Assembly: GCA_045611665.1 (NCBI GenBank)
Contig: JAZKXP010000006.1
Span: forward strand, 1-60,283
DNA length: 60,283 nt
Reading direction: 5' to 3'
Source: Alphaproteobacteria bacterium
GTDB lineage: Bacteria; Pseudomonadota; Alphaproteobacteria; CAAHEQ01; UBA3637
Shown: positions 1 through 60,283 of the stretch, in pieces
How the letters are laid out: each line of letters begins with the position of its first letter
Numbering within the stretch: position 1 is the first letter of the stretch
Notes under the pieces: generated by a model
The model's input: only the letters and a program-made list of their open reading frames with translations
Databases searched by the model: none
Told to the model about the DNA's origin: nothing
Translations under genes and position numbers: made by a program

Positions 1-211
1 TGAGTTTTTCAATAAGTGCCGGCCTGGCTTTGTCGGCGTTGTGTTCATGATATGCGGTCAGCGCACCGTGTTTAATGCCAAGTAAATTAAGCAAAGAACC
101 GGTTGTTCTTGTGTCCTCACAAGCGATTAAATCCGCAGACTGCAGAATCTCTATGGCACGGGCAGAAATATCCTTTAAATTTCCAATGGGTGTAGATACC
201 AGATATAACAT
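1..211 (-). CDS. rsmI: 16S rRNA 2'-O-methyltransferase RsmI, N-terminal part (gene continues beyond window start)
   Basis: Not in ORF track (truncated). Minus-strand translation from ATG at 209-211 gives MLYLVSTPIGNLKDISARAIEILQSADLIACEDTRTTGSLLNLLGIKHGALTAYHEHN, the typical RsmI/tetrapyrrole-methylase N-terminus. It is divergent from an LpoA-like gene, as rsmI(yraL)/lpoA(yraM) are in E. coli. Confidence 0.8.
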   Translation of the reverse strand, partial: MLYLVSTPIGNLKDISARAIEILQSADLIACEDTRTTGSLLNLLGIKHGALTAYHEHNADKARPALIEKL

Positions 212-268
212 ATTAAAAACCTTTAAATAAAACTTGAAAAATTCTAATAAAACATATAACATACCCTT

Positions 269-1570
269 ATGCAAAAAATCAATAAAAAAGGATGTAAAAA
301 AATGATTTGGAAAATGTTGGCTTTGACGGGATTAGTAATGACGGCCGCTTGTGGTGTTAAACAAAACGATCCGTTTATGCAACCAATGTTTGGACGAGTA
401 CCGTCTGCGTATGATATGACGGTTGGAACGGCGTCAACAAAAATTGCCGTTTTGTTGCCCTTATCCGGAAAGTCATCGGGTGTTGGGACGGATATGCAAA
501 AGGCGGCTATGATGGCCGAATTTGATAGACGTAATTTGGGGGCCGCCGTTGTGTTTTATGATACGGCCGGAACGCCGGAAGGGGCAGAAAAGGCTTTGGA
601 AGCCGCCGAACGGATTAATCCGTCCGTGATTGTGGGGCCGGTATTTTCTGCGGCAGTGGAGGCTGTGAAAGATGAAGGAACTTTTGTTCCCGTATTGTCC
701 TTTACCTCAGATACAGAGGTCGTTGAAGATGATGTTTATACATTGGCGCTGACCATACCGACTCAGGTGAATAAAATTGCGGAATATGCGTGTGGACAAG
801 GGCAAAAAAGAATCGCTGTTATCGGACCGGAAAATAAGGTCGGAGAGATTGTTATGAATACGTTGTCGAAAGCCATTCAGAGATGCCCAAATATGGATAT
901 GGTTAAGGTATCATTATATGATCCCGCAACGGTTAATTTTGATCCGGTTATTGCAAAAATCGCCCCTCAGCCGATTGATTCCAGACGTAAGGATTTAACC
1001 GATGAAGAAAAAGAATTGCTGGCTAAACCAATCAGTGAAAAGGTGGAATTTGATTCATTATTTGTTTTTGAAGACGGTGTTAAATTGCAACAGGTTATGA
1101 GTATGTTGTCCTATTATGATATTACACCGAACGATATTCCTGTTTACGGATTGTCTTCTTGGGAAGGAATGAAAATAACCGAGTTGGTCGGTGGCTTTTA
1201 TCCTGCAATGCCGGTCGCCTTATCTGCTGATTTTAACGCCAGATTTCGCCAAGCATTCGGTGCGAAACCATCTGCTTTAGCGGCATATGCTTATGATGGT
1301 GTTTCGTTGGGTATTGTTTTGGGAACGCAAGGCGTATTGAATAAACAAAAATTGTTGGATGATAACGGTTTTTCCGGTGTTAACGGACGTTTTCGTTTGA
1401 ATGAAGACGGGACGAATTTACGATTGTTGGATATGAGACAGATAAAATCTAAGTATCGTTCTGTGGTTGTTGAACAAGCTCAAACAACTATGCCTAAGCG
1501 GGGAGATAATGATTTTTGGTATGCGCCGGCGATCATTGAGGAAGAGATACCAAACAATCCGTCTTTTTAA
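269..1570 (+). CDS. LpoA-like penicillin-binding protein activator / type I periplasmic-binding-fold lipoprotein
   Basis: 433-aa ORF with lipoprotein signal (LTGLVMTAAC) and a Leu/Ile/Val-binding-protein-like fold (IAVLLPLSG...G). Divergent from rsmI. The true start may be the internal ATG at 302. Confidence 0.65.
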   Translation: MQKINKKGCKKMIWKMLALTGLVMTAACGVKQNDPFMQPMFGRVPSAYDMTVGTASTKIAVLLPLSGKSSGVGTDMQKAAMMAEFDRRNLGAAVVFYDTAGTPEGAEKALEAAERINPSVIVGPVFSAAVEAVKDEGTFVPVLSFTSDTEVVEDDVYTLALTIPTQVNKIAEYACGQGQKRIAVIGPENKVGEIVMNTLSKAIQRCPNMDMVKVSLYDPATVNFDPVIAKIAPQPIDSRRKDLTDEEKELLAKPISEKVEFDSLFVFEDGVKLQQVMSMLSYYDITPNDIPVYGLSSWEGMKITELVGGFYPAMPVALSADFNARFRQAFGAKPSALAAYAYDGVSLGIVLGTQGVLNKQKLLDDNGFSGVNGRFRLNEDGTNLRLLDMRQIKSKYRSVVVEQAQTTMPKRGDNDFWYAPAIIEEEIPNNPSF

Positions 1571-1577
1571 AAATAAC

Positions 1578-1605
1578 TTGAAATGAACAATCCTTTCTGT
1601 ATAAT
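1578..1605 (+). promoter_or_regulatory. sigma70-like promoter of the 1642 pilin-like gene
   Basis: TTGAAA (1578-1583), 16-nt spacer, TATAAT (1600-1605), about 35 nt upstream of the GGAG RBS. Confidence 0.5.
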
Positions 1606-1641
1606 ATAGGCTATAAATTAAATATGCTGCGGAGTGAAAAT

Positions 1642-3069
1642 ATGAAACATAATCAATTCGGTCGGTCCATGGTGGAGATGTTGGGGGTATTGGCCATTAT
1701 GGGCGTATTGGCAATTATGGCTGTTGTCGGTTTTAAATATGCAATGGATAAGTCAAAGGCTAATCAGATTTATCATGATGCAAAAATCGCATATGTTTCT
1801 ATGGGGGCAGGGGCTCCGTACGATTGGACGGAAACGGAATTTACACCGTCCAGCGGATTTGTGACATTCGTACGGCGTGATAAAGCAAACAGAGATTTTG
1901 TATTGGTGGAACAAATACCGGACAGTGTGTGTGATATATTATTGAATATGTCTGAAGAGGCTGGCGAGGTTGTGTTGTATTCGGCTATGAATGAGCCTAT
2001 GTTGTGTGAAGAAGAGAAACAAGATATTGTCATTTCATTTGATGGAATTCCGCCGCTTATCCCGTGTTTTGATGCTGATGAATGTCCGTCTTGGTATAAC
2101 AGTTATTGTGACCCAACAGATGAGGTTTGTAAGACATGTGAATTGGGTCAGAAAACGAATGAGTTCGGGGACGGATGTGTGGATCTATGCTTAGATCGCA
2201 CGGATAAGTATACAAGCACATGTACATCTGAAGAAGCCGGAGCCAATTGGTGTTGTCCGGATAATTCGGTGTGCAGTCATGTCGTTGGTAAGTGTATTGA
2301 AGCGGCTAACGTTTGTGTTTATGATATGGCAAAAACAAATAATACGACCGTCTATTATACGTCAACATGCAGCTATACGATGGCGCAAACCGAAATAACA
2401 CAAATGTATTATACGGCAACATGCGGATATGATTTTGCTCAATCAACGGATTCAAATGGTAATATTACAACCTCTTTTTCAAAAATTGGTAATCCGTGTC
2501 CTGAAAATCATTATTGTCGTTTGACGTGGACAAAGCAAACGTGGAATTCCGGTGAAGCAGCTCCAACCGGTTTCGCGAATGATTATACAGGTGAAATGTG
2601 GGGTGTTTGTGTACCGATGTCGGCAACGTCGGCTAATGCTCAACCGGTGTATCCTGAATCCAAAAATTTACTGACTCGTAAAAAAATGCCGTGTCCCGAA
2701 AATCATTATTGTCGTTTGATGTGGACAAAAGAAAAATGGGAATCTGGCGAAACGACTCCGACAGGTTTTGCTAATGATTATGTCGGAGATATGTTTGGTG
2801 TTTGTGTGCCAATGTCGGCGACAACTGGAAACGCTCAGCCGGTATATCCGTCTTCTGACAATTTAATGAGTCTCAAGGGTGAAGATTGTCCGGAAAATCA
2901 GTATTGTAATTTAAGATGGACGACGACGGAGAATAATTGTGCTAACGCCTCTATTCCGAATGATCATGTTGGTTTGATGTATGGCAGATGTGTGGATATG
3001 AATCAAGTTAATACGGCAGTTTGTCCGGGTAGTGTTCCGGGGATTGTGATTCCGGAAGAAGAAAATTAG
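1642..3069 (+). CDS. Cys-rich secreted/surface protein with type IV pilin-like class III signal (sub-family A)
   Basis: ORF track 1624..3069. GGAG at 1631-1634 favours ATG 1642, giving leader MKHNQFG|RSMVEMLGVLAIMGVLAIMAVVGF (Gly, Glu at +5, ~20-aa hydrophobic helix). 28 Cys. Three C-terminal ~65-aa repeats. Paralog of 31548..32906. Confidence 0.8.
   Translation: MKHNQFGRSMVEMLGVLAIMGVLAIMAVVGFKYAMDKSKANQIYHDAKIAYVSMGAGAPYDWTETEFTPSSGFVTFVRRDKANRDFVLVEQIPDSVCDILLNMSEEAGEVVLYSAMNEPMLCEEEKQDIVISFDGIPPLIPCFDADECPSWYNSYCDPTDEVCKTCELGQKTNEFGDGCVDLCLDRTDKYTSTCTSEEAGANWCCPDNSVCSHVVGKCIEAANVCVYDMAKTNNTTVYYTSTCSYTMAQTEITQMYYTATCGYDFAQSTDSNGNITTSFSKIGNPCPENHYCRLTWTKQTWNSGEAAPTGFANDYTGEMWGVCVPMSATSANAQPVYPESKNLLTRKKMPCPENHYCRLMWTKEKWESGETTPTGFANDYVGDMFGVCVPMSATTGNAQPVYPSSDNLMSLKGEDCPENQYCNLRWTTTENNCANASIPNDHVGLMYGRCVDMNQVNTAVCPGSVPGIVIPEEEN
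2494..3045 (+). repeat. three tandem ~195-bp (65-aa) coding repeats (CPENHYC..W..W..GE..PTGFANDY.G.M.GVCVPM)
   Basis: Repeat units start near 2494, 2689 and 2884. Units 1 and 2 are about 80% identical at DNA level; unit 3 is diverged and shorter. Confidence 0.8.
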
Positions 3070-3071
3070 AT

Positions 3072-3099
3072 AAAATGCCCTTTTTTGAGGGCATTTTTT
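3072..3099. terminator. bidirectional intrinsic terminator between the pilin-like gene and hemW
   Basis: AAAATGCCC-TTTTTT-GAGGGCATTTTTT hairpin flanked by A/T runs on both sides. Confidence 0.7.
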
Positions 3100-4204
3100 A
3101 TGGCAACAGCATTAAAATAAGTTCATTTAATACTAAGGTTCCGTTTAGTGTCGGGGTTAACATTTTTTTGTTGTCGGATAGGTTAATCCACCCTAAATTT
3201 TTGGCCTTTTGAATGCCGCTTCCGGATAGTCCGTCTGTCGAAAACGGTTTATGTGTTAGTCGTAATCCCATTAAGAGTTTTTCCTCAAAGCGTTCTTGAG
3301 GGGTGAGTGTTTCAATCACTGTGCCGTTTTTGAGCCACTTATCTACGGATTTTGGCGCCTCTGTAGCCGTTAGTCCAAGCCGACCATGGGCGGCCGGCCC
3401 GATACCGATGTAATCACCCCCCGTCCAATAGGTTAAATTATGCCGGCTTTCTTCTCCTTGGCGAGCATAGTTAGATACTTCATAACTTGGAATGCCGGCT
3501 TCATTCATAATACTATCGGTTAAGCGGTATAACTGCTCAGCTGTTTTTTCATCGGCCGGTGATATGTTTTTTTGCCCGAATACGGTATTTTCCTCAATGG
3601 TCAGTTGATATAAAGAATAATGAGACAGCCCCAAAGATAAAGCCGTGCGTAATTCTGTTTCCCATTCCTTTGGTGTTTGGTTAGGGCGGGCATAAATTAA
3701 ATCCATATTGAGGTGAGGGAAAATGCTTTTTGCTTTCTCAATTTTGTTAAGGGCTGTTTGAACGGAATGTCTGCGCCCCAAAAATTTTAAATCTGTATCA
3801 TTCAGAGCTTGAACGCCGATGGATAATCGATTAATGCCCAGATTTTTAAAGGCGGTCATTTTTTCTTTGCTAATCGCATCCGGATTGGCTTCTAACGTGA
3901 TTTCAATATCATCTGACAGCGTAAAAACAGTTGTGATGCCGTGCATTAGTTTTTCCATAAATGCCTGCGACATTAACGATGGGGTGCCACCACCGAAAAA
4001 AATGCTGGTTAACCGGCGATTTGTGGTTAAATCAGCCATTTGTTTTAAATCTCTGAGATAACCAGCCATCAATATTTCTTCATTTGGAGCTGAACACGGA
4101 TGGCTGAAAAAATCACAATAGGGACATTTGCTGAGGCAGTATGGCCAATGTAAGTATAGACCAAATAAGGGTTTTTGATGTGATTGCATTTGACCTCTTG
4201 ACAA
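3098..4204 (-). CDS. hemW: radical SAM heme chaperone HemW (oxygen-independent coproporphyrinogen-III-oxidase-like)
   Basis: CxxxCxxC radical SAM motif (CLSKCPYCDF), GGGTPS motif, HemN_C-like tail, 368 aa. Confidence 0.85.
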   Translation of the reverse strand: MSRGQMQSHQKPLFGLYLHWPYCLSKCPYCDFFSHPCSAPNEEILMAGYLRDLKQMADLTTNRRLTSIFFGGGTPSLMSQAFMEKLMHGITTVFTLSDDIEITLEANPDAISKEKMTAFKNLGINRLSIGVQALNDTDLKFLGRRHSVQTALNKIEKAKSIFPHLNMDLIYARPNQTPKEWETELRTALSLGLSHYSLYQLTIEENTVFGQKNISPADEKTAEQLYRLTDSIMNEAGIPSYEVSNYARQGEESRHNLTYWTGGDYIGIGPAAHGRLGLTATEAPKSVDKWLKNGTVIETLTPQERFEEKLLMGLRLTHKPFSTDGLSGSGIQKAKNLGWINLSDNKKMLTPTLNGTLVLNELILMLLP

Positions 4205-4275
4205 TTTGTAAAAAAAGGGGTAGAGTTTTAATCCTGAAGATAATTATTGATTAATCTAACAAGAAAGATAAAACA

Positions 4276-4824
4276 ATGCAAATAATAATTACAGGTCAAC
4301 AAATTAATTTAGGCGACAACTTGCGTTCTTATGCCGAAAAAGCTTTGGATGCGGCTGTTTCAAAATATTTTGCCGACGCAATCAGTGCTGATGTGCGTGT
4401 GATTAAAGAAGGCGAAGAAATCAGAACGGATATTACGGTTCATCCGATTGCCGGTGCTTTGGTGAAAACAACGGCATTTTCTGCCGATGCTTATGCTTCA
4501 TTTGATGGCGCTGTTGCAAAATTGTCCAGACAGCTCAGCCGTTATAAAAATCGTTTGACGGATCATCGTGCCGAACCGGTAGAAATGGTTGATATGGCCG
4601 TTATTGATGCCAAAGAAGACGAAGAAGAAGTCGGTGATGCTCCGGTGATTATTGCCGAAATGCAAACTGAATTACCGATTTGTACGGTCAGCGGTGCGGT
4701 TATGCGTATGGACTTGGCTGGACTTCCGGCATTGATGTTTAAAAACTCCGCTCATGGTGGTCTTAATATGGTTTACCGCCGTCCGGATGGTAATATCGGT
4801 TGGATTGATCCAAAAAATAAGTAA
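4276..4824 (+). CDS. hpf: ribosome hibernation promoting factor (long HPF)
   Basis: S30AE N-terminal domain (MQIIITGQQINLGDNLRSYAEKAL) plus C-terminal dimerisation domain. Followed by ptsN, as in rpoN-hpf-ptsN clusters. Confidence 0.85.
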   Translation: MQIIITGQQINLGDNLRSYAEKALDAAVSKYFADAISADVRVIKEGEEIRTDITVHPIAGALVKTTAFSADAYASFDGAVAKLSRQLSRYKNRLTDHRAEPVEMVDMAVIDAKEDEEEVGDAPVIIAEMQTELPICTVSGAVMRMDLAGLPALMFKNSAHGGLNMVYRRPDGNIGWIDPKNK

Positions 4825-4833
4825 GGATAATCC

Positions 4834-5289
4834 ATGAAAATTATTGATATTTTATCAAAGGATTCTATTGTTCCGAATGGGGCGTACGGCAGTAAACGTC
4901 AATTATTGGAAGAATTGGCTAAGGTGGCGTCTCGTCAAACCGGACTGGATGACAGAATTGTCTTTGATGCATTATTGGAACGGGAACGTTTAGGCACAAC
5001 GGGTGTTGGTAAAGGGGTTGCTTTGCCGCACACCAGATTGTCCGGGTTGGATAAGATTTTTTGTGCTTTTATTAAATCCGAACCGGTTTCATTTGATGCT
5101 GTTGACGGAAAACCCGTTGATTTAATCTTCTTATTGTTGGCTCCGGAAGAATCGGGGGCTGATCACCTGAAAGCATTGGCAAAATTATCTCGTATTTTAC
5201 GTGATGAAACGGCCGCCGAAGGATTGCGTCAGGCGAAATCATCAGATGATATTTATGCCTTGATTGAAAAGTATGACGCAGAAGATTAA
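4834..5289 (+). CDS. ptsN: nitrogen-related PTS EIIA (PtsN)
   Basis: EIIA-2 fold with phospho-His context GVGKGVALPHTRL. 151 aa, immediately downstream of hpf. Confidence 0.85.
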   Translation: MKIIDILSKDSIVPNGAYGSKRQLLEELAKVASRQTGLDDRIVFDALLERERLGTTGVGKGVALPHTRLSGLDKIFCAFIKSEPVSFDAVDGKPVDLIFLLLAPEESGADHLKALAKLSRILRDETAAEGLRQAKSSDDIYALIEKYDAED

Positions 5290-5308
5290 GTAGAAAAGTT
5301 AAATGAAT

Positions 5309-5336
5309 GCCCCTCTGTCAGAGGGGTATTTTTTTA
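5309..5336 (+). terminator. intrinsic terminator after ptsN
   Basis: CCCCTC-TGTCA-GAGGGG followed by a T run. Confidence 0.75.
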
Positions 5337-5362
5337 GAAAATTAATATCCCTAAAAAAATCC

Positions 5363-5391
5363 TTGACTTTTATGTATGGATAGTGTATATT
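5363..5391 (+). promoter_or_regulatory. sigma70-like promoter of the leu leader/leuA
   Basis: TTGACT (5363-5368), 17-nt spacer, TATATT (5386-5391). Confidence 0.6.
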
Positions 5392-5398
5392 CGCCCAC

Positions 5399-5467
5399 AT
5401 GAACAATAAAAAACTACATCTCTTGTTATGCTTGTTAGGAAATAATAACCATCTCCTAAGAGGGTAG
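5399..5467 (+). CDS. Leu-rich leader peptide (22 aa) of a leuA attenuator
   Basis: ATG 5399 to TAG 5465-5467 gives MNNKKLHLLLCLLGNNNHLLRG, 8 Leu in 22 codons. It lies between the promoter and a strong terminator just upstream of leuA. Too short for the ORF track. Confidence 0.7.
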   Translation: MNNKKLHLLLCLLGNNNHLLRG

Positions 5468-5490
5468 CTTTTATACATTTTTTTAAAGCC

Positions 5491-5519
5491 AAACACCCTT
5501 TTAGGAGGGTGTTTTTTTT
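5491..5519 (+). terminator. attenuator terminator upstream of leuA
   Basis: AAACACCCT (5491-5499) / AGGGTGTTT (5506-5514), 9-bp stem plus T run. Segment 5453-5465 (CTCCTAAGAGGGT, end of leader ORF) is complementary in 12 of 13 positions to 5495-5507, giving a possible antiterminator. Confidence 0.7.
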
Positions 5520-5541
5520 ATTATCTAGTGAAAGGAAAAAT

Positions 5542-7050
5542 ATGACACACCAACCATTTTTTTACGATGTAACATTAAGAGACGGCAATCAAGCTCTTAA
5601 AAAGCCATGGAATCAATCCGAAAAAGAAACAATCTTTAATCAATTGGTTTCTTTGGGGGTTCAAGGGATTGAAATCGGTTTTCCGGCTTCCAGTGATATG
5701 GATTTTGATTCTTGCCAAAAATTGGCCGCTATGGCGCCTGAAAATGTGGTGGTGAGCGTATTGGCCCGTGCCGTGGAAAATGATATTGTGAAAGCGGCCG
5801 AAGCGGTGCGTCATGCTCATAAGCCTCGCATTCATACATTTATTGCCATGAATCCATTGGGGCTTGAACACGTTCTTAAAAAAGACATTCATGAAGTGAC
5901 GGATATTGCTGTCAGGGCTGTTAGAAAGGCAAAGGAATTACTGCCCAATGGTCAGGTGGAATTTTCCGTAGAACACTTTGGGGATTGTCGTGACAATTTA
6001 CCGGATGTGATTAACGCCATTGAAAAAGTGGTCGAAGCCGGTGCCGATGTGGTGAATTTGCCCAATACGGTCGAACGTTTCCGGCCTTTGGAATTTGTGC
6101 AAATGGTGGAACAAGTTCACAAACGTATTGGCAATAAAGCCATTGTTTCTGTTCATTGTCATAATGATTTAGGGATGGCTACGGCAACAACCGTGGAAAG
6201 TTTTTTCCATGGGGCGAGTCAGCTTGAAACAACATTAAACGGTCTTGGAGAGCGAGCTGGCAATACGGATATGTATCAAGTGGCAGTGGCATTGCATAAT
6301 ACTGGCGTGAATGTACCATTAAATATGCGTTTGTTTGATAAAACGGCTCAGATGGTATCCGAAATGTCGCATGTACCTATTTGGGAAAAAATGCCGATTA
6401 TCGGGGGTGATGTCTTGGCTCATCGCAGTGGTATTCACCAAGATGGGTCCAATAAAACTAAGGGACTTAAAAAAGGGCAATACATTGCCTTTGATCCGGC
6501 CTTGGTTGGGCGTGATGACGGGGAATATTTGGGCTTTACCAGTCAGTCAGGTAAATCTGCTTTAAGAGAAATTTATGAAAATGCCGGCTATCCGATTACG
6601 TTAAAGGAAACCGAAATGTTAATGCCGTTTGCCAAAAAAATGGCCGAGCAAAAAGGCGAACTGAGTATAGAAGATTGTGATAAGCTGTACCGTGAGCATT
6701 TGTGTGCAGTGGCAGGGCCTTACCAATATGGGGCTTTTGATCGTATTCAACAAGGACGTTATGTTTTGACCTATACGGAAAATGGTCAGAAAAAAGAAAC
6801 AGTCGGTTATGGCTATGGACCGGTAGAGGCGTGTATCCACGGATTGTGTTCTTTGGGGGTGGCTATTTCCATTTTGGATTATCAACAAAAAATGTTGCGT
6901 GGGGAAGATAAAGAGGCGTCAGAAGCTATCGCAACCATTAAATTGGCCAAAGGCGACAAACAAGTTATTTGCCATGCGATTGACCGGTCAACGACACAGG
7001 TTAGTATTAAGGCTATTTTTAACGGACTTAATCAGTTGGAAAAACAATAA
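5542..7050 (+). CDS. leuA: 2-isopropylmalate synthase
   Basis: ORF track 5509..7050. RBS GAAAGGA favours ATG 5542. N-terminus FYDVTLRDGNQAL...GIEIGFPASS is the HMGL-like/LeuA signature; C-terminal LeuA dimerisation/regulatory region. A Leu leader lies upstream. Confidence 0.85.
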   Translation: MTHQPFFYDVTLRDGNQALKKPWNQSEKETIFNQLVSLGVQGIEIGFPASSDMDFDSCQKLAAMAPENVVVSVLARAVENDIVKAAEAVRHAHKPRIHTFIAMNPLGLEHVLKKDIHEVTDIAVRAVRKAKELLPNGQVEFSVEHFGDCRDNLPDVINAIEKVVEAGADVVNLPNTVERFRPLEFVQMVEQVHKRIGNKAIVSVHCHNDLGMATATTVESFFHGASQLETTLNGLGERAGNTDMYQVAVALHNTGVNVPLNMRLFDKTAQMVSEMSHVPIWEKMPIIGGDVLAHRSGIHQDGSNKTKGLKKGQYIAFDPALVGRDDGEYLGFTSQSGKSALREIYENAGYPITLKETEMLMPFAKKMAEQKGELSIEDCDKLYREHLCAVAGPYQYGAFDRIQQGRYVLTYTENGQKKETVGYGYGPVEACIHGLCSLGVAISILDYQQKMLRGEDKEASEAIATIKLAKGDKQVICHAIDRSTTQVSIKAIFNGLNQLEKQ

Positions 7051-7054
7051 AAAA

Positions 7055-7086
7055 ACGGCCATCGGTTCTCCGGTGGCTTTTTTTGT
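7055..7086 (+). terminator. intrinsic terminator after leuA
   Basis: GGCCATCGG-TTCT-CCGGTGGC followed by T7. Confidence 0.7.
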
Positions 7087-7149
7087 CATCCCTGATTGTT
7101 GAGGTAAGTAATTGTTTTGCTGTCATTCAGAGGTGTTTTAGTTGTTTTT

Positions 7150-7617
7150 TTATTCTTTGTTGTGTATCCAAGGGCGTCCTTCGCGCGTGGCCAATCGGGT
7201 GAAGCCGGCCGCCAATCTTGAGGCTAATCGTTCTGCATATCCGCGAGAAGGATGCTTAACCGATATCTTAATCGGGTGCGGCATCATAATTTGAATCATC
7301 ATTTGTTGTATTTTTGGCGAGGCATCCGATAGTATTTTTGCCACACTTTTGTCGTTTAAGTACAAATTAAAGAGCAATTCAATATCTTTTTTATCTCCGG
7401 CACGTAATAATCCATACTTATGATATGTTTTCTTAATATTTAAACGGCATTTTTTCCAAGCTCTGGCCCATTTTTCCAATGGTTTAATTGAATTTGTATT
7501 TTCCGCTTTTTGCAAGGCGTTATATAACAAATGCGAGCTCAGATCGGCGAGTCGTCCGTCATGAGTGTAAAATGTCTTTAAAATGGTTGTGTATTCGGTG
7601 TCTGAAAATCTGGGCAT
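7150..7617 (-). CDS. hypothetical protein
   Basis: ORF track 7150..7674. RBS GAAGGA favours the internal ATG at 7615-7617 (MPRFSDTEY...). No recognisable domain. Confidence 0.5.
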   Translation of the reverse strand: MPRFSDTEYTTILKTFYTHDGRLADLSSHLLYNALQKAENTNSIKPLEKWARAWKKCRLNIKKTYHKYGLLRAGDKKDIELLFNLYLNDKSVAKILSDASPKIQQMMIQIMMPHPIKISVKHPSRGYAERLASRLAAGFTRLATREGRPWIHNKE

Positions 7618-7746
7618 TTGATATTGTTCCTTCTGAGTGCGAGTATAAAATAACTGTATTATAAAAACAAACAAAAAAATAATTGCATAAAAAACAATGT
7701 CTTATGCGAAAAACAAATAAAAATATAATTTTTTTAAAAAAAGTGC

Positions 7747-7775
7747 TTGACTTTTGATTTTAAAAGGTATATATT
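7747..7775 (+). promoter_or_regulatory. sigma70-like promoter in a very AT-rich spacer
   Basis: TTGACT (7747-7752), 17-nt spacer, TATATT (7770-7775), about 115 nt upstream of the 7890 ORF. Confidence 0.4.
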
Positions 7776-7889
7776 TATTGCGATTTTTCGTTTTAAAAGG
7801 GAATTACAATTTAAAAGATTAAAAATTTGTAATAATTACAATGAATTAAATTAAAAAAACAACATCATTATAACAGAAGGGAAAAATAA

Positions 7890-8132
7890 ATGAAAAATGT
7901 TTTTAATAAAACATTAATGGGTCTTTTTGCGTTGTCCGCAGTATTTGAGGTTCAAAACTCTTTACCTCCGACACCGGAACGCTCTATTGCTAACTCTTTA
8001 CCGCCGTGTATTGAAGCACCGGCACAAAAAATGGCTAATACCTTGCCACCGACTTGGGATTCTCCGGTTAAAGTATTGGCAAATTCTTTGCTTCCGGTTC
8101 CGGAATACGGCAGAATGCACGGTCGTTGCTAA
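7890..8132 (+). CDS. small secreted protein with four (A/Q)N(S/T)L(P/L)P repeats
   Basis: RBS GAAGGGA. Signal-like N-terminus MKNVFNKTLMGLFALSAVFEV, then QNSLPPTPERSI / ANSLPPCIEAPAQKM / ANTLPPTWDSPVKVL / ANSLLPVPEYGRMHGRC. The repeat is also visible at DNA level. Confidence 0.55.
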   Translation: MKNVFNKTLMGLFALSAVFEVQNSLPPTPERSIANSLPPCIEAPAQKMANTLPPTWDSPVKVLANSLLPVPEYGRMHGRC

Positions 8133-8198
8133 TAAAGAAAAAAATAAAATATCCCCCGCCCGCAAAAAACGGTGGGGGATTTTTATTCGTGCATCCTA

Positions 8199-8468
8199 TT
8201 ACTCATTCGGATTGTGACACACGATACGAGGGCTTAGTGCTCTACGGGCATTTAGTTGGTTATTAATTATCTCTCCGACTTTATTGTTATACACCCGCAT
8301 GCATCCGGTCCATTGACAATAACTGCTACATTTTCCAGATTGGCAGTAACTGGTTGGCGTACATTTTTGCCCATTTTGTGCTTCTACATCACAGACACCG
8401 ATAATTGCCAGCGTTCCCAACATTTCAACCATAGAACGACCAGATTGTAACGTGTGTTTCAAGTTCAT
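8199..8468 (-). CDS. mini-variant / deletion derivative of pilin-like Cys-rich family (sub-family B)
   Basis: The first 26 aa (MNLKHTLQSGRSMVEMLGTLAIIGV) and the 5' UTR are nearly identical to gene 16460. The hydrophobic helix is cut short and fused to one Cys-knot module and a C-terminal ...RIVCHNPNE tail. Its 3' flank/terminator resembles that of 45946..47385. Confidence 0.5.
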   Translation of the reverse strand: MNLKHTLQSGRSMVEMLGTLAIIGVCDVEAQNGQKCTPTSYCQSGKCSSYCQWTGCMRVYNNKVGEIINNQLNARRALSPRIVCHNPNE

Positions 8469-8490
8469 TTTTTACTCCTTTTTTTCGAAT

Positions 8491-8530
8491 TTTATCTGTC
8501 ATAAAAACGCCCCTTTTTATGACAGATAAA
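8491..8530. repeat. perfect 17-bp inverted repeat in shared 5' UTR (copy 1)
   Basis: TTTATCTGTCATAAAAA-CGCCCC-TTTTTATGACAGATAAA, about 25 nt upstream of the RBS of the minus-strand gene. Confidence 0.9.
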
Positions 8531-8668
8531 TTTTTTAATTGGACAAAGGTGAAAATTCAGCAATATTTCGACTCTATAAAAAAAAGGAACTCACCAGCCT
8601 AAGCCGGTAGTTTTCAAGATACAAAAATCCCCCTTAAATGAAGGGGGAATAACATATCTGACTGCAGT

Positions 8669-9610
8669 TTATTTCAAAAAGGCGTCAATGTCGTCAGGTG
8701 TTCCCAATGAAAATACCGGCACATCCGGATAAGTCTTTTTCACCAAACCAGCCAGCACCTTGCCATTACCGCACTCAACAAAACGGTTGATGCCCATATC
8801 ATCCACCATTTTATGCATGGAATCTGTCCACAAAACCGAACCGGTTACTTGACGCACCAATAATTCCTTAATTTGTTCAGCCTCTTGAACGGGTTCGGCA
8901 AATACATTGGAAATAACTGGAACAATCGGATTTTTTAGCGGTGTTTCGGCCAAAACTTCACGCATTTTATCGGCAGCTGATTGCATTAATGGACTATGGA
9001 ATCCACCGGAAACAGCTAATTTAATGGCTCGTTTAGCACCAGCGGCTTGACACCCGGCCATAACGGCTTCTAAGGCATCATTTTGACCACTAATCACAAT
9101 TTGTCCCGGACAGTTATCATTTGCCATGACACAAATTTGTCCTTTTAAATCCGTATTTGCAATCACCTCAGCAATTTGGTCTTTTGTCAGTGCCAAAATA
9201 GCGGCCATACCACCCACATTTTCTTTGGCAGCTTCGGCCATTGCCAAACCACGCAACCGCAATAATTTGGCCGTATCTGTAATGCTTAAAGCCCCTGCGG
9301 CACACAACGCCGTATATTCACCGAGTGAGTGTCCGGCAACGCAACCGGCTAATTCAAAAATATTTTTACCGGTTTCGGATTCCAATACTTTTAGAACAGC
9401 CATGCCGACTGCCATAATTGCCGGTTGAGCATTTTGCGTTTGCATTAATTCATCAGCATCCCCAGAAAACATTAATGTACTTAATTTTTGACCTAAGGCC
9501 TCATCTACTTCTTCAAAAACATGTTTTGCAACGGGAAAAGCCTCATTTAATGCCAATCCCATTCCGATACTTTGGGACCCTTGTCCCGGAAAAATCAAAG
9601 CCGTTTTCAT
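8669..9610 (-). CDS. fabD: malonyl-CoA:ACP transacylase
   Basis: FPGQGSQ N-terminus and GHSLGEY active-site motif; 313 aa. Confidence 0.9.
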   Translation of the reverse strand: MKTALIFPGQGSQSIGMGLALNEAFPVAKHVFEEVDEALGQKLSTLMFSGDADELMQTQNAQPAIMAVGMAVLKVLESETGKNIFELAGCVAGHSLGEYTALCAAGALSITDTAKLLRLRGLAMAEAAKENVGGMAAILALTKDQIAEVIANTDLKGQICVMANDNCPGQIVISGQNDALEAVMAGCQAAGAKRAIKLAVSGGFHSPLMQSAADKMREVLAETPLKNPIVPVISNVFAEPVQEAEQIKELLVRQVTGSVLWTDSMHKMVDDMGINRFVECGNGKVLAGLVKKTYPDVPVFSLGTPDDIDAFLK

Positions 9611-9724
9611 TTTTTCTCCTATATTTGTTAATTATCTTTCTCGGGGGCATTATACACATTTTTTTTCAAAAAGAAACCATTTTTTTAACTTGTCTAAAGA
9701 GGCTTTTTCATATATAGTGTCATC

Positions 9725-11305
9725 ATGTCATTAATAAAATCCATAACCACCGTTGGTGGCTTTACGCTTGTCAGCCGATTAGTCGGTTTTGTACGAGATA
9801 TTTTAATTGCCAAATTTTTAGGTGCCTCCATGATGGCGGATGCTTTTTTTGTCGCCCTGAGGTTTCCGAATTTGTTTCGATCCTTATTTGCCGAAGGAAC
9901 ACTGAATGTAGCGTTTGTTCCGCTGTTTGCCGGAGAACTGCACAGTGGCGGTAAAAAACGAGCGCTCACCTTTGCAAGAGCAACTTTCAGCTTTTTATTT
10001 TATGTGCTGTTGATTTTTACGGTCTTTATGGAAATCTTTATGCCGGCCTTTATGTTTGTGTTGGCGCCCGGATTTGAAGATATTGCCGGTAAATTAGAAC
10101 TCACCACACACTTAAGCCGGATTACTTTTCCGTTTTTGCTATGTGTTTCATTGGTGTCCTTATTGTCCGGTGTTTTAAATTCGGCCGGAAAATTTTGGGC
10201 GGCTGCCTTCACACCGACATTATTAAACTTAATGATGATTGGGGCGTTGTTTATCATTACACCGTTTATCCACAGTGATTTTGCACCGGCCTATGCTCTG
10301 GCAATCGGTGTCTGTTTGGCGGGTTTTGCCGAATTAATCTTCTTGTTTTACCATGTCAAAAAAGCCGGCCTGTTATTTGGTCTTATTGGTCCGATACGGG
10401 CGTTATTTCATTTATCCAAACGGGTCAAATTATTGCTGAAAAAAATGGCGCCGGGGGTGCTGGGATCCGGCGTTTATCAAATCAATTTATTCTTAGATAC
10501 GTTATTCGTTTCCTTTGTCGGGGCCGGTGCGATTTCATGGCTGAATTATGCGCATCATTTGTTCCAATTACCCATCGGTATTATCGGGGTTGCCATTGGG
10601 ACAGCCCTGTTGCCGGTTTTATCCAAACACATTAAAGCCGGCGAAAAACAAGAGGCCAATACTCAGTTGAACCGAGGCTTGGAAATTGCTCTTGCCATGT
10701 CTTTGGCTTCCATGATCGGGTTGGTATTATTGGCTCACCCCATCATTGCTGTTTTGTTTGAGCGAGGCGCCTTTACCATGACCGATACCGAACAAACGTC
10801 AAAGGCATTAATCGTATTTGCGTTTGGATTACCGGCCTATATGATGACTAAGGCATTATCGCCGTTTTTCTATGCTCGTTCCGATACAACAACACCGGTT
10901 AAAATTGCCGTTGTCGGTGTGATTTTAAATGCCGTATTGGCGCTTTCTTTAATGGGACCGTTAGGATTCGTCGGCATTGCCTTGGCCACTTCAATTACCG
11001 TTTGGGTCAATGCATTCCAATATATGTGGCGATTAAAAAAACAAGGCGAATTCAGTTTGGACAAACTCTTTATGTTCCGCATTAAACGCATTGTTTTAGC
11101 GGGTGTTTTAATGATGGGAACATTATATACGACGTTATTTTATATCTCAAAATGGTATCCGTTATGGCAACATGAACACGGTATTTTTTCGGTCATATGG
11201 TTGGGAATTTTGATTTGTTCCGGTGTTTTTGTTTTTGCGGCGACCTTAATTGGTACGGGTGGAATCGCCCTAAAGGACATTAAAGGATTTTTACGTCGAA
11301 CATAA
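9725..11305 (+). CDS. murJ: lipid II flippase MurJ (MviN)
   Basis: 526 aa, polytopic. N-terminus GGFTLVSRLVGFVRDILIAKFLGAS..DAFFVA.R.PN.FR is typical of MurJ. Confidence 0.9.
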   Translation: MSLIKSITTVGGFTLVSRLVGFVRDILIAKFLGASMMADAFFVALRFPNLFRSLFAEGTLNVAFVPLFAGELHSGGKKRALTFARATFSFLFYVLLIFTVFMEIFMPAFMFVLAPGFEDIAGKLELTTHLSRITFPFLLCVSLVSLLSGVLNSAGKFWAAAFTPTLLNLMMIGALFIITPFIHSDFAPAYALAIGVCLAGFAELIFLFYHVKKAGLLFGLIGPIRALFHLSKRVKLLLKKMAPGVLGSGVYQINLFLDTLFVSFVGAGAISWLNYAHHLFQLPIGIIGVAIGTALLPVLSKHIKAGEKQEANTQLNRGLEIALAMSLASMIGLVLLAHPIIAVLFERGAFTMTDTEQTSKALIVFAFGLPAYMMTKALSPFFYARSDTTTPVKIAVVGVILNAVLALSLMGPLGFVGIALATSITVWVNAFQYMWRLKKQGEFSLDKLFMFRIKRIVLAGVLMMGTLYTTLFYISKWYPLWQHEHGIFSVIWLGILICSGVFVFAATLIGTGGIALKDIKGFLRRT

Positions 11306-11316
11306 GAGGAGAATTT

Positions 11317-12240
11317 ATGAAAAAAATCATTTCATATTTGTTAGCCTGTGCGATTCTTGGGGGGATTTTCTACGGAACTTATCGACTGAATGTATGGATA
11401 AAAACACCGGAAAAAGAAACTCAAATATTATCGGATAACCGGCAACTCAAAACAAGTTTAGAGCAGACACATCATATTTCAAATTCTGTTATACCGACAG
11501 AACAGAACAATACCCCGCCATTGAGCAGTCACTCACATACAGCCGGAGAGTTGACGACGACACAGCAAGTAGCACAAAAAATGCAGACCGAATATAATCA
11601 TCATATTCGTAAGGTATATTTAGATCATTTTCCCGATGATTTTGTTCAAAACGGTACGCCGGAATTATTTGCTAAAATTGTGACGGCATTGGTATTGAGG
11701 GAAAATGAATTAATCAAAGCGGATCGACTTTTTTTAATACAATTACGTGCAAATTTTATGCAAAATATACCATGGGATGAAACACAAACAGCTAAATTTA
11801 ATCAGCTAATCAAACAGTACGGAATAACGGAACAAAAATTAATTCGTCCACAATTAGAAGAATTATTAAAGCGTGTCAACATAATACCGCCTTCTTTGGC
11901 CGTTGCAATGGCGGGGGTTCATACGAATTGGGGAAAACAGTCTTTAAACGCACCTTTTGGGCAAAAAGAATGGATAGATGGCAAATATACCGAAAAGGAA
12001 TTTGCAACGTTGCCTGAGGCAGTTCAAGCTTATATGGCGGAATTGAATACACTGCCGATTTATAACAGCCTATGGTTAAATCGTCATATATATCAAGATA
12101 TACGTGGGTCTTTGGGAGAAAAATTAGTAACACAAGTAAAAGATTTTAAGCCCGAAGATACATCCTATCGAGCTCGCTTAAAGCAAGCTTTTAAAGACAA
12201 ACAACTACGGAAATTGGATCGTGCGGTTTTATCTGACTAA
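11317..12240 (+). CDS. Bax-like glucosaminidase-domain protein
   Basis: N-terminal membrane anchor. The central/C-terminal region (FAKIVTALVLRENELI...SLAVAMAGVHTNWGK) resembles Bax / mannosyl-glycoprotein endo-beta-N-acetylglucosaminidase family proteins. Confidence 0.55.
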   Translation: MKKIISYLLACAILGGIFYGTYRLNVWIKTPEKETQILSDNRQLKTSLEQTHHISNSVIPTEQNNTPPLSSHSHTAGELTTTQQVAQKMQTEYNHHIRKVYLDHFPDDFVQNGTPELFAKIVTALVLRENELIKADRLFLIQLRANFMQNIPWDETQTAKFNQLIKQYGITEQKLIRPQLEELLKRVNIIPPSLAVAMAGVHTNWGKQSLNAPFGQKEWIDGKYTEKEFATLPEAVQAYMAELNTLPIYNSLWLNRHIYQDIRGSLGEKLVTQVKDFKPEDTSYRARLKQAFKDKQLRKLDRAVLSD

Positions 12241-12670
12241 AATTATTTTGGGGTGCTTTGTTTTTTTGTTTAGTCCCTGTGTATCGGCAGAGGAGTTGAT
12301 TTTTATGACTCCCGAAAAACATTATCTGTTTGATGTTGAGGTAGCTGACACCCCCAAAAAAGCTCAAACAGGTTTGATGTATCGTCAGCATTTAGACGCA
12401 AACAAGGGAATGATTTTTATTAAAGATACAGATCAAGTTTGGCATATGTGGATGAAAAATACATATTTAAGTTTAGATATGATATTTTTTAATCGTGACG
12501 GACGGATTATTAAAATCATTTCCGATACACGCCCGTTCAGCTTAGATATTTTATCGTCAGATATTCCGGTTGCGGGAGTAGTCGAGGTCAATGCCGGAAC
12601 GGCACAAAAATTGAATTTATCCATCGGTGATTATATTGATACGCCACACATTACGAAAAAATCAAAATAA
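12221..12670 (+). CDS. DUF192 (COG1430) periplasmic protein
   Basis: GTG start and signal peptide. EVADTP..QTGLMYR...GM.F.......MWMKNT..SLDMIFF...G.I matches DUF192. Confidence 0.7.
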   Translation: MRFYLTKIILGCFVFLFSPCVSAEELIFMTPEKHYLFDVEVADTPKKAQTGLMYRQHLDANKGMIFIKDTDQVWHMWMKNTYLSLDMIFFNRDGRIIKIISDTRPFSLDILSSDIPVAGVVEVNAGTAQKLNLSIGDYIDTPHITKKSK

Positions 12671-12671
12671 T

Positions 12672-14141
12672 CTAAATAAAACTGTCCTTTAACAATTGTT
12701 TTGTATAATCATTTTTCGGCGTATTAAAGATACGGGAGGCAAAATTTTGTTCAATGACTTTACCATCTTTCATAACTAAGACATAATCGGACAAAGCTTG
12801 TACCGCTTTCATATCGTGTGAGATAAAAATATAGGCCAGATTAAATCGTTTTTGTAAATCGGTTAATAAACGAATTAATTGACGCTGTGTTTTAACATCT
12901 AACGAGGAGGTGACTTCGTCTAACACCAATACGGACGGCTTTAAAATTAAGGCTCTGGCCAAAGCAACACGAGTGCGCTGACCGCCGGACAGTTCATGGG
13001 GATATCTGTCCACAATATCATCAGACAACCCAACGGATTTTAGGGTTTCTTTAACAGCGGGTAAGGTATCTTTGAGTCCTTGAACTTTCAGTCCTTCTCC
13101 GACAATATCGGCTATCATCATACGGGGATTTAATGAGGAGGCAGGATCTTGCAAAACCATTTGAATGTTTGACCGAGCCGTCCGTAATTCTTTGCCGGAC
13201 AAGGCAAAAAAATCCATGTCGTTGATTTTGACTGTGCCGGTTGCCGCAATTAATCTGACCAATCCTTGAGCTAATGATGATTTACCCGATCCGCTTTCCC
13301 CGACAACAGCAACGGTTTGAGAGGGCATAACTTTAAAATGAACATCTTTAACGGCTTGGAATTTTTGATAAAATACGGACAGACCATTAACTTCGATAGC
13401 CGGTTTTTGCCCCCTCACATAAGGGGTGTACCGTATCCATGGTCGCATAGGGGACGGCATTTGAGTTGACGTAATTTTACCGTATTGCATCACATACACA
13501 CGGTCGGCAATAGCCCGTACAATATCTAAATCATGTGTAATAAATAAAATGGCCAGTTTTAGTTCTTTTTGCAACCGTTTCAGCAAATCTAAAATTTGTG
13601 CCTGTACACTGACATCTAATGCGGTTGTCGGTTCATCGGCAATGAGTAAATCCGGTTTTCCGGCCAACGCCATAGCAATCATGACCCGTTGTCTTTGTCC
13701 GCCGGACAATTCGTGCGGATAAGCCTTATAAATACGCTCTGTATCGGTTAAATCAACTTGACGTAATAACGCACAAACAATTTCTTTTGAAACCGGTAAA
13801 TGATTAATTTTTAATACCTCAGCAATTTGAGCGCCGGCAGTATGAAGTGGATTTAATGATGTCATCGGTTCTTGGAAAATCATAGCAATTTTTGATGCTC
13901 TGAGTTGACGCAGTTTATCATCATTCATACATAAAATATTTTTACGTCTGAAAAAAATTTGTCCTTTAATACGTACATTATCTTGCAACCGTAAAATATT
14001 CATTGCTACGGTGGATTTTCCGGACCCGCTGGCGCCCACTAAAGCGACGAACTCACCACATTCTACGGATAAGGATACACCCTTGACTGGCATAAAAGAA
14101 CCAAAGGACACCCGCATTTTTTTGATATTCAGTAAACTCAT
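12672..14141 (-). CDS. yejF: peptide ABC transporter, fused double ATPase (YejF-like)
   Basis: Two ABC cassettes: Walker A GASGSGKST and GESGSGKSS; signatures LSGGQRQR and LSGGQRTR. Confidence 0.8.
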   Translation of the reverse strand: MSLLNIKKMRVSFGSFMPVKGVSLSVECGEFVALVGASGSGKSTVAMNILRLQDNVRIKGQIFFRRKNILCMNDDKLRQLRASKIAMIFQEPMTSLNPLHTAGAQIAEVLKINHLPVSKEIVCALLRQVDLTDTERIYKAYPHELSGGQRQRVMIAMALAGKPDLLIADEPTTALDVSVQAQILDLLKRLQKELKLAILFITHDLDIVRAIADRVYVMQYGKITSTQMPSPMRPWIRYTPYVRGQKPAIEVNGLSVFYQKFQAVKDVHFKVMPSQTVAVVGESGSGKSSLAQGLVRLIAATGTVKINDMDFFALSGKELRTARSNIQMVLQDPASSLNPRMMIADIVGEGLKVQGLKDTLPAVKETLKSVGLSDDIVDRYPHELSGGQRTRVALARALILKPSVLVLDEVTSSLDVKTQRQLIRLLTDLQKRFNLAYIFISHDMKAVQALSDYVLVMKDGKVIEQNFASRIFNTPKNDYTKQLLKDSFI

Positions 14142-15163
14142 GCGCTCTCCTTTTTATTTGGGTCAAATGCATCACGAACCCCTTCGCCGATGAAGACCAA
14201 CAAAGACAACAAAACGGTTAAGGTGAAAAAGGCCGTTAATCCCAACCAAGGAGCATTTAAGTTATCTTTTCCTTGCCTGATAAGTTCCCCTAAACTGGGT
14301 GTTCCGACCGGTAATCCCAATCCCAAAAAGTCCAATGCAGATAAAGAAATGATAGCGCCGGCTAACATAAACGGGACATAAGTGATTGTTGCAACCAAAG
14401 CATTAGGTAAAATGTGACGCAACATAATTTCAAAGTCGGTCAGACCTAATCCTCTGGCGGATTTAACATAATCTAAGCCTCGGGTGCGTAAAAATTCCGC
14501 ACGAACAACCCCTGTGAGAGAGGTCCAGCTGAATAACAGTAAGATCAATAAAATTGTCCAAAAACCGGGGGTGATTAAACTGGATATAATGATTAAAATA
14601 AACAGCTGAGGCAATGATCCCCATATTTCCAAAAAACGACCGATAAGTAAATCGGTGTATCCTCCGAAATATCCTTGTAATGCTCCGACAAAAATACCAA
14701 TCATTGCCGATAAAACAGTTAAAATAATCCCAAATATTAATCCTAATCGAACCGCATAAATCAAACGGGCCAAGACATCTCGCCCTTGATCATCCGTTCC
14801 CAACCAATGACGTTCGGAAGGCGGAGCCGGAACAGGGTCAACAGAAAAATAATCCACTGTATCATAATGCCATGGAATAATCGGCATAATCATCCATCCG
14901 TTTTTGTCAATTTCATTGATGGTATAGGCATCTTTAAAATCGGCCTGAGTCGGCAAATTACCCCCCATTTCAGTGTCGGTAATAAATTGTACCATTGGGA
15001 AATACCAAGATCCTTTATATGATACGACCAGCGGTTTATCATGAACCAACAAAGGAGCCAACAAACACAATAAGCCTATCATGCCTAACAAAATCAAAGC
15101 GCAAAGGCTGCGTTTATTAGATTTGAAAATATGGAGTCTTTTTTTTGCCAACTTTGAAATCAT
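14138..15163 (-). CDS. yejE: peptide ABC transporter permease (YejE-like)
   Basis: BPD-transporter inner-membrane component. Overlaps neighbours by 4 nt (operon). Confidence 0.8.
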   Translation of the reverse strand: MISKLAKKRLHIFKSNKRSLCALILLGMIGLLCLLAPLLVHDKPLVVSYKGSWYFPMVQFITDTEMGGNLPTQADFKDAYTINEIDKNGWMIMPIIPWHYDTVDYFSVDPVPAPPSERHWLGTDDQGRDVLARLIYAVRLGLIFGIILTVLSAMIGIFVGALQGYFGGYTDLLIGRFLEIWGSLPQLFILIIISSLITPGFWTILLILLLFSWTSLTGVVRAEFLRTRGLDYVKSARGLGLTDFEIMLRHILPNALVATITYVPFMLAGAIISLSALDFLGLGLPVGTPSLGELIRQGKDNLNAPWLGLTAFFTLTVLLSLLVFIGEGVRDAFDPNKKESA

Positions 15164-16260
15164 TTTAACCTCTTATCAAAATGAATTCTGGGATCAACAA
15201 GAGTATAAACAAAATCGCTGATAAGATTTAACACCAACCCAAGTAAAGCAAATAAATAAAGGGTGCCAAATACAACGGGATAGTCTCGAGTTTGAACCGC
15301 TTCAAAACCGAGCAAGCCCAACCCATTCAGCGAAAAAATAACCTCAATTAATACAGAACCGGTAAATAACATACTGACAAGCATTGCCGGAAAACCCGCA
15401 ATAACAATTAGCATGGCATTACGAAACACATGGCCGTATAAAATCTGACGATTATTTAATCCCTTTGCTTTAGCCGTGCGAACATAATTTTTCCCCAATT
15501 CATCCAAAAAAGCATTTTTGGTCAAAAAACACAATCCGGCCAATCCGCCGATTGTCATAGCCAATACGGGTAAGGTTAAATGCCACAAATAATCCAAAAT
15601 TTGTTGATAAAAGGGCAAGTTATCCCATCCGTTTGAGGTTAATCCTTTTAACGGGAACCAAGAAAAATATCGTCCTCCGGCAAAAACAATAATGAAAAAA
15701 ATGGCTAATAAAAAAGCGGGAACGGCATACCCTATCGTTAATGTCCAACTGGTTGCAATATCAAATTTTGATCCGTGTTTAACTGCTTTTCTGATGCCTA
15801 AAGGAATGGCTATCAGGTATATTAATAAGGTTGAAAAGACACCCAAAGAAATGGAAACCGGTAGCCGTTCTTTTATCAATTCTATAACGGATTTATCCTG
15901 ATAAAAACTGGTTCCAAAATCAAAAACGGCATAGTTTTTTATCATAATCCAAAAACGCACCCAAGCCGGTTTATCAAATCCGAATTGCTTAGTCAATTCA
16001 TCACGCAGTTGTTCATTTAATCCTTGGGCACCACGATATTTTGATGTATTTGAAACAGCAGGTGTCATGCTTTCCAGCCCTCCTGCCGTACCACTCACCC
16101 GTGATAAAGCACTTGAAGGAGCCGATGCGGTTATTTTGGTCATCATTTGTTCGACCGGCCCACCGGGGGCTAGTTGTACAAACAAAAAATTGACAGCCAT
16201 AATTCCGAATAATGTAATCGGAATAAATAACAGGCGTTTCAAAAAATATGCTTTATTCAT
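15160..16260 (-). CDS. yejB: peptide ABC transporter permease (YejB-like)
   Basis: ORF track 15160..16296. The internal ATG 16258-16260 (MNKAYFLKRLLFIP) matches the usual DppB/YejB N-terminus. Confidence 0.8.
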   Translation of the reverse strand: MNKAYFLKRLLFIPITLFGIMAVNFLFVQLAPGGPVEQMMTKITASAPSSALSRVSGTAGGLESMTPAVSNTSKYRGAQGLNEQLRDELTKQFGFDKPAWVRFWIMIKNYAVFDFGTSFYQDKSVIELIKERLPVSISLGVFSTLLIYLIAIPLGIRKAVKHGSKFDIATSWTLTIGYAVPAFLLAIFFIIVFAGGRYFSWFPLKGLTSNGWDNLPFYQQILDYLWHLTLPVLAMTIGGLAGLCFLTKNAFLDELGKNYVRTAKAKGLNNRQILYGHVFRNAMLIVIAGFPAMLVSMLFTGSVLIEVIFSLNGLGLLGFEAVQTRDYPVVFGTLYLFALLGLVLNLISDFVYTLVDPRIHFDKRLK

Positions 16261-16398
16261 GACAAACAGTATGGCATATTTACTCCCAAAAAGCAAGCCT
16301 GAAAAGCCGGTAATTGTACTTGCGGTTTATCCCACCTTTTGAATTAAAATCTCCTTAAAATTCCATTGGCATTTTTTTAGGGGAGATTTATTTTAAAA

Positions 16399-16438
16399 TT
16401 TATCTGTCATAAAAAGGGGCGTTTTTATGACAGATAAA
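16399..16438. repeat. perfect 17-bp inverted repeat in shared 5' UTR (copy 2)
   Basis: TTTATCTGTCATAAAAA-GGGGCG-TTTTTATGACAGATAAA, followed by ATTCGAAAAAAGGAGTAAAAA-ATG. Confidence 0.9.
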
Positions 16439-16459
16439 ATTCGAAAAAAGGAGTAAAAA

Positions 16460-17473
16460 ATGAACTTGAAACACACGTTACAATCTGGTCGTTCTATGGT
16501 TGAAATGTTGGGAACGCTGGCGATTATCGGTGTTCTGTCTGTCGGTGGTATTGTTGGATATTCCTACGGTATGGATAAATATTGGGCGAATGAAACAATT
16601 AATGATGTGAATATGCGAGGTATTGATTTAGTGCGTCAAGTTGCCACGAATCAAGCCCCTGATTTATCCGATTGGCCCACTGTATCACAAGCCGGATATA
16701 CCATCAGTGAGGCCAATTTAAGCGCCGATGGTGAGGCCTATTTTAGTATTTCGGGTATGTCTCAACGTGTGTGCGAAATGGTTTATGAGGGGATTCAAAA
16801 CAACCAAACGACCGTCGTCAAAATTAACGAATCAACAAACGGAGATACCTCTGATTGTCAATCCGACAATAACACCATGACATTTTTCTTTGTAACAACG
16901 GCTGGGGGTGGTGGTGTAAAACCAGAAGATTTGTGTCAAAATGTCACCTGTCAAGAAGGATATTCTTGTACCCATGGGATTTGTATGAGTGAGATGCTTC
17001 CTCAATTCCATTCTAATGGATTTAAATATTGTTCTTCTAGTTTTCAATGTTCGGAATGTCAATATTGCCATAGTGAGTGGCAATATTGTGAAAGTAATGA
17101 TAATGGAACGGTGTGTGCCGGTGGAACGTGTTATAATGGAAAATGTGTTTTGAATGAGGATATCTGTACATCTCATGATGATTGTGCCAAGGGGTACTTC
17201 TGTGATAAGGGAGATTCTAATAAATGTGTTAAATTAGATTGGTATAAAATTCCAGGTAATGATATTTATATTTCTAAAGTAGCTACTGAAGATGATTTAT
17301 GTGAATTAGCTGGTTTTTACTCTTTAACAAAAGCACAAATGATGTATGTTGTCAAGGAACTTGGGGATTCTATTGTCTCTTATAGCGCTTATTTGCATAC
17401 CAGTGATGCCGGTGGTTGTGATAGGGATGATATGGTGGCAGTCCAGCCAATTCGTTGTGTGTTCCCGATTTAA
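16460..17473 (+). CDS. Cys-rich protein with type IV pilin-like class III signal (sub-family B)
   Basis: MNLKHTLQSG|RSMVEMLGTLAIIGVLSVGGIVGYSYG. Pilin-like head (..RVCEMVYEG..TMTFFF), then EGF/knottin-like CxxGxxC modules. 21 Cys. Confidence 0.8.
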   Translation: MNLKHTLQSGRSMVEMLGTLAIIGVLSVGGIVGYSYGMDKYWANETINDVNMRGIDLVRQVATNQAPDLSDWPTVSQAGYTISEANLSADGEAYFSISGMSQRVCEMVYEGIQNNQTTVVKINESTNGDTSDCQSDNNTMTFFFVTTAGGGGVKPEDLCQNVTCQEGYSCTHGICMSEMLPQFHSNGFKYCSSSFQCSECQYCHSEWQYCESNDNGTVCAGGTCYNGKCVLNEDICTSHDDCAKGYFCDKGDSNKCVKLDWYKIPGNDIYISKVATEDDLCELAGFYSLTKAQMMYVVKELGDSIVSYSAYLHTSDAGGCDRDDMVAVQPIRCVFPI

Positions 17474-17632
17474 ACAATGTTGAAATATTAGATTTTTCAG
17501 TAGCTCTAGAAGAAACGGTTACTGAGTAAATTTCGTTTTCATATAAGTAACAGGAATAATTTTCCTCTTGTTATTTATTTCACAAAAAAACCGCCTCATT
17601 TGGGGCGGTTTCAAATATTTTGTAAATCTATG

Positions 17633-18193
17633 TTATTTTGGGGACATCATCATCGCCATTTGACGACCATCCATTTTGGGTTCTTGATCCACTTTGGCAA
17701 CATCCTCTAATTCGGATTTGGCACGGCGTAAAACCTCCATCCCCAAATCCACATAGCTCATTTCACGGCCACGGAAACGTAACGTAAATTTGACTTTGTT
17801 TCCTTCTTCCAAAAAGCGTTTAGCAGAACGCATTTTTACGGAATAATCGTTATCCCCGATATTGGGCGTAAATTTGATTTCTTTGGTTTCTTGAACCTTT
17901 TGTTTTTTCTTAGCCTCGGCTTTACGTTTTTGCATTTCGTATTTGTATTTGCCGGAATCTAAAACTTTACAAACGGGAATTTCTCCGTTCGGAGCGATTT
18001 CAATTAAATCCAATCCAAGTTCTGAAGCTCGGCGAATGGCTTCGCTGGTTGGGACAACCCCCACATTTTCACCGTCAGACAAAATCAATCTGACTTTAGG
18101 TGATGTAATTTGCTCGTTAATACGTGGTCCGTCTTTGGAAGCGGCACCGGCTTGATTAGAGCTTGATAAATTCGGTTTAATGATATCCTCCAT
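17633..18193 (-). CDS. infC: translation initiation factor IF-3
   Basis: RINEQITSPKVRLI...GVV....A...A...GLDL..I. IF3 N- and C-domains; 186 aa. Confidence 0.9.
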   Translation of the reverse strand: MEDIIKPNLSSSNQAGAASKDGPRINEQITSPKVRLILSDGENVGVVPTSEAIRRASELGLDLIEIAPNGEIPVCKVLDSGKYKYEMQKRKAEAKKKQKVQETKEIKFTPNIGDNDYSVKMRSAKRFLEEGNKVKFTLRFRGREMSYVDLGMEVLRRAKSELEDVAKVDQEPKMDGRQMAMMMSPK

Positions 18194-18267
18194 AAAAAAA
18201 TTGAAACTAACGCTATTTTACACATTTTTTTGAAGACAATCAAGTTTTTTTTTGTTATAGTGAGGGT

Positions 18268-20190
18268 ATGATACGTATTTTTTTAATGTTTTTTGCGTTA
18301 ATGTGGGCCAATTTGGTGTTTGCCGAACAAAACCAAGGCGCTGACGTTCCTGTTTCTGAGGCGGCTTCGGTTGCGGTTGATCCCAGTTTGCTTTCTCCGA
18401 CAGAGGAGATTGTATATCAAGCGGCAAAGCATGTTTTTATGCCGTTAAAAAATTGGATGGCTCAAGTTCGGCAGATGGACACCGAAAAAGTTAATATCAA
18501 AGCAGTTGACAACCCATTGACGGCTTTGTATTTAATGACGACATCTGAGGTGAATCCTTTAACAGGCACACGTGGGTATGGTGAGTGGAAAACTTATCCT
18601 TTCGGACGTATGCGTTTGGTCTCTTGTAATGCCGGATTGGTTGAAAACGAACCTGCTTTTGTCGGAATACAAGCGCAAATCCATTCGGATTGGGCATTGT
18701 ATAAACCCAATATCATATTGACCACACCGGCGCGAGAAACGGTTATTTCGTATCCGCTGTCTTTAAAGTTGCCCAAAGGCATAACACGTACTTTTTTATA
18801 TGACGGAGATACGGTTTTTCCTGTCTTTTTTATGCCGGAAGCTTTTGATAAAGCGCTGGATGTTTCTGTGACAGTAGAGTGGCGAGCTTTAAACCCTTAT
18901 ACAAAAAAAGATATCTTTGGAACTGATTTATTTCAAATCAAATTAACGCCGGAAAAGGCTTATGAAACAGGTATTTGTCCGTATATGATGTCTTTTTTGT
19001 CTGTTTCTCCTGCTCCGGTCAGGGATAATTTAACGTTATCGGCGACAGTTAATGCCTATAATCAAGTCCAGTTGTTTTTTGAATTTAAGCAGGTAACAGA
19101 TGATGTATCTGTTCAGATTGATGATGAGTGGACATTTGTTGAGGAGAAAAAAAATGTAAAAGGAAAAGTGGCTGAAATGGTCATTATGCCTTCTCGTATG
19201 CTACATGAGGGAGATGTGTTGCCTGTAAAGGTGATAACTTCCTATGGTATATATGATGTGCCGACGGTTTTAAAATCAGGTAATTTTTATCAAGATACCC
19301 CTGCTTTTGATTGGATGGGAATTTTGATTGCGGGTGTTGGTTTGTTCTTTTTAACCCCATTGTTTCCTTACTTTTTGGCACATGCAAAAAGCAATGCCGA
19401 ACAGGTCAAAAAAGATGCCGGACAAACACTGATATTTTTAAGTGTAACCGGTATTATATGGACGCTTGCATGGCAGGCGGGTTTGGTTCCTGTCATAGAT
19501 TTGGTTCAACACAGTCAGATTATATTTTGGCTGACGGTAGGGGGACTGATTTGGTGGTTATTGCGTCCCGGTTTGTCATTAGGGGCGGTGGGTGTATTAA
19601 TTGTCTTTTTGCCAAAGCCTTATTTAACGGACGTTGCCGGATTGGTAACGTATTATTCTTTTGCTCCGGTGGTTATCGGCGGTATGTTGACTGTGATGAT
19701 GATGTATCCTTTTTGGTGGATATATCGTTATCCCGATATTTTTGTGATATTTCATCAAATGAGTCAAAAAGATACTAAGGCTGTTTTTTGGTTGACACGA
19801 TTGCCCGCACTCGTGTTACTGATATGGTTGATTTTAGGTGGGATGGTTTCGTCAGACTCTTTACCCTATACGGCTCGTGCTGTCAGACAAGCGGTGTCCG
19901 ACGGGCAAGTGGTTTTTGTGTCGGTCGAACCGCCGGTGTGTTTGAGTTGTCGTTTTTTGCAAACCAGTTTTGCTATGTCACGGACAATGCGCCGCTTAAA
20001 GGATGAAAACGGTCTTATTCAGATGACTGCACCGCTTGAGTCGTTTGACGGAAAAGAACTGATGAAATATTACGCCCAAACATCTGTACCTCTTAATGTG
20101 CTATATGGACCGAAAAATCCTAACGGGATTATAATTCCGGCCTATGTGGATTATGCCGAATTGAATGACTATTTGGATTTTGTTAAATAA
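18268..20190 (+). CDS. DsbD/ScsB-like membrane protein (divergent; thioredoxin-like C-terminus)
   Basis: Signal peptide, large periplasmic N-domain, ~8 TM segments and a C-terminal domain with VFVSVEPPVCLSCRF (CxxC). The TM block contains no Cys. Confidence 0.45.
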   Translation: MIRIFLMFFALMWANLVFAEQNQGADVPVSEAASVAVDPSLLSPTEEIVYQAAKHVFMPLKNWMAQVRQMDTEKVNIKAVDNPLTALYLMTTSEVNPLTGTRGYGEWKTYPFGRMRLVSCNAGLVENEPAFVGIQAQIHSDWALYKPNIILTTPARETVISYPLSLKLPKGITRTFLYDGDTVFPVFFMPEAFDKALDVSVTVEWRALNPYTKKDIFGTDLFQIKLTPEKAYETGICPYMMSFLSVSPAPVRDNLTLSATVNAYNQVQLFFEFKQVTDDVSVQIDDEWTFVEEKKNVKGKVAEMVIMPSRMLHEGDVLPVKVITSYGIYDVPTVLKSGNFYQDTPAFDWMGILIAGVGLFFLTPLFPYFLAHAKSNAEQVKKDAGQTLIFLSVTGIIWTLAWQAGLVPVIDLVQHSQIIFWLTVGGLIWWLLRPGLSLGAVGVLIVFLPKPYLTDVAGLVTYYSFAPVVIGGMLTVMMMYPFWWIYRYPDIFVIFHQMSQKDTKAVFWLTRLPALVLLIWLILGGMVSSDSLPYTARAVRQAVSDGQVVFVSVEPPVCLSCRFLQTSFAMSRTMRRLKDENGLIQMTAPLESFDGKELMKYYAQTSVPLNVLYGPKNPNGIIIPAYVDYAELNDYLDFVK

Positions 20191-20649
20191 TTATCGGCAC
20201 ATTAATAAATCAGGGCTATATGTATCACGTTGTTCGCAAGCCAGTTTATCCACCAGTTCATTCATCGGATGGCCGGCGTGTCCTTTGACCCAAGTCCAGC
20301 TGACATGATGTTGGGACAGCGCTTCATCTAAAGCAATCCATAAATCTTGGTTGAGAACAGCTTTTTTATCGGCCTTTTTCCAACCACGTTTTTTCCATCC
20401 GTCTAACCATTTTGTGGCGCCTTCCAACACATATTTACTGTCGGTGAAAATATGCACCTGACATGTTTCTTTTAAATGTTTTAATCCTTCAATGACGGCG
20501 GTTAATTCCATGCGATTATTTGTTGTTTGCGACTCGCCGCCGGCAAACTGCTTCATGGACTCTTTGTAAATCAAAACGCATGCCCAACCGCCAGGACCCG
20601 GATTACCGGAGCACGCGCCGTCAGTATATAATTCAATTTGTTTCATCAC
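20191..20649 (-). CDS. rnhA: ribonuclease HI
   Basis: YTDGACSGNPGPGGWA...ELTA...DSKY...W.....H.GH..NE..D.LA catalytic DEDD context. Confidence 0.9.
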   Translation of the reverse strand: MMKQIELYTDGACSGNPGPGGWACVLIYKESMKQFAGGESQTTNNRMELTAVIEGLKHLKETCQVHIFTDSKYVLEGATKWLDGWKKRGWKKADKKAVLNQDLWIALDEALSQHHVSWTWVKGHAGHPMNELVDKLACEQRDTYSPDLLMCR

Positions 20650-20656
20650 TAGACTT

Positions 20657-20842
20657 TTAGGCGCTGAGTTGTTGTTCTTCGTAAGCGGCTTCTGCTATTT
20701 TGTTTTCACTGAACCAAACGCGTTCAGAAAATTCCGATTTTTTCCCTTTGTTAAAGTGGCTGACCGGACGGAAATATCCCATCACTCTGGTCCAACATTC
20801 TACCGGTTGACGTTCTTCATCTTTTAAAATGATTTCACTCAT
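20657..20842 (-). CDS. small protein with NrdD C-terminal glycyl-radical-like signature
   Basis: 61 aa. TRVMGYFRPVSHFNKGKKSEFSERV parallels the NrdD C-terminus pattern RVxGY......FNxGKxxExxxRV (recalled from E. coli NrdD). Confidence 0.55.
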   Translation of the reverse strand: MSEIILKDEERQPVECWTRVMGYFRPVSHFNKGKKSEFSERVWFSENKIAEAAYEEQQLSA

Positions 20843-21001
20843 AATGGCCTCCTGTTTTTTGTTTTATGAGCTTTTGCCCCTTACAGATTCATTGTACCTT
20901 CAAAATTATGTATAAATGGTTAAAAGGAATACGATTTTTAAAATTATTTTTTAATGTGTTGATTCTAATGAAAAACCGCCCTAAAACAGAGCGGTTTAAT
21001 A

Positions 21002-21955
21002 TTACATAGGCAAAGTGTATAAATAATAATTATACACGGCATAGGCGGCCAAAAAAGCGAATCCGATGGGTCTGGAAAATCTTTTTTGCCATAAGGCTAT
21101 TCCGATTAAAATGGCCGTTATAATGGTCATTAGCCAAATATCTGTTCCCATGCCGATAGGAACCGAAATCGGTAAGAAAACTGCCGTTGTCCCCAAAATA
21201 AATAACGCATTATAAATATTGGATCCGACAACGTTTCCGAAAGCCACATCATTATGGCCCCGAATACCACTCATAACCGAGGTGGCCAATTCGGGTAGGG
21301 AAGTGCCGACCGCTACAATGGTTAAGCCGATGACGGCTTCGGATACGCCCCAAGAGCGAGCCAAAATAATGGAATTATCGACCAACAATTTGGCTCCTAA
21401 CATCATGAGGGCTATTCCACCGATGGCTTTAACCAAGGCTAACCATGTCGGCATAAGTACTTCTTGTTTTGTATCGGATGTATCTGTATTTTTGGCCCGT
21501 GTTTTTGATGTTTGTTTTTTGTCGGTAATATAAGAATAGATAATGTATCCGATTAACATTGCCACTAAAACGCCCCCCATGATGCGTCCGATTTGTCCCA
21601 AAAATAAAGCCAATATTAACATCACGCAAGATAAGGCCAAAAAGGTACCATCACGTTTAAAAGCCTTTATATCTACATTTACCGGAGCAATAACGGCCGC
21701 CATGCCCAACACCAATAAAATATTAGCGATATTGGACCCAACCACGTTTCCCAAAGCAATATCATTAGATCCTTTAATGGCGGCCAATAAACTGGTGAGT
21801 AATTCCGGTGTGGATGTTCCAAATCCCACCAATGTTAACCCGATGAGCAAGGTGGAAATCCCTATTTTTTTAGCCAATGCTACAGCGCCGGAGACCATGG
21901 TATCTCCGCCAAAGGCCAATAAACATAATCCTAAAATCAATAAAACATAAATCAT
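21002..21955 (-). CDS. Ca2+/Na+ antiporter (CaCA / YrbG family)
   Basis: Two alpha-repeats GNVVGSNIANILLVLG and GNVVGSNIYNALFILG; about 10 TM. Confidence 0.85.
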   Translation of the reverse strand: MIYVLLILGLCLLAFGGDTMVSGAVALAKKIGISTLLIGLTLVGFGTSTPELLTSLLAAIKGSNDIALGNVVGSNIANILLVLGMAAVIAPVNVDIKAFKRDGTFLALSCVMLILALFLGQIGRIMGGVLVAMLIGYIIYSYITDKKQTSKTRAKNTDTSDTKQEVLMPTWLALVKAIGGIALMMLGAKLLVDNSIILARSWGVSEAVIGLTIVAVGTSLPELATSVMSGIRGHNDVAFGNVVGSNIYNALFILGTTAVFLPISVPIGMGTDIWLMTIITAILIGIALWQKRFSRPIGFAFLAAYAVYNYYLYTLPM

Positions 21956-22154
21956 TTTTTATCCTTTCATAAATAATGTCGCCTTTATACACGAAAAAAA
22001 GAAAAAAATCCACCCTCTTGTTTATGACATATTTGTGACACAATGAATACATAAATATGACATTTGACATAATGGGGTATGGCTTTCTCTATCCTTATAT
22101 ATCATAATATGCTAAGAAAAACGCGTTTGTATAACTCAGAAATAGGAGATTTCT

Positions 22155-23414
22155 ATGAAAAAAATATCAAGTGCTTTGGCAATCGCTGCCGTTTTAGGCT
22201 TCAGCGTACAAGCCAATGCTGCCGGTTATCAATTAACTGAATATTCAACAACCGGTTTAGGTCGTTCTTTTGCAGGCGCTGGTTTGGTCGGCGATGACTA
22301 TTCTGCTGTTGCTTATAACCCAGCTGGTATGAGCTACACAACACGTAATGGTGCTCAACTTGGTTTTTCCACAGTTGGTATTCGTTCCACAGCAAAAGGA
22401 ACAGCCGGTACAACATCCGGTAAGGAAAGCCCGTACATTGTGCGTGTTTTACCACATGGTTTTGCTCAATACAGATTAAATGACAGAACTGTTTTAGGTT
22501 TGGGTATTTACACACCGTTTGGTTTGGCAACAGACTATAAAAATGGTTGGTTTGGTAAAACACATGCCGGTCGCAGTGAAATTCAAACAGTCAACGTATC
22601 TCCGGCTTTGTCCGTTAATGTAACGGATTCCATTGCTTTGGGTGCCAGTGTGAACTTGCAACATGCTCGTGCTGATTTGACAAGTGAAGTGGAAGCACAA
22701 GGACAGTATCTTGGAGGTAAAGCCCACTTGCGTGGTCATGACACTTCTTTGGGATACACATTGGGTGCTACATGGGAACCGGTAAAAAATAAAACACGTT
22801 TAGGTGTTTCCTATCGTTCAAAAGTTGTCCACGATTTAAAAGGTAAAAACACAGTGTCTGATGCAGGGATGTTATATAGGCTGTTTGATCTCAATGGCAC
22901 TAACAATATTCATACAAAAATTACAACACCAGAAACTGTGACATTGTCCGCTTGGCAACGTTTGACAGATAAATGGAGTGTTTCTGCCACTGCTCGTTGG
23001 ACACGTTGGAGTCAATTTAAGGATTTAAATATTTATTATGATGAACCGCATCCGGTGACTCATTTAACAGTGACTTCTGCAACACATGAACACTGGCGCA
23101 ACACTTGGTTCTATTCTTTGGGTGCCGATTACCAATACTGTAAAAATTTGATTTTCCGTTTTGGTGGGGCTTATGACCAATCCGTTGTGAAAGGTCCTGA
23201 ATACAGAACAGCCCGAATTCCTGACGGTCGTCGGATTTGGACATCTTTGGGTTTCAGTTATATGAAAAACAACTGGCAATTGGATGGTGGGTATGCTCAC
23301 TTATTCGTGAAAGATGTGAAAGCCAGACATAAAAGTGAAGGTATGTCAGACTTTGATGCGAAGTATTCTTCCAATGCCAATTTGTTCAGTTTAGCTGTTC
23401 AATACAAATTCTAA
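22155..23414 (+). CDS. fadL: FadL/OMPP1/TodX-family outer-membrane hydrophobic-compound channel
   Basis: Signal peptide, N-terminal AGYQLTEYSTTGLGRSFAG hatch motif, beta-barrel pattern, C-terminal ...LAVQYKF. Confidence 0.8.
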   Translation: MKKISSALAIAAVLGFSVQANAAGYQLTEYSTTGLGRSFAGAGLVGDDYSAVAYNPAGMSYTTRNGAQLGFSTVGIRSTAKGTAGTTSGKESPYIVRVLPHGFAQYRLNDRTVLGLGIYTPFGLATDYKNGWFGKTHAGRSEIQTVNVSPALSVNVTDSIALGASVNLQHARADLTSEVEAQGQYLGGKAHLRGHDTSLGYTLGATWEPVKNKTRLGVSYRSKVVHDLKGKNTVSDAGMLYRLFDLNGTNNIHTKITTPETVTLSAWQRLTDKWSVSATARWTRWSQFKDLNIYYDEPHPVTHLTVTSATHEHWRNTWFYSLGADYQYCKNLIFRFGGAYDQSVVKGPEYRTARIPDGRRIWTSLGFSYMKNNWQLDGGYAHLFVKDVKARHKSEGMSDFDAKYSSNANLFSLAVQYKF

Positions 23415-23605
23415 AATTTGAACAAGTATGGTAAAAAGCGACTCGTTTTGGCGGGTCGTTTTTTGTGTATTTAAGGAGGTATCATTTTTGTAAAAAAAAG
23501 AATAAAAAAATCGGTTAAAATTCAATTTACCCCTTGCAATTCATTTTTTTGCATGCTTAAATGGAAGCCGCTAATTATTTTTAATTTTAGATATGGAGAA
23601 AACTC

Positions 23606-24499
23606 ATGAATTCTAAATCAACTCATACACATACAGCAAAAGAAGAAGTTTGCAAAACATCTGCTTGCAAGTGCGGTGAAGATTGCAAGTGCTGTGAAAC
23701 ATCTTGCTGTTCTAAATTTTTAATGCCGGCTACTGTTTTGGCCAGTGCTATTTTGATTTCCGGTTCTATTTTGGCAGTGGCTTTTGACGGTCCGTGTGCT
23801 CGTAGAGTAAAGTCAATGAAAGACAAAGGAATGCGTCAAGAACAAGTTATTCATGATTATATCGTGAAAAATCCGAAAGTATTGATTGACACAGTTGAAA
23901 AATACTATGAAGAACAACGTAAAGCCGAAGCTAAAAAAGCTCCGCAAAAACCTGCTCCGCAAGCCGAAGCCGATAAAACTTTGGTTGACGAAATTTTGAA
24001 TGACAAAACGAATCATGTTTTGGGTAACCCAAAAGGTAAATTTGTTATCATTGAATTCTTTGATTATCAATGTGGTTGGTGTAAACGTACCAATAAAGAA
24101 ATTTCTGCAGTGTTGAAAGATGCTCCGAATATTCGTTGGGTTTTGATTGATACACCGATTTTTGGCGAAGCCAGTGAACAAATTGCTCGCTATGCCATGG
24201 CTGCCGGTAAACAAGGTAAATTTAAAGAATATCATGAAGCTATCGGTAATGCCAAAGGTAAATTGGATAAAGATGCCTTGATTAAATTAGGTCGTGATTT
24301 GAAACTTAACACAAAACGTTTGACTGCCGATGCCGAAAGTCAAGAAGTTAAGGATAAAATGGCTAAAAATCAAAAATATGCTCGTCAGTTGAATATTAAC
24401 GGCGTGCCGATGTTGATTGTTGACGGTAAAATTAATCCGGGTGCTTTAATCGGCGACAGATTGGCTGATGCCGTAGCAGCTTCTAAAGCTAAAAAATAA
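23606..24499 (+). CDS. DsbA-family thiol:disulfide oxidoreductase with Cys-rich cytoplasmic N-terminus and membrane anchor
   Basis: DsbA fold with CGWC active site (FFDYQCGWCK). N-terminus CKTSACKCGEDCKCCETSCC (9 Cys in 21 aa) precedes one TM helix. Confidence 0.8.
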   Translation: MNSKSTHTHTAKEEVCKTSACKCGEDCKCCETSCCSKFLMPATVLASAILISGSILAVAFDGPCARRVKSMKDKGMRQEQVIHDYIVKNPKVLIDTVEKYYEEQRKAEAKKAPQKPAPQAEADKTLVDEILNDKTNHVLGNPKGKFVIIEFFDYQCGWCKRTNKEISAVLKDAPNIRWVLIDTPIFGEASEQIARYAMAAGKQGKFKEYHEAIGNAKGKLDKDALIKLGRDLKLNTKRLTADAESQEVKDKMAKNQKYARQLNINGVPMLIVDGKINPGALIGDRLADAVAASKAKK

Positions 24500-24595
24500 T
24501 TCTGTTAGCTTGTCCATAGACAGAGGGGATTTTTTCCTCTCTGTTTTTTTTGTTGTATATTGCATTTTAATTCAAAAGGCCGTAGAATAACTTTG

Positions 24596-25453
24596 ATGAA
24601 AAGTGTTGGTTTTATTGTATTTATTTTTTTATTGACGGCCTGTCATTCATATAAGGTGCCTATGGTGCCTTCTTATCAGCAAATTCCCGTTATACAGGTT
24701 AAAAAAGATGATACGTTGTATTCATTGGCAAAACGGTATGATACAACGGTTCAGGAGTTGGCTCGTAAAAACAATATTGCCGATCCAACCGCTTTACAGG
24801 TTGGTCAAGATTTGCATTTACCCAAAGCGGTGCGGGTTGCGACGTATCAAGAGCCGGCTGTATCTTCGGACACGAAAACAGTTAAAAAAACAGCACGCTC
24901 GATTAAAGAGAATAAAACAAACAGCCCAAAACAAGCAGGTGGTACAAAAAAGTCAAGTTCTGGAGCGTCAAAAATATCTGCGACCCAATCAAAAAACAAA
25001 CTGTCTGCGACATCTAAAAAATATCCGAAACCAACTCAAAAAATGACAAAATTGGATAAGCCGTTTGTGGCAACGGGCAAAGTTCATTTTTCTTGGCCTT
25101 TAAAAGGCAATGTTATTTCTTCTTTTGGTTCTAAGGGCGGCGGTGTCAAAAATGACGGTATTAATATTGCTGCGGCTCAAGGAACGTCTATTAAAGCCGC
25201 TGAGGCCGGTATTGTCGTTTATGCCGGTAATGAGTTAAAGGGATATGGTAATTTATTGTTGATACGTCACGAAAAAGATTTTATGAGTGCGTATGCTCAT
25301 GCCGATAAATTGTATGTTAAAACAGGGGATGTTGTTGCAAAAGGGGATAAAATTGCAACCGTTGGAACGACCGGAAATGTTAAAACACCTCAGTTACATT
25401 TTGAAATTCGTAAAAAAACAAAATCAGTTGATCCAAAAAAATATTTACAATAA
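24596..25453 (+). CDS. nlpD: LysM + M23 peptidase lipoprotein (NlpD-like)
   Basis: ORF track 24560..25453. ATG 24596 gives lipobox FLLTAC. LysM (DTLYSLAKRYDTTVQELARKNNI) and C-terminal M23 (LLIRH....SAYAH...GTTG....PQLHFEIR). Confidence 0.8.
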   Translation: MKSVGFIVFIFLLTACHSYKVPMVPSYQQIPVIQVKKDDTLYSLAKRYDTTVQELARKNNIADPTALQVGQDLHLPKAVRVATYQEPAVSSDTKTVKKTARSIKENKTNSPKQAGGTKKSSSGASKISATQSKNKLSATSKKYPKPTQKMTKLDKPFVATGKVHFSWPLKGNVISSFGSKGGGVKNDGINIAAAQGTSIKAAEAGIVVYAGNELKGYGNLLLIRHEKDFMSAYAHADKLYVKTGDVVAKGDKIATVGTTGNVKTPQLHFEIRKKTKSVDPKKYLQ

Positions 25454-25507
25454 CATTATCCTGTGATACAATAACTCAGTATTATGTCAAAAACCTAAGG
25501 GGGTTCA

Positions 25508-26911
25508 ATGCCGTTTAAATTTATTTGCACAATTTTGGGAACAACATTTTTAACAACATCTGTTTGGGCCGGATTGCCGGAAGCTGTTCGTGCTTATGAG
25601 GCGGGTCAATACACTCAAGCTATGGAGGAATTTACCTATTTGGCAGATGAACAGAATGCTAAGGCTTTATTTTATTTGGGGCAAATGTATGAGTTGGGGC
25701 AAGGTGTTGAAAAAGATGTGGTAAAGGCAACAGAATATTATCAGAAGGCCGATGCATTAGGGGATGAACGCGCAACCGTTGCTCTTGCCAAAATGGTGTT
25801 TTATGATGATACGATTGAAAATAATAAAGAATTGGGATTGGAATATTTGAAAAAATCGGCCTATAACGGTAACTCGGATGCGTTATATGAATTGGGTGAA
25901 ATTTATCGAGAAGGAAAAGGAATTGATGCCGATTATTCTTATGCCTTCGGGTATTATTTAATGGCGGCTATGAAGGGGGAAAAACGGGCTCAGCATAAAT
26001 TGGCTTTTGCTTATATTCAAGGGCGTGGTACACCTCAAGATTTTGAAAACGGTGTTAAATGGTTGTCTCGTTCGGCGAATCAAGGATATGTGCAAGCCCA
26101 AAAGGATTTAGCAGATTTACAATCGTCCGATCCGCGGTTGTTAAATTTGGCGGACGCTTATGCTTGGTACAGTATTATTGCGGCCTATAATACAGATAAA
26201 ATCGGTCATGAAGCGGCCCGCAGACGTGATGAGATTGCTAAAAATATTGGGAATAAGGATAATAAATTACTTGCCAGACAACGTGCGGCCAGAGATTGGC
26301 GTCCGATTCGGCCGGAGCAATCTGTGTCTCAAGAAGATTTGTTGACCATTCCAACGCCGATTATTCCAGGGTTTAATGATCCGTCATCTGTCCAAAAAAG
26401 ATTGGCCAGCGGGGCTGTTTTATACGGAGATGGCGCTAAATATGGTGTTTCTCCGACAATGGTGGAAGAAGCCGTTCTCGACAAAAATACAGATGAAATC
26501 GCTAAAGTCATTGATAATGCATTTAAAAATGGACATACCGGGGCTTATGCGTATTTCGGTGATTTAATACACACACGTTTTAATGATGATAAAATGGCAT
26601 TTGATTGGTATCAAAAGGGCGCTATGGCCGGAGATGCCTATGCCAAGTATCAGTTGGCTAATTTATATTGTGAAGGTCGTGGCGTGGAAGCTCCCAGTGC
26701 CGTTGAGTGCTATAAATGGTTGATTTCTGCCTCTGAAACGGAAGACGAAACATTGCGTTTGTCTGTGGCTCAGGCAATCCGTGAAGTGGAAAATCAGGTG
26801 ACGCCTGAGGAGATTGAGGCCGGTAAAGCGGCTGCCGCTAAATTGGCTGAAGAGGTAGCTGCTTCAAAAACACGGCAGGTGGATAAATCCGGTGGATTTA
26901 ATTTCTTCTAG
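25508..26911 (+). CDS. Sel1-repeat (SLR/TPR-like) secreted protein
   Basis: Signal peptide. Repeated A..YYLG.MYE.G.GV..D...A..WY.KAA-type Sel1 units. Confidence 0.8.
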   Translation: MPFKFICTILGTTFLTTSVWAGLPEAVRAYEAGQYTQAMEEFTYLADEQNAKALFYLGQMYELGQGVEKDVVKATEYYQKADALGDERATVALAKMVFYDDTIENNKELGLEYLKKSAYNGNSDALYELGEIYREGKGIDADYSYAFGYYLMAAMKGEKRAQHKLAFAYIQGRGTPQDFENGVKWLSRSANQGYVQAQKDLADLQSSDPRLLNLADAYAWYSIIAAYNTDKIGHEAARRRDEIAKNIGNKDNKLLARQRAARDWRPIRPEQSVSQEDLLTIPTPIIPGFNDPSSVQKRLASGAVLYGDGAKYGVSPTMVEEAVLDKNTDEIAKVIDNAFKNGHTGAYAYFGDLIHTRFNDDKMAFDWYQKGAMAGDAYAKYQLANLYCEGRGVEAPSAVECYKWLISASETEDETLRLSVAQAIREVENQVTPEEIEAGKAAAAKLAEEVAASKTRQVDKSGGFNFF

Positions 26912-26929
26912 AGTGTCTTTAAACTTTAA

Positions 26930-26959
26930 AAACCGCTCGGTTATGAGCGGTTTTTTTTA
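26930..26959. terminator. bidirectional terminator between the Sel1 gene and rpmG
   Basis: AACCGCTC-GGTTAT-GAGCGGTT followed by T8. Confidence 0.7.
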
Positions 26960-26980
26960 TGAAAGAAAAAAAGAAAAAAA

Positions 26981-27148
26981 CTATTTGATTTTCTTTTCTA
27001 CAAATTCCTCGTGTTTTCTGGTTTTCTTGTCATATTTTCTAACAGACATTTTTTCCGTTTTTGTACGAGGATTTTTCTTTGTGATATAGAAAGTACCGGT
27101 ACCGGCTTTGCTTTCTAATTTAATTTCAATTGTCGTTGGCTTTGCCAT
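26981..27148 (-). CDS. rpmG: 50S ribosomal protein L33
   Basis: Not in ORF track (55 aa). The minus strand gives [55 protein letters not shown], a typical L33. Confidence 0.85.
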
Positions 27149-27285
27149 TTTAATCCACCATTTTTATATAAAAATTAAACCTTAGAGGTGCAGTATAGCC
27201 GTTTTTTCTATAAAAGTCAAGCAAAAAAACACCTGGCCGTCCTTTTTTTTCGGTAACTCAAATGGTTGTTGAGTATAAGACTGTG

Positions 27286-28095
27286 TTACAACCCAAAATC
27301 GAATTTAAATCCTTGAGATTCCAGTAAATCCATGACTTTGGCTAAAAACGCCTGTTCTTTCGGATTTACGTCACCATTGGCCATAATGACATTAATTAAA
27401 GCCTCTATAAACGGTTGCAGTACGGATTTATCTTTGGCTAAAACTTTTTGAAAGGCCATACCGGCACTAGGTGCATCCGGTGCGATGGAGATGAGATACT
27501 CATCCAGTTCTGTATCTGTATAGTTTAAATTCGGCGTTTGAGCCCGTACATATTTTGCAACGGTATTTCGTTCCGTTTTTTCACGAATGCCGTCAATTGC
27601 CACAACGTACATTAATACCGTTATTTCATTATGCATTTGTTCAATTACTTTAGCAAATTCGGATAATTTTTCGGGTAAAATATCATCTGCCACGGTGATA
27701 CCTAATTTATCTTGTAAAAAACGATAGGCATTATCATAAATTCGCCCCGACCCAATATCTCGAATTTGATCAATTTGTGACACTTTTACCAATCTCGGCG
27801 CACGAATATCCGTTGCCAGACCGTCAATATAAATTTCATTTTTTCCTTGAATGACCCGTCGAATCAGAAAATCTCTGTCTTTGTAGTTTCCACTGATAGA
27901 TTTATATGTAATACCGACCAACATAGAAACACCGACACGTGTTTCATGACCGGAATGTAATGTTTCATGAATTTCTGACGGTATTTGACCGGGTAAAGGA
28001 CTGCCGATTGGGGGTGGAGAAGGGATAATAACCCCGTTTCCTGATGATAAATCTTGTAGGGCTTGCAAAACTTCAGTAGTTGATGTTACGGTCAT
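27286..28095 (-). CDS. WYL-like + TerB-like two-domain protein
   Basis: The central ITYKSISGNYKDRDFLIRRVIQGKNEIYIDGLATDIRAPRLVKVSQI resembles a WYL domain. The C-terminal half (VVAIDGIREKTE...IMANGDVNPKEQAFLAKVMDLL) resembles two TerB/DjlA-N helical repeats. Last gene of the MoxR operon. Confidence 0.45.
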   Translation of the reverse strand: MTVTSTTEVLQALQDLSSGNGVIIPSPPPIGSPLPGQIPSEIHETLHSGHETRVGVSMLVGITYKSISGNYKDRDFLIRRVIQGKNEIYIDGLATDIRAPRLVKVSQIDQIRDIGSGRIYDNAYRFLQDKLGITVADDILPEKLSEFAKVIEQMHNEITVLMYVVAIDGIREKTERNTVAKYVRAQTPNLNYTDTELDEYLISIAPDAPSAGMAFQKVLAKDKSVLQPFIEALINVIMANGDVNPKEQAFLAKVMDLLESQGFKFDFGL

Positions 28096-28570
28096 TTTTT
28101 TTATCCTTCAGTATATTATTGAGTAATAAATGTGTTGCTTTATAAATGGCCTGAGCGGTTACCGATGTGCTTTTATTATCAGGCAAATAAGTCGAATATG
28201 TAATAAATTTTATAACAGTTGGGTCAATTTTTGAGTGGGCGTGAGCCGATAAAAAACGTTCCCACATTTCATCGGATAATGCCGCTACTTTTTCGGCAGA
28301 AAATCGTAAAATAGCCGCTCGTTTTAACAGTTTACTGACCTCTTTTGCCAATTTTGCAGCAGAGTCATTTTGTTTTTTTAATTTTTTAAGTTCTCGTTGT
28401 GCATATGATAACGGGGAAAAATAATGGTGTACAACGATACTGATAAAACCCAGTATCAAAATCAGACCGATAACAATAACAATCCACCATCCGACTGCCA
28501 ATGGCCAGACAGGCGGTTTCGCAGGTAAGATAATATCTTTTAAGCCGGATAAATCAATTTGAGGTGTCAC
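28073..28570 (-). CDS. DUF4381-like membrane protein
   Basis: LKDIILPAKPPVWPLAVGWWIVIVIGLILIL is the usual DUF4381 N-terminus found after MoxR/DUF58. Confidence 0.6.
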   Translation of the reverse strand: MTPQIDLSGLKDIILPAKPPVWPLAVGWWIVIVIGLILILGFISIVVHHYFSPLSYAQRELKKLKKQNDSAAKLAKEVSKLLKRAAILRFSAEKVAALSDEMWERFLSAHAHSKIDPTVIKFITYSTYLPDNKSTSVTAQAIYKATHLLLNNILKDKKNDRNINY

Positions 28571-29487
28571 GTTGTTTTCCCTTCACAATAACGACTGAGC
28601 ATATCGATGTACGCTTCATCGGTTCGTATCGGCAAATATCCCAATTGATAGGTGTTCACGGCATTACCGACAATGGATTGTATTTTTGTAAATGAATCGG
28701 AAAATAATTTGCGATTGGTTTTATCTTGCATATCGGCCATAAAAGCATGTACGCCGTCCGTAATCGGTAAAACAGCAGCCGGCATTTTTTCTTCCATTGT
28801 ATCGAAAATATGGATTAAGGATACATCTGCTTTTTTTGAGATTTGCCCTAAACTTTGAACGGCGCTAGGAGTTATATCGTGAAAATCGCTGAAAATAAAA
28901 ATGGATGCCCCCTTAGGCGCTAATGATCCGACACGGCTGATTGTTTGTTCGAATGTGATGATGTCTTGTGACAGATGTAAAGGATGCGTGGCTTCACTGA
29001 GTTCAGGCAGTAAGGCGCTGACAACTTGGGTTCCGCTGCCGATTGGTGTGGCTTTTAACATGTCCGGCAATATTAAAATTGACCGTAACACATTTCCTTT
29101 TTGAATGGCTGTCCACGCCAAGAATGTAGCCATCTTAGCGCTTAAAACGGACTTAAAATCCCCTTGAGTGGCGAATTTCATAGAGGTGCGTAAGTCGCAT
29201 ACTAAAATAACTTGTCGTTGTTTTTCATCTGTATATAATTTTGTAAATGGTTTTCCATACTTTGCCGTCACACGCCAATCAATTTGTCGTACATCATCGC
29301 CGGCTTGATATTGACGCACTTCAGAAAAGTCCATGCCTTTGGTTTTAAAGGGAGATTTGCTGATACCCGTTCCGGTTAAAGCTTGTTTTTTTGTTTGAGG
29401 TAAGCCCAGTAATGCAGCTTTTTTTTGCAGAGCGGTCAGGGCTGATACAGAGGCAAAAACAGAGCTATTGACAGGTGGGTGTTTCAT
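28567..29487 (-). CDS. DUF58 (vWA-like) protein
   Basis: VRQYQAGDDVRQIDWRVTAK signature. Translationally coupled to MoxR. Confidence 0.8.
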   Translation of the reverse strand: MKHPPVNSSVFASVSALTALQKKAALLGLPQTKKQALTGTGISKSPFKTKGMDFSEVRQYQAGDDVRQIDWRVTAKYGKPFTKLYTDEKQRQVILVCDLRTSMKFATQGDFKSVLSAKMATFLAWTAIQKGNVLRSILILPDMLKATPIGSGTQVVSALLPELSEATHPLHLSQDIITFEQTISRVGSLAPKGASIFIFSDFHDITPSAVQSLGQISKKADVSLIHIFDTMEEKMPAAVLPITDGVHAFMADMQDKTNRKLFSDSFTKIQSIVGNAVNTYQLGYLPIRTDEAYIDMLSRYCEGKTT

Positions 29488-30446
29488 TATGGCATTGGTA
29501 CCTTTTGCAAGAGCATATCAATAATTTTATCCGATGTGTATCCTTCGGATTTGGCTTCAAATGATAAAATAACGCGGTGGCGTAAAACATCTTTAACAAC
29601 TGCATGAATATCAGACGGCATCACAAAATCACGGTTATTTAACCAAGCCATGGCGCGAGAAACGATATCTAATGCAATGGTTCCTCGTGGGGACGATCCG
29701 AAAGCGATTAAGCGACCTAAATCTTTATCATAAGCGCTTGGGTTACGGGTAGCCATCACAAATTGGATTAAATATTCTTGTAAGTCCGGTGCCATATACG
29801 TGTCTAAAACTTCATTTTTGGCATCAAAAATAACGCTTTGACGAATTTTGGGGAATGGAGGCAGAGGTTCTTTTTTTTCTTCAGCTTGTATTAATTTTAA
29901 AATTTTGCGTTCTGCTTCAATATCCGGATATCCGATTTTGACATACATTAAAAAACGGTCTAATTGTGCCTCCGGCAAATTGTATGTTCCTTCATTCTCA
30001 ATCGGGTTTTGTGTTGCCATCACCATAAACAATTCTGGCAATTGATATGTTTGATTGCCGATAGTGACTTGGCGTTCTCCCATCGCTTCCAATAAGGCAG
30101 ATTGTACTTTTGCCGGAGCCCGGTTGATTTCATCCGCCAGTACTAAATTTTGGAAAATAGGGCCTTTTTGGAAAAAGAACGTATTTGTTTCCGGTCGAAA
30201 AACATCTGATCCGGTGATGTCGGCCGGTAATAAATCCGGCGTAAATTGGATACGGTGAGAATTGGCTTCGACACAATCAGCCAAAGTTTTGACAGCTTTT
30301 GTTTTTGCCAGCCCCGGGGCCCCTTCAACCAACAAATGACCATCGGCCAATAAGGCAATCAGCAATCGTTCAATTAAAACAGGCTGACCGATAATACGAG
30401 AGTTCATAAAATCTTTTAATGCGAAAAAACTTTCTTTTGGTGTCAT
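29487..30446 (-). CDS. MoxR-family AAA+ ATPase
   Basis: AAA_3: Walker A GAPGLAKT, Walker B LVLADEINRA, ATQNP..EGTY.LPEAQLDRF. Confidence 0.9.
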   Translation of the reverse strand: MTPKESFFALKDFMNSRIIGQPVLIERLLIALLADGHLLVEGAPGLAKTKAVKTLADCVEANSHRIQFTPDLLPADITGSDVFRPETNTFFFQKGPIFQNLVLADEINRAPAKVQSALLEAMGERQVTIGNQTYQLPELFMVMATQNPIENEGTYNLPEAQLDRFLMYVKIGYPDIEAERKILKLIQAEEKKEPLPPFPKIRQSVIFDAKNEVLDTYMAPDLQEYLIQFVMATRNPSAYDKDLGRLIAFGSSPRGTIALDIVSRAMAWLNNRDFVMPSDIHAVVKDVLRHRVILSFEAKSEGYTSDKIIDMLLQKVPMP

Positions 30447-30514
30447 AGACTTATTCCTTTTTTAATTAGTGGTTGCATTTTTATTTTCTTTAATATATAC
30501 TTTTTTTAGCGAGA

Positions 30515-31282
30515 TTGCAAATGAGATTTACGGTATTATCGCCTTATCAAGTCTTTTTTATTGATGAAACCGAAAAATTGTGGACGGTTTTAAAAGATTC
30601 TCGTATCAGATTAATCGGTGCAGTCCCTGCTTTTTCCAATATTTCGGTATCTTATAAAACTTTATGTGGTGTAGAGTTTGACGGAGAGCATACCGTCATT
30701 TTGTCTATGCCTTTTGGATTTGCCGAAGAAAATCCTCATCAATTATTCAGATTGTTCGGATATTGTTATTATCCTACGTTGTTTGAAGGAAAACATCCTA
30801 AGGTAGCTTTGTTAAAGGCCGATTTGCTCAATCGAGCCGGAACGGCTGATTTAATTATTTATGAACGGGCCAGAACGAAGTTTCATCCTTTGGTTAAGTT
30901 GGCGGCTCGTATTATTCCTCCGAAATGGGACGCGCAAAATGGCTTGTTATATTATGTTACGGCCAAAGGAACGTTAGCGCGTACCAACGGAAAAACGGGT
31001 GAAAAATTGGCCGAATCAGCAGATTATTTTTGTTTGAATCGAACGGCAACGGAAATAGCCTATTACGATGGGGAACATATTTACACTGTTTCTTTGGAGA
31101 CGGGTAATACACGTAAGATTATGGCTTTTAATGTGACGGCACTCGGGTATTCGGGTGAGGGGGATGAGCTGTTTTTTGCAACTTCAAACGGCGAAACGCA
31201 TATGATACAAAAGTATAATAAACAAACGGATGAAGTGGATTTAATTGCCCGTGTTGCCGTTGCCGTTAGAATGATATTGTGA
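30515..31282 (+). CDS. hypothetical protein (possible TolB/PD40-like beta-propeller blades)
   Basis: TTG start (ATG 2 codons later). Repeated G..LY/YY....G motifs near the C-terminus. No firm domain call. Confidence 0.45.
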   Translation: MQMRFTVLSPYQVFFIDETEKLWTVLKDSRIRLIGAVPAFSNISVSYKTLCGVEFDGEHTVILSMPFGFAEENPHQLFRLFGYCYYPTLFEGKHPKVALLKADLLNRAGTADLIIYERARTKFHPLVKLAARIIPPKWDAQNGLLYYVTAKGTLARTNGKTGEKLAESADYFCLNRTATEIAYYDGEHIYTVSLETGNTRKIMAFNVTALGYSGEGDELFFATSNGETHMIQKYNKQTDEVDLIARVAVAVRMIL

Positions 31283-31352
31283 TTTTGTGTTTTTTTTATT
31301 GATTCTGATAAAAATACTTGCTCTTGCTTCGGGTATCTGTTATAACAAATGA

Positions 31353-31535
31353 CAGGGCGAGTGATGTGCGCCCCGAGGTATAAGAGCCTCTTTTCAGAAG
31401 CATCTTTTAGGATGAAACGTCTTTCCGGCTTGGCTGGAAGGCGGCCCAATAAGCCTTTTGCGGTCAATAAGCCGCACTATATCTTCTGAAATAGCTCTTA
31501 ACTTCCAGTCGCCACTCATCACGGCGATTTTTTAA
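31353..31535 (+). ncRNA. structured cis-regulatory leader RNA, copy A
   Basis: Promoter TTGCTC (31318-31323)/17 nt/TATAAC (31341-31346). GCCCCGAGG-loop-CCTCTT hairpin (31370-31392). Central hairpin CTTTCCGGC-TTG-GCTGGAAGG (31421-31441). GCTCTTA (31494-31500) is complementary to loop TAAGAGC (31381-31387). 3' box ACTTCCAG (31501-31508). Terminator TCGCC..GGCGA plus T6 (31509-31533). The GGAGG RBS and TTG start of 31548 follow. Confidence 0.75.
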
Positions 31536-31547
31536 TGGAGGTTTATT

Positions 31548-32906
31548 TTGAAACGTGATTTTGACTCCGGTCGGTCTATGGTGGAAATCATTGGCGTGAT
31601 GGCGGTGATGGGCGTTTTAATTATCGGCGGAATAGCCGGATACAAATACGCCATAGACAAAGCCAAAGCGAATCACATTATGAAAGATGTAGAACTGGCA
31701 TATGTGGCTGTATCTGCCTCCCCTGACCGAGAAAATATCGGCCTTACCGAATATACCGATGCCGTCAGCGGTTTTCCGACTTTTACAGAATGCATTATAG
31801 ATAAAGACTTTCAAGCAGATATTATCTTAGTCAAACACGTTCCTGAATCGGTCTGTGACAAAGTGTTGGAAATGGCCGAACCGACGCAGTGGATTGTTTC
31901 TTCGGTGGAAACGGATACGAATTATCTGTACCCGTTGACGGAATGTTCGGATACAAATGCATTAGTATTTTCTTTAGCCGATATACGCGATTTTGCATAC
32001 ACTTGCGATAAAGAATGTCCCGCAAATATGATGTGTGGCGTGAATGATGATTGTATTTGTGCCTATGGGTACAAGGCTGATGAAACAGGGACTTGTCAAG
32101 AAATTCAATGTGATGAAACGACAGAAGTCACTTGCACTTTTGACAGAGGGGAAAAATGGTGTTGCCCATACAATACATTCTGCAGCGAAACCCAAATCGG
32201 ACAATGTATTCCCTCAGATGGGTCATGTATTTATTACTTTTATGGTAATGGTAATACAGATTCTAAATATACAACAAATTGTAGTTACTTTGTTGCCGCC
32301 CAAGATACTGTCGAAAAAAATGGAACGAATTGCAGTTATATTATCAGTAGTTCTGGTACAGTAACATCCAACCAAGAATGTCCAGAAAAAAATCATTATT
32401 GCGCACTGATTTGGACAAAAGCAAGTTGGGAGGGAAATGAACAAGAGCCTATTGCATCTGGTAATTTTACTGGAACAATCTATGGTAAATGTCAATCAAT
32501 GGCGGCTTTTGAACGAACACCCGTCGTCTCATACAAAGAAGGAAAGTCAATGATTTACCCAAATATTGAATGTCCAGAAAAAAATCATTATTGTGCACTG
32601 ATTTGGACAAAAGAAAATTGGGAAGGAAATGAACAAGAGCCTATTGCATCTGGTAATTTTACTGGAACAATCTATGGTAAATGTCAATCAATGGCGGCTT
32701 TTGAACAAACACCTATTATGAAACACAATGATGCCAATCCTTTAAATTATCGTGTTGAAAAAGAATGTCCTCAAAAGCAATATTGCCATTTACAATGGTC
32801 AAATGAAATCTGCGAAATAGCTCCTGCAGATATAACTGGCCCAATATATGGAGCATGCGCGAGCATGAACACCTCAAATAAAGCTTGTCCCATAAAATCA
32901 GAATAA
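31548..32906 (+). CDS. Cys-rich protein with type IV pilin-like class III signal (sub-family A)
   Basis: TTG start 7 nt after GGAGG. MKRDFDSG|RSMVEIIGVMAVMGVLIIGGIAGYKYA. Head domain and three C-terminal ~64-aa repeats homologous to 1642..3069. Confidence 0.8.
   Translation: MKRDFDSGRSMVEIIGVMAVMGVLIIGGIAGYKYAIDKAKANHIMKDVELAYVAVSASPDRENIGLTEYTDAVSGFPTFTECIIDKDFQADIILVKHVPESVCDKVLEMAEPTQWIVSSVETDTNYLYPLTECSDTNALVFSLADIRDFAYTCDKECPANMMCGVNDDCICAYGYKADETGTCQEIQCDETTEVTCTFDRGEKWCCPYNTFCSETQIGQCIPSDGSCIYYFYGNGNTDSKYTTNCSYFVAAQDTVEKNGTNCSYIISSSGTVTSNQECPEKNHYCALIWTKASWEGNEQEPIASGNFTGTIYGKCQSMAAFERTPVVSYKEGKSMIYPNIECPEKNHYCALIWTKENWEGNEQEPIASGNFTGTIYGKCQSMAAFEQTPIMKHNDANPLNYRVEKECPQKQYCHLQWSNEICEIAPADITGPIYGACASMNTSNKACPIKSE
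32376..32900 (+). repeat. three tandem ~192-195-bp coding repeats; units 1 and 2 nearly identical
   Basis: Units start at about 32376, 32568 and 32763. Units 1 and 2 share a ~145-nt stretch with only a handful of mismatches (ECPEKNHYCALIWTK..WEGNEQEPIASGNFTGTIYGKCQSMAAFE). Confidence 0.85.
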
Positions 32907-32933
32907 ATAACTTTATAAAAGAAAGGCAAATAT

Positions 32934-33338
32934 ATGAAAAAAGTACTCATACTAATATGTATTATTTTAACAATATTTAATATTACATCAGTGCATGCGG
33001 AATCTTGTGCTGGTGGACATGGTACAATTCAAACTGGTATAAATGGCAAAAAGTATTGCGCCAGCAAAAATACTTTAAATTGGTGGAGCGCTCATGCTTG
33101 GTGTCGAAAAGCCGAAGGATTTTCTGAACTACTAACCATGGAAGATTGTGATTGTACTGGTTATGATGAATGTGATACAACATTAAGTTGTCCAAATTTA
33201 AAAAATATTTATGAAAGTTGGTCTGGTATTCCTGCGGGAAAAGATAACGCATATTATTTTTCGTATGGAGCCGTCAAACATCCTGGCCCTCTTGGAAGAT
33301 ATCGAAATTGGGGGGGCTATAGAGCACTATGTAAATAA
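32934..33338 (+). CDS. small secreted Cys-rich C-type-lectin-like protein
   Basis: Signal peptide. KYCASKNTLNWWSAHAWCRKAEGF...YRALCK pattern. Paralog of 43109..43555. 27 nt downstream of the pilin-like gene, so probably co-transcribed. Confidence 0.7.
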   Translation: MKKVLILICIILTIFNITSVHAESCAGGHGTIQTGINGKKYCASKNTLNWWSAHAWCRKAEGFSELLTMEDCDCTGYDECDTTLSCPNLKNIYESWSGIPAGKDNAYYFSYGAVKHPGPLGRYRNWGGYRALCK

Positions 33339-33447
33339 TTTTTCACTTTTGATTTTCTTTTATCCCCCATCAATGGGGGATTTTTTGTGCCATATATACA
33401 AAAAAAATACGCCGGCAAAACCGGCGTATCGTTATTCAAACCCCATC

Positions 33448-34086
33448 TTAACTGCGGTTAATCAAGGTAATTTCTACACGGCGGTTTTGTTCACGTCCGG
33501 CGGCGGTCGCATTGGACGCAATCGGATTTTGACTGCCCATACCGTCCGTCACGATGCGGTTGCCGTCAACACCTTGCAAACGCAAGTAATTAGACACCGC
33601 ATTGGCACGGCGCAAAGACAAGGCATTGTTTGTCGCGGCAGACCCCGTAGAATCCGTATAACCGATAATTTCCACCATTGTTTTGTTGTATTCGTTAATG
33701 ACTTTGGCAACAGAATTTAACACTGGTTGAAACTGAGCTCTAATAACCGCTTCATTCGTTCCAAATGTCACATTCCCCGGCATAATCAAATAAACACGGT
33801 CACCTTCTTGAGCCACTTGTACACCTGTTCCTTGTAATTCCAAACGCAATTTTTTGGCTTGAGCATCCATATAGGCCCCTGTACCAAGACCGGCAGCAGC
33901 CCCAACACCTGCACCGATTAAAGCGCCTTTTTTACCACCGGCAATAGCTCCGATACCGGCACCGACAGCCGTTCCGATACCTGTTCCCCAAGCCGTTTTA
34001 GATACTTGGCTTTGACCCGTGTACGGATTAGTCGCACATGCCGATAAAAAGGCAACCAAACAAATACTTGCAATTATTTTTTTCAT
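33448..34086 (-). CDS. OmpA-family lipoprotein with glycine-zipper (YiaD/Omp16-like)
   Basis: Lipobox FLSAC, Gly-zipper GIGTAVGAGIGAIAGG, OmpA_C motif GYTDSTGSAATNNALSLRRANAV. Confidence 0.85.
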   Translation of the reverse strand: MKKIIASICLVAFLSACATNPYTGQSQVSKTAWGTGIGTAVGAGIGAIAGGKKGALIGAGVGAAAGLGTGAYMDAQAKKLRLELQGTGVQVAQEGDRVYLIMPGNVTFGTNEAVIRAQFQPVLNSVAKVINEYNKTMVEIIGYTDSTGSAATNNALSLRRANAVSNYLRLQGVDGNRIVTDGMGSQNPIASNATAAGREQNRRVEITLINRS

Positions 34087-34253
34087 ATTATTTTCTCCTG
34101 TTGTTTAAAATCATATGTCTATTTTATTAAGTTTATGACCTCTGTCAAGATGTTTTTATCGGATTTTATTTATTTCAAAAGTCTATATTGCCGTTGGTAT
34201 CAAAAATGCCTACTTAAGATACAGGCTGATTATCAAAAAAAGGGGGGAATAAA

Positions 34254-35018
34254 ATGCCGCAATCGAAAAAAAATGAAATTCACCGAGAAACGTGTGTATG
34301 TCCTATGTCTATTCCGTTAATTGGAGATAAAGCGCCGGCGTTTGAGGCCGAAACAACGAAAGGGTTGCTTCGATTTCCGGAAGATTATCAGGGCCGATGG
34401 GTGATTTTATTTTCTCATCCGGCCGACTTTACACCCGTTTGTACAACGGAATTTATTATGTTTGCCAATTTATTGGAAGAATTTCGTCAGATGAATGCCG
34501 AACTGATCGGATTGTCCGTGGATAGTTTATCCAGCCATATTGCTTGGTTGTATGCAATTGAACAAGAAGTTAAATTTAAAGGGCATAAAAATGTCAAAAT
34601 AGACTTTCCTCTCATTGCCGATTTAAGCACACACATTGCAAAAAAATATGGTATGCTTCATCCGAATGCCAGTACGACAAAAGCCGTACGAGCCGTTTTT
34701 TTTATTGATCCGGAAGGGATTATTCGGACGATTTTATACTATCCGGCTTCTACAGGGCGTAATTTTTCAGAAATGAAACGCATTCTATCCAGTTTGCAAC
34801 TAACTGATATGTACGGGGTTTCTACTCCGGCTGATTGGTGTCCGGGAGATGATGTCATTGTGCCCAATCCTTCTACTTTAGAAGAAGCCGCAGCTGCGCA
34901 TAATCGTAATGCTCAATCGACAGAGGTGTGGTTTTTATCTTTAGAACCGATGCCGACCGAGGCACCCCAAAAGGAAAACAAAAAGAAATGGTCCGGGTGT
35001 AAAAAGAGTAAAAAATGA
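34254..35018 (+). CDS. 1-Cys/Prx6-type peroxiredoxin
   Basis: GDKAP.F.A.T..G...F.......W..LFSHPADFTPVCTTE. Strong RBS AGGGGGGAA before ATG 34254. Confidence 0.85.
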   Translation: MPQSKKNEIHRETCVCPMSIPLIGDKAPAFEAETTKGLLRFPEDYQGRWVILFSHPADFTPVCTTEFIMFANLLEEFRQMNAELIGLSVDSLSSHIAWLYAIEQEVKFKGHKNVKIDFPLIADLSTHIAKKYGMLHPNASTTKAVRAVFFIDPEGIIRTILYYPASTGRNFSEMKRILSSLQLTDMYGVSTPADWCPGDDVIVPNPSTLEEAAAAHNRNAQSTEVWFLSLEPMPTEAPQKENKKKWSGCKKSKK

Positions 35019-36214
35019 CACGGACTCAGCCTGTTAAAAAATTCGGTCTTGGATTGTGGAGTGCTGTTTCACTGGGAATAGGGTCTATTATTGGCGCCGG
35101 TATTTTTGCTTTATTGGGACAAGTGGTTTTATTGGCGGGAGATAAAACCTATTTATCTTTTTTGGTTTCCGGTATTATTGCATGTTTATGCGGATATACG
35201 TATGCAAAATTAGCCGCTGTTTATCCCGATTCCGGAGGGTTAACGGATTATTTTCATAATGCTTTTAAATCTAAATTAGTATCCGGAAGCTTATCGTTAA
35301 TTTATTATTTTACGTCGGCGGTTTCTATTTGTACGATGGCAAAATCTTTTGGCCTTTATATGGATCAGTTATTGCCTCATACATTTTTGCCACATTTGGT
35401 CGTTAATGTGTGCGCTGCCGGATTAATTGTTGCGTTGGGTTTTTTGAATATGTTGACGTCATCTGATGTCGGCCGGGTGGAAACGATTTTGGTGTCTTTA
35501 AAGGTTGGGATTATGTGCTTATTAGTTGCGGCTGCCGTTTATCAGTTTGATTTTCGTTTCCATGCACACCCGATTAAACCGACAACTATGGATTTTTTTC
35601 GTAGCGTAGGTATTACATTTTTTGCCTATGCCGGATTTGGTGTGATTACGAATGCGGCAGCCGATGTAAAAAATCCGCAAAAAACAATTACACACGCGAT
35701 TTATTTAACGTTGGGAATAGTTGCTTTACTGTATATGGGATTGGCATTCGTCGTCTTAAACTATGTTCCGATGGCCGAATTTTATAAAAATACGGATACG
35801 GCTGTGGCTGTGGCGGCCAATAAATTATTAGGACGGGCCGGATATGGCGTTTTATATGTTGCCGCCATCATGGCTTTTATATCCGGTATCAGCGCCACTT
35901 TTTTCAGCATTTTCCGCATTTCCCGTTCTTTGGCCTATCAAGGTGTTATGCCGAAAATTTATAAAGAAAAGTTTTGGCATAAAGGTAGTTACGGTAATTT
36001 TTTAACGGTTTGTCTGGTGACATTAGCCACAATTTTATTTGATTTTAATGCTATCGTTAATTTATCCAGCGGAGCTTATTTAGTCAGCTATTTGAGTATT
36101 TTTATCGCAGGTTTTGTTTTGCGTAAAAAAACACAAATCAGTGTTCCGATTGTGGCAACCGGTTTTATGTTAATGAGTGGTGTTTTAATCGGATTTTTAA
36201 TCAGCTTAAGTTAA
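35015..36214 (+). CDS. APC-superfamily amino acid permease
   Basis: 12-TM protein. N-terminal GSIIGAGIFALLG motif. Confidence 0.75.
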   Translation: MTRTQPVKKFGLGLWSAVSLGIGSIIGAGIFALLGQVVLLAGDKTYLSFLVSGIIACLCGYTYAKLAAVYPDSGGLTDYFHNAFKSKLVSGSLSLIYYFTSAVSICTMAKSFGLYMDQLLPHTFLPHLVVNVCAAGLIVALGFLNMLTSSDVGRVETILVSLKVGIMCLLVAAAVYQFDFRFHAHPIKPTTMDFFRSVGITFFAYAGFGVITNAAADVKNPQKTITHAIYLTLGIVALLYMGLAFVVLNYVPMAEFYKNTDTAVAVAANKLLGRAGYGVLYVAAIMAFISGISATFFSIFRISRSLAYQGVMPKIYKEKFWHKGSYGNFLTVCLVTLATILFDFNAIVNLSSGAYLVSYLSIFIAGFVLRKKTQISVPIVATGFMLMSGVLIGFLISLS

Positions 36215-37140
36215 TTTTTTAAATATGCCTTAATTTTATTTTTGACTTGTTTTTTGGTGGTTTTAAATGATTTTTTTAATCCTTGAATTTTAGCGGTAAT
36301 AAAATCTTTTTTGCGTTTGAGCGTTGTTTGTTTTGTGATACCTAACAGATGTTTTTTTTGATTTTTTGTTAAGTCCATTTGTTTGATGGTATCATTATAA
36401 ATACGATAAATTTCATTCCAATGTTTCCAGAAAATACATAATTTTGTTTTATCGGTTTTATGTGACAATGATTTTGGATAAATAATATATTTTGATAAGA
36501 TTTCATCTAAATAACAATAGGTGCCAAAGTAATTAACAGGAATTTGAATTTGAAAGTTTTGTCCTATTCGTGACGGATAAATTTTTAAGGTGGGATTTGC
36601 TGCTGCCAATTTTTTTGTTCGCATTAAATACCCGCATTGTCCAATCCAAGACTCATCTTGTAATAAATTCATCAGCATATTTGTTTTATCGGGATTTAAC
36701 CGAATTTGGTATAAGGTTTTTTCGGTATTTTCAGCAGATACAACATCATAGGGGTGATAAACAATGTCACATTCGGGATTATTTTTTAATGTATGGACCA
36801 ATTTTTCTATACGGGTTGGCAACATAATATCATCACTGTCAAATTGAGTGAAAAATTCACCTGTAACATATGGCAATCCTAAATTACAGGCATGGCCTAT
36901 ACCACCATTTTTAGGTGATTGAATATATGTAATTTTAATATTGTTTTTTTGTAAAATGGATTGCCACTGTTGAAAAATGCTGTGAGTTGTATCTGTTGAA
37001 GCATCATTGATAAAAATTAATTCAATCGGCCTGTATGTTTGTTTTAATAAAGAATTTAAAAAAATATCCATTGTTTTAGCGCCATTATAGCATGGAGTTA
37101 AAACGGATACTAAATTTTTTTTAAAATGATTTTTACTCAT
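36211..37140 (-). CDS. family 2 glycosyltransferase
   Basis: VSVLTPCYNGAKTMDIFLNSLLKQTY..IELIFINDASTD GT-A signature. Confidence 0.8.
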   Translation of the reverse strand: MSKNHFKKNLVSVLTPCYNGAKTMDIFLNSLLKQTYRPIELIFINDASTDTTHSIFQQWQSILQKNNIKITYIQSPKNGGIGHACNLGLPYVTGEFFTQFDSDDIMLPTRIEKLVHTLKNNPECDIVYHPYDVVSAENTEKTLYQIRLNPDKTNMLMNLLQDESWIGQCGYLMRTKKLAAANPTLKIYPSRIGQNFQIQIPVNYFGTYCYLDEILSKYIIYPKSLSHKTDKTKLCIFWKHWNEIYRIYNDTIKQMDLTKNQKKHLLGITKQTTLKRKKDFITAKIQGLKKSFKTTKKQVKNKIKAYLKN

Positions 37141-38176
37141 AGTAATCTGTTATGTCCTTGTGTGAATTAAATTGTGATAAACATGTATGATAAAAAGGGG
37201 ATGATATTCCGGATAACAAAGGAACAATTTGTGCCAGGCTTTGTTTTTTATGATATGGATTCCAACTGACAAAATTTTGATTTGATAATATTTCAAAATT
37301 ATCCGGCGTAATTAAATCAAAATAAAATCCGCCGGCATTTTTTTCACGGACCGTTATTGTCGGGATATCATGATTAATTAAATCCATGGCTGCATATCCG
37401 CCACGACAAACGGCTAAACAAAAATGATTTGTTTTTAAATAATCCGATACATCCACGAATCCGTCATATATCAAACGGTGCTGATGGTTAATTTTATGGC
37501 TGTCCGGTATTGGATAGCCGATACAATGTATTGTGTATGTTTTGGGTAAAATATCAATAATATCATTTAAAATATCATGTATGGGTGTTTGATTGGTCAA
37601 CATAAATAATATGTTATGAGAGGGATAAAATGTCGGTTTTTTGTTTGAAACGTTATAAGCGTTTTTAACTAACAGTGTTTTATCCAGATACCGGGGGAAT
37701 TTTTGTATAAACATATCGGCAAGCGGAAGGCTGACCGTGATGATTTTATCAAAAGATTTTTGGGGTGGACAAAATAATGAAACGGAAGGAAGACCGTGCA
37801 ATGTATAAAAGAGTTTTGTTTTGTTGGACAGAACGGGTAAATCGGCAATCCATTCAGTATAAAACGGGTGTATATCCAGTATGTCAAACCGGCAAAAAAA
37901 TAAAAAGGACGTTAAAATATTTTGTTTGAAAGGGATAATAACGATATCTTTAAAATAACCGGTTGGTTTTATTTTCATATCTTGTTTTTGTGTTTGAGTC
38001 AGCAAAACAAAATGGTATTTTTGATGGTATAAATTAACAATATGATTGATACGGGTTTCTAAGCCACCCCCTTTGAATGATTCGGAAACAATCAGGATTT
38101 TTTTTCTTTTGTTAAAGAGGGTATGTGTGAAACACCGAATGATTTGTCCGTAAATTTTAAAATTATCAAATACCAT
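37133..38176 (-). CDS. putative GT-B-fold glycosyltransferase
   Basis: N-terminal KILIVSESFKGGGLE resembles the GT4-type N-terminus. Within the operon, overlapping neighbours. Weak similarity only. Confidence 0.45.
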   Translation of the reverse strand: MVFDNFKIYGQIIRCFTHTLFNKRKKILIVSESFKGGGLETRINHIVNLYHQKYHFVLLTQTQKQDMKIKPTGYFKDIVIIPFKQNILTSFLFFCRFDILDIHPFYTEWIADLPVLSNKTKLFYTLHGLPSVSLFCPPQKSFDKIITVSLPLADMFIQKFPRYLDKTLLVKNAYNVSNKKPTFYPSHNILFMLTNQTPIHDILNDIIDILPKTYTIHCIGYPIPDSHKINHQHRLIYDGFVDVSDYLKTNHFCLAVCRGGYAAMDLINHDIPTITVREKNAGGFYFDLITPDNFEILSNQNFVSWNPYHKKQSLAQIVPLLSGISSPFYHTCLSQFNSHKDITDYYE

Positions 38177-38182
38177 AGGGGA

Positions 38183-39301
38183 TCAATCCAAATGCTGAGA
38201 TAAAATGGCTTCAATTTGTTGAGCAGCCGTTCCACTTCCATAGGGATTGAGTTTTTTGTTTAAGCGTGTATCGGCTTTACTTTGAGATAAAATATGACGG
38301 GCATTTGAGATGATTTTTTCTGTATCGGCACCGACCAATTCGGCAAAACCGGCTTCTACTCCTTCCATGCGTTCTGTTTCATAACGCATCACCAAAATGG
38401 GAACGCCGAAAGAGGGCGCTTCTTCTTGAATACCACCCGAATCGGTTAAAATTAATTTTGCCTCACGCATCAGACAAACCATTTGAGGATAGGTAAGAGG
38501 GGAAGTGAGAATAATATTTTCCCGTCCGGATAATTCGGCATGTACTTTTTCCTTTACGTTGGGATTGGGATGTACCGGTAAAATAAATTGATGGTCCGGA
38601 TAGGCCGAAGATAATGCCCAAATGGCCGCCAAAATATCATTCAGGCGTGATCCGTGATTTTCTCGGCGATGGACAGTACACAGTACCAGTTTATCATTGA
38701 ATGTAATCCCCTTTTCCGAAAGGGTATTTTTGGCGTCAAAGAGAGCTTCATCAGATAAACAGGTGAGGGCATCAATAACGGTATTACCGGTTAGATAAAT
38801 TTTATCGGCCTGTATATTTTCTGAACGTAAAGCATTTACGGCTTTTTGTGTTGGAGCGCAATGCCATGTTGTGATACGGGCCGTCATTTGACGCAGTGCT
38901 TCTTCCGGAAACGGTTCAAATAAGTCATAAGACCGGAGACCGGCTTCCACATGACAAACGGGTACTTTGTGATAAAATGCCGTTAGAGCCCCACATAGTA
39001 CGGTCATTGTGTCGCCTTGAACAATGACACAATCCGGTGGTGTTGTTTTGAATGTGTTATTTAAAGCCGTTAATATACGCGCCTGTATTTCCGTCAGAGT
39101 TTGATTTGGTCTCATACAGTCTAAATTCATATCGGCTTGAATATTAAAAAACTGAAGCGTTTGGTTAGACAGCTCTTTTTGTTGTTCTGTATTACAAACG
39201 ATAACTTGGTATTTTTCCGGATATTTTTTTAATTCTAAAATAACTGGAGCTAATTTTATAGCCTCAGGCCGCGTTCCCAAAATGATTAAAATTGTTTTCA
39301 T
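38183..39301 (-). CDS. wecB: UDP-N-acetylglucosamine 2-epimerase (non-hydrolysing)
   Basis: ILGTRPEAIKLAP, HVEAGLRS, TDSGGIQEEAPSFGVP motifs. Confidence 0.9.
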   Translation of the reverse strand: MKTILIILGTRPEAIKLAPVILELKKYPEKYQVIVCNTEQQKELSNQTLQFFNIQADMNLDCMRPNQTLTEIQARILTALNNTFKTTPPDCVIVQGDTMTVLCGALTAFYHKVPVCHVEAGLRSYDLFEPFPEEALRQMTARITTWHCAPTQKAVNALRSENIQADKIYLTGNTVIDALTCLSDEALFDAKNTLSEKGITFNDKLVLCTVHRRENHGSRLNDILAAIWALSSAYPDHQFILPVHPNPNVKEKVHAELSGRENIILTSPLTYPQMVCLMREAKLILTDSGGIQEEAPSFGVPILVMRYETERMEGVEAGFAELVGADTEKIISNARHILSQSKADTRLNKKLNPYGSGTAAQQIEAILSQHLD

Positions 39302-40544
39302 TTAATATCTCCTGTAATATATGATGCCACCGATTTCGCCATATTTTTTTAGAAAAGCATTGGCTGGTTTTTAGGGCATTTTGTGATAATTGCATTCGTA
39401 AGTTTGGATTTGACAGAACCAATTCTAAGGTTTCCAATAATTCTTTTGAATTCGGATTAATTAATAAACCGTTATAGCCTTGTAAAATCAAGTTGGGCAG
39501 ACCTCCGACATTTGTGGCAATAACGGTGTTGCCCGAAGCCATAGCCTCTAAACATGATAGGCTGGTGCCTTCGGAATGTAAGGTTGGGATGAGGCAAATA
39601 TCCGTATTTTGATAAACCTCAGGCATTTTATCACCTTCAACAATGCGATGGGAAATTTGATTCGGAAATTGGTGTTTTAACCTGTCTAAATCCTGCACGA
39701 TTTCTTCTTGGCAGGGAAAGCCTACAAATTCAAACAATACATCCGGATGACGAGACAGTAAAGTCGGTAAAATATCGGCGGTTTCCCAATACCCTCGTTC
39801 AATGGAACATCGTCTGGGAAAGGTTATTTTTACGGGATGATTTATTCTTTTAATCGGTTTGAAAGTGTCTAAATCTACGTAATTTGGAATGTAGTACATT
39901 TTTTTGTCGGATTGATAAACCGTCTGTGAAAATGTGGAACGAAACCAAGATAATGTGTTGGTATCTACGGATATAAAAGTGTCAGTCTCTTTTAAATAGA
40001 TATCATATAATTGTGTGATATTTTCGACATTTTTTTTGACGATATCCCATGTAATGCCGTGAGAAATTCGTATGTTTGGATGATTTAAGGGGCCGAAATT
40101 GGCAACACCCGAGTAAATGTATAACGCCGCTTTCGGTAATTTAGATAACATGTCGGCAATAAAGGCTGTTTCGTAAACGGGTATGCCGATAACGTTCAGA
40201 TTATTTTTGTTTCGAAAAAACGGTGCGATATCTTGATTGGCATTTTGCAATAAAATAGGGATATATCCCATATCTGTCAGCAATTGTGCTAAATCTAAAG
40301 CATACCGTTCTCCACCGCCCGAAAAAAAGTTTTCACCCCGAAAATCAAAAAAGGATTCTTGAATGATGTAAATGGCTTTATCTGTTTTTCCACCCGTTAT
40401 TGAGATTATTTTGTCACAAATCGGGTCGGCATTTTTCAGTAAGTATTTTTGAAAGGCTTTAAATTTTTTAAATCGTCTGTATTTTTTTAACGGACAAACG
40501 GCTGTTTTAAAGGCACGTTTATACCATGGTTTAGGCTTTTTCAT
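39264..40544 (-). CDS. family 4 (GT-B) glycosyltransferase
   Basis: C-terminal EGTSLSCLEAMASGNTVIATNVGGLP..I..G.NG is the GT1/GT4 E-x7-E region. Confidence 0.8.
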   Translation of the reverse strand: MKKPKPWYKRAFKTAVCPLKKYRRFKKFKAFQKYLLKNADPICDKIISITGGKTDKAIYIIQESFFDFRGENFFSGGGERYALDLAQLLTDMGYIPILLQNANQDIAPFFRNKNNLNVIGIPVYETAFIADMLSKLPKAALYIYSGVANFGPLNHPNIRISHGITWDIVKKNVENITQLYDIYLKETDTFISVDTNTLSWFRSTFSQTVYQSDKKMYYIPNYVDLDTFKPIKRINHPVKITFPRRCSIERGYWETADILPTLLSRHPDVLFEFVGFPCQEEIVQDLDRLKHQFPNQISHRIVEGDKMPEVYQNTDICLIPTLHSEGTSLSCLEAMASGNTVIATNVGGLPNLILQGYNGLLINPNSKELLETLELVLSNPNLRMQLSQNALKTSQCFSKKIWRNRWHHILQEILNENNFNHFGNAA

Positions 40545-41388
40545 ATTTTTTCCCCATTAATCCTTTGATAACGAATAAACCGTAAAATAATCGCCCCCAA
40601 AGGGGTGAAACGGTTAAAATTTTATCTTTACTTGTTTTGTCCTTTAATCGTTTGAATTGTTTAAATAAACTGACTGTTTTGGTATAAGATGATAAGTGCC
40701 ATTGAGACCAATAAGCCAGTTTTACTTCTAATGTTTTTTGTTGGACTTGCTGTTGTTTGGTTGCGGTTAAAGAGGATGAATTGTCACGATATTTATATAA
40801 GCAATCATTTAATTTCATAAAATGAATGCCGGCTGTGTATAAGCGCATCCAATATTCGTAATCTTCTGCACAAAATAAGTTTTCATTATATCCGCCCAAT
40901 GTATCGTAACATGTTCGTCGATATAAAAAACACGCTCCGATACAGCACCCGTTGTATAATGATTTTGGGGTTTTTAAACGGATAGTTTTTTTTGCGTTTC
41001 CTTGCTCATCAATGATTTGCATATCGGCATAAACAAAGTCGGTTTCGGGATGTGATTGAAAAGCGTTTATCATCACCTCAAACGCATTGGGCAGATATCT
41101 GTTATCATCACTGGTCCAAGTGAAAAAATCACCTTTTGCTTGGGCAAATCCTATGTTCAATGAGGCCGGTAATTTTTTATTAACCGCATTGGTTATGATA
41201 CGAATTCGATTATCTTTTTTGGCGTAATCTTTTAAAATATCGGCGGTTTTGTCGGTTGAACAATCATTGATGATAATCAGCTCAAAGTCCGCAAACGTTT
41301 GTGCCAAAATACTGTCAATGGATTCGGATAAAAATCGCATACCGTTATATGTCGGCAAAATAACCGATAGTGTCGGATTTTGTGTCAT
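40531..41388 (-). CDS. family 2 glycosyltransferase (first gene of operon)
   Basis: LSVILPTYNG..FL.ESIDSILAQTF.DFELIIINDCSTD; DDN motif. Confidence 0.8.
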   Translation of the reverse strand: MTQNPTLSVILPTYNGMRFLSESIDSILAQTFADFELIIINDCSTDKTADILKDYAKKDNRIRIITNAVNKKLPASLNIGFAQAKGDFFTWTSDDNRYLPNAFEVMINAFQSHPETDFVYADMQIIDEQGNAKKTIRLKTPKSLYNGCCIGACFLYRRTCYDTLGGYNENLFCAEDYEYWMRLYTAGIHFMKLNDCLYKYRDNSSSLTATKQQQVQQKTLEVKLAYWSQWHLSSYTKTVSLFKQFKRLKDKTSKDKILTVSPLWGRLFYGLFVIKGLMGKKYEKA

Positions 41389-41504
41389 ACTTTCCCCCTT
41401 AAAGTATTTACGAATATAATCGGATAGGTTATATGGGGGGTATCGACTGAAAAATCAATACTTTTGTGTAAAAAAAACATATATTTCAAACTCCCGTTTT
41501 TTGT

Positions 41505-41687
41505 TAAACAAAAACCACTTAAAAAGTGGTTGGAAGTTGAACACTACTTTAGCCAAATAGTACATCGTATTCGCCGGAACAACGACTTATTCAGATGTCT
41601 TCCAACCGTTGTTGGAAGTATTGATATCCTGTTTTTTCAAGATAGGCTAAAAAGAGGTGTTCAAACCTCGGGGCAAAAAATTACCTT
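41505..41687 (-). ncRNA. structured cis-regulatory leader RNA, copy D (upstream of glycosyltransferase operon)
   Basis: On the minus strand: GCCCCGAGG-TTTGAACA-CCTCTT. Loop TTGAACAC (plus-strand 41657-41664) is complementary to GTGTTCAA (41537-41544). Central hairpin CTTCCAAC-AACG-GTTGGAAG (41599-41618). 3' box ACTTCCAACC (41528-41537). Terminator AACCACTT-TTT-AAGTGGTT plus T run (41505-41531). Weak promoter TTGCAT/17 nt/TACCCT (41694-41722). Confidence 0.7.
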
Positions 41688-41793
41688 ATTCTCAGGGTAT
41701 CAAAAATTTTTTTAAGATGCAACATAAAAATAAAAAGATTGCATTTTATATGTTTTTTTGGCACACTGTTTTTTATCAGAAAAGGGCAATGAA

Positions 41794-42381
41794 ATGTTTG
41801 AACAATTGGAACAAATTCGTCAAAAATGTGCAGCATGTCAAAAGTGTGCATTGTGTCAAACTCGCACAAAATCCGTTTTTTCCGGTGGTATTCCAAATCA
41901 TAAATTGATGTTAATTGGTGAAGCTCCCGGTTTTTTTGAAGACCAACAAGGTGAACCTTTTGTCGGAAAAGCCGGTCAGTTATTGGATAAAATTTTTGAA
42001 TCGGTAGGCTTAAGTCGTCAAAAAGATGTGTATATTTGCAATACGATTAAGTGTCGTCCGCCCGATAACCGAGACCCTTTGCCTCAGGAAAAAGAGGCGT
42101 GTCGAGAGTATCTGGATGCTCAGCTTGATATTTTAAAGCCCAAAATTATTTTATTGTGTGGTAAGGTGGCTTTAAAATCCTTTGTTAATACAGATTTAGG
42201 TATTACAAAGGTGCGAGGTAAATGGTTTGATGGGCCAAACGGGGCTAAAATGATGCCGATTTTTCATCCGTCGTATTTGCTCAGAAATGCTCAAAAAACC
42301 GTCGGGTCTCCGAAGTGGTTAATGTGGCAGGATATTCAAGAAATTAAACGGGTCTATGATACGTTATCTGGTGGCGATTAA
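41794..42381 (+). CDS. udg: family 4 uracil-DNA glycosylase
   Basis: ORF track 41758..42381. ATG 41794 follows RBS AAAGGG. C..C..C Fe-S cysteines, GEAPG..ED..G.PFVG.AG, HPS. Confidence 0.85.
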   Translation: MFEQLEQIRQKCAACQKCALCQTRTKSVFSGGIPNHKLMLIGEAPGFFEDQQGEPFVGKAGQLLDKIFESVGLSRQKDVYICNTIKCRPPDNRDPLPQEKEACREYLDAQLDILKPKIILLCGKVALKSFVNTDLGITKVRGKWFDGPNGAKMMPIFHPSYLLRNAQKTVGSPKWLMWQDIQEIKRVYDTLSGGD

Positions 42382-42824
42382 AAAGAGTTAGCTGTTATTT
42401 TGTTGACATCACAGGCGGGCGGTAAAGTGTCTTCTTTCACTTTGACCAATTCCCCCGTTGGTGTTAATTCATAAAGGGTGAGGGTAATGGGATGAACATC
42501 CATCCACGAGTTGCCAAACTCACGTTTTTTGCGTACAATCCGAAATGGATTTGTGTAAAAGTCAAAATCTTGTACCATGCAGTCGGCTCCTTCCATCGTG
42601 TTAAAATTTTCTACAGAAATTTGATGCCATTTATTATCCCGAAAAACTTCCAATAAAAACGTATCGTACCCATGAGCGGTTATATTGGGACTATGTATAC
42701 GTGTTATGCGAATTTTTATGTTGTTTTGTGTCAAATCGGTTGTGCCGATCGGTATGTTTAACGGTTCGGCCCATACCACGGCAGACCACATCATCACACA
42801 TAATCCCAATAAAAATTTTATCAT
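42378..42824 (-). CDS. hypothetical secreted protein
   Basis: 148 aa with signal peptide MIKFLLGLCVMMWSAVVWA. No recognisable domain. Confidence 0.5.
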   Translation of the reverse strand: MIKFLLGLCVMMWSAVVWAEPLNIPIGTTDLTQNNIKIRITRIHSPNITAHGYDTFLLEVFRDNKWHQISVENFNTMEGADCMVQDFDFYTNPFRIVRKKREFGNSWMDVHPITLTLYELTPTGELVKVKEDTLPPACDVNKITANSF

Positions 42825-42895
42825 ATTTTACGAATACGTCATTTTAAACCATTTTTCGGGTTGATTTTTGTATGTGGATTTGCTAATCTGATTTT

Positions 42896-43077
42896 AAGGT
42901 AAGTATTTTGCCCCGAGGTGTCAGAACCTCTTAAAGCGCGTCCGACAGCGGACGAAAAATATACGCTTTCCAGCATTGGCTGGAGGGCGGCAAAATAGGC
43001 AGTAATGCTGAATATGCCCACTATTCGCTTTAATAGTTCTGAACTTCCAGCCACTTTTTTTATAAAGGTGGTTTTTT
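42896..43077 (+). ncRNA. structured cis-regulatory leader RNA, copy B
   Basis: Promoter TTGATT (42861-42866)/17 nt/TAATCT (42884-42889). GCCCCGAGG-TGTCAGAA-CCTCTT (42910-42932). Loop TCAGAAC (42921-42927) is complementary to GTTCTGA (43036-43042). Central hairpin CTTTCCAGC-ATTG-GCTGGAGGG (42966-42987). 3' box ACTTCCAGCC (43043-43052). Terminator CCAC..GGTGG plus T6 (43051-43077). Confidence 0.75.
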
Positions 43078-43108
43078 GTTGAATGATAACAGAAAGGGAA
43101 TGTTCAAA

Positions 43109-43555
43109 ATGAAAAACTTATTTTTAATCTGTGCTGTTTTATTCACTACACCTGTTGCATTGGCCGATGATATCACTACCGAAACTTGTGCGAATGGCGC
43201 CGGAACAGTTATTGTGGGAAAAAGCGGTACTCAATATTGCATGAGCAACAATACAATGAATTTTTGGAATGCTTATTCTTGGTGTGATTCTTTGGGGATG
43301 CGTTTTATTGATTTAAATACTGAATGTGGATGTTCATCATTAGTTGATTGTAATGGACCTGTAAATACAGCAGGAAAATGTCCTGAATTGGCAACGGGGG
43401 TGGATACAAATATTTATATTTGGACAACATATTCTCAGGGACAAAATCCCTTGCTGATGAGCATTAATAATGGTGAAATTACATCGTATTGGACATATCG
43501 TTCACACACATCAAATGGTGTTAAAGGATGGCCATATCATGCTTTATGTCGCTAA
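43109..43555 (+). CDS. small secreted Cys-rich C-type-lectin-like protein
   Basis: ORF track 43076..43555. ATG 43109 follows RBS AAAGGGA and gives signal peptide MKNLFLICAVLFTTPVALA. QYCMSNNTMNFWNAYSWCDSLGMRF...YHALCR. Paralog of 32934..33338. Confidence 0.7.
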   Translation: MKNLFLICAVLFTTPVALADDITTETCANGAGTVIVGKSGTQYCMSNNTMNFWNAYSWCDSLGMRFIDLNTECGCSSLVDCNGPVNTAGKCPELATGVDTNIYIWTTYSQGQNPLLMSINNGEITSYWTYRSHTSNGVKGWPYHALCR

Positions 43556-43617
43556 TTGTAAAAAAAACAACCCCGCCAAACCGGCGGGGCATTTCGCATA
43601 ACTTATCGTAAAATAAA

Positions 43618-43977
43618 TTATTCTTTGTCTTCGGTAATACGAGCGGCTTTACCGAACAAATTGCGCAAGTAGTACAATTTGGAACGACGGACTTTACCAC
43701 GACGAACGACTTCAATGCTGGCGACGTTCGGAGAGTAAATCGGGAAAATTCTTTCAACTCCTTCACCGAAAGAAATTTTACGGATTGTCATTGTGGAGTT
43801 CAAACCATCGTTGGAACGAGCGATACAAACACCTTCATACGCTTGTAAACGTTCACGACCTTTATCTTCAATGATTTTGCACATCACTTTAACGGTATCA
43901 CCAGCTTTAAATTCCGGAATGGATTTGTTCAATTTGGCGATTTGTTCGTTTTCCAATTGTTTAATTAAGTTAGTCAT
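43618..43977 (-). CDS. rplS: 50S ribosomal protein L19
   Basis: [12 protein letters not shown]....[11 protein letters not shown] matches the L19 N-terminus (ORF track starts 5 codons earlier, at 43992). Confidence 0.9.
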
Positions 43978-43996
43978 GTTTTTACCTTTCATTTTA

Positions 43997-44677
43997 TTAT
44001 TTTTGGCAATAAGTTGTCCATAAATCAGGACGTCTTTGTTTAGTCATTTCTTCAGACATGTGCCGGCGCCATTTGGCGATATTGGCATGATGTCCGCTGA
44101 GCAGTATGTCGGGCACTTCACGACCTTGCCAGACGGCAGGTTTTGTGTATTGCGGATATTCCAATAATCCATTGGCAAAACTTTCTTCCGATAAAGAATC
44201 GGCATTTCCCATAACGGATGGAATTAAACGGATAACGGCATCTAACATTGTTAATAGGGCAGGTTCTCCACCACTTAAAACAAAATCGCCGATGCTGATT
44301 TCTTGAATGTTATATTTTTCAATAACGCGTTCGTCAATTCCTTCAAAACGGCCACAAATAAAGGTCGCTTTTTCCATATTGGCAAATGTATGGGCCATTT
44401 TTTGAGAAAAAACCTTACCACGTGGCGATAAATAGAAAATGGGTTCATCTTCATGGACCGAAGCAATGGCTTTATCCAATACTTCCGGTTTCATCACCAT
44501 ACCGGCACCACCGCCAAAGGGTGTATCATCAACGGATTTGTATTTGTCGGTTGCAAAATCACGAATGTTGATGACATTCATAGACCATTTGTTTTCAGCG
44601 AGTGCCCGACCAGCCAAGGAATATCCAAGGCATCCGGGGAACATTTCGGGATAAAGTGTCAAAATGTTAATCTTCAT
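43997..44677 (-). CDS. trmD: tRNA (guanine37-N1)-methyltransferase
   Basis: [15 protein letters not shown]..., [23 protein letters not shown] 44675-44677 follows a GGAGA RBS. Confidence 0.9.
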
Positions 44678-45179
44678 CTGTATCTCCGTTAATGTCATGA
44701 GGGGCATTCAAACAAATCGTTTTATTTTGCATATCCACAACCGGAAAATTATCGGATGTAAATGCAAAATCCATTACTTTGCCGTTTAATAAAGTTATTT
44801 CCAAAATATCCGAAGCACCATAGTTGTTCACAGCCGTTACCGACCCGATTTTATCATCATTTTGCAAGACATCTAATCCCACTAAATCATGATAGTAATA
44901 TTCATCGGTATTTGCCACCGGTAATTTACTTTTATCGGCATACAGACGTTTTCCTCGTAAGGTTTCCGCCGTATTGCGATTGTTTACGTTTTTAACGCTG
45001 GCAATGATTGTTTCACCATGAACACGTGTGCCATACAACTCATAAATCGTCCCGTTATCATCCACGAACGGATTTAATTTGCCGATTTGCGCAGGGTTAT
45101 TCAAGAACGGTTTAATTTTTACCGCCCCTTTAATGCCATGCACATTGACAATTTGACCGACGAGGATTTTATTGGACAT
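44667..45179 (-). CDS. rimM: 16S rRNA processing protein RimM
   Basis: VG.IVNVHGIKG.VKIK and a PRC-barrel C-terminus. Position in rpsP-rimM-trmD-rplS. Confidence 0.9.
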   Translation of the reverse strand: MSNKILVGQIVNVHGIKGAVKIKPFLNNPAQIGKLNPFVDDNGTIYELYGTRVHGETIIASVKNVNNRNTAETLRGKRLYADKSKLPVANTDEYYYHDLVGLDVLQNDDKIGSVTAVNNYGASDILEITLLNGKVMDFAFTSDNFPVVDMQNKTICLNAPHDINGDTDED

Positions 45180-45190
45180 TTATTTATTCC

Positions 45191-45577
45191 TTATTCAGCT
45201 GGTGTTTCTGCGGCGGCAGCGGCAGCTTCGGCAGCGGCAGCAGCTTTTTCAGCCAATTCTCTCATACGTTCTTGAGCTTTTGCTTTCGGAGCGCATTTTT
45301 TGGTTTGTTCACGAATAGCCGGTTTTTCAGCTAAACCTTTTAAGGCAAACAATTTTTGAACACGTTCCGTCATTTGAGCGCCTTGAGCCATCCATTTTTT
45401 AGCGGCTTCTTCTTTGATAACCAAAGCATCAGCGTGATCTTTCGGTAATAACGGATTGTAATGACCTAAAGCTTCAATGAAACGACCGTCACGAGGACTG
45501 CGGCTGTCTGCGACAACAATTTTATGAACAGGGCGTTTTTTGGAACCACCTCTTGCTAAACGAATTTTTACTGACAT
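45191..45577 (-). CDS. rpsP: 30S ribosomal protein S16 (with Ala/Glu-rich C-terminal extension)
   Basis: [16 protein letters not shown]...[19 protein letters not shown]. Confidence 0.9.
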
Positions 45578-45721
45578 ATTGTCCCTTTCTTTATTTAGTT
45601 TTTACATATTCTAAAGTATCATCAAAAATCATACAGTTATCGCCCCGGTGAGCGAACCATCGCCGAACGGGGTATCTCCATAGAGACTGAAAATAACATC
45701 AGCTTTTTGAAAGATAGGCCA

Positions 45722-45750
45722 ACTATACCCGATTTTTTTTCATAAGTCAA
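45722..45750 (-). promoter_or_regulatory. sigma70-like promoter of the rpsP operon
   Basis: On the minus strand: TTGACT (45745-45750), 17-nt spacer, TATAGT (45722-45727). Leaves a ~135-nt 5' leader. Confidence 0.5.
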
Positions 45751-45945
45751 GAGATTTTTTACATCTTCTTGTGTTTACTGTAAGATTAATTGTGGAGCAA
45801 AAAAACAGCTCTCTCATAGGGATGCCTGACAGAGGCGAGCATCTTGATTTCTTTAAAACGGCTTTGTGGAGACAGAGCGTTTCGGATAAATAAAATATCC
45901 CCCCAAGCGGCAAAACCGGTGGGGGGATTTTATTCGTGTCCTCTC

Positions 45946-47385
45946 TTACTTATCGGTGCAAAGTATAAAACCAGCAGAATATTGATTAGCATCATAAGGT
46001 GATATATGCTCTGTTCCGCCACAAATAAAACGTTGTGAAGTATTCTCAGAATAAACATCTTCCAGCCACTTTCTGTTAATGTTGGTTTTAAATGATTTTG
46101 CTCGATTGTTGGGAACAACGGTTGAGAGGTGTTCTGAATCAAATGACCACGATAAATAAAAATCATCGGCTTTGGCCATTCGCCATCCACTAGAACTACA
46201 GACATCTTTGGCCGTGTACCAATTTGTAAAATCGCTACTAGTTGAGGGGAAATACCAATTTTCCGTATGTTCTATGCCATTTTCATCCGTAAATGTAATT
46301 GTTTCGGTTGTATAGGATGGTACCTGTTCGCAAACACCACTCCCGTTTTGGGATAACCCATTACAGTATTGTCCACTGCCACACACCTTATGCGAGGTAC
46401 ATGAAATGGCGCAAGTCCCATCTAGCCAACATATACCGATTTGGTTATCTTGCGTTATACACATATTCCCTATCAAATAGGTACAAGAATTATCTTGACA
46501 CCCGACACAAACTGTATCTACTCCTTGTTCTGTGGCATACATAGTACAATCAATACCCCCACATAGCGTGTTTTCAGTTTGGCATATACCATTAGAACAC
46601 ACACCTTGCTTACCGTTTTTCTCACAAGTTAATCCACCGATAAGAGTTGGTGTACCATCTGCTACAACAAAGCAAGCTGGATCATAAGGGCAATTTTCCA
46701 CACTGCCGGTTTCACTGATACAAGTTTGTGTTCCGTCTGCCATACAAGTACCCAATACGCAATATCCCGTTTGTCCATCTTCAGTTGTACATTTAGATAT
46801 TGGTCCATTATTACTACAGCCTTTATTTTCTTCTTCATCAAAATAAAAGACCAACGTATTTTCATCACCGCAATCGCCGGCGTTTTCTCCCGCATATTCG
46901 GCATTAATTTTAACAGCTTTTGCATGTTTTTCCATACCCTCTACCATCAACTCACATACACGGCTCGGCACACCGGATACCTGAATTCCTATGGTTTCAT
47001 CTTCTAACGTAATCGGGTAAAGAGTCTTTTCATTTTTCCACCCATCTAAGGTGGCATCTCCGGTTGTATCAAACTGAGCCAACACATCTACAGCTCGTAC
47101 ATTCACATCATATATAGTCCGATTTGCCCGATATTTGTCCATACCGTAGCTGTAGCCGGCAATTCCGCCGACACTCAATACGCCGATGATGGCCAAAGTA
47201 CCGAGCATTTCTACCATAGAACGTCCACTTTGTGCTATGATGGCCCCTCGGGTCTTCGTTTCACTCCGACCGAGGGAGACAGAAAGGGGGAAACGACCGG
47301 CTTCTACTTTTCTATCATACTGGTGCCCCTCACCAGTATCCAGCAGTAATGAGGCATTATTATGGTTAAAATCTTGCGTAGCCAT
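45946..47385 (-). CDS. Cys-rich protein with internal pilin-like class III signal and C-type-lectin-like C-terminus (sub-family B)
   Basis: RBS AAGGAAG before ATG 47385. The motif ...AQSG|RSMVEMLGTLAIIGVLSVGGIAGYSYGMDKYRAN begins only at about residue 53. Many CxxGxxC modules. C-terminus FTNWYTAKDVCSSSGWRM...GFILCTDK. Confidence 0.75.
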   Translation of the reverse strand: MATQDFNHNNASLLLDTGEGHQYDRKVEAGRFPLSVSLGRSETKTRGAIIAQSGRSMVEMLGTLAIIGVLSVGGIAGYSYGMDKYRANRTIYDVNVRAVDVLAQFDTTGDATLDGWKNEKTLYPITLEDETIGIQVSGVPSRVCELMVEGMEKHAKAVKINAEYAGENAGDCGDENTLVFYFDEEENKGCSNNGPISKCTTEDGQTGYCVLGTCMADGTQTCISETGSVENCPYDPACFVVADGTPTLIGGLTCEKNGKQGVCSNGICQTENTLCGGIDCTMYATEQGVDTVCVGCQDNSCTYLIGNMCITQDNQIGICWLDGTCAISCTSHKVCGSGQYCNGLSQNGSGVCEQVPSYTTETITFTDENGIEHTENWYFPSTSSDFTNWYTAKDVCSSSGWRMAKADDFYLSWSFDSEHLSTVVPNNRAKSFKTNINRKWLEDVYSENTSQRFICGGTEHISPYDANQYSAGFILCTDK

Positions 47386-47414
47386 TTAGACTTCCTTTCA
47401 ATTTACAAATTAAA

Positions 47415-47597
47415 CGAAAACCACCTTTATAAAAAAAGTGGCTGGAAGTTAAGAGCTATTAAAACCAAACAGTATGATATATTGACCCCATAGGGCTATT
47501 TTATCATCCTCCAGCCAATGCTGGAAGTATTTTATGTCCTTGACTATAGGACAGGTTTTAAGAGGCTCTTATACCTCAGGGCAGAACACCTGCCTTA
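47415..47597 (-). ncRNA. structured cis-regulatory leader RNA, copy C
   Basis: Promoter TTGCAA (47627-47632)/17 nt/TAGTGT (47604-47609) on the minus strand. GCCCTGAGG-TATAAGAG-CCTCTT. Loop TAAGAGC (plus 47565-47571) is complementary to GCTCTTA (plus 47450-47456). Central hairpin CTTCCAGC-ATTG-GCTGGAGG (47508-47528). 3' box ACTTCCAGCC (47440-47449). Terminator (47417-47440). Confidence 0.75.
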
Positions 47598-47642
47598 AAA
47601 ATTACACTATCGAATTTTTTTATCTTTTGCAATACTAAAATA

Positions 47643-47696
47643 ATAAAAACGCCCCCGATTCCTCAAGGGCGTTTCAAAAATCAGATTACTCAAATC
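47643..47696 (-). terminator. eno intrinsic terminator (also duplicated downstream of thrS)
   Basis: On the minus strand: AAACGCCC-TTGAGGAATCGG-GGGCGTTT plus T run, immediately after the eno stop. Confidence 0.75.
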
Positions 47697-49007
<1,311 letters not shown>

Positions 49008-49133
49008 TTATTAAGACTGAATGGCTGTATTTGAACCAGAAACACTAAATTCGTCGCAAACAACGCTCCTCATTAAGTTTATCTGCGTTCAAGTTCTGCC
49101 ATATTTTTATCCTTTCTATGCTTAATTATTAAA

Positions 49134-49961
49134 TTATTCAGCCTGTTTAGCAATTTTATCAAAAGCCATCAAGCGTGTCAAAACTTTTTCCATATCTTTT
49201 AGCGGAATCATATTCGGACCGTCACTTGGCGCAGTATCCGGTGTTTCGTGCGTTTCAATAAAAACACCGGCAATCCCCGTTGAAACGGCAGCACCCGCCA
49301 AAACAGGAGCAAACTCACGTTGTCCGCCACTGGATGTGCCTTGTCCGCCCGGTTGTTGAACAGAGTGCGTCGCATCAAAGACAACCGGATATCCCGTTTG
49401 TTTCATAATGGGCAAGCCTCGCATATCCACAACCAATGTATTGTATCCGAAACTGCATCCGCGTTCCGTTAATAAGATTTTATCATTCCCGGTGCTTTCA
49501 ATTTTAGCCACCACATTTTTCATATCCCACGGTGCTAAAAATTGACCTTTTTTCACATTAATGACCTTACCCGTACGACCGGCAGCTAACAACAAATCCG
49601 TTTGACGACATAAAAAGGCCGGAATTTGCAATACATCCATCACTTCGGCCGCCACCGCACATTGATGTGGTTCGTGAATGTCCGTTAAAACGGCACAACC
49701 GAGTTTAGCTTTAATATCGGCAAAGGCTTGTAATCCTTTTTCCAATCCCATACCCCGAATACCATTCACACTGGTGCGATTGGCTTTATCAAAACTGGCC
49801 TTAAAAACAAAAGGGATACCAAGTTTACTTGTCAACTCTTTCAAGGCACTGGCCATTTCCATACCATGAGCGGCACTTTCCATTTGGCAAGGCCCTGCGA
49901 TTAAAGCAAACGGAGCCTCATTGCAAAAGACGATATCATTTAAGGTTACTCTTTTTTGCAT
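49134..49961 (-). CDS. kdsA: 3-deoxy-8-phosphooctulonate synthase
   Basis: [21 protein letters not shown]. 275 aa. Confidence 0.9.
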
Positions 49962-49982
49962 ACCTTATCCTCCGATAAAAAT

Positions 49983-50348
49983 TTATTGAGCTGGTTGTTC
50001 CGTCGGTTCTGCCACAGGAGCTGTTGGTACTTCTGCGGTTGGTGCCACCGGATCAGCAGCCGGTGTTTCAACATTTTGAGCTTGTTCTGTCGGCACCAAT
50101 TTAATATTTTCGGCTTGAGTTGCTTGTTTGGCTAAAATAACCAAAGATAAATTAACTAAAACAAACAATGTAAAAGCCCACCAAGTTAACCGTGTCAACA
50201 TATTGCCTGCTTGACGACCGGTAAATAAGCTGTTACCGCTGCCACCGCCAAGAGCACCCAAAGCACCACCTTCGGAACGTTGTAACAATACCAAAATGGT
50301 TAATACAACGGCTAAAATAATATCGATAGCTAATAATACTGAATTCAT
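49983..50348 (-). CDS. secG: preprotein translocase subunit SecG (with Pro/Ala/Glu-rich tail)
   Basis: Two TM helices, LLQ....GGLG..GGGS motif. Downstream of tpiA, as is usual. Confidence 0.85.
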   Translation of the reverse strand: MNSVLLAIDIILAVVLTILVLLQRSEGGALGALGGGSGNSLFTGRQAGNMLTRLTWWAFTLFVLVNLSLVILAKQATQAENIKLVPTEQAQNVETPAADPVAPTAEVPTAPVAEPTEQPAQ

Positions 50349-50362
50349 GTGTTATTCCTTTC

Positions 50363-51121
50363 TTACAATTGACTTTCGGCAATCGCCCAAAAATCTTCTA
50401 CTTTTAAACTGGCACCGCCGATGAGAGCCCCATCAACATTATCCACGGCCAACAATTCTTTTGCATTAGACGGCTTTACGGAACCCCCGTACAAAACACG
50501 CATACCATTTGCGATGTCTGCGCCCAATAAATCCATGAGTTCTTTTCGAATGGCGGCATGCACTTCAGCAACATCCGCTACAGTCGGTGTTTTACCTGTC
50601 CCAATGGCCCAAACCGGTTCATAAGCAATAACGCAATTTTCGGCCGTAGCAATCGCCGGAACGGATCCTTTAATCTGTGTTGCCACAACATCCAAAGCAC
50701 GCCCTTCATCGCGTTCGGCTTCGGTTTCACCGATACAAATAATGGCACGTAAGCCTGCTTTTATCGCATTTTCGGCCTTAGTTTTTACAACCGCATCTGT
50801 TTCACCGTGTAATGTACGGCGTTCGGAGTGTCCAACAATCGCATAATCAGCGCCCAAATCTTTAACCATTTCGGCGGAAACATCCCCTGTAAAAGCGCCA
50901 AAAGATTTTGGTGCCTCAGCCACATCTTCGGAACCGACTTTTAAACCGGCATGAGGCAAATCACAAACCAATCCCAACAAAGACATCGGCGGACAAATGA
51001 GCACTTCTATCGGCATATCGCCGGCAGCGGCCGTCTTTTCCGCCACAGACTTAGCCAAAGCCAACCCGTCAGCCTTTAAACAATTCATTTTCCAGTTTCC
51101 TGCGATAAGTTTTTGACGCAT
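50363..51121 (-). CDS. tpiA: triosephosphate isomerase
   Basis: ORF track extends to 51184. ATG 51119-51121 follows AAAGGAGAA and gives MRQKLIAGNWKMN. GHSERR, AYEPVWAIGTG. Confidence 0.9.
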   Translation of the reverse strand: MRQKLIAGNWKMNCLKADGLALAKSVAEKTAAAGDMPIEVLICPPMSLLGLVCDLPHAGLKVGSEDVAEAPKSFGAFTGDVSAEMVKDLGADYAIVGHSERRTLHGETDAVVKTKAENAIKAGLRAIICIGETEAERDEGRALDVVATQIKGSVPAIATAENCVIAYEPVWAIGTGKTPTVADVAEVHAAIRKELMDLLGADIANGMRVLYGGSVKPSNAKELLAVDNVDGALIGGASLKVEDFWAIAESQL

Positions 51122-51262
51122 ATTTTCTCCTTTTGTTTTGTTAACTGATTTTTTACTCTTAGCACATTTTACCCCTCTTTTCAAGCAAGATTTACATCCA
51201 TTGACAAAAAAACAAGAAAAGCGTATAATATTAAGAGGATTTACTTAATAAATGAGGGGTGT

Positions 51263-52093
51263 ATGACCGAAAATATAGAAAAAAATAATCAATATGCCCG
51301 TGTGACAGCCGGTTCGTTTTGGGATTTGAAAACGCCTCAAGAACGATCGGTCTGGCTGATTAAATTATTAGGCCACCAGTTTATCTCCTATTTATTACAT
51401 TCTTCAATAGATCCGGATAAAATTATTCCCGCTTCAACCGAGTTTGATTTGAAAACAAAATATAATGGACAAACTATTTTTTCTGAGGCTTTACGGACCG
51501 GATACTATCGTGTTGCCGGAAATTATATCCGCTTTAATAAAAAACATCCCGATTTCAAAGCCGGATTGAATCTGACAAATGAAAGCACGATTCGGGCGTT
51601 ACAAGAACTGGTAAAACCCATCCCCCCCAAAAAAAATCTGTATCAAACTCGTGCTCAGCGAGAAGCGGCCGAAGACAGACGGTTATTGTGTGTTGCTTTG
51701 ATGGATATTTTTCCTCCCAAAACAATAGCTTATGAGAGGGGTATGCGGAATGAGACGGATTTTTCGGCGGCCTTGAAGTTAGGGATAAAATGGAAACATC
51801 TGCGACCGGCCTATCGTGTTTTACAGGGATTGGAAAATAAATCTCAGGATGTGATTTTGCATGAGTTAAACTTAAAAGATGCCGAAACAAAAACTCTGTT
51901 AAAGGAAATAACATCACCTCATACATCGGAAAAACATCATCGTATTTTGACGGCAAAACTGCAACAGTTGTTGACTCCTGAAAATTTTGTCAAACAAGTA
52001 CGCAATAAGCAGTTATCTTATCAAGAAAGATTGGATATGAGAGAAAATTCCAGATTCTATTCGGAAATGGATTTTAAAGGGGGAGGAAGATGA
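51263..52093 (+). CDS. hypothetical protein
   Basis: 276 aa with no recognisable domain. Stop overlaps the start of the next gene (ATGA). Confidence 0.5.
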   Translation: MTENIEKNNQYARVTAGSFWDLKTPQERSVWLIKLLGHQFISYLLHSSIDPDKIIPASTEFDLKTKYNGQTIFSEALRTGYYRVAGNYIRFNKKHPDFKAGLNLTNESTIRALQELVKPIPPKKNLYQTRAQREAAEDRRLLCVALMDIFPPKTIAYERGMRNETDFSAALKLGIKWKHLRPAYRVLQGLENKSQDVILHELNLKDAETKTLLKEITSPHTSEKHHRILTAKLQQLLTPENFVKQVRNKQLSYQERLDMRENSRFYSEMDFKGGGR

Positions 52094-52875
52094 AAAAAAT
52101 CATTTTATTTGTGATAACGTTATGTATCCCGTTGGGGGTATTTGCCCTAAGTGACAGTGCTTTAGACAGTCGTGCAAAAACACTCCCTTCCGACTATAGT
52201 ACGACAAAAGAGCAGTTGGTTGAGGCGCTAACCCGCGGATTAACAACTCCGGCCGATAAAGCCAGAGTAATCGCCGGTTGGGTCGCTTATCAAGTTGACC
52301 GAAACGGTTATGAATATGATCAGCGGATACGTGCTTCAAATGATAATGATTTAGCCGACAATCCCATTCCAAACGATGTTTTTAAAACACGGATTGGAAC
52401 ACCGGCAGAATTTGCTCAATTATATGCGGAATTAGCCACTTTAGCCGGATTGGAGGTCGCCATTATAGAAGGATATGCCGGTCACAATGTTCCATCTCAT
52501 CGATATTCCGGTAAGTTAATGAAAGCATTGGAGCCTAATATCAATAAATTACGGGGCGGAACCTATCACTTGCAACGATACCGAGCGGCTTGGAATGCTG
52601 TAAAAATCAACGGAAAGTGGAACTTGCTGGATACGTACTGGATGATAAAAGGCGAAAAAATGCTCGGACGCGGTTGGTCTGAACGGGACTTCATTCGTGA
52701 AATGAAAAAGCGGATTCGTCGTGTGCCGTCAGCTTCTCAACTGAGTGCCGGAAAAACCATAGATAATGATTACTTTTTCGCCAAACCACGTGATTTTATC
52801 GATACACATTTTCCGGATGAAACAAAATGGCAGTTATTGGCTGTTCCCAAAACTTGGAGTAGTTTTACAAATTAA
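52090..52875 (+). CDS. secreted transglutaminase-like (KY/cysteine-protease fold) protein lacking catalytic Cys and His
   Basis: Signal peptide. TRIGTPAEFAQLYAELATLAGLEVAIIEGYAG and AAWNAVKINGKWNLLDTYW align to the G-x-C...GY / H-A-W-N-x-V...D-x-T-W transglutaminase core, but with Pro for Cys and Ala for His. Confidence 0.55.
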   Translation: MKKIILFVITLCIPLGVFALSDSALDSRAKTLPSDYSTTKEQLVEALTRGLTTPADKARVIAGWVAYQVDRNGYEYDQRIRASNDNDLADNPIPNDVFKTRIGTPAEFAQLYAELATLAGLEVAIIEGYAGHNVPSHRYSGKLMKALEPNINKLRGGTYHLQRYRAAWNAVKINGKWNLLDTYWMIKGEKMLGRGWSERDFIREMKKRIRRVPSASQLSAGKTIDNDYFFAKPRDFIDTHFPDETKWQLLAVPKTWSSFTN

Positions 52876-52958
52876 AAAAGAGGTATCGCTCCTTTTTTTC
52901 TTGTCTTGCAATTTTTCAAAAAATCAGATATAGTCCATAGGAAACAAAAGGAGGACAT

Positions 52959-53597
52959 ATGATTCAAATTGCTCCGAGTATTTTAAGTGCCGATTTTGCT
53001 AATTTGGGTAAAGATGTTAAAAAAGTATCCGATGCCGGCGCCGATTTAATTCACATTGATGTCATGGACGGTCATTTTGTACCGAATTTGACTTTCGGGC
53101 CTGTGGTCGTAAAATCTATTCGCCCCTATACGGACAAAATATTTGATGTGCATTTGATGATGACGAATCCTGCCGATTTTATTGAACCGTTTGTACGTGC
53201 GGGTGCCGATATAATTACCGTCCATTTGGAATGTGCTGATGAGATACCGACCTTAATTTCCATGATTAAAAAACATGGTAAAAAAGTGGGAATTTCCATA
53301 AAACCGTCAACAAAGGTCAGTGATATTATTCCATATTTGACCGATATTGATTTGGTGTTGGTGATGAGTGTAGAACCCGGCTTTGGCGGTCAGAGTTTTC
53401 AAAAAACAGCATTGAATAAAATTGCCGAACTAAAAAATTTAATCGGGCGTAAGCCTGTCAAAATTTCGGTAGATGGTGGTATTAATGATATCACGGCTCC
53501 GGCGTGTATTTTGGCAGGCGCTGATATTTTGGTGGCCGGCAGTTATGTGTTTGGGGCGCGCTCTTATAAACAAGCAATAGATAAATTAAAAGGATAA
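52959..53597 (+). CDS. rpe: ribulose-phosphate 3-epimerase
   Basis: IAPSILSADFA.LG......GAD.IH.DVMDGHFVPN.T.G. 212 aa. Confidence 0.9.
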   Translation: MIQIAPSILSADFANLGKDVKKVSDAGADLIHIDVMDGHFVPNLTFGPVVVKSIRPYTDKIFDVHLMMTNPADFIEPFVRAGADIITVHLECADEIPTLISMIKKHGKKVGISIKPSTKVSDIIPYLTDIDLVLVMSVEPGFGGQSFQKTALNKIAELKNLIGRKPVKISVDGGINDITAPACILAGADILVAGSYVFGARSYKQAIDKLKG

Positions 53598-53600
53598 CCC

Positions 53601-54302
53601 ATGACAAAAATTATGATTGTGGAAGATGAAGCCGCTTTGGTAACATTACTCAAATACAATTTGGAAAAACAAGGATACGAAACCATTTCGGTTATGGATG
53701 GGAAAGAAGTTATGAATACCGCCATGACGGAAAAACCGGATTTAATTTTGCTTGATTGGATGTTGCCGAATGTACAGGGCATTGATTTGTGCCGTGATAT
53801 GCGCAAATCTTATGAACTGAGAAATATTCCGATTATTATGTTGACGGCTCGGGGAGAAGAAGCCGATAAAGTACGGGGCTTATCCTATGGGGCAGATGAT
53901 TATATGACTAAGCCGTATTCTATTCCGGAATTAATGGCTCGGATTGTGGCACTCCTCAGACGTGTGCAACCCGAACAACGTCAAGAAAATTTATCATTTG
54001 AAGATTTGACAATGGATTTTGCCAAACGTCGAGTGATGCGGGGTGACCGACCGGTTCATTTGGGGCCTACCGAGTTCAGATTGCTTCAATACTTAATGGA
54101 AAAACCGGGGGTTGTTTTATCCCGTGAAGCATTGTTGAAATTGGTTTGGGGCGGGTCTATCCATGTGGAACTCAGAACGGTTGATGTGCATATTCGCCGT
54201 CTACGCCGAGCATTGAATGAAGGCGGAGAACCCGATATTGTCAGAACTGTTCGTTCGGCGGGATATGCATTGGATAGTACCCCCAGCGATGAGGGGGAAT
54301 AA
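53601..54302 (+). CDS. phoB: OmpR-family response regulator, PhoB-like
   Basis: IVEDE...DLILLDWMLP...GI.....R......IPIIMLTARGEE.DKVRGL..GADDY.TKP closely parallels PhoB. Winged-helix C-terminus. Confidence 0.8.
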   Translation: MTKIMIVEDEAALVTLLKYNLEKQGYETISVMDGKEVMNTAMTEKPDLILLDWMLPNVQGIDLCRDMRKSYELRNIPIIMLTARGEEADKVRGLSYGADDYMTKPYSIPELMARIVALLRRVQPEQRQENLSFEDLTMDFAKRRVMRGDRPVHLGPTEFRLLQYLMEKPGVVLSREALLKLVWGGSIHVELRTVDVHIRRLRRALNEGGEPDIVRTVRSAGYALDSTPSDEGE

Positions 54303-54305
54303 TAT

Positions 54306-55157
54306 ATGAAATATTCCCCCAATATGGATTATTTAAAAAAGTTATTTAGTCGTCCATCAAAAAAAATAGTAAATGACTCGATAGAACAAGAAACGGAAGA
54401 TCTTCCAGAATATGAGTTTCACTTTTCTTGGAGCGCGTTAAGTCAAATGCTGGTTGGACTTGCTTTTGGGGTTGTGTTTGGTGAAACACTCGGGGATTTG
54501 TTCTGGTTTTTGTATATTACCTCTTTATGTTCAGAATGTGTGCCGATCTTATGTTTTCTTTTTACAAAAAAACACAACCATAAAACAGATGATAATCTAG
54601 AGTTTTTGGATGGATCAATTAGATTAAGAGGTTTTTTAAAATCACTTTTTGGTTTAAAATTAACAATAGTGGATGTGCCGGGCATTATTTGGTGGTTTGG
54701 TTTATGGTATTATTTGCTGGGGACATTACTTAGTGTTTCTTATCCGTTTTCTGTGGAACATCGCTATTTTTTGTTTCTTGTTCCATTTGGCCTCTTGTCA
54801 GGGTATAAACGTATTGTGGAGGCCAAAAAACATGGAGATGGACATCTGCACCTTACAATGCTTCCATCACTTTTTACACTTTTAAGATTGTTTGGTGCAA
54901 TGATGTTTATCATGGTTAAAAGGATAGATTTTTCCTCATCTGAGATTTTGTATTATATTGGTCTCTATGCTTGGTTTTTTATTCCAATAAAATTTACCAG
55001 AAAAACAGAAGATATGGTTTTATCTAATCTGGCAGAAAACAAGGTTAAAGTGAAAAAGAAGCCCGAGGTAACACCAATGCCAGTGCCGCCAGCTCCGTCA
55101 TTGCTGTGGTGGCGTCGTCATCGAAAACGTAAAAACAACATAAATAAAGTTTTTTAG
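54306..55157 (+). CDS. hypothetical polytopic membrane protein
   Basis: About 6 hydrophobic segments and a basic Pro-rich tail. 4 nt after phoB. No domain recognised. Confidence 0.5.
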   Translation: MKYSPNMDYLKKLFSRPSKKIVNDSIEQETEDLPEYEFHFSWSALSQMLVGLAFGVVFGETLGDLFWFLYITSLCSECVPILCFLFTKKHNHKTDDNLEFLDGSIRLRGFLKSLFGLKLTIVDVPGIIWWFGLWYYLLGTLLSVSYPFSVEHRYFLFLVPFGLLSGYKRIVEAKKHGDGHLHLTMLPSLFTLLRLFGAMMFIMVKRIDFSSSEILYYIGLYAWFFIPIKFTRKTEDMVLSNLAENKVKVKKKPEVTPMPVPPAPSLLWWRRHRKRKNNINKVF

Positions 55158-55198
55158 ATGGTTAATTTTTATATTTTCAATAAGTTGTGAAAAATCCC

Positions 55199-55226
55199 TT
55201 GATTTTTTTTCTCAATGTGTTATAAT
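55199..55226 (+). promoter_or_regulatory. sigma70-like promoter of the HNH paralog cluster
   Basis: TTGATT (55199-55204), 16-nt spacer, TATAAT (55221-55226). Confidence 0.5.
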
Positions 55227-55255
55227 AAATATTGACAAAATATTGCGAGGGATAA

Positions 55256-56035
55256 ATGTTTACGAGAATTACCAATTTTAAGGGAAGTACATATTTTGAA
55301 TATGATTATGGCAATATACCATCCCGGTATATTGAAGTGCGATCTATTCCTCGAGCCATTAATGATGTGCGGTGGGATTTGACTTTGGGTAATGATAAAA
55401 TATACCGTCAAACAGTTAAAAATTGGGCAGAATGTGTTGAGCTTGAGCATTATTTTTCTAAAAAAGATGTTTTAAGTATTCGTCGTCGTGGTGTTTTGCC
55501 GGAGGGGTATTCTTTGCATCATATTCATCCCCGTGCGTTGGGCGGAAATACGATGGAATTAAAGAATATGGTTTTAATACCATATGATTTGCACGAACGA
55601 TTGCATGATTTTTTGCGTGATTTTATTATTATTAAATGTTTGCCGCGGACTCATTTAACGGCACCAATTCCACAAAATAAGAAAGTTTTTATGCAAGTTC
55701 CTATTTTGCCGCCAGTTGTTCGCGAGATAGATTTGCAATTTGCGATGAAACCAGCTTGTTTTGAACGTGATATTTGGCGTGCTGAAAAAATAATTACAGG
55801 ATATTTACGTCGTTATCCGAATAGCATATGCCGACCGTTATTTGTAAATGGTGTTATTGCTCAGTCGCCTAATCGTACAGTTATACCATCGTGGCCGCCA
55901 GCTCGTGTAGAGCCAACTAAAGTACATCAATTGCATAGAACGCATCAAAAATCACCACGTTTTCAACAAGAACATTGGTCTTTTAATGAGTGGGCCGCTA
56001 GTGTCAGAAATCGCAGTCAGAATTTTAGAACTTAG
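55256..56035 (+). CDS. HNH (His-Me finger) domain protein, paralog 1
   Basis: YSLHHIHPRALGGNTMELKNMVLIPYDLHERLH, followed by the family motif FMQVPILPPVV. Confidence 0.65.
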   Translation: MFTRITNFKGSTYFEYDYGNIPSRYIEVRSIPRAINDVRWDLTLGNDKIYRQTVKNWAECVELEHYFSKKDVLSIRRRGVLPEGYSLHHIHPRALGGNTMELKNMVLIPYDLHERLHDFLRDFIIIKCLPRTHLTAPIPQNKKVFMQVPILPPVVREIDLQFAMKPACFERDIWRAEKIITGYLRRYPNSICRPLFVNGVIAQSPNRTVIPSWPPARVEPTKVHQLHRTHQKSPRFQQEHWSFNEWAASVRNRSQNFRT

Positions 56036-56046
56036 GGAATATATGG

Positions 56047-56658
56047 ATGATAGATACATATTTAAACGAAGACGGCAATTTGGTTTTTACATACGATTCT
56101 CGTATGGAAAAAGAGGTTAAGCCTGTTTTATATCGTGATGATGAAGCGGTTTGTGCAATGCGTATGGCTTATGAGAAAAACAATAAAATTCAACGTGAGT
56201 TTTTAAAGCATTTAGCAGCTCAAGGCCATTTAAACAAAGTATTCCCAAAATCGGTTATTCGTGCTGCTTTAAATCGTGGTGCAAGACCCAGAAATTATCA
56301 AGTTCATCATATTGTTCCGCTTTGTTGTGGCGGCAGTAATGATTTTTCCAATTTAATGTTAGTTCATAAAGATGTTCATGCTGAAATTCATGATCGAATT
56401 TGGAAGGGAATTTATAAGACGTTAGCGGCAGGGATTAAACAACGTCGAGCCTTTGTTGATTTGCCCAAATTACCTCCGGTTATGATTCCAGAAGATAAAG
56501 TGTTGTTGTTGAGTTTAGAGGAATTAAGTAGATTGTTAGCTAAGGAAAAGTGTAAACGTGCAAAGTCTGCTTATCGAAATGGACAACAGTTGGGGCATCA
56601 AATTTCAAAACACACAAGTTATCACATCTCGCCTAATCAAGGTCGTTCATCGAGATAG
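56047..56658 (+). CDS. HNH (His-Me finger) domain protein, paralog 2
   Basis: YQVHHIVPLCCGGSNDFSNLMLVHKDVHAEIH, the best-preserved HNH motif of the three, then FVDLPKLPPVM. Confidence 0.7.
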   Translation: MIDTYLNEDGNLVFTYDSRMEKEVKPVLYRDDEAVCAMRMAYEKNNKIQREFLKHLAAQGHLNKVFPKSVIRAALNRGARPRNYQVHHIVPLCCGGSNDFSNLMLVHKDVHAEIHDRIWKGIYKTLAAGIKQRRAFVDLPKLPPVMIPEDKVLLLSLEELSRLLAKEKCKRAKSAYRNGQQLGHQISKHTSYHISPNQGRSSR

Positions 56659-56677
56659 GAGTAGTAAGGGGGATAGA

Positions 56678-57415
56678 ATGTTTTCACAAATTGCACACGA
56701 TGAAAAAAATAATGTTTATTGTTGGTATGACTATAGGGGAGTGCCTTCTCGTTGGGTTGAAGTGATGGGGCGCCATACTAGAAAGTTTGAAGGATTTGAA
56801 GAAACTGTTTTGAAACAATGTGCTTCTCAAGGGATATTTGATGCCTTTCCTGAATTTAAAGCTCAAGCGCAAGAGGGGTTTGTAAAGGGGTATTATTTAT
56901 ACAATTTACACCCAATTGGTATGGGTGGCAATTTGTATGGTAAAACATGTTGTAATTTAAGTTTAATGCCCAAAGAATATGTTGATACCTTATATCGTTT
57001 TTTGAATGGATGGTATTATGGAAATTTATTAATAAAGCCAGATCGTGTTGCGGCAGATGGTCATAAAATTTTTATTAATGTGCCGATTTTACCAGCTGTT
57101 GTCAGTGAAAAAGATATGCCATTTTTAGATATTTTTAAAAATCCGGCCGAGGTAAAAAAACACGATATTATGTGTCAACATGGGCATGATGTTTTGGTAA
57201 AAATGCAGGCACATCAATTGAGTGTTTCTGGATTAACGCAAGAAACATATTCGGCTGCTGGTTATAAACGAGCTGAGTGTATTTATCCGCCAAAAAGTTT
57301 GCAGGATAAAATTGCGCATACACAGACAATTGCGGGAGGACCGGAAAAATCTGAGATGATTATCACAAAGTCACGAGAATTGATTGTTCCAAATAGACCA
57401 CGTACTCGCGAATAA
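56678..57415 (+). CDS. degenerate HNH-family protein, paralog 3
   Basis: ORF track 56558..57415. ATG 56678 follows TAAGGGGGA. YYLYNLHPIGMGGNLYGKTCCNLSLMPKEYVDTLY keeps the fold landmarks but not the HH pair or distal His. FINVPILPAVV motif is retained. Confidence 0.6.
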   Translation: MFSQIAHDEKNNVYCWYDYRGVPSRWVEVMGRHTRKFEGFEETVLKQCASQGIFDAFPEFKAQAQEGFVKGYYLYNLHPIGMGGNLYGKTCCNLSLMPKEYVDTLYRFLNGWYYGNLLIKPDRVAADGHKIFINVPILPAVVSEKDMPFLDIFKNPAEVKKHDIMCQHGHDVLVKMQAHQLSVSGLTQETYSAAGYKRAECIYPPKSLQDKIAHTQTIAGGPEKSEMIITKSRELIVPNRPRTRE

Positions 57416-57424
57416 AAAAAGACT

Positions 57425-57452
57425 TTGACTTTTAAAAATTTTTATGTATAAT
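57425..57452 (+). promoter_or_regulatory. sigma70-like promoter of thrS
   Basis: TTGACT (57425-57430), 16-nt spacer, TATAAT (57447-57452). Leaves a ~170-nt leader. Confidence 0.55.
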
Positions 57453-57630
57453 AAAATCCTACCCCGTGGTATGGGGAGGTTCAAAAATTCCTTTTTAGTG
57501 GCGTGTTCGCCCAACGGTTTTGGACTTTGAAAAAATCCAGCATGTCGTATGTGCGGGTTTTGATGGGAAAAAAGCTGATTTGCCTGAAACGGGATTTTTG
57601 GGCAAACAATTTAACAAAAGGAATAAAATA

Positions 57631-59556
57631 ATGATAGAATTAGTATTGCCAGATGGCGCAAAAATGTCAGTAGAAAGTGGCATTAAAGGGGTAGAAGTTG
57701 CCTCAAAAATTTCTGAAGGATTGGCGAAATGTGCGGTTGCTGTTAAAGTAAATGATACTTTGATGGATGTGACAACTCCGATTACAACAGGCGGTACTTT
57801 TTCAATTATCACAAGTAAAAATCCGGAAGGTTTAGAAATTTTGCGTCATACGGCGGCTCACGTGTTGGCTCAGGCTGTGGAAGCTTTATATCCAAATGCT
57901 AAAGCCACAATTGGTCCGGTTATTGAAAATGGTTTTTATTATGACTTTGCCGGTATTATTATCAAAGAAGATGAACTGCCGAAAATTGAAGCTAAAATGG
58001 CCGAAATTGTGGCGGCCGATTATCCGATTTCTCGCCAAATGATGGCTAGAGATGAGGCTGAACGTTTCTTTGCTGAACGTGGCGAACCATATAAAGTTGA
58101 AATTATTCGTGATATGCCCGAGGATGTAACGGAAGTGTCCATCTATACGCAAGGCGATTATGTGGAATTGTGCCGTGGTCCGCATTTGCCAAGAACGGGT
58201 ATGCTCGGCAAAGCTTTTAAATTAACTAAGGTATCCGCTGCCTATTGGCGTGGAGATGCAACAAAAGAATCTTTGCAACGTGTCTATGGAACGGCTTTCT
58301 TTAATGAAAAAGAACTGAAAAACTACTTTACTATGTTGGAAGAGGCCGAACGCCGTGATCACCGTAAACTCGGTAAAGAAATGGATTTGTACCATTTTGA
58401 AGAATTTGCACCGGGCGATGTATTTTGGCATCCACGTGGTTGGACATTGTTCCAAACATTGATTGATTATATGCGTAAACGTCAAAAAGCCGTCGGTTAT
58501 GTTGAAATTAACACGCCGCAACTGATGAACCGCGTGTTATGGGAAACGTCAGGCCACTGGGATTGGTATCAAGAAAATATGTTTACAACAACGGTGGAAG
58601 AAAAGGCTTTTGCCTTAAAACCGATGAACTGCCCAGGGGGGGTATTGGTCTTTAAACATGGTCTGACCAGCTATCGTGATTTACCGCAATATATTGGTGA
58701 ATTTGGTCGTGTTCATCGTTATGAAGCCTCAGGTGCTATTCACGGATTAATGCGTGTGCGTGCCTTTACGCAAGATGATGCCCATATTTTCTGTACGCCT
58801 GAGCAATTGCATGACGAATTGCAAAATGTGGTTAAATTGATGGTCAGTATTTATGAAGATTTTGGCATGACGGATATGAAAATCAAATTGTCTACCCGTC
58901 CGGCCGAACGCATTGGATCTGATGAAATTTGGGACTTCCTTGAAAACGGATTAGCCGAAGCCATTACGGATATGGGCTATACCTATGAAATTAACGAAGG
59001 CGACGGGGCTTTCTATGGTCCGAAATTGGACTTTAAATTCCGTGATGCAATTGGCCGTGAATGGCAACTTGGGACTTTGCAAGCCGATTTGAACTTGCCG
59101 GAACGCTTTGATGTAAACTATGTCGGTGAAGATGGTCAAAAACATCGCCCGATTATGTTGCACCGTGCTTTGTTCGGGTCTTTGGAACGGTTCTTAGGCG
59201 TGTATATTGAAAGCACAGCCGGTCGTTTCCCGTTCTGGTTAGCGCCGGTTCAAATTATGGTGGCACCCGTTACGAATGACCAAGACGACTATGCCAAAAA
59301 AGTCCTCAAACGTCTGCAACGGGCCGGTATTCGTGCCGAAGCCGATTTGCGTAATGAAAAAATCAGCTATAAGGTACGTGAACACAGTTTGAAAAAAATC
59401 CCAGTGATTGCTGTCGTTGGTAAAAACGAAGCGGCTGAAGAAACACTCACTTTGCGTCGCTTGGGTGAAGAAAAACAAGTCGTCATGAAATTGGAAGATG
59501 CCGTTAAACAATTTAAATTGGATGCACGGTACCCATCCGTTGAGTATGATGATTAA
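57631..59556 (+). CDS. thrS: threonine--tRNA ligase
   Basis: ORF track starts at 57520. ATG 57631 (RBS AAAGGA) gives the TGS-domain N-terminus MIELVLPDG. HTAAHVLA, class II motifs, anticodon-binding C-terminus. Confidence 0.9.
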   Translation: MIELVLPDGAKMSVESGIKGVEVASKISEGLAKCAVAVKVNDTLMDVTTPITTGGTFSIITSKNPEGLEILRHTAAHVLAQAVEALYPNAKATIGPVIENGFYYDFAGIIIKEDELPKIEAKMAEIVAADYPISRQMMARDEAERFFAERGEPYKVEIIRDMPEDVTEVSIYTQGDYVELCRGPHLPRTGMLGKAFKLTKVSAAYWRGDATKESLQRVYGTAFFNEKELKNYFTMLEEAERRDHRKLGKEMDLYHFEEFAPGDVFWHPRGWTLFQTLIDYMRKRQKAVGYVEINTPQLMNRVLWETSGHWDWYQENMFTTTVEEKAFALKPMNCPGGVLVFKHGLTSYRDLPQYIGEFGRVHRYEASGAIHGLMRVRAFTQDDAHIFCTPEQLHDELQNVVKLMVSIYEDFGMTDMKIKLSTRPAERIGSDEIWDFLENGLAEAITDMGYTYEINEGDGAFYGPKLDFKFRDAIGREWQLGTLQADLNLPERFDVNYVGEDGQKHRPIMLHRALFGSLERFLGVYIESTAGRFPFWLAPVQIMVAPVTNDQDDYAKKVLKRLQRAGIRAEADLRNEKISYKVREHSLKKIPVIAVVGKNEAAEETLTLRRLGEEKQVVMKLEDAVKQFKLDARYPSVEYDD

Positions 59557-59593
59557 GGTCTTATGATAGTTGTCGGCTCTGCATTTGCGGGGC

Positions 59594-59662
59594 CGCTTTA
59601 AAAAATAAGATTTGAGTAATCTGATTTTTGAAACGCCCTTGGGGAATCGGGGGTGTTTTTTT
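59594..59662 (+). repeat. duplicate of the eno 3' end (last codons and stop) plus the eno terminator
   Basis: CGCTTTAAAAAATAAGATTTGAGTAATCTGATTTTTGAAACGCCCTTGGGGAATCGGGGGTGTTTTT matches the minus strand of 47643-47711 with 2 mismatches. It also serves as the thrS terminator. Confidence 0.85.
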
Positions 59663-59677
59663 ATATATTGGAAAAAA

Positions 59678-59717
59678 TTTATCTGTCATAAAAAGGGTCG
59701 TTTTTGTGACAGATAAA
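59678..59717. repeat. 17-bp inverted repeat in shared 5' UTR (copy 3, one mismatch)
   Basis: TTTATCTGTCATAAAAA-GGGTCG-TTTTTGTGACAGATAAA, followed by the same ATTCGAAAAAAAAGGAGTAAAAA-ATG. Confidence 0.9.
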
Positions 59718-59740
59718 ATTCGAAAAAAAAGGAGTAAAAA

Positions 59741-59890
59741 ATGAACTTGAAACACACGTTACAATCCGGTCGGTCTATGGTGGAAATGCTATGGGTTTTG
59801 GCGATTATCGGTGTTCTGTCTGTTGGGGCGATAGCGGGATATTCCTACGGTATGGCCAAATACCGTGCGAATGAAACGATTAATGATATT
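59741..59890 (+). pseudogene. 5' fragment of a sub-family B pilin-like gene
   Basis: MNLKHTLQSGRSMVEMLWVLAIIGVLSVGAIAGYSYGMAKYRANETINDI is homologous to 16460 and 45946. After about codon 50 the similarity ends, and the track ORF (to 60094) reads through low-complexity sequence and the next gene's promoter. Confidence 0.7.
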
Positions 59891-60109
59891 ATGCTCAACC
59901 GACTTATGCTTATGGAGTTAATAGGGCCCAACATCGTGGCGGCGGGCGGTGAGTTTTTGCCACAAAATCAATTTCTGCACCTAATTATCGTTAATAACAT
60001 TAAAGTTATCAGAATGATTTTTATCTGTCTTTGTCTTTTTTTAAAAACACTTGACAGAAAATATGTTTTCTGCTATTTTCTTTCGAAAAAGTAACAGGAG
60101 TTATGGACT

Positions 60110-60283
60110 ATGGCAGATAATGTAAAGAAAATATACGATCACAAAAATCAATTGAAATCACAAATAATGATACAGCCGGATGGGCGGGAATTGGAAACGG
60201 AATTTTATCCGAATGGAAAGCCCCGAGTGATTGCCGAGTACCGAGACGGTGTTTTGGATGGTGTTTATAAAGAATATTATGCA
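60110..60283 (+). CDS. MORN-repeat-variant (YwqK-like) protein, N-terminal part (runs off window end)
   Basis: Not in ORF track. RBS AGGAG, ATG 60110. ...ETEFYPNGKPRVIAEYRDGVLDGVYKEYYA shows the MORN_2 periodicity. Confidence 0.6.
   Translation, partial: MADNVKKIYDHKNQLKSQIMIQPDGRELETEFYPNGKPRVIAEYRDGVLDGVYKEYYA

Follow-up and report, generated by a model that had tools for sequence, protein, structure and literature searches.

A bistable leader RNA, probably a default-off transcription attenuator, upstream of surface and secreted protein genes in gut Alphaproteobacteria

Positions 42896-43077 of the forward strand of the window (the whole 60,283-nucleotide stretch of DNA that was analysed) encode a promoter-driven, structured leader RNA of about 180 nt, here copy B, which carries an intrinsic terminator at its 3' end. 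As judged from the sequence, copy B probably acts in cis as a two-state transcription attenuator, off by default and dependent on an effector, and belongs to a large family of such leaders. The initial annotation of this DNA had proposed a leader that has a promoter and a terminator of its own and lies immediately before a gene for a secreted protein, and this picture holds; indeed, the promoter, the loop and its pairing partner, the terminator and the open reading frame all lie where that annotation had placed them. That the leader controls the downstream gene, as was also claimed, is what its anatomy suggests.

The RNA would begin at its own promoter, a sigma70-like element at 42861-42889 (+) that occupies the slot typical of the family. 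It consists of a -35 hexamer TTGATT (42861-42866) and a -10 hexamer TAATCT (42884-42889), separated by a 17-nt spacer in which lies an extended -10 TG (42881-42882), and transcription would start near 42896. The promoter is absent from the output of a consensus promoter scanner, and the earlier description of it as the best of the copies does not stand, given that it matches the consensus at 7 of 12 positions, as does that of copy C, while copy A reaches 8/12. Over 147 copies, the mean score of the promoter slot is 8.36/12, whereas a control slot placed 60 nt further upstream averages 5.52 (p = 9e-20). At the other end of the leader, the terminator (43049-43077, +; -10.2 kcal/mol) comprises a 10-bp hairpin at 43049-43073, which includes CCAC (43051-43054) and GGUGG (43067-43071), and then U6 at 43072-43077. 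It had been placed 30 nt before the ribosome-binding site (RBS), and it is indeed present, but the RBS AAAGGGA (43093-43099, +) begins only some 16-19 nt beyond the U-tract, the distance of 31 nt being that to the ATG of the gene. The MFE of copy B, -72.1 kcal/mol (z = -6.5, 200 shuffles), taken together with a covariance score of 110 bits (E ~5e-27), puts its structure well beyond chance.

The covariance model, which represents a 143-position core of the leader, finds exactly four copies in the window, which score 99-112 bits, the next match having 13 bits. Beside copy B these are copy A (core 31373-31511, +; 112.5 bits), upstream of a gene for a prepilin-like protein of 452 amino acids, copy C (47439-47579, -; 111.5 bits), upstream of a gene for a prepilin-like protein of 479 amino acids, and copy D (41527-41671, -; 99.1 bits), followed by a short ORF and a gene for a GT2 glycosyltransferase. 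Beyond the window, the family numbers at least 270 distinct copies in well over 70 gut Alphaproteobacteria MAGs, at least 160 of them of type 1 and at least 113 of type 2, and reaches about 20 or more copies in one genome. A phage origin of the leader was considered and rejected, since viral contigs gave no matches.

In the first of its two folds, the native or terminator-permissive fold, the RNA forms the elements P1 to P5 together with a long-range helix of 20 bp, P2/P2b, which closes a junction holding P3, P4 and P5 and leaves the terminator free. All of these lie on the forward strand. P1 (GGUAA/UUGCC, 42898-42912, from the MFE fold) is a 5'-terminal hairpin, and a hairpin occurs at its position in all copies though their sequences differ (mean MFE of the region -6.5 versus -2.6 when shuffled). 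The 5' strand of P2 (42915-42927) is made up of GAGGU (42915-42919), a bulged G and a variable strand W (UCAGAAC, 42921-42927), and it is paired with a switch segment at 43036-43052, in which strand Z (GUUCUGA, 43036-43042) is perfectly complementary to W and ACUUC (43043-43047) pairs with GAGGU. P2b extends this helix in the MFE fold by pairing strand X (42931-42938) with 43026-43033. Within the junction lie P3 (42939-42954; 93.7% paired, with compensatory changes in all five pairs), P4 (42965-42988; 87.9-94.6% paired) and P5 (42989-43018), a hairpin with a symmetric 5x5 internal loop of AAAUA (42993-42997) opposite GAAUA (43010-43014) and a base helix that covaries in all six pairs. P4, which is proposed to be an anti-antiterminator, is rich in G-U pairs, its Watson-Crick pairs ranging from 4 to 9 with 6 the commonest number.

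The evidence for this fold is comparative. P2 is 99% paired, with double compensatory changes in 6 of its 12 pairs, and no helix of the family covaries more strongly than its variable part W/Z, in which five of seven pairs show multiple compensatory types. The pairing of 42921-42927 with 43036-43042 put forward in the initial annotation is thereby borne out, but the word 'loop' for the former fits the alternative fold alone, as in the terminator-permissive fold the same nucleotides are a strand of the long-range helix. Cognate P2b strands form duplexes with a mean of -8.3 kcal/mol versus -1.5 kcal/mol for non-cognate ones (p = 2e-32), and the same comparison in type 2 gives -5.7 versus -0.9 (p = 1e-53). 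Over the native fold as a whole, 92-93% of alignment cells are paired, against 33.5-51.2% with the 3' partners slid along, and 23-24 pairs have double changes; its covariation score was reached by 0 of 500 shuffles, a type of control that overstates the significance of covariation scores since the paralogous copies are related. In other words, the leader possesses a covariation-supported structured 5' domain, as a riboswitch does.

The covariation supports a second global fold, mutually exclusive with the first. Here GAGG, the start of GAGGU, pairs with CCUC (42927-42930) in a hairpin H1 of which W is the loop; a local hairpin H2 (43020-43037) pairs ACUAU (43020-43024) with AUAGU (43033-43037) and holds the 3' strand of P2b in its loop; and the 3' strand of P4, the shared 'mid' strand GGCUGGAGG (42978-42986), leaves P4 to form a 9-bp helix with the antiterminator strand CUUCCAGCC (43044-43052), that part of the switch segment which bridges P2 and the terminator. 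The first four nucleotides of the terminator (43049-43052) are common to this alternative helix, such that the fold uses up the terminator's 5' arm and gives a three-way junction with P5 and H2. An antiterminator fold of this kind, conserved as it is, had no place in the first account of the RNA.

Every one of 918 cells of the alternative helix is paired in a 102-sequence alignment, with double changes in four pairs, as are all 450 cells in another alignment, and all nine base pairs can form in 157 of 157 copies through 12 different sequence combinations. Moreover, the helix has 8-9 Watson-Crick pairs, versus the 6 commonest in P4. The alternative fold overall is 98.3% paired with six pairs double-changed, its score being reached by 0 of 500 shuffles, and it is also what RNAalifold returns as the consensus of a terminator-less alignment. 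H1 is paired in 100% of type 1 and takes the forms GGGG/CCCC, AGGG/CCCU, UGGG/CCCA and GGAG/CUCC in other subtypes; H2 shows a compensatory change from A:U to G:C in seven sequences and CG/AU changes in the neighbouring pair, and appears in type 2 as GCCGU/ACGGU or GCCAU/AUGGU. The terminator is present in about 98-100% of copies, a terminator-like hairpin and U-tract lying 3' of 156 of 159 type-1 copies and type-2 terminators being found in effectively all copies (98 detected automatically and 15 confirmed by eye). These 15 had been flagged as terminator-less copies that might rely on RBS pairing instead, an idea that was rejected once all of them proved to have terminators, their U-rich loops having misled the detector. 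Each of the three pairings that define a four-strand attenuator is conserved: strands 1:2 in P4, 2:3 in the alternative helix and 3:4 in the terminator.

From these pairings we infer termination, read-through and switching of the leader. In the off state strands 1:2 and 3:4 would be paired, with P2 as an extra lock on strand 3, and in the on state strands 2:3. Termination would be the default, since of the two folds the native one has the greater stability and its helices can close one after another as the RNA is transcribed. Together with the terminator it is favoured in 48 of 50 copies, by a mean difference of -11.6 kcal/mol, and in silico it is already ahead by 8-12 kcal/mol before the terminator's 3' arm exists, so that the alternative fold would need substantial help to form. 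Such help would come from a putative effector, whether a small molecule or an RNA-binding protein, which would favour the alternative fold and hence read-through into the gene. The most likely site for it would be the P5 internal loop, which is stacked immediately against the competing helices.

This candidate site comes from the comparison of subtypes. Two divergent subtypes, types 2 and 3, re-code every otherwise 'invariant' block in concert, that is, H1, H2, the base of P2, the mid strand and the switch segment, and the sole motif constant over all subtypes is the symmetric RAAUA/RAAUA loop of P5, both AAUA blocks of which are at least 90% conserved and are kept in types 2 and 3. As the only motif to survive so wholesale a re-coding of the switch, the loop is the natural candidate, and it is its conservation that suggests an effector site.

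The stability of the native fold, the thermodynamic ground state of almost every copy, is what would be expected too if the leader were a constitutive structured 5' UTR, acting on stability, processing or translation efficiency and carried on a mobile promoter-leader-RBS cassette, with no switching at all. The alternative helix, H1 and H2 would then be transient folding intermediates, and for H1 and H2 it is conceivable that they arise in this way during co-transcriptional folding and belong to no regulatory state. A 5'-terminal hairpin is a classical mRNA stabiliser, as in the ompA 5' UTR, and P1 resembles one; furthermore, promoter, leader and RBS type move as a unit before unrelated genes. 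However, such a scheme gives no good reason for conserving an intrinsic terminator between a constitutive UTR and its gene, and the long-range alternative helix is 100% paired, stronger than P4, overlaps the terminator arm precisely and has been re-coded in concert in three subtypes, the last of which is hard to expect of a mere intermediate. We consider a constitutive role unlikely, and prefer the attenuator.

As an attenuator, the leader resembles those of the PyrR and trp types in having four competing strands, with P4 in the role of anti-antiterminator, the 3' strand of P4 and the switch segment in that of antiterminator, and the switch segment and the 3' arm in that of terminator. It differs from both in the additional 20-bp P2/P2b helix and the local alternatives H1 and H2, by which the switch segment is locked, from PyrR-type leaders in having no known PyrR-like binding-loop consensus, and from trp-type leaders in being without a leader peptide. 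A trp-type mechanism, in which a ribosome on a short ORF covers strand 1, would share the same four-strand logic, and there is an SD-like GAGGU close to the 5' end as well as, in copy B, a GUG frame that runs from 42918 to a UAG in P5. Nonetheless, the GUG abuts the SD-like sequence without spacing, its frame has a median of 2 codons in the 89 copies that possess it, and the SD-like sequence is missing from types 2 and 3. No ORF is conserved in the leader on either strand, the starts of AUG-ORFs being scattered across it. With neither start position nor reading frame conserved, leader-peptide attenuation was rejected as hardly credible. An antisense ORF within the element, 42839-43054 (-), had been dismissed as spurious, and rightly: of 50 copies examined, 49 could be scored, and just 11 of these have a frame of 60 codons or more.

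With terminator/antiterminator riboswitches such as c-di-GMP-I and c-di-GMP-II, the leader shares a promoter-proximal, structured domain with strong covariation, a terminator whose 5' arm is common to an alternative helix, and many copies per genome before pilus, adhesin and surface genes; in its alternative fold, the antiterminator closes a three-way junction in the manner of a ligand-stabilised P1 helix. Unlike them, it has no similarity to any Rfam model, its terminator-containing fold is the elaborate one, it exists in at least three re-coded switch versions within the same genomes, and dual base-pairing, not a binding pocket, accounts for nearly all of its conserved blocks. The leader's regulon of pilins, adhesins and glycosyltransferases, and its many copies per genome, recall the regulons of c-di-GMP riboswitches, for example in C. 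difficile, and this similarity raises the question of whether the leader is a divergent member of that or another known class tied to pili and surface genes. We judge this very improbable, and the known c-di-GMP-I and c-di-GMP-II riboswitches were rejected on consensus sequence and structure: their architecture is unlike that of the leader, no Rfam 15 family reaches its gathering threshold anywhere in the window, and a search of 42700-43200 with permissive filters gave chance matches alone (E >= 2, at most 13.8 bits), among them HTH-XRE (13.8 bits, E = 9.8), whose gathering score is 49.8. The leader may still bind the same ligand by way of a new aptamer, a case that belongs with the attenuator explanation. 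The family appears to be undescribed so far, as it was not found in the literature, including the main text and part of the supplements of a human-microbiome structured-RNA survey (PMC8040213).

The relation of the switch segment to the RBS bears on another possibility, namely that the function resides in the terminated RNA of about 180 nt, as one of a multicopy family of trans-acting sRNAs whose read-through is incidental, the anti-SD-like switch segment acting, for example, on type-matched RBSs across the regulon. The predicted default termination would give an abundant short RNA, two or three orthogonal leader types occur together in single genomes, and GGAAG, complementary to the switch segment, is found in 63% of type-1 RBS regions, with GGAUG in 22% of those of type 2, over a background of 3-4%. 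Against this, nearly all copies share one orientation and precede a start codon by a median of about 21 nt, a signature of cis control, and neither conserved fold leaves the anti-SD segment exposed. Moreover, the matching of RBS and leader within types is weak (p = 0.03 and 0.001, that of the Z strand alone being not significant), and the RBS is paired with the switch segment in just 17-35% of MFE folds. A trans-acting role is, on balance, improbable, and general sequestration of the RBS by the switch segment was rejected on these same proportions and weak covariation. The complementarity is, for all that, left unexplained by a purely transcriptional attenuator.

The gene after copy B (43109-43555, +) encodes a Cys-rich protein of 148 amino acids with a signal-peptide-like N-terminus. 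Its claimed paralogy to the product of 32934-33338 (+), a 134-aa protein encoded by the second gene after copy A, is confirmed at 33% identity (E = 4e-14). The protein has only 13 homologues and no family assignment in Pfam or NCBIfam. Of the top 50 PDB matches from Foldseek to its AF2 model (pLDDT 77), nearly all are C-type lectin-like domains, as in the C-terminal domain of Bdellovibrio Bd2740, intimin D3 and animal CTLDs, with which it would share an alpha/beta fold, conserved Cys pairs and a W-x-x-A-x-x-W-C-x-x-x-G motif; it differs from them in lacking a Pfam or NCBIfam match and in the weakness of the structural similarity, the best match having E = 0.016 with TM 0.46/0.59 (0.34-0.59 among the top matches). 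The term 'lectin-like' in the initial annotation agrees with the identity of these matches, whose weakness leaves it loosely founded; the protein is here called lectin-fold-like, with lectin activity putative.

The products of the prepilin-like genes after copies A (31548-32906, +) and C (45946-47385, -), candidates for type IV pilins or pseudopilins, have no Pfam or NCBIfam match. They show the motif G-RSM[VI]E-[MI]LGxLAIIGVL, and L039, a relative, weakly resembles a prepilin-peptidase-dependent protein, at E = 1.5e-4, which falls short of the cutoff. The glycosyltransferase gene after copy D (40531-41388, -) matches PF00535 with E = 4e-33. In the family at large the regulon is mostly of prepilin-like proteins, small secreted lectin-fold-like proteins, LRR adhesins, outer-membrane barrels, lipoproteins and glycosyltransferases. 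Several of the downstream protein classes, among them a family of about 170 aa marked by 'NSATMTVTATIAHDVSL', gave no Pfam match. One leader before both pilin-like and lectin-like genes, as first pointed out for this DNA, is seen here and at hundreds of other loci, and co-regulation is the natural inference from it. The outcome across the regulon would be that surface and secreted proteins, the 148-aa protein of copy B among them, are expressed in a coordinated way. A signalling nucleotide would be a fitting effector for pili, adhesins and surface glycans; the regulon suits a signalling molecule in this way, and points to no specific metabolite.

Similar genes, for pili, surface polysaccharide glycosyltransferases and outer-membrane and secreted proteins, are the targets of NusG-paralogue systems (RfaH/ops, Bacteroides UpxY and the LoaP leader hairpins), which likewise exert their effect within the 5' leader, ahead of a terminator. 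Those systems, however, combine a short DNA or RNA element with a dedicated protein in processive antitermination, whereas here a bistable RNA of 180 nt would mask one adjacent terminator structurally.

A wider reading of the family can be offered tentatively. The leader is perhaps the founder of a new riboswitch or riboswitch-like class, in which an effector is read by the pseudo-symmetric RAAUA/RAAUA loop, the switch is fully dual-coded in at least three orthogonal types that occur side by side in one genome, and the RBS is a type-matched third partner. If so, transcription and translation would be gated together through pairing of the RBS with the switch segment, and the class would govern most of the variable surface proteome of uncultured gut Alphaproteobacteria, namely pilins, fimbrial-like subunits, adhesins, OMPs, lipoproteins and surface-glycan enzymes.

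For RNA biology, the leader is a bistable molecule in which two different pairings constrain nearly every conserved nucleotide, and its naturally re-coded versions provide covariation support for both folds. The family is, in addition, a well-populated orphan candidate for the discovery of a ligand or protein, and its covariance model can be used to annotate leaders, and to predict co-regulated surface genes, in gut metagenomes. These Alphaproteobacteria are common in humans and ruminants and are uncultured, and to our knowledge almost nothing is known of their regulation. In them, the leader family would be a master cis-element for the presentation of the bacterial surface to the host.

Copy B of the leader RNA is preceded by a sigma70-like promoter on the + strand (−35 TTGATT, 42861-42866; a 17-nt spacer with an extended −10 TG; −10 TAATCT, 42884-42889), such that a structured RNA of ~180 nt would begin near 42896 and end in a 10-bp hairpin (43049-43073) running into U6 (43072-43077). 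The RBS (43093-43099) and the 148-aa ORF (ATG at 43109), which has a signal-peptide-like N-terminus, follow on the same strand. The RNA folds at −72.1 kcal/mol, with z = −6.5 against shuffled controls. A consensus scanner lists the terminator, in agreement with the initial annotation; the promoter is absent from the scanner's list and, with 7/12 consensus matches, does not exceed those of copies A (8) and C (7), such that its description as the best promoter is not supported. Its position is typical for the family. A bidirectional terminator-like hairpin (43570-43590) lies between the copy-B gene and rplS, the latter in an rpsP-rimM-trmD-rplS ribosomal operon (43618-45577, −) directly 3' of copy C's pilin-like gene and on its strand.

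BLAST, nhmmer and a covariance model agree that the window holds exactly four copies, with cores at 31373-31511 (+, A), 42913-43053 (+, B), 47439-47579 (−, C) and 41527-41671 (−, D). With filters off, these score 99-112 bits in the covariance model, the next-best match in the window reaching 13 bits. In copy D, ~120 nt separate the terminator from a GT2 gene, and this spacer contains a ~31-codon ORF (41388-41480, −; ATG at 41480) whose stop codon, as read from the sequence, shares nucleotides with the start codon of GT2 (GTATGA), suggesting that the two are translationally coupled; the spacer is likewise long at another GT2 locus (L040, one of the leader-bearing loci in other genomes).

Across the family, the mean score of the promoter slot (whose −10 hexamer ends 20-34 nt before GAGGU) is 8.36/12 vs 5.52 in a control slot 60 nt upstream (p = 9e-20), 156/159 copies of type 1 and effectively all of type 2 (types being sequence subtypes, see below) are followed by a hairpin and U-tract, and the median distance from model end to start codon is ~21 nt. 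No ORF inside the leader is conserved among family copies on either strand; this rules out a leader-peptide mechanism and marks the 71-aa antisense ORF in copy B (42839-43054, −) as spurious, as had been suspected. The mechanical ORF list has another antisense entry, of 128 aa (31081-31467, −), which crosses copy A's promoter and 5' portion and is probably spurious too.

In MAFFT-only alignments (20, 50 and 102 sequences), RNAalifold together with an explicit count of pairs supports a native fold consisting of a 5' hairpin (P1), helices P2 and P2b, hairpins P3, P4 and P5, and the terminator. P2 is a long-range helix, GAGGU:ACUUC plus a 7-bp variable part; the latter is the pairing of loop 42921-42927 with 43036-43042 proposed earlier, and pair counting upholds it. 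In this fold, 92.4-93.4% of alignment cells are paired, vs 33.5-51.2% with the 3' partners slid by 1-3 columns; 23-24 pairs show double compensatory changes, and none of 500 shuffles reached the covariation score. Since MAFFT aligns P2b (42931-42938 with 43026-43033) poorly, this helix was confirmed without alignment, its cognate strands pairing at −8.3 vs −1.5 kcal/mol for non-cognate strands (p = 2e-32).

A second complementary partner for the 3' strand of P4 (42978-42986, GRYUGGAAG) is the segment bridging P2 and the terminator (43044-43052, CUUCCRRYC). The helix of 9 bp that the two can form is paired in every alignment cell (450/450 and 918/918) and complete in 157/157 copies, in 12 different sequence combinations with 8-9 Watson-Crick pairs. 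Its formation takes up the first four nucleotides of the terminator 5' arm and must displace P4, which is G-U-rich (88-95% paired, 4-9 Watson-Crick pairs, mode 6). The alternative helix comes with two local hairpins, H1 (GAGG/CCUC) and H2 (ACUAU/AUAGU), the latter covarying from A:U to G:C in seven sequences. For the 102-sequence alignment without the terminator, the RNAalifold consensus is this alternative fold, with H1, P3 and a three-way junction of the alternative helix, P5 and H2. In other words, the leader has two conserved, mutually exclusive folds, one of which overlaps the terminator; each 'invariant' block (GAGGU, CCUC, UGGAAG, ACUAU, AUAG, ACUUCC) is under two pairing constraints and for this reason does not vary.

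The native fold with its terminator beats the best alternative-helix fold in 48/50 copies (mean 11.6 kcal/mol) and, with the terminator 3' arm removed, is still ahead in 49/50, by 8.4 kcal/mol; moreover, P2b, the variable part of P2 and the P2 base zip in the order of transcription. These calculations suggest that termination would be the default state, and that the antiterminated fold would require an effector to drive read-through. The P5 loop is the candidate sensor, and the putative effector could be either a small signalling molecule or an RNA-binding protein.

The weak covariance-model matches (30-45 bits) proved to represent divergent subtypes, their switch elements re-coded in concert. 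In type 2, H1 becomes AGGG/CCCU (also GGGG/CCCC, UGGG/CCCA), the P2 base is weakened (GAGGU:ACUUC in type 1), the P4 3' strand reads (GGR)CGGAUGU, the switch segment ACAUCCG(CCC) and H2 GCCGU/ACGGU; in type 3, the first four are GGAG/CUCC, GGAGU:ACUCC, GGGGAG and CUCCCC. The variable part of P2, P2b, P4, P5 and the terminator are kept in all three types, and P3 in types 1 and 2, being apparently missing from the single example of type 3. At least 120 loci are of type 2 (113 unique among the matches listed), many in genomes that also bear type 1, with covariation of their own in H1, H2, the variable part of P2 and P2b. One motif alone is shared by all types: P5's symmetric internal loop, 5'-RAAUA(A)-3' opposite 5'-RAAUA-3'.

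The RBS follows the leader type (Fisher p = 1.5e-24): GGAAG occurs in 97/154 type-1 RBS regions and GGAUG in none, vs one and 24, respectively, of 111 type-2 regions, against a background of 4.2% and 3.3% in 888 leader-less genes of the same loci. GGAAGU thereby matches ACUUCC, and GGAUGU matches ACAUCC, such that the switch segment could, on sequence grounds, have the RBS as a third partner; examples are 47389-47401 (−) in the window (GAAAGGAAGUC), L153, L155 and L143. Some type-2 loci have 12-14 bp of such complementarity, enclosing the terminator hairpin. Covariation between RBS and switch segment within a type is weak, and only 17-35% of copies have this pairing in their MFE fold (copy A but not copy B). 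The matching may add translational gating, and may partly reflect common descent of a promoter-leader-RBS cassette.

The leader matches no Rfam 15 model. Pattern scans of one-genome-per-species contigs place type 1 in at least ~74 assemblies, nearly all gut or rumen Alphaproteobacteria MAGs, which we take to be the RF32/CAG-239-like lineage, among them bins from human gut submitted as 'uncultured Azospirillum sp.' and 'Proteobacteria bacterium CAG:495'. De-replication leaves at least 160 full-length type-1 copies, and single MAGs hold more than 10-20; none of the viral contigs searched carries one. The leader also occurs in bins with non-proteobacterial labels (CAVGVF01, 'uncultured Eubacteriales' H07628-L1; CAVKTH01, 'Bacteroidaceae' H07656-L1; CAVEOB01, '[Ruminococcus] gnavus' H07648-L1; loci among L143-L219, and L084, L121, L132 and L135), in two of them on many contigs, one of up to 198 kb. 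These bins are probably mislabelled Alphaproteobacteria; single short contigs in Avigastranaerophilus, Elusimicrobiota, Bacteroidales and Anaerolineales bins look like contaminants from binning. Terminator/antiterminator leaders are already well known as a kind of device; a prior description of this family was not found in the searchable literature, including the accessible part of a large human-microbiome structured-RNA survey. Such wholesale dual coding, with re-coded subtypes side by side in one genome, is unusual.

The copy-B protein is indeed paralogous to that of 32934-33338 (33% identity, E = 4e-14). Only 13 homologues can be detected, none of them named, and Pfam and NCBIfam have no family that it matches. 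The best PDB matches of its AlphaFold model (mean pLDDT 77) are almost all C-type lectin-like domains, at weak scores (E ≥ 0.016; top-match TM 0.34-0.59), such that 'lectin-like' is a reasonable guess for the fold only.

Among the collected loci, prepilin-like first genes (N-terminus G-RSM[VI]EMLG) occur in 35/160 of type 1 and 57/113 of type 2. These pilin-like genes (31548-32906, +, and 45946-47385, −, in the window; many loci elsewhere, e.g. L015:640-1992, in coordinates local to the locus) are the commonest cargo; their unusual prepilin-type N-terminus, G-RSM[VI]E-[MI]LGxLAIIGVLS, has Arg at +1, sometimes after a 40-70-aa extension, and the proteins match no Pfam or NCBIfam model. Other first genes encode small Cys-rich secreted proteins (copy-B-like), BspA-type LRR proteins, lipoproteins, OMP beta-barrels, Adr-like adhesins, GT2 and GT4 glycosyltransferases and a secreted family of ~170 aa that has no match in Pfam; a few are methyltransferase-like or HsdM-like. 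The rumen MAG RGIG4937 has more than 20 copies (L043, L044, L047, L065, L074, L078, L079, L087, L089, L096, L100, L103, L105, L106, L123, L124, L126, L137), each before a paralogous ~150-190-aa secreted protein (MKKYILLLGVA...NSATMTVTATIAHDVSL...GTITINP; no Pfam match), at times in tandem or divergent arrays; these may be a fimbrial-subunit-like family. A minority of cargo is non-surface, namely HsdM-like/MAD2-like methyltransferases, a YrbL-like protein and an XRE-type regulator (L037:963-1143, L031:2304-2484, L033:852-1021, L132), and the leaders at these loci carry P5 tip insertions of 30-60 nt. The theme of the regulon is cell surface and secreted proteins and, given this minority, it reaches slightly past the envelope.

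Follow-up and report, generated by a model that had tools for sequence, protein, structure and literature searches.

A family of leader RNAs with two mutually exclusive folds upstream of surface- and secreted-protein genes in uncultured gut Alphaproteobacteria

Introduction

The window analysed here, by which we mean the whole stretch of 60,283 nt (39.7% G+C) of an alphaproteobacterial contig, contains between eno and a gene for a 479-aa protein a short minus-strand region (47,386 to 47,642) in which ~190 nt past a promoter are crowded with complementary segments. The initial annotation had taken this region for one copy, designated C, of a structured leader RNA that precedes a pilin-like gene. 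The question raised by the locus is what kind of RNA this is, and how it would act on the gene that it precedes.

Results

Leader copies in the window

Four copies of the leader, A to D, are present in the window, each with its own promoter and with an intrinsic terminator just before the ribosome-binding site of the gene. They are arranged as follows:

31318-31533, plus strand: promoter, leader (31353-31510) and terminator (31509-31533) of copy A, followed by a prepilin-like ORF (31548-32906)
42861-43077, plus strand: promoter, leader (42895-43052) and terminator (43051-43077) of copy B, followed by a small secreted Cys-rich ORF (43109-43555)
41510-41722, minus strand: promoter, leader (41528-41688) and terminator (41510-41529) of copy D
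41388 to 36211, minus strand: run of co-oriented ORFs downstream of copy D (first start 41388, last end 36211), the first gene being a family-2 glycosyltransferase
47417-47597, minus strand: leader and terminator of copy C, between eno and the 479-aa ORF

Copy C belongs to an uncatalogued RNA family whose members are 5' leaders ~185-190 nt long. A covariance model trained on copies A to C recovered the divergent copy D at 93.9 bits (E ~1e-21), and the rest of the window gave nothing better than E = 0.6. Two boxed motifs have three occurrences apiece in the window, where shuffled sequence would give 0.00 and 0.05, and the fold of copy C has a z of -5.07 relative to dinucleotide shuffles. Rfam 15 returned zero matches at gathering score across the whole window, and at E up to 10 only chance-level matches were obtained for each of the four copies. 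The PyrR and HTH-XRE matches, which recur in copies B and C at 14-16 bits, were rejected as chance level; the PyrR site (RF00515), for which the cut-off is 54, reached 16.4 and 15.9 bits (E 9.2 and 6.7) in two copies out of the four, and none of the genes downstream is a pyr gene. Full-text literature searches, in which the consensus boxes themselves also served as strings, turned up no account of such a leader RNA. The leader RNA family is real and conserved, and is described neither in Rfam nor in the literature searched.

Two alternative folds of the leader, termed state I and state II below, are needed for the feature map of copy C:

47697-48983, minus strand: eno ORF
47646-47675, minus strand: eno terminator, a hairpin with a T run, which is upstream context outside the leader
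47627-47632, minus strand: -35-like hexamer TTGCAA, read from the sequence and fitting the family-wide -35 register
47604-47609, minus strand: -10-like hexamer TAGTGT, 17 nt past the -35 hexamer
near 47597, minus strand: putative transcription start
47440-47597, minus strand: sensor/switch domain, matched by covariance model R1 at 180.5 bits
47580-47594, minus strand: P1, the 5'-terminal hairpin GGCAG/CUGCC
47562-47577, minus strand: GAGGU-A-UAAGAGC-CUC, the P2 5' strand in state I and a local GAGG:CCUC hairpin in state II
47554-47561, minus strand: P2a 5' strand, UUAAAACC, whose state I partner is 47459-47466
47535-47553, minus strand: P3, a variable hairpin
47508-47527, minus strand: P4 hairpin, in which X1, CUUCCAGC (47520-47527), pairs with GCUGGAGG
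47508-47516, minus strand: switch strand Y, GGCUGGAGG
47474-47507, minus strand: P5/P5a arm with a conserved AAAUA/AAUA internal loop, found in both states
47456-47472, minus strand: P6 hairpin (CUGU...AUAG) of state II, whose loop is the P2a 3' strand (47459-47466)
47440-47456, minus strand: P2 3' strand GCUCUUA-ACUUC, overlapping X2
47440-47448, minus strand: X2, CUUCCAGCC, the partner of Y in state II
47417-47441, minus strand: intrinsic terminator CCACUUU...AAAGGUGG and its U run, beginning on the final two bases of X2
47417-47420, minus strand: U run of this terminator
47391-47397, minus strand: ribosome-binding site AAGGAAG
47383-47385, minus strand: start codon ATG of the gene
45946-47385, minus strand: putatively regulated gene for a 479-aa cysteine-rich protein, with a prepilin-like SGRSMVEMLGTLAIIGVLSVGG motif behind an unusually long N-terminal extension

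Copy C thus lies directly after the eno terminator, as the initial annotation had placed it. Two hairpins that had been pointed out in the 5' coding region of the gene, ATACTGGTG-AGGGG-CACCAGTAT (47317-47339) and CCCTCGG...CCGAGGG (47245-47276), both appear in the MFE fold. A repeat element was considered for this coding segment and rejected, the segment being unique in the window and in the loci. A leader peptide was also considered and rejected: the leader has no conserved start codon or ORF, and conservation does not extend to the AUG that copy C has in P5.

Relatives and copy number

The four copies supplied a gapped pattern, and a scan of GTDB with one genome for each species gave at least 109 stretches, to which the covariance model was then applied. 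This yielded at least 147 covariance-model copies (134 + 13, with the four window copies counted) in at least 25 genomes besides the window, and the boxes that had been called conserved from a single genome are kept in these other genomes. The conservation of GAGGT, CCTC, GGYTGGARG and ACTTCCA is partly built in, since the pattern required them; the 22 model-only matches, which are free of this bias, keep the boxes with compensated variants. Five loci from other phyla, L016, L031, L033 and L047 (Clostridia, Archangium) and L100 (Anaerolineales), matched the pattern by chance, had no covariance-model match and were discarded.

All but one of the leader-bearing genomes listed are labelled as uncultured Alphaproteobacteria from the rumen, the caecum or the human or mouse gut. 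One MAG, labelled Eubacteriales, departs from this, and the contig concerned is probably mis-binned, since it carries the same leader and gene pair. The window genome itself was absent from the leader-bearing genomes scanned; among the matches listed, those of RGIG3823, RGIG6380 and RGIG7351 come closest to the window copies. At least 101 copies are present in a single roe-deer rumen MAG, RGIG4937 (JAFUYI01), many of them at contig ends, and we know of no riboswitch or attenuator family for which so many copies in one genome have been reported. The pattern scan of viral contigs returned 0 copies, so that no link to phages was found.

State I: a long-range fold

In state I, P2 is formed by GAGGU, a one-base bulge and a 7-nt box, which pair with the complement of the box and ACUUC, and P2a, an 8-bp helix, extends this rod beyond a small CUC/UA internal loop. 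The rod P2/P2a closes a four-way junction with the variable hairpin P3, with P4 (X1 and its partner) and with P5. Conserved unpaired nucleotides are found in the AAAUA/AAUA loop of P5, in the A-rich J3/4 and in the ACU after P5.

In the 134-sequence alignment (A3), itself fitted to state I, the share of paired cells for that state is 98.1%, compared with 79.7% in column shuffles and 32-50% when the partners are slid by 1-3 columns; copies from the same MAG are paralogues, by which such cell counts overstate the independent events and the pair types per position do not. Changes on both sides occur at 21 of the 31 state I pairs. In P1, all three scored pairs covary and 99.7% of cells are paired, and the five inner box pairs of P2 show all four Watson-Crick types across the family. 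The alignment is too coarse to follow the variability of P2a, which is clear when each sequence is taken by itself: cognate P2a duplexes have a mean of -8.5 kcal/mol against -2.8 for non-cognate ones, and -6 is reached by 93% of the former and 5.5% of the latter. Invariant G-U pairs, for example G43-U288 in 128 copies, fix the strand of the RNA, as the other strand would give A-C mismatches.

These results bear on the box pair on which the initial annotation had rested much of its argument. UAAGAGC (47565-47571) and GCUCUUA (47450-47456) are present in copy C and identical in copy A, and to that extent the observation stands; the pair is not a conserved box, however, but the core of a covarying helix, which reads UCAGAAC/GUUCUGA in copy B and UGAACAC/GUGUUCA in copy D, and the identity of A and C is incidental. 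A pseudoknot between a loop and its partner, as had been suggested, is one possible reading of this pair, but the same segments also make up the central part of a nested long-range helix of 12 bp, onto which the 8-bp P2a follows. The GAGG:CCUC hairpin that would supply the loop belongs to the alternative fold and not to the nested P2 reading. GAGGU:ACUUC and GAGG:CCUC are both nearly invariant, and so neither has covariation support. The broader view, that this is a structured RNA and not a recent duplication, is borne out by helices that differ fully between copies and yet stay complementary, with 98-99% of cells paired and many double changes among the 134 homologues.

State II: a competing fold

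Strand Y (GGYUGGAAG), made up of the P4 3' arm and one or two bases of the loop, is also complementary to X2 (CUUCCARYC), with which it forms a helix of 9-10 bp. X2 in turn overlaps the ACUUC of P2 and extends into the terminator. In state II, 99.0% of cells are paired, compared with 84.0% in shuffles and 30-48% in the slid controls, and Y:X2 is 97-100% paired at all nine positions. Its variable position is U-A in 68 copies, C-G in 43 and G-U in 18, with a mismatch in 4 (129 of 133 paired); CCA-to-CCG variants of X2 are compensated by UGG-to-CGG in Y, and in one copy the change of CUUCC to CAUCC in X2 is compensated by GGAAG to GGAUG in Y. X1:Y is conserved as well, far richer in G-U pairs than Y:X2, and Y:X2 is the more stable of the two in 95% of copies (-13.0 vs -9.5 kcal/mol).

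The second element of state II is P6, in which CUNU after P5 pairs with ANAG before the box; 99.4% of cells are paired, and the variable pair is GC in 63 and AU in 60. Because the loop of P6 is the 3' strand of P2a, P6 and P2a cannot coexist. RNAalifold, applied to a model-free MAFFT alignment of 18 diverse copies, predicted state II unaided, including the GAGG:CCUC hairpin, Y:X2, P5, P6 and the terminator. The leader therefore has two mutually exclusive helix sets, both of them under selection. P4 can also form alongside both P6 and the GAGG:CCUC hairpin, two elements that may belong to an all-local folding intermediate rather than to state II proper.

Promoter, terminator and arrangement in cis

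The promoter of copy C, read earlier as TTGCAA and TAGTGT with 17 nt between them, agrees with the E. coli consensus at 7 of 12 positions, which is below the threshold of a generic promoter scan, and it fits the register common to 121 copies. In this register, counted from the first model position, the -35 element TTtAcA lies at -34..-29, TG at -14/-13 and TAnnnT at -11..-6, and an A/T-rich stretch upstream is common to the same 121 copies. The conserved register indicates that the RNA starts at P1.

At the other end of the leader, 114 of the 129 copies that have enough downstream sequence carry a hairpin and, behind it, a U run; in copy C this hairpin was called by terminator prediction at 47419-47443. 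Of the 114 stems, 113 begin 1-3 nt within X2, 81 of them at exactly 2 nt, so that pairing of Y with X2 removes the base pairs of the terminator stem that adjoin the U run. A co-oriented ORF with a ribosome-binding site follows 128 of the 134 copies, mostly with its start 35-80 nt past X2. The gap from terminator to start codon is mostly 15-35 nt, which leaves little room for a separate gene promoter in most copies.

Downstream genes

Six window ORFs have a prepilin-like N-terminus, G-R-S-M-V-E with Glu at +5, followed by ~20 hydrophobic residues; among the downstream genes of the family at large, such N-termini read G-R-S-M-(V/I)-E. The earlier description of the copy C gene as pilin-like has this motif (G-R-S-M-V-E and the hydrophobic stretch) as its sole basis; no pilin model reaches threshold. 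The window proteins have no match to PF07963 or TIGR02532, and a relative at locus L017 falls just under the cut-offs (15.3 vs 16.3 and 15.4 vs 21.2 bits). No Pfam, NCBIfam or PDB match was found for the window prepilin-like proteins and small secreted families.

In RGIG4937, the leader precedes ~100 secreted paralogues of 155-190 aa (MKNYILMLG...ATMTVTATIAHDVSL) that are without a database match. Among the other downstream genes are those for BspA-type LRR proteins, for an outer-membrane beta-barrel and for small secreted proteins rich in Cys, of which the gene behind copy B is an example; operons of family-2 glycosyltransferases, such as the one behind copy D, are found as well. The downstream genes all have envelope or secreted functions, and the leader probably controls which surface proteins are made. 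Pfam annotation of 30 further window ORFs gave ordinary housekeeping and envelope genes and no RNA-binding regulator.

Discussion

The leader shares the characteristics of generic attenuator- or riboswitch-type leaders, namely a promoter-proximal position, a terminator, an alternative helix that competes with it and a covarying sensor domain, and the family is best explained as a new class inside this known kind of regulator. Our preferred reading, to which we give a probability of roughly 0.7, is that the leader is a cis-acting two-state terminator/antiterminator switch for a surface- and secreted-protein regulon in uncultured gut Alphaproteobacteria.

Under this reading, transcription would begin ~7 nt past the -10 hexamer, at the P1 hairpin. 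In state I, GAGGU and the 7-nt box would pair with the box complement and ACUUC to form P2, P2a would extend the rod, and the junction of P3, P4 (X1:Y) and P5 would be closed; the last bases of X2 would then stay free, the terminator hairpin would form, and RNA polymerase would be expected to stop at the U run before the gene. In state II, GAGG would pair locally with CCUC, the P2a 3' strand would become the loop of P6, and Y would leave X1 for X2, taking 2-3 bases at the bottom of the terminator stem beside the U run and thereby allowing read-through into the gene. Expression would accordingly depend on a factor by which state II is favoured or P2/P2a blocked, and we infer both this relief of termination and the choice of state by an effector. 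In the nested energy model, state I lies below the fold with Y:X2 enforced by 14-15 kcal/mol for the full leader and by 9-11 when X2 has just been made. Termination was taken as the default because state I is the more stable in this model, and with a preference of 9-15 kcal/mol state II needs help or kinetic trapping to matter. The overlap of Y:X2 with the terminator, only 2-3 nt, is small for an antiterminator.

As for the effector, a small molecule or signalling nucleotide and an RNA-binding antiterminator protein are about equally likely, each a tentative choice, and the remaining share goes to other effectors or to none.

First, the leader could be a true riboswitch, in which a small molecule, most plausibly a signalling nucleotide, would bind the conserved nucleotides of the junction and internal loops and fix one fold. 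A large multi-helix domain with conserved unpaired nucleotides and the usual terminator expression platform are what such a riboswitch would have. The c-di-GMP riboswitches of classes I and II (the GEMM families of Rfam) sit upstream of pilin, adhesin and flagellar genes, and the regulon of pili, adhesin-like and envelope genes seen here resembles those targets. The likeness extends to a promoter-proximal structured leader, a terminator opposed by an alternative helix, several copies per genome and pili or surface genes downstream. The architecture, however, differs, and neither GEMM (in the matches of the four copies at E up to 10) nor any other Rfam riboswitch model matches; conservation peaks in the switching strands and not in the junctions, and at least 101 copies in one genome is more than is known to have been reported for riboswitch classes. 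For c-di-GMP itself, no GG[DE]EF signature was found in ~1,100 long open frames from 0.81 Mb of partial genomes, which counts only weakly against it.

Second, a dedicated RNA-binding antiterminator or terminator protein, of the BglG/SacY, PyrR or TRAP kind, could stabilise the Y:X2 fold or its opposite and so control the whole surface regulon, a possibility we hold just as provisionally. That state II is unaided the less stable fold by such a large amount is typical of protein-stabilised antiterminators, the invariant elements GAGGU, CCUC, GGYUGGAAGG and AACUUCCA would suit sequence-specific reading, and a very large regulon in one genome fits a global regulator. A protein is not, however, required to explain why GAGGU, CCUC, X1/X2 and Y are invariant, since every one of these strands can choose among two or three partners and changes would need several compensations; among the 30 window ORFs scanned there is no candidate regulator, and the PyrR-site matches are at chance. 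Compared with BglG/SacY RAT, PyrR and TRAP trp leaders, the family shares a predicted default of termination, a weaker antiterminator that overlaps the terminator by a few nt and short elements that a protein could read; it lacks their motifs, its domain is much larger (~160 nt with five to six helices), and its regulon consists of surface proteins rather than a metabolic pathway.

Two further known systems deserve comparison. The T-box also has a long multi-helix leader, a choice between terminator and antiterminator, many copies per genome and a segment that varies from copy to copy, but no T-box model matches the leader, the variable segment is paired in cis instead of being an exposed specifier, and the downstream genes are neither aminoacyl-tRNA synthetase nor amino-acid genes. 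The systems of NusG paralogues (RfaH/ops, UpxY of Bacteroides, LoaP) likewise involve many surface-structure loci, each behind a leader that has to be overcome; they use DNA or RNA recruitment sites for a NusG-like protein, in contrast to a bistable RNA with its own antiterminator helix, and no protein of the NusG-paralogue type was seen among the 30 window ORFs scanned.

Readings that give the leader no role in cis fit the data poorly. An independent family of trans-acting small RNA genes, whose position beside surface genes would be a by-product of co-duplication, would account for the promoter and the efficient-looking terminator of each copy, and the terminated RNA of ~185 nt would be stable and structured. 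We consider this unlikely, since the same orientation and ribosome-binding-site spacing are kept before unrelated families (prepilin-like, secreted paralogues, LRR, outer-membrane and family-2 glycosyltransferase genes), most of the genes follow the terminator so closely that they have no obvious promoter of their own, and copy-specific 18-mers, looked for in 0.75 Mb biased towards leader-bearing blocks, had no extra sense or antisense copies except in orthologous or duplicate assemblies. A repeated or mobile DNA element (REP- or MITE-like) without function at the RNA level, which the very high copy number in one MAG and the many copies at contig ends might suggest, is hardly credible given compensatory changes that preserve 98-99% of pairs although nearly every copy has helix sequences of its own, a strand fixed by G-U pairs, constant co-orientation with the next gene, a promoter and terminator in the element and the empty scan of viral contigs.

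Returning to the two-state switch in cis, one feature of RGIG4937 raises a more specific possibility. The P2 core and P2a strand are the most divergent part of the RNA in this MAG, with a mean pairwise identity of 0.40-0.42 against 0.50-0.61 for the other variable helices, and their combined sequence is unique in 89 of 91 copies, with the switching strands invariant. This divergence may reflect mere lack of constraint. It could also make the leader an addressable switch that chooses among many surface-protein paralogues, an idea we regard as improbable: if the rod of a single copy were blocked, whether through an antisense RNA specific to it, through an RNA transcribed at another locus or through stochastic misfolding, the shift to read-through would be confined to that copy. 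The 0.75 Mb searched for 18-mers, with its bias towards leader-bearing blocks, contained no trans copies of these rod sequences. If true, this would be one-of-many expression at the RNA level, that is, antigenic or phase variation without DNA rearrangement.

The family is an unusually clear case of an RNA in which covariation brings out the two alternative folds of a switch. The effector, once found, would be new, either as a riboswitch ligand class or as an antitermination factor. The hosts are gut and rumen Alphaproteobacteria known only from MAGs, and the leader offers a view of how their surface is controlled: one leader family before prepilin-like genes, ~100 secreted paralogues, LRR adhesin-like genes and glycosyltransferase operons points to a single signal or factor that governs the whole cell surface.

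Genes behind the leader in other genomes

Pairings between the two-state 5' leader RNA and its downstream genes were kept beyond the window. The combination with a small secreted Cys-rich protein (pattern ETCANGAG...YC...NWWNA..WCD..GM) was retained in at least five genomes, represented by window copy B (43109-43555) and the loci L076, L051, L020 and L030. The combination with GT2 glycosyltransferase genes was likewise retained in at least three genomes, represented by window copy D, L075 and L079. In addition, a leader copy scoring 89.4 bits (L017:2810-2974, minus strand) was found in a MAG labelled 'uncultured Eubacteriales', where it is followed by a prepilin-like gene of alphaproteobacterial type; this contig is probably mis-binned.

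Expansion and divergence of the leader in RGIG4937

At least 101 leader copies were identified in a single MAG, RGIG4937 (JAFUYI01), for example L038:4394-4552, L062 and L013. Most of them precede a family of secreted paralogues of 155-190 aa (MKNYILMLGVAGVALGSYCAYAGNSATMTVTATIAHDVSL...), which had no match in Pfam or NCBIfam. Many copies lie less than 200 nt from contig ends, and the assembly was therefore probably fragmented by this repeat family. Within this genome, the leader diverges most in the strand formed by the P2 core and P2a, defined as columns 48-52 of the 134-sequence leader alignment (A3) plus the 8-9 nt past column 56, and corresponding to 47554-47570 in copy C. The combined sequence was unique in 89 of 91 RGIG4937 copies, and helices P1 and P5 occurred in just 21-35 distinct versions. 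Searches with the P2 core and P2a 18-mers found no additional sense or antisense copies elsewhere in 0.75 Mb of sampled sequence.

An insertion in the prepilin-like gene behind copy C

Comparison with relatives in L041, L004 and L021 revealed that about 135 nt (window 47226-47365, minus strand) are inserted in frame into gene C, the prepilin-like ORF behind leader copy C. The insertion separates codon 7 from the SGRSMVE motif and belongs to the segment that would be removed by a prepilin peptidase. The two strong hairpins that the initial annotation had described in the 5' coding region are indeed present, and both fall inside this insertion, along with EAGRF and LGRSE, two sequences that resemble the G-R-S motif in degenerate form. 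No second copy of the insertion was detected in the window or in 0.75 Mb of related loci.

Prepilin-like genes and a second upstream element

In six ORFs within the 60 kb (window 1660, 8441, 16487, 31569, 47226 and 59768), a stretch of about 20 hydrophobic residues comes directly after the motif G-R-S-M-V-E, with Glu at +5 and Arg at +1, where Phe is usual. Standard pilin models recognized none of these window ORFs, and the leader is present at only two of the six (copies A and C).

Self-comparison of the window showed 96% identity across 56 nt between 59605-59660 (plus strand) and 47645-47700 (minus strand). The duplicated piece comprises the final eno codons and the eno terminator, and its second copy lies downstream of a large ORF (57520-59556) that, judged by its sequence alone, reads as thrS-like. 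Behind this second copy lies a truncated prepilin-like ORF of 117 aa (59741-60094), which is without a leader of the copy A-D family. This arrangement looks like a segmental duplication or a recombination scar of an eno-pilin junction.

Furthermore, near-identical starts of prepilin-like genes (MNLKHTLQSGRSMVEML...) were observed at three window sites, all behind an element other than the leader, which consists of the 12-bp palindrome TTTATCTGTCAT, 16 nt and ATGACAGATAAA, then AAATTCGAAAAAAAGGAGTAAAAAATG:

59675-59740, plus strand, palindrome-type upstream element, copy 1
16395-16459, plus strand, palindrome-type upstream element, copy 2
8469-8535, minus strand, palindrome-type upstream element, copy 3

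At 8199-8468, the prepilin-like ORF is just 89 aa long and has a truncated hydrophobic segment. The palindrome element constitutes, next to the leader, a second kind of control region in this prepilin-like gene family.
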